A DNA stretch of 64,000 nucleotides from Perna viridis (taxonomy: Eukaryota), in the NCBI GenBank assembly GCA_037379345.1, contig CM074512.1, forward strand, positions 63,323,597 through 63,387,596, given 5' to 3'. A model generated the notes under the pieces. That model saw only the letters and a list, made by a program, of their open reading frames with translations. It ran no database searches and was not told the DNA's origin. Each line of letters starts with the position of its first letter. Position 1 is the stretch's first letter. Of the stretch, positions 1 to 64,000 are shown piece after piece. The translations under genes and the position numbers were made by a program.

Positions 1-1053
1 TGATGGTTATGTCGACATATCAATAAAATTATGTCGACAGCTCAACTTTTCGATGGCAGAAGTAAGCCTCCATACCTCAGACAAGACAACTGACGAAACA
101 TGCGCGTCCCGATATGATTGACTTTGTCCTCGCCAACAGTTTAAGTCTAAAAATGAAGTCAACCTTGTTTACAATTTTCCTACGTGTAGGCTTTTCATCA
201 CTTTACAGAAAATCTTTTATTAATTTGACAGCTGTATGTACAAAATAAGGCAGCTGTCGGTCATCACCGTTTTCATTCGATATTTAAGCATGTAGGCATA
301 AAACCATACTGCGAAGAAAATTTAATTATTCAATGAGAAATAGAAATGTGTCATTTGTATAACTTGCAAATATTCAAGTCCACAATTTTCTACTAAATAC
401 AGAAAAAAATTGCACAGAAGAATCGTCGAATTTATGTTGGTGGAAGTTTCACTGGAAAACATAGAATCAATGGTGAAACCTTTGTTAAAACTCAAATTAA
501 CAATTTGTGTTGGTTATTTTTTGTGAGCACCATTTGAATATTAGTATCAGGCTACCTTACGAATGATCTGCCAGTCTGAGGCCCATTTCTTTTTCTCTAA
601 CTAAAAGACTGAGTTTAATCTTCATGGGTATTCTTTAACTATGTGAGCTATAATTTTCCTTTGTGTTACATGTACATGTCTTTAATTAAAAGAGGGTGGA
701 AGCAGTAAGTGGACTAAGGACGAGACACGCATGGTGCCTACAATGACATTGTTACGTCAAGCAAACGTTTAAAAAATACATGTTTTGAATTAATGCTTGC
801 CATACTACGGACCTGGCCAAATTTCCTCAGGGAATCTTACCACAAGTATGGCAACTTCCATTATGATTGTCGGCTACTCCTATAACCTGCATGTATGAAC
901 GAATTATTGCCAAAAACTTGTTCACCGAGGAATATTAATATTTTTGCCCCTTTTTTTATAACTCGTTGAGGCACAAATCCTTACTTCTAAAATCTACGAA
1001 ATGAAGTTCTTCCCTATATTTAGATATCTTCATTTAACACTTCACCTCAGCTG

Positions 1054-1228
1054 TTAAGGAGGTAGATCTATGGTAAGGGACACAACTCCTACAAATCATT
1101 CGAACGTTTGTACTTACCATTTTACATCAATCTCATGTAAGCATCGTGTTTTGGTGAAATTGATTATGATACAAACATATCACTGATTTCAATGGTTATG
1201 TCCCTTACCCCAAAATGTACCTCCTTAA
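1054..1228. mobile_element. TTAA-flanked MITE (Kolobok-like ends), family A
   Basis: TTAA-GGAGGTA...TACCTCC-TTAA. Homologous copies at ~48096-48296, ~50508-50676 (inverted) and 53736-53946. Confidence 0.8.
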
Positions 1229-2754
1229 ATGGTGTTAACATTGAAGTTGCTTTCATACATGTGGACGTGGGGATAAAAGCAAAATAAGTACATGGACCTC
1301 TACTCCGATGAAAAGATATTGTTTGCTTATTTGGTAAGTTTTAGTAGTATTAGACGTTCCTCTGATGACACATGGATTTCTAGAGACATATCAACTCAGA
1401 TAGAAATAGGATTTTCGAGTTTCCTATATTTAGACGCACAAATTCGACTCTCCAAATTATTGTATGTTACATGTATAAACGTCTCAAATTACGTACATGT
1501 GTACCATTCGAAAGCTTCTTCTACTATATCTGTACAAAACATTTTTTCTTGTTTTCATAGAGAATTAACAAAATCAATTAACTTAATGTTCTGCTTATGT
1601 CAAAATCTAGGACATTAATTGTCTAGATTATTTAAGTCAAGATATTAAGAATGCAAACTGAAAACTTTGCTTCAAGCTTCATCGTGCAGTATTCCACATA
1701 CATTTATGATTCCTTACATCACAAAATATGTTACGGTACAAAGCCATATTTTGCTAACAACAGAAGTGTAAACAATAAATTTTAAAATAAATATACAAGA
1801 CTAGATGTTTGTTTGCATATGTGCTGTAGCCTTAATATCTAGTGTATAGCAAGTTACATATGTAGCAATAACTTGCGACAAAAATTGTCAAATCTGAATG
1901 AACTTGATAAAATTTTATGCTTATTGGTATTTAGCTGGATCATGGCATAAAATATCTTAATTCATCTAAATTTCTTGAAATGGCATTGTTATCAAGAAAA
2001 TTAATGCTAGCTTACACTTCATGATGCATTCAGGAACAAAATATAAATTTCTGACTTCAAATCTTGTTTTTCGCAACCATAGATTTTTTTTTCTAAAATA
2101 TGTTTTTTTTCAATTTTGTTGTGAATGTTTTATAGAAGTTACAAAACATTTGTTTAAGTTAGACTTGTTCTTGCGTGTTAAATACAGTCATATAAAATGT
2201 GTTTAGAAATGCTTCAGTCCTAATTTTAATGTGTTATTAAAACTATGAACGAAAACATTTCTTTAAGGAATGTCCTTGATATTGGCTTTATCAGAACCTT
2301 AACACAATTAAGCAGGTCTCAGCATTACTGTAAACGCTCATTCACCTACATCAACACTTAAAACTCACTTTTTGGGTGTATATAATTAAGGCAACGATAT
2401 TTTCAGCATGTCTGTAAAATTCAGCCCCTTTTTTTTCTTTTTCAGCGGATTACAATTGTAATAAAAACGTAAAAAGTAGAAATTTGAGAATTACCGATTT
2501 TCTTCAATTTCTTCACCCGCTATTGTCAATACGGTACTTTAAGTACATGTACCATAGTACGAATAAATATTACTTAACAATCGATTTTTTTTTTCAGATA
2601 AGCATAGGAAAAATATTTAAGCTATTCAAACTGCATTTAGGGAAAGAACTGCTATCCATACCCCTAAACTATCATTGTGTTGCACAATTTGCCTGACACT
2701 TATAATTAGATGTAGCTTGGCATTGTTACAATGTAACAAGAACAAACATACAAG

Positions 2755-3112
2755 TAAAAACGAGTCAGATTCGGACCCCTTACAGATGAGATAAAAGCTT
2801 GGTGTCAGACTACTATAATGTATAAATGGGTCGGATACGGACCCCTTACAGATGAAATATAAGCTTGGGGTAAGGTTGCTACAAAGTATAAACGAGTCAG
2901 ATACTGACCCCTTACAGATGAAATATGAACTTGGTGTCAGGTTACTACAAAGTAAAAACTTGTCAGATACGGACCCCTTACAGATGAAATATAAGCTGGG
3001 TGTCGGGTTACTACAATTTATAAACGGGTCGGATACGGACCCCCTTATAGATGAAACATAAGCTTGGTGTGAGGTTACTACAATATATATAAACGAGTCA
3101 GATACTGACCCT
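2755..3112. repeat. ~60-bp minisatellite, ~6 units
   Basis: Repeated AAACGAGTCAGATACGGACCCCTTACAGATGAAATATAAGCTTGGTGTCAGGTTACTACAA. Confidence 0.95.
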
Positions 3113-4755
3113 TCACTCCTAAATATGACATTTCTGTTTGTTTTCTATCAGTTAATTCATGTTTGTTTAGTGTCTTGTCTTGTCTTTTTGTTTGTTTTTG
3201 TTTGTTGTTAAGTGTCTTCCGCGGATTATCGATATCTAGTTCGTTTCTCGTTCTTATTGGGATTTATTTGCTTTTAGTTCCTTAACAATGGCTCATAAGT
3301 CTTCGAGCTAAATGACATCACAACAACTGTGACACCAGTGTGAGTTGTTTACAAAACATAAATAACAGGAAGTGAATACAGCTGGCTTACTGTACACTTC
3401 AGTGTTTTTCTCAGATTAATGTAGAGTATGCACTGTGTTGTAGTGCAAACATAGTATTAATATAATCACTCAATCACTTAGATTTTCACTTTCTAACAAA
3501 TACGGCACTTACAGGTTTCGAACGCCATCATTCAAACTGTTAAATGTACAACTTCACTGATCATCAATTGTACGATATACAGTCTGGGTAATATGTACAT
3601 ATACAACCAAGAAAACTTGCTTCTTACTGAAATGCAGTTGTCTACATACAAAAAAATATCTGTAAGTATTTCCTTTACTCTTGAACGCAAAACTGCAATT
3701 ATTCACAATTTCCTTTCTCTTACCTTTGTGTTCAATTCTCCTTAATATGTCCAAATATAGATTGCTTCGTAATCTCTATTATCTTGGTATGAAGTGAACA
3801 CAGCAGATAACTTCAATTTCAAGGTAACTAAGATATGTGTATTCACCATCATATCGGAAAGGACATTCCTATATCTGAATTTCTTTTCGCTTGATAACGA
3901 TTTTCATTAATACAAGTACAATCGCAGTTTTTTAAACCAGGCTATAAATGGGTAAGCAGGTAAAGAAAGTTCTAGACCGATTTGGGGGAAGGTATGGGGG
4001 CAGGGCCATCTCCACTAAACTGCGAAAAATATAACAATCTTTTGGCCTCCAATTAATCTTGAGAAACACACACAATAGTATTGTTTCTGCTTGCACTGGT
4101 AAAAAATAATACTAGTTCGGCGAAATTTAATTGCATGTTTGTAATCACCGTCACAACGTTTTAGACCAGCTGATAACGCCCCGGTTAATTGATTAATGTG
4201 GGAGCTTACGGATATACCCCTATCTTAATTCAAAATAGATATAAATATAAAATCTAAGTGAATTACACAAGCAAATAAGTAATCTTAAAAAATGGATTTT
4301 ATCAAGTAATAAATGAAAGATTGAAAATGCACTGAAAGTCGCCCGTGTAAACAAGTTGAGCCGATTTGTGAAACATTTTTTTTTTGTAACTACATACAGA
4401 TTTTCATATAACCTGTGTTCATAGGAGATAGAAATTATATAGAATGTACTGTAGAAGACAAAATTAAGGGAGATAATTCTTTCTCCCAGTCATAGGCTTC
4501 ATTCACACCGCACGAGCGAGTAATTTCCTGCCACGTGCCGGGAAATTAAAATGTCACATGAAGACTCCCACGCTTACCATGTTTGCATTTGTTATTCATA
4601 TAATAATTGTTGATCAATTAAATAGTTGTTGATTTACGAATGTTATTCATATTTTGAAAGATTAGTTGGTAGTGTATCAACTAATTAAATCATAATGGTA
4701 GTGATATCGATGACGCAATGACTTGATGACTGGAGGGGAGGTCCTTGATGACGTA

Positions 4756-5389
4756 TACTCGGCGTCACATAAATAACATACTGTTAAAATTTGAATAAAA
4801 ATATTTTCTACGTCTTTATTGACACCTACCGTCGTTTAAATTGTCTTAAATGACTTGCTCATTCGTTTAGCCAAACGGCTTCTCCCTAAACATTGAATCG
4901 TTAAATTCCGGTCAGATTTTAATTCTCGGTGCCAAAATTTACATCGTAAAAAGTCGGCCATGTTTACAGTGATCGGGTTGCTAGGAGATGTTGTTTACGT
5001 TTAAATGGTTTGTCCATAAACCGATGAACCCAGAATGCATTTCGGCGTTATTTCGGATATCTCGGATTTATTTTACGCGAACAACGTACAATATCGAGAA
5101 GTTGATCAAGCAGACGATTGTCACCGGAGTTCGACTGGAACTTACGAACTTCGTTTGTAAACAAATCGTCCCGTAGAAACCAACATGGCGGATATTAGTA
5201 TGGGATTTTCCCGTAAGGATTTGTTACGCATGATTTAAGCTAATAAGCGACTTGTTTAGGGAGAAGCCGTTTGGCTAAACGAATGAGCAAGTCATTTAAG
5301 ACAATTTAAACGACGGTAGGTGTCAATAAAGTCGTAGAAAATATTTTTATTCAAATTTTAACAGTATGTTATTTATGTGACGCCGAGTA
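4756..5389. mobile_element. MITE with ~135-bp near-perfect TIRs in a TA target context
   Basis: 4754-4892 is the reverse complement of 5253-5391 with one visible mismatch. Flanked by TATA. Confidence 0.9.
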
Positions 5390-7765
5390 TAGTTGATGTT
5401 GGAAGAATTTAGGGTGTTGTTTAATTTATTTTTTTTTGGTTTTATTCATGGGAGAAAGAGATTCTCCCTCTCTCGGGGATTAAAGGATGTCTCCACTCTA
5501 ATTAAATTTTAGAGTTTTACTATCTTAGTTTGTCATTTGGTTGTTGCACTTTCTAGACAAAAACCAAACAGATTGTTTATGAAAATAGCACATTGCACGA
5601 GTTATCGTTCTTGATTTGGTTTGATTTAGTTGACTTTTATCGGAGATGAAATAAAATACAAATTTGAAAACGAAAAGGACTACATGTATGGTTACGCATA
5701 AATATAGTTTGAAGACCAAAAAAGCATTGTTCGTTCAGTGGGTTATTTAACACCATGAATCACCTCTACTATCGACTGTGGCTGGAGTTTATATGGACTG
5801 GTACTTTAATCATCCTAATATGATGAAGGTGAAACCTATTAACGCTCCCGAAGAAACATTAATTAAAAACAACTTTGATAATTTTGGTCGGCTCTGATTT
5901 GATATTTTTTACTTATAACCTTTAAGTATGGCAAATTTTGTAATAATATATATTTGTCCTAAAGCATTTTACTGATTGTCGTGGTCTGATATGTCTATTG
6001 GGCGATATGTCCGGCATTCATACGGAATTATTGGTTGTCATAATCCGAAATGTCTTTGGGTCGAATTGTCCGGCATTGGTTAACATTATGGTTCTTATGT
6101 TTGCGAAACGTCTTCAAAGATTTCTTTTGTTGCATTTAGTTTCGTTTCATTCTGTCCATTTTGTAAAGTTAAACTATGTTTTTATAACGATTTGATTCAT
6201 TTTATCGAATAATTCGTTTCGATTCTTTATTTTATCGAGTATTTTCTTTTCGTTTTGGTTCGTTTTCGTTTCGCAATTTTTATGACCCGAGAATTATGGG
6301 TAATATTGATTACGTAATTTTCGTAAACATCTGGACGCCATACTGCAGACTATAAGGCCAACCCTATCTTGGAAAATCTATGATTCGATTTGTATTTAAT
6401 CATCGAAACTAGCAAATATTTTCCGAGACTGGTTTGGCTCTCAATCGCACATATACAAGTATACGCAAATGAAGCTGCCATTATGCTGTTTTTCAGCTCC
6501 TGAAAATGCAGGTACAAACCGGATATTGATGCTTTTTCTTGCCATAAGTATACAGAACCAAGTTGATAATACAACCATAAACGCTCCCTTCGAGAGCGTA
6601 TCACATGTTACATTATTATATAATAACATTTTTTATTACACTATCAACGTTTTATTGTAAAACCTTTGGAATATAAATTGTACTTGTTTTTCTTCTATTC
6701 TGGGTTTATGTCAGTATTACAATGTGTTGCACAATATATATACGGTCCTATTTAAAACGTATAGGAACGTCTTCTTATCCTCATTATGTAACTTTAAATA
6801 TAAGGAGAAAGAGTCAACATTCGAAATATTGGTAACTTTAGGGTCCCGTTCAGGAGCATATTGAGAAAAAAATAGCATCTTGGGGACAGAAATAGTTCAA
6901 ATCAAAATATTGTTGAAGCTCAACTACAGAAATAACTTGCATCAAGATAGTCAGAAGCTCGACTGAAGCTCGAACGGAGAAATCATTTGCATCAATTATT
7001 ATTATTAAGACATGACAGAAAATTGACTGAAGCTCGAAAATTCTTTTTCAATAAGTTCAATATATCATCTATGTAAATAACAGGAACAAATAAAATAACA
7101 TTTTAAAAATGCTTTCCTTATTCGAGCCATTCTAAATCCCAATCCTATACGAAATGCTTGTCCTGATCCCCTATTCCATACTCGAGTCTCCCAATTACCC
7201 CATACAAGTTCTATTTATTGTAATCTCAAGAAAGAAAAAAAAACACGAACAGAAAATAGTTCTTACCGAGGAGTTTAGTTCCAAACTCTGCAATTCCATG
7301 ACTCAAGTCGCATGCATTAGTAAAAATATTACACGTACCTTCCTCTGTAATTCATGCTTCCTGCTAAGTGCAGGGAAAATATCATTTCATACTATTGAAT
7401 AGTGAACTTTCTGTCAATACGTCCTGCGTTGTAGCTATTTAACCGAATATAGAAAATATATCTCAGAGATAACAATAATCGATCACGTATAATGATGTTA
7501 TTCTATTGGTATATTTTGTGTTAAAACAGGTTTTATATGTTTCATAATAAATAACTTAAAATCAAAACACAAGGTTAAATAAATTGCCAACAAGATGTCC
7601 TCATAGTTTTTTGTTAAATTACGGCGTTGTAAATTATTAATAAATAAATAATAATTTTTAAAAAATTCTGTAAGACAATCAGTAAATTATATGTGGAATC
7701 GATTTGCTTCATATGTTGCGGTTTACATATAAAATCATAAATTTCCAAAAACAAAAAAATCGAAT

Positions 7766-8210
7766 GAATACAAGGGAATCAAGCGGGACGACGCCAAAAC
7801 CTACCTGCTCGCCATCATCAATGGGAAGATCGTCAGGGTCAAGCATGACCCTCCGACCTGGCTCCGGGACTACTATGGGGGATGAGGCAGATCATGGAGG
7901 AAGTGATCAAGCTGAATCCTGACCTGCTCGCCTGCGAATCCAAGGAGAAGAGGGGGACGGACTACAATATCGAGGGGACAACCGTGAATTACGTCATGTG
8001 CTCCCTGGAAAATAAGGCTCTGATGGCGGCCTTCGACTACCTGACCGAGCAGGAGATCGAGGTGGGGGCGCTCGTATTCGATGGGCTCATGATTCATAAG
8101 AAGGGGGTTCCACGCACCAGGCTGCCCGAGATTCTCCAAGGCTGCTCTCAGAGGGTGAAGGAGGTCGTCGGGGCTGATATCATCTTCACGGTCAAGGAGA
8201 TGGATGAAGG
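7766..8210 (+). pseudogene. C-terminal fragment of a family-A-like (TVpol-type) polymerase/primase domain
   Basis: KRDDAKTYLLAIING resembles motif B. A frameshift at the G-run near 7876-7881 leads into ...CSLENKALMAAFDYLTEQEIEVGALVFDGLMI, which resembles motif C (E...hhFDG). The 5' part is lost at the element's left break. Confidence 0.6.
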
Positions 8211-9884
8211 GGACCACTCAGATCTGCTGCTACGCAAAGGCGTCTACCCCTACGACTATATGGATAGGTTCGAGAGGCTCCAGGAGACCCAGCTCCCATC
8301 CAAGGAGGCCTTCCGCAGCACGCTCAGAGGGTCTGGGGGGCCTTTGGATGCAAGACCATGCGCGACTATCACGATCTCTATCTCGAGACTGACGTGATCT
8401 TGCTCGCCGACGTCTTCTAGAATTTCCGCGAGATCTGTATGAAGCATTATGGACTCGACCCTGCGCACTACTATACGGCGCCAGGGCTATCATACGACGC
8501 CGCGCTCAAGGTCAGCGGTATCAAGCTGGATCTCATCACCGTCCCCGATATGCTGCTCATGGTCGAGAAGGGGATTCGCGGGGGTCTGACCATGGCGTCT
8601 CAGAGATACGCTCGGGCGAATAATCCCTACCTGCAAGATTTCGACCCGAGCAAGCCGACCAACTATCTGATGTATCTGGACGCTAATAATCTCTACGGGT
8701 GGGCGATGAGTCGGCCCCTGCCCACCGGAGATTTCAAGTGGATCGATCCCTCAGAAGTCCCAGACCTCAGCACGCTCGGTGAGGAGTATGAGCAAGGATA
8801 TATCATGGAGGCGGATCTCGAATATCCCAGGGAGCTCCACGATCGCCATAACGACTATCCCCTCGCGCCGGAATCCATGGTGATCAATGGAGTCAGGAAG
8901 CTGGTGGCCAACCTCCACGATAAGCAGAAATACGTGGTCCACTACGTAAATCTGAAGAAATACCTTGCCTGGGGTCTGAAGCTGAAGAAGATCCATCGCA
9001 CCATCCGATTCACCCAGAGCCCATGGTTGAAGGGGTACGTAGAGAAGAATACGGGTTGCAGGGCGGCGGCTACCACCACCTTCGAGAAGGACTTCTTCAA
9101 GCTCATGGTGAACTCAGTATTCGGAAAGACCATGGAGAATATCCGCAATAGGGTGGACGTCCGGCTGGTCAATAGCGAGAAGGCTGCCCGGAAGCTGGTG
9201 GCCAAGCCTAGCTTCAAGCGCAGGACGGTCTTCAGCGAAGATCTGGCTGCCGTCCATCTGCATCGCACCAAGCTGGTCTTCGATAAACCCATCTACCTAG
9301 GATTCTCCATCCTTGATCTATCAAAGACCCTGATGGCCGACTTCGTCTACGACCATCTCAAGTCCCGGTATGACGACCGACTCAGCATCTGCTTTACGGA
9401 TACGGATAGCTTGATCTGCGATATCCAGACGGCGGACGTATATAAGGATATGGCGGAGAATGTGCAGGAGTGCTTCGATACGTCCAACTATGCCCCAGAC
9501 CATGCCTCCGGGATTCAGCCCGGCGTGAATAAGAAGGTGATAGGCAAATTCAAGGATGAGTGCGCCGGCCAGCCGATGATCGAGTACGTGGGACTCCGAC
9601 CGAAAGCATATGCCTTCAAGGTGGATCGCGAGGAGTGCAAGAGGGCTAAGGGCGTGAAGAAGAGCGTGGTCGAGACCAATCTGACCTTCGCCGACTATAA
9701 GGAGTGCCTGGACACGGGCAGGGAGAAATACTGCGCGATGAATATCATCCGTAGCCGGCTCCACCAGGTCCTTACCCTAGAGACCTGCAAGAAATCCCTC
9801 TACTCCAATGACGATAAGCGCCACATCCTGCCCGACGGCATCAGCACCCTCGCCCATGGTCACTACCAAATCGTCCACGACTAA
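8211..9884 (+). pseudogene. polB: Protein-primed family B DNA polymerase (pPolB), N-terminally deleted
   Basis: Motifs [71 protein letters not shown]. Out-of-frame deletion at ~8318-8326 and in-frame TAG at 8418-8420. The ORF 8439-9884 is open. Confidence 0.95.
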
Positions 9885-9981
9885 GGCATCGATCCACCCC
9901 CACCCTCTCCCACACCAGAATTTCTCGAGGTTCGTAAGCCTCGGGAAATCTTCTCGCTTCGCCGCCCCCACCCCCATCTAT

Positions 9982-10113
9982 ACTTAGCAGGCTCTGATGG
10001 GTGCGGATGCCCATCCCTCCTCTTCAGCACTTGGTAGGCTCTGACGGGTGCGGATGCCCATCCCACCTCTTTGGCACTTGGTAGGCTCTGACGGGTGTGG
10101 ATGCCCATCCCTC
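9982..10113. repeat. 47-bp tandem repeat, ~3 units, intergenic in the viral element
   Basis: Units start at 9982, 10029 and 10076 (ACTTGGTAGGCTCTGACGGGTGCGGATGCCCATCCC...). An inverted single copy lies at 15026-15056. Confidence 0.95.
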
Positions 10114-10122
10114 CCTAGATAA

Positions 10123-10539
10123 ATGGATAAGCCCCTCACCAATCTCGAGCTCGAGCGAGCCGTGAAGAATCTGCATATCCCGCACTTCAGAGGCGTCTTC
10201 ATGCGCGACGATCTGCAGTCGCTGAAGAAGCTGGAGGCCGCTTACGATAAGCTGAAGGCGAAAGTCGTCAACTTGCAGGAGGAGATGCGGCGCATGAAGA
10301 CCGTCGAGAAGGACGATATCACAGCTCTCAGGGGGAGGCTGGACCAAAAAGTGGATAGATCGGATTGCAGCTGCACGAATGGTGGTCAGATGAACGTTGA
10401 TCTCGATATGCAGAAATACCGCATAAAAAATCTCCCACTTCCCCAGAGCGATAATGAGCCCGTCACCAAAGCCCTATACGATCAGCTGGTGAAGGATATC
10501 TACGATGTGAGAGTCTTAGTGCAGATGCATCATCCCTGA
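10123..10539 (+). pseudogene. Chimeric ORF: N-terminus of adenain-like maturation protease fused to a coiled-coil/fibre-like repeat protein
   Basis: MDKPLTNLELERAVKNLHIPHFRGVFMRDDL matches the start of Polinton cysteine proteases, but the catalytic His/Cys region is absent. The remainder is a coiled coil plus GGQMNVDLDMQKYRIKNLPLPQSDNEPVTKALYD, like the 'DMxxxRIxNLxxPxxxxDAxTKxYVD' fibre-type repeat. Confidence 0.65.
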
Positions 10540-10548
10540 GTGCCCCCT

Positions 10549-10593
10549 TATCTGCCTTTTCGGATGCCCCGAGAGCATCCGAAAAGCCATGAT
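10549..10593. terminator. Repeated hairpin motif, copy 1, between convergent viral genes
   Basis: Perfect 12-bp stem CTTTTCGGATGC/GCATCCGAAAAG (10556-10586). Near-identical copy at 12492-12535. Terminator function is inferred from position only. Confidence 0.5.
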
Positions 10594-10973
10594 TATTCCC
10601 AGTCGGATTGCTTCACCCATGAGTTGAAAGATTTAGGGTAGCCCATCCACTTCACGAATATTGCCTTGACCCCATTCTTGGTGCGTCGCCGCAGAACCTT
10701 CTCAATGCGATAAACGTCCTGATCGGTGCTCTGGAGCTCGGGCTCGTAGAAGAATCCCTGGATCTCCTCTTCGTTGAAATCCTTGAGGCGATAGGTCGGC
10801 GGCTGAGTGCCCAGGACCTGCGAGATGGGGAGGACTTCCTCTTTCCAGCGGGGCGTATACCTCCTTTCGAAGATGCCCTTCTTCTTGGCGATCCGGACCC
10901 TATCTCCAGGCTTGAATCGCGGCGGCTGCATGGGTGGGAGGTCTCCGTATAGATTTTTGACGCAGTAGATCAT
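10593..10973 (-). pseudogene. C-terminal part of Polinton retroviral-type integrase (SH3-like region + chromodomain); DDE core missing
   Basis: PRFKPGDRVRI..KKGIFERRYTPRWKEEV...PPTYRLKD...EEIQGFFYEPELQ, then the chromodomain YRIEKVLRRR...FVKWMGYPKSFNSWV. Confidence 0.9.
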
Positions 10974-10988
10974 ACTTTATCTATATAA
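10974..10988. promoter_or_regulatory. 15-bp AT-rich divergent promoter/initiator between integrase-side and ATPase ORFs
   Basis: CAT-ACTTTATCTATATAA-ATG. Reads TATATAAATG on + and TATATAGATAAAGTATG on -. Confidence 0.5.
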
Positions 10989-11733
10989 ATGGACGTGCAC
11001 GATATCTCTTACGATGCCGCCGCACCCACCAGGAGCAATCACTACCTCCTCCCCCAGCGATCGATTCGCGGTCTGATCGTCGGGAAGTCGGGCTGCGGCA
11101 AGACCACGCTGCTGAATAACCTCCTCTTGCGCTCTGGATGGCTAGACTACGATCGCCTCTCTGCTTCGGGAAGTCTCTGCATCAGCCATCTACCAACTCT
11201 TGCGAGCGGCTCTGGAGAAGGGTCTGACCAAAGAGGCCATCCGGGAGCTTCTCACCCTGCAGGACGCATATCTCCTGCTAGACCTCGTCGAGGATCTTCC
11301 CCGAGGGCCGGGTGGGATCGATGCCGCCTTCTTCGAGCAGGACGGAGACCAGACCCCCGCGAGCTCGATCCGACGGATAAGAATCTGATGGTCTTCGACG
11401 ATTTGATGCTGAGCAAGCAAAATAAGTGCGAGGATTACTACGTGCGCAGGCGCCATAATAATGTCGATTGCTTCTACCTCTGCCAGAGCTACTTCAAGCT
11501 TCCGCGGCAGACCATCCAGGAGAATGCCAACTTCATCTGCCTCTTCGCCAAGACGATCGAAATCTCGATCATATCCATCGCGACTACTGCACGGATCAAT
11601 CGCTCGACCAATTCAAGACCCTCTGCCGCCGATGCTGGTCTGAGCCTCACGGCTTTGTGACCATCGATCTGACCAGCCCGAGAAGCCGGAAGATATCGGT
11701 TCAAACTAGATGAATTCTTCGATCCGGATAAAT
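10989..11733 (+). pseudogene. A32/FtsK-like genome packaging ATPase, about 5 frameshifts
   Basis: Walker A GKSGCGKT, Walker B LMVFDD, and RHNNVDCFYLCQSYFKLPRQTI.ENANFICLF. The pieces continue in alternate frames (FGKSLHQP; YQLLRAALEKGL; QDDRNLDHIHRDYC...WSEPHGFVTIDLT; GRYRFKLDEFF). Confidence 0.92.
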
Positions 11734-11734
11734 A

Positions 11735-32812: not shown

Positions 32813-35800
32813 TTCGGGTGCAGTCTTTCGGAACAGCACTAGAATGTTGAAACAGGACCAACTCACTAACAAAATATGATACATTTGAAGGTGACTGTCC
32901 AGTTTTTACATCGATATTAAAAAAAATAAATAAATAACCCTCAGAAATGTTAGATTGAAGATAAGGAAAATAGATTCATCGTCTCTTACATCTATCACAT
33001 GTTAATTGCATTATTTTTCCATCGGTTATGCATTGTGCACAAGTGTCGCTGCAATTTTGTTTGCGTCTGCCTTTGGACCAAAGTTTCCCGAGGGTATCCA
33101 TCAACCCAGTAGTCAGACTTGTCTAACCCTGAATTATATCAGATTTTATTTATCAAATTTATAAAAAATTGCAGTATTACATATTTCAAAATACCTAAAA
33201 CACTGAGGCTTCATTCCATATATCGCACATGGTAAAACCACTTGAAGATGCATCGACAGTTTTAGTTTAGTTTGAGTACTTTTATACAATTCTTAAATGT
33301 TTTGAATTTAAATCTTCCTATATATCCGATTCTTATGCTGCTGACGAAAGGTTACTCCTTTAAAAACACGTGTACAGCATTTAGAAATTTGCAAACTATA
33401 ATTATGATTGGTATTTTTGTTCTTACAAAAGCAGTAGCGAAGCGTCAACATCCTATAACCATTATATCGACCAACCAGATATTCCCTTTGGAATAAGACA
33501 TGTTAATGACACCAAAAGTTTGAATTTGTTGAATGTTTTTGTTCTTGCTTTCAAGCATACAGTACTGTGGTCCTTTTCACAAAATATCGTAAGTGTAAAA
33601 TTAGTCGTAAGTTATGACGTCATAGTAAATAAAAGTATTGTAACGTCATAACTTACGACTAATTTTACTCTTACGATTTTTTTGTGAAAAGGGACACAGA
33701 TCTGGACGTAGACTTTAATCAGCAATTGTACTCTTTGCTTGCACGTGTATGTTTTGTATTTAATATTTCTACGTGTTAATTCTGGTTAAAGCCATCAACC
33801 ACTCAACCACTAGAAAACATATAAACGAAATGAAAAAGATTAAGATTAATCTGTCAAGAATTTAAAACAAGTACTGTCTTTAAGAATAAAGATAGTCAAC
33901 GCAGTGAAATTTTTCTCTTTACTTATAATTTTCTGCATTTCATTCAGGAAATAACATATGACACGCAATTTCGATTTTCGATATAGTTTTTTTTTCGAAC
34001 GCAACTGAGTTATCTGTATTTGACACATCGGGAAATAGAATTGCGATCAGGTGACTCGCGTTTCCATGGAATAGTGGCTGTAAGTATACCGTCTGCATCA
34101 GAAAAAAATGGGAACTCAATACGGTAACGAGTTTATTGAAAATTTTAATTTCACATTAATGTACATGTATACATTAAACAAACAAACAAACAATTAATAT
34201 GTTAACATTATTTAACACGTATATAACTGACATTGCATATCACAGAAAAATAACAACTGTATTTATTTCATCAATTGTTGTAGATTTTATGAATTTGCAG
34301 TTCAACAAGACTAATGAATTCCTTGGGCGAACTCATTACTTCTTCATACAATGCGGCAGCATGTTCTATCATCAAAATTCTTCACGAATGACGTCATTGT
34401 GAAACAGCATAAGAACGGAACATATTATTCATTAACACGCCTAAGTGCATTAAGTTGTAAATGAAAAATCTATGCAAACTAAACACTGAACAGTTAAAAC
34501 AAATTATGCTCTGCCTGTTCCCATAAACATCTCTTTACTTTTCGAAAGGGAATTATCCGAATACTTGGAAAATATGATTTTACAGTTAAAGGATGCATGA
34601 ATAAAGAACACTGGCAAATGTCGTCTTAATAAATATCTTATACCATATATCATTTAAGTACTTCTCCGTCTAAGAATCAGGCAAAATGTGTATAAGGTGT
34701 TGGACATGAAATAAAAAACAGAGATTTTATGGCATTAACCAAGTATTTATACCAGATAACCTCCGGAAATAACCATCGAAGTGTTTGTAAAGTTTCCCTT
34801 TTTAAGATATTGATAGGTCAAATTCAGATAAAATGCACTATGAAAAAATGCCGGGAAAAATTTTCCGCACTTTTTCCTTATAGAAAAAATATCTACATCA
34901 CAGATGCTTCAAGATAAATTAAAATAGCTTTTCAGTTGTTTTCTAGATGTACTGAATATGTTTATGGCAAAAAAGACCAAATTGAGAAATATAATGTGCC
35001 ATCCATTGTCAGATTCTTACACAAAATGGTACTAAAATAGATGTCTTGAGCTTTTTAACAGCAAATGTAAACAGCTGCACCACAACTCGTGATTCGACCG
35101 TTTTTTTTTTGTCATTTAAAAAAGCAATGAGCCGACAGTAACACAATGAATCCAAGAGAGCTTTTGTCTTCAAAGGTATCAAAGATTATACAAAATAATC
35201 ATTACAATCTCTAAACTTTCATTTGAGTCATCATACGGCATGAGGATAGACGAACGGACATCAGTTTACCATTACACATCTGTCAAATACATCAACAATT
35301 GCCGTCAAAAATGAAAGAAAGTAACAATGTTTATAATAATCGACCGATAAGGTTTAGATATTGAATATAGAAAACAGATGAAAAAGATGATAACTTAAAA
35401 CTAATCGCTAGCAAAGGGCTAAATGATAGTTTAATTGTATAAATAGCAGTCGATGAATGGATTGGTACAAAATTTTTGCTGCTAAGGATAGTGTGGGAAG
35501 AACGCTTTTACTCAGCAAATAAACATTAGATTTCCCAAATCATGCTTCTGTCAAAATTGTGTATATATTGTACATATACTTTACTGTGTATTGAAATTTG
35601 CATCTCTGTTTGTTGTTGTTATCGTTTTTCTTCTCTGTACCAATGATCATTGGATTTATGAGAAACAAGGATATACACTCAGACGTTACGGATTGACAAA
35701 TCATCAATCAGCAAATTGTTAATTAATCACCATTTGCTTTTTTTCACAATTAATCCAACTTTCATTTGACCACTCTACCAATTTTATAACTAGTGATTTG

Positions 35801-36061
35801 AATCAACTACTCTAATTACCCCTAAAACGAATCACAGGTCAGTGCAAAATGTCAAAGTTTACCAAAACAAAAAACAAAACAAAAAATAAAAAAAAATCGA
35901 TAAATTGGATTATAAATTCTAAAAAGGTTTATATGTGGATTTACGTTAACGACACGGCCACTTAGAAAATTTAAGTGTACAAGTATTTAAAAAGAAACTA
36001 ACCCAATCAGAAATGAGCTTAAAAGGTTTTCAAAATTAAACAAAAAATGATTCTATTGCAA

Positions 36062-60011
<23,950 letters not shown>

Positions 60012-63000
60012 CTGAAAAATAATTACAGCCGATTTTATAACTTTTTTGATTTCGTCAGTTACGACGTTTAGTGAGGTAGAAAACTATTTCTGTACATGGA
60101 TCATTACGACTAAAATCCTAAAATTCTCAAGGCTATAATTTAACGAGAATACAAAATACTGTACATGTAGGCCAATGGTCGTGTTTTATATTTTTTATGG
60201 AAACCGTATAAACAGCATTCATATTATGTAAATGTATTCGACGCGTATTACAAACGTTCTAAACAGTGATCCCTGGTAATTTTAAAGTTTAAGTGTTCGC
60301 TGATTGGGTACTCATAATCTCGTTATGCTATTCACGACAATGGCGACAATGGAAACACAAATGTCTGTGAAATTATAAAAAAAAATAGAAAAATAAAATA
60401 TTAAACGACGGGATTAAAACACATCCGGGAACTCAAAAAGACGACCTATTTAGAATAGTTAAGTTACAAATGAATCTGCGTACTTGATACAAATACATTG
60501 TAACAGACAAACAAGCAGGAGTAAGTCCATACCATTACAACCGGTGTTGAATCACGTGGGTTTAACTAACGTGGGTTTGCTTCGGATATGTATTGTGAGC
60601 ATAGTTTACATTGAAATTCAGAATTCAAATCACACATTCGGCACGTTTATAATTGATGTTTTACTCAAAATAACCCTGTAATCAAGTATAAAGAGAGGAA
60701 GTATGGTGTATATGTTAAAAAGAGAAAACCCCATCGGGAAGAAAATGTCAGCCGAAAGACACCCATTAGTTTTAAATGAACGAAGAGGAATCCGTCATAC
60801 CACAGGGCAGACTGAAACTGACCTTAAACGTCTTTATACACATGTACAGTGAAATAGTTGCCATTATATGTATGTACTCAAGTAACATAAAAAAGATAAA
60901 CTAAAGGTGTAAACGAAACAAGACATAGAGAGGCCATACATTCCTCACTCGGGACAGGCACAAAAATGTGGCAGGGTTAAAGTACTTTCGTGTGATCACA
61001 ACCCATCCCCCTTTAAAATCTGACCACTTTGGGAAAATGTTACAACACAATCACGGATCCGATGTGGAATATTCAGGAGTTTGACATCTGAAACGCTATT
61101 TGTTTAAAAATTTTTGTTAAATTGACAGAAAATGACAAATAATGGCCTCGAACCAGCATTTCAAAATCTCTGGATTGTGAACATGTAATATATTACATAC
61201 ATGTATTAGGTATCAAAAGTTCATGATACATTAGGATAGGCTGTTAAATTTAGTTTATACCGGTTGTTTACCGTTCTTTAGTTAACGTTATGATTGCAAC
61301 ACTTTGGTCATTTACTCTTCAGATAAAAAAAGAAGAAAAACTGAAGTGAAGTTATTCATTCGTAAAATTAATTTCCTTAATACATTTATCTTAATGCATT
61401 TCTGAGATTAAGGGCTCCATTTTTGCCGACCTGTGATTAAGTATTTTCTTGCGTGATTTTTTGGTCGATGCGTTTACTTTTTGTAGGTTTTGGGAAACAA
61501 AATAGTTCTTGTTGTGAATCAGTCAGAATGATTTCATGGGCACCCGAGGTTTATCTGAAATAATATTCCTAAATTCTCATTACAACACCATAGAGAAAAA
61601 AAAACTTGAAAACGGGTATGATATCAAAGAAATAAAAATGCCACTAAACAGAATATATATATATACTTAAAAAAGGACACCAAAATTCCAAAAGCCAAAT
61701 GAGCAGTATATACCATGTACATATCAAAAGACTTAAATTCAAAATCATACACATCCAAAAAGGATATAATGCTTCCTGTCTTGACACAGTCGCAAAAGAG
61801 ACTTGTACGTACATGTATGTGCATCAAACAACTACATGTATTTGTAGTAATATTTAATTGTCCCTTGTTTTATATATTTGCTTTTAGACGTCTTTCCTAC
61901 TGATATTAATCTCATCAATTTCATGTGCCTTTTTATTTGCATATGCTTTTACAAGTCAAATATTGTAATAATTAGGCAGTCAGTTCAAAGGTTTTTTTTT
62001 ACAATTACCTTACGAGATGTTTCAGACCATTATTCCAAATGCAGGAACACTACACTAAGGATGCTTCAAAATATGTTCCACTAGTTTCATGCATTATTCA
62101 AAGAAATTTTGACTCCTGTTTCAACAGTTTGATTAGTTTAAACATGATTGTACTCCACTAAGCAAGTGGATGATAATTTGAAAAAGTACATGTATGATTT
62201 TCCGTCCGAATTTCGGCGCAATTACCACGACTCACAATGGATAGATTGATTAAAAGTTTGGTATGTAGCTTAATAATAAAGCGTATATGTTGTAAGCGAT
62301 CCTGGTAGCTTTCAAACATCAATCTCCTGTATAAGTGGGGATATTCTTAGCACGGCAATATATATTAAAAATACAACTTTTTTCCAATCGGCGTTTTAAG
62401 TAGCTGTCTTTGTAAGAATCATGCAAAATCGGAAAAATATGATACACCCCAAAAAAGGCTACATGTTTTTTTTTTGTAATTAGGTTGTTTTATGGGTCTA
62501 TACTATGAAATGTGTAATTATTCACTCAAATCTGCCTGCTCTTAGGAGATAATTAACATTGAAAATCCAGAACATTCTATTGTATTTGAGCTCCATTTAC
62601 AGAGTTATCTCCCTTAATTTTGAAATCTACAGTGTATTCTATATAATTTTTATCTCCTAAGAGCACGGGTTATATGAAAAACTACATGTTAATTTCTGTT
62701 TACTATGACATTTCAAACAAAATATCAAAAATAAAAATATTTAGGCTTTTTACCCATGAATCACATTTTGCATGATCCTTAGCTGGAGTGCTACTTAAGT
62801 ACTAAAAACATTTTGGTCTAAATAACATGGAATTTCATAGTATCTAGCAACGATTATTCATAAAATTGAGGAAAACACTTACTTTATTAACTTATATATA
62901 AACAAAGTAAGTGAAGGGGTGTTTTGCGTGAGAAAATGTATTACAGGAAATCACGTTGATGGGCGTCTCCCCAACGTGCTTTGTCAATAAGGATGGTTAC

Positions 63001-64000
63001 ATGTACTTGATTGAATAAACAGTGGACGTAAAAATCATTTTCAGAAAAACAAAAAGACGATTAAAAAGAAACCCAAAATAGTATGTTTTATTAAAGAAGT
63101 ATTAAACTGATTGATTAAAATCGTATCATATGGCATGTTTTTATTCGAGAGTCGAGTCCTTGTGCGATGTGTTTGTAAGTGCTAAATAGATTTTTTTTGT
63201 AGTTTGCATTTAACAGAGGGAGGGAGCGCTGGTTTTCTTCTAGGTCCAACCGAGACATCAAAATATTTAACTTCCATTTTTCATATGATGATGATAACGT
63301 GGCCTTCATGATTAAAAGTAAGTGCTATGCAATTTATCATTACGTGTCAGCTATTAAGATTATGAAGAAATTATTAAAAAAAAATGGTTATTGCAACTTT
63401 CAAAGAATAACATAATTAGCCAGGTTTAGATTGAATGCATCATCATCCCAGACGATTAATGTTGCGCGAAACTGAACCTTATTCCATGCTATTAGTCTGA
63501 CCGATTTATTATCTGAACATTGGCTTGTTAAATCAGATTTATAGCTTTTACTTTTGTTCTTAAATAATTTAGACGAGTTTTGGAATACGTTTGAGAAAAC
63601 AGAAAAGAAAATAACGACTACAATAGACAATTGAAAACTTTGCCTTGTTGTCTGCGGCCAGTACAATACAATCTTAATTAACTCTCATTAGATTCTGATA
63701 CCACAGACCTTAAACTGTACATTAGCAAAATATGTATGAAATAACTTTATTTTAATATAGAATTGGTTTTTTAGTAGGTCTAAATATTATCGTTTTTACA
63801 TTGAGTATTTTTATGTGCAATTGTATCTATCAGAATAACCACGACTCACTACCTATCATTTTATAAATAATGTAACACTTTTATTTTAGAAAGTCATATA
63901 ATGTATTTAACATATTTTTAATGTAAAGCGCCTACAGTATAATTTTATTGGCGCTTTATAAAAGTTGTAGATAATAATACTCGTGTATCTCATAAGAATA

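Follow-up and report, generated by a model that had tools for sequence, protein, structure and literature searches.

A minimal family-A polymerase domain is nested within a protein-primed family-B polymerase (pPolB) of an animal Polinton, giving a single polypeptide with two polymerase cores. Specifically, sequence comparison places a TVpol domain of ~310 aa, inserted in frame, in the exonuclease loop of a complete pPolB whose N-terminal part is kept. This nested architecture is natural and recurrent. The copy in the window (by which we mean the whole 64-kb stretch of Perna viridis DNA that was analyzed) is a dead remnant of such a two-core polymerase gene, and intact carriers were found among database proteins.

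Window copy, genomic copies and intact carriers

The Polinton copy in the window is decayed and truncated at its 5' side (Table 1). The left half and the left terminal inverted repeat (TIR) are absent from the window, and the left half of three sister copies had no match elsewhere in the 64 kb, which places the truncation within the TVpol domain. Only the C-terminal half of this domain is retained (150 of 318 aa covered), and motif A is absent. An earlier note on this DNA had described an ORF of 171 aa at 7882-8397 with two unrelated halves, and its elements were all located: the ORF itself, KRDDAK, IING, FDGL, and KEMDEG/DHSDLL. The stop-to-stop ORF spans 7849-8397 and has 182 aa, the count of 171 starting from the Met at 7882. 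Motif B (KRDDAK at 7781-7798, with RxxxK at 7784-7798) and the hhNG motif (IING at 7814-7825) lie upstream, both in the same frame, which differs from that of the ORF. Within the ORF, KEMDEG (8194-8211) leads directly into DHSDLL (8212) and then RKGVYP (8233), and the pPolB that follows has an in-frame stop at 8418-8420. The closest named relatives of the window protein are from Mytilus.

Table 1. Features of the Polinton copy in the window, and further embedding sites of the domain in other pPolBs
Feature	Position	Strand	Remarks
Decayed 5'-truncated Polinton copy	7769..17483	.	GC ~0.55 vs flanks ~0.33; 82-96% identity in blocks to other copies in the genome
Inserted TVpol domain remnant, fingers region	7769..7882	+	corresponds to P0002 residues 916-953; ends at frameshift near 7881
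C-terminal part of inserted TVpol domain	7882..8211	+	motif C FDGL at 8077-8088; 6-nt deletion near 7927 vs other copies
3' junction of insert	8205..8215	+	36-nt in-frame linker deletion ~8208 vs copies C9, C5a, C4
pPolB exonuclease domain resumes (LLRKGVYPY)	8212..8331	+	frame broken by 40-nt deletion near 8317-8321
pPolB Exo III (8379-8396) and polymerase domain	8319..9884	+	90% identity to P0002 1127-1644
Putative protease ORF start	10123..10214	+	remainder deleted in window, kept in other copies
Integrase C-terminal remnant with chromodomain	10593..10976	-	PF00385, E 1e-5
A32-like packaging ATPase, frameshifted	10989..11660	+	PF04665, E 8e-7
Double jelly-roll capsid, in pieces	13745..14956	+	PF21738, E 1.6e-12 and 5e-11
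Right terminal inverted repeat	17328..17482	.	matches left ends of other copies, inverted
Further embedding site	downstream of motif C in another pPolB type		P0011, P0089, full-length P0457
Further embedding site	between vOTU-like region and exonuclease		P0032, P0194
Further embedding site	inside VSR-type-looking domain		P0418

Fuller copies were retrieved from the same genome. A DNA search with a 565-base query gave 26 matches, with six other loci covering nearly the whole query in one piece, and a protein search gave 32 matches that represent 15 carrier loci. Of the 12 close copies, 10 have the pPolB Exo II region directly upstream of the TVpol domain (of the other two, one is the window copy and one carries an internal deletion), and pPolB sequence is also found upstream of the domain in all three divergent loci. 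One natural frame of 481 aa in copy C10a spans both junctions and includes motif A. The junctions have no conserved splice-type residues. The abrupt switch from EMDEG to DHSDLL had been taken as the point at which the two halves meet. The in-frame join of TVpol to pPolB is indeed present and recurs in the fuller copies, but the exact abutment is peculiar to the window copy, which alone has the 36-nt deletion relative to the three copies aligned across the junction; none of these three has the EMDEG/DHSD junction, and no helicase lies between the halves. The 1.86 kb that separate the halves in copy C8 were considered as the missing kilobases between TVpol and pPolB and ruled out, as they are an AT-rich element of ~1.8 kb with terminal inverted repeats (L028 ~1330-3130), which sits a few bases past the 3' junction of the PolA domain.

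A search of longer proteins gave 78 matches, the best of which are full-length pPolBs with pPolB on both sides of the domain. Intact database carriers span 1.4-1.6 kaa and match at 92% in the domain for P0002 (1644 aa) and at 52-59% for P0003, P0005, P0006, and P0012-P0014. When P0002 was aligned with P0198, a pPolB with an empty site, two blocks matched, residues 23-758 (51%) ahead of the domain and 1077-1644 (64%) beyond it, leaving 318 extra residues at a single glycine. The insertion point falls between Exo II (667) and Exo III (1147) of P0002. Motifs Exo I-III and Pol A-C are all kept in P0002, P0003, and the other full-length carriers, and the N-terminal region, a candidate terminal-protein and vOTU region, also has a putative Cys...His pair. 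An Endonuclease_7 domain (Pfam) was detected in a carrier pPolB. In 34 proteins that have the domain between both pPolB anchors, many of them near-copies, the loop measures 343-358 aa (409 in two, which contain an additional cysteine-rich piece), as against an anchor distance of 30-49 aa in 107 of the 111 anchor-bearing empty relatives. The four outliers were explained by a mis-hit anchor in three and by a cysteine-rich piece in one.

A cysteine-rich, zinc-finger-like piece of ~50 aa was observed in the same exonuclease loop, together with the PolA domain in P0003 and P0160 and without it in P0268 (Nematostella), so this loop accepts more than one kind of insert. The carrier fragment P0004 is annotated as coming from a bacterial MAG (Candidatus Thiodiazotropha) and is probably mis-binned animal or viral DNA. 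As for environmental data, pPolB was found near the domain in none of 80 IMG/VR loci, and beside the domain in 5 of 80 short contigs of a metagenome scan.

These copies and carriers bear directly on how the join had been explained, namely by a deletion that welded a TVpol-helicase gene to pPolB, or by a primase-like domain that replaced the terminal-protein region. The window copy on its own does look like this, because it is truncated within the domain and has lost the linker at the junction. However, pPolB lies on both sides of the domain in fuller copies, with Exo II or other pPolB sequence upstream as counted above, and the six regions tested contained no match to the helicase part of P0020. 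Likewise, the N-terminal part is whole in intact carriers, with the alignment of P0002 to the empty P0198 running through the very region that was supposed to have been replaced. Both weld and replacement are refuted by these data. The earlier suggestion of a natural fusion fared better, in that the join is in frame and recurs in genomic copies and database proteins, but it is an internal insertion and not an N-terminal fusion. Instead of an ancestor with two separate replication systems, as had been proposed, we find one polypeptide with two polymerase cores.

Fold, conservation and recurrence of the inserted domain

Pfam and PHROGs profiles gave no polymerase match for the insert, and alignment A1, searched against PDB sequences, matched only in helicase columns contributed by free relatives. 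At the protein level, window positions 7885-8205 share 51% identity with a free-standing PolA-helicase protein (E 6e-30). A model of the domain was built from an 84-row alignment, with the complete domain taken from an uninterrupted natural copy, and was predicted with a pLDDT of 93. The top Foldseek matches in the PDB were Pol I fragments (E 3e-7), and VIA-align gave a Z of 15.8 against Klenow (rmsd 4.1, 276 aligned), followed by Pol theta (14.7), T7 DNA polymerase (12.9), yeast mitochondrial RNA polymerase (10.4), and T7 RNA polymerase (9.7). Among viral models, the best fold match was the replication protein of the Zamilon virophage (E 1.7e-20, TM 0.75). Identity, Klenow, and Zamilon matches uphold, well above chance level, the PolA-fold and TVpol reading of the earlier note, which had proposed this structure search. 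The PolA match covers residues 2-308 of 318, and no room is left beside it for a HINT fold or an endonuclease domain. The whole-protein model of P0013 reached a mean pLDDT of 56, with low confidence everywhere but in the insert and parts of the exonuclease, and a fold search with it again returned PolA matches and no pPolB match. On the domain model, the insert is predicted to be a TVpol, that is, a minimal family-A-fold polymerase domain.

The residues expected of an active site are conserved. The motif A aspartates D114 and D116 and the motif C aspartate D262 are kept in 32 of the 32 embedded copies checked, as is K165 of motif B, with R161 in 30 of the 32; many of these copies are near-copies, and the pPolB Exo and Pol motifs are also kept in the full-length ones. 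A near-invariant G86-R87 lies between predicted strands 74-81 and 88-90, its arginine is present in 31 of 32 carriers, and from its position we infer that it is the hairpin arginine described in passages of PMC2579912. The fold, the hairpin arginine, the palm aspartates, and RxxxK, by which TV-Pols are defined in those passages, are thus all found in the insert. TV-Pols are also described there as helicase-linked and never fused to nuclease domains, whereas the insert here is flanked by pPolB on both sides and sits within a 3'-5' exonuclease domain. The domain is therefore a TV-Pol, but the protein is not a TVpol-helicase replicase.

Variants shared by the 12 genomic copies (i.e., present in two or more, with multi-base codon changes counted apart) had a pN/pS of 0.08 in the insert (72 synonymous, 21 nonsynonymous), 0.08 in the pPolB C-terminus (62 synonymous, 17 nonsynonymous), and 0.04 in the upstream exonuclease, and singleton variants ranged from 0.28 to 0.38. 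These ratios show purifying selection on the insert equal to that on the pPolB core, although part of it could stem from constraint on the folding of the host protein. A search of sequencing runs for the sequence listed no RNA dataset among those that contain it. Three RNA datasets from a related organism, sampled at 19-25% each, yielded 3, 4, and 29 matching reads. In the deepest run most of the insert coverage came from one strand, 5' junction bin included. Depth reached 4.75 in the 5' junction bin and was under 1 at the 3' junction, and no RNA joint was seen among the 36 reads, which lend weak support to unspliced transcription of the two-core gene.

Free relatives of the domain are the N-terminal domains of UL9-like S2H proteins (39-48%) and of S3H proteins (25-39%). 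In total, 3653 representatives match the domain at E 0.001 or better, and an in-frame S3H or S2H match lies nearby in at least 129 of 160 public loci of free relatives. By similarity, the nearest free relatives are PolA-S2H (UL9-like) replicases. The carriers were scattered in a quick tree of 37 pPolB C-termini. In a careful tree (LG+G4, 10 redundant, short, or long-branch rows dropped), for which the empty rows had been chosen by likeness to the window pPolB and which is blind to gain versus loss, four changes between carrier and empty states were needed, three of them forced by starred branches. Carrier P0003 was sister to the empty P0282 (100/99), and a single clade of carriers was rejected (AU p 1.9e-6). 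The domain was absent from all 119 new nearest relatives of the pPolB. A second Polinton family of the same genome has an empty-site pPolB, with at least 20 whole matches across the site among the 98 listed, and no invasion by the domain was seen in the loci examined. Region-by-region identities gave no clear co-conversion tract beside the insertion site.

The domain was also found embedded in pPolBs at three further sites (Table 1), for which the VSR and vOTU labels of the host regions are putative and based on motifs, with no Pfam match there. The domains at sites 1 and 2 are sisters (95/96), as are those at sites 3 and 4 (97/98), and their host pPolBs differ. The domain tree placed all four among PolA-S2H proteins, and a second tree agreed on sites 1 and 2. 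A single origin of all four pPolB-embedded sites was not rejected by the AU test (p 0.27). The presence of the same domain at four sites shows that embedding in pPolB recurred: there were at least four entries into pPolB loops, which trace to one or two domain lineages. A related PolA domain was observed inside the PIF1-like helicase part of P0070 (1626 aa), which looks like a pPolB-S1H replicase.

Possible roles of the nested domain

We give about an even chance to the proposal that the domain is a primase-polymerase that, tethered to pPolB, initiates or re-initiates DNA synthesis on its behalf. The source of the TVpol domain would have been a PolA-S2H (UL9-like) replicase, whose helicase was left behind in the capture. 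The helicase of the donor would make the single-stranded template, a role that would here be taken by the strand-displacing pPolB (passages of PMC11161782 describe a role of TPR2 in strand displacement by pPolB). The PolA domain would then make primers on the displaced strand, or prime anew behind stalled forks, and starts might be possible where no terminal-protein-capped end exists. The priming role is proposed from the predicted role of the donor on single-stranded DNA, and repeated entry into pPolBs without a helicase, together with an active site under strong selection, points to use in cis. Since most close pPolBs are without it, the insert would be an optional accessory that recombination between co-resident Polintons adds or removes. 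TV-Pols are predicted prim-pols in passages of PMC2579912. Passages of PMC7581432 place CCPol in this group, as the only TV-Pol characterised, and describe it as an active polymerase that primes with dNTPs when bound to MP and does not prime alone, without this single-strand-binding partner. Against priming, a protein-primed polymerase whose N-terminal part is retained would seem to need no primase, and the domain is dispensable, with at least 20 whole empty-site matches in the genome versus 15 carrier loci and with none of the 119 new nearest pPolB relatives carrying it. With somewhat under an even chance, a TVpol lineage may have specialised as a partner of pPolB and inserted itself repeatedly, the family-A core priming and the family-B core elongating and proofreading. 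Were this so, animal Polintons would have primer-independent or coupled lagging-strand replication alongside protein priming, and the nested form would preserve an intermediate step in the exchange of pPolB for PolA-helicase replicases or vice versa.

The same conservation of catalytic residues and the same pN/pS would also be expected if the domain were catalytically active without priming, an accessory polymerase that extends existing 3' ends and serves pPolB as a tethered, built-in switch partner in the bypass of lesions, the filling of gaps, or the repair of ends at excision or integration. The closeness of Pol theta to Pol I as second structural match fits this reading, as does the fact that the domain comes without an exonuclease of its own, like repair-type family-A enzymes. 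CCPol without MP only extends primers, according to passages of PMC7581432. Yet the free relatives are almost always fused to helicases, a context from which passages of PMC2579912 predict priming, and we judge a repair polymerase to be unlikely. An RNA polymerase of the single-subunit type (T7 or mitochondrial), transcribing viral genes or making RNA primers, would account for the matches to the yeast mitochondrial and T7 enzymes, but DNA polymerases score above these (Z 13-16), the domain is far shorter than those RNA polymerases, and CCPol prefers dNTPs in passages of PMC7581432, all of which makes this highly improbable.

The insert might, on the other hand, be a selfish in-frame passenger that occupies tolerant loops in the manner of inteins and homing endonucleases and spreads by gene conversion or homing, through its own synthesis or through the endonuclease domain of its host. 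The scatter of carriers over the pPolB tree (four changes, and the rejection of a single clade) would be expected of such an element, as would the four sites in different pPolBs and the one inside a PIF1-like helicase. Moreover, pPolBs are known to collect endonuclease domains (passages of 10.1101/2023.08.22.554363 and PMC11161782), and a homing-like role has been proposed for PolA/AEP genes (passages of 10.64898/2026.10.13.758929). However, the insert appears to have no room for a nuclease or intein fold, the co-resident empty family is uninvaded in the loci examined, and selection acts as strongly on the insert as on pPolB in a family whose copies all have it, so a passenger seems a rather doubtful explanation.

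A primase built into pPolB would alter the simple protein-priming picture of Polinton replication, and the nested form is a plausible intermediate in a swap of the pPolB module for a PolA-helicase module. Priming by TV-Pols has been predicted since 2008, and one distant member has been assayed; a compact domain of 310 aa with a confident model is directly testable. A self-priming, strand-displacing, and proofreading enzyme would also be of interest for DNA amplification. To our knowledge, no other single polypeptide has apparently intact cores of both family-A and family-B polymerases.

The recurrent replicase architecture is made of known parts and is apparently undescribed. The TV-Pol/PolA-S3H and PolA-S2H replicases of virophages and Polinton-like viruses share the minimal family-A core, the hairpin arginine, the two palm aspartates, and RxxxK; theirs is fused to a helicase, whereas here the domain has no helicase and is nested in another polymerase, in an animal Polinton with integrase and capsid. 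Polinton/Maverick pPolBs with an HNH or VSR endonuclease insert, described in passages of 10.1101/2023.08.22.554363 and PMC11161782, have the same Exo I-III, Pol A-C, Endonuclease_7, and tolerance of insertions, but their insert is a nuclease and not a second polymerase of another family. The CCPol-MP pair of SCCmec (passages of PMC7581432) likewise includes a family-A polymerase of a mobile element, the only TV-Pol member tested biochemically; CCPol is a protein of its own that primes only with an OB-fold partner and works with a separate helicase, in contrast to the domain embedded in pPolB. Shuffling of replicase domains is also seen in Tlr1-like pPolB-S1H and OmPLV S1H-pPolB (passages of PMC12721341), but as end-to-end helicase fusions, and the multi-replicase genomes of polisuviruses (passages of 10.64898/2026.10.13.758929) encode PolA and pPolB in one genome, but as separate genes that are not nested. 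In titles, abstract openings, and passages of the literature (figures, bioRxiv supplements, Repbase, and subscription papers lying outside this scope), we found no description of a PolA inside a pPolB. Specifically, the nesting does not appear in passages of PMC11161782 (with one supplement), PMC12721341, PMC8502044, PMC13215967, PMC11131425, PMC7581432, 10.1101/2023.08.22.554363, 10.1101/2022.12.02.518924, 10.64898/2026.06.19.733378, and 10.64898/2026.10.13.758929, which cover PolA-S3H and PolA-S2H fusions, endonuclease inserts of pPolB, helicase-pPolB fusions, and separate PolA and pPolB genes.

The surrounding Polinton

The hallmarks of Polintons/Mavericks are present, i.e., pPolB, integrase, A32 ATPase, double jelly-roll capsid, and TIRs, with the integrase core taken from sister copies. 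This core is deleted in the window copy and kept in copies C8 and C4. Internal deletions at 10214/10215 and 10955/10956 removed most of the protease, the integrase core, and one further ORF, all of which the sisters keep. The ORF that begins at 10123 is presumably a protease, judging by its motifs.

Outside the polymerase gene, minus-strand fragments at 18068-21900 resemble, by their motifs, a LINE reverse transcriptase gene. A run of 136 Ns lies at 47750-47885, far from the polymerase gene. A repeat of 510 bp occurs at 18760-19275 and 28145-28654, and copy C4 has it as an insertion within its capsid gene region. Finally, three 47-nt tandem copies follow the pPolB gene at 9982-10122, and one inverted copy was found at 15024-15063, upstream of the ORF at 15082; this repeat is possibly a regulatory motif.
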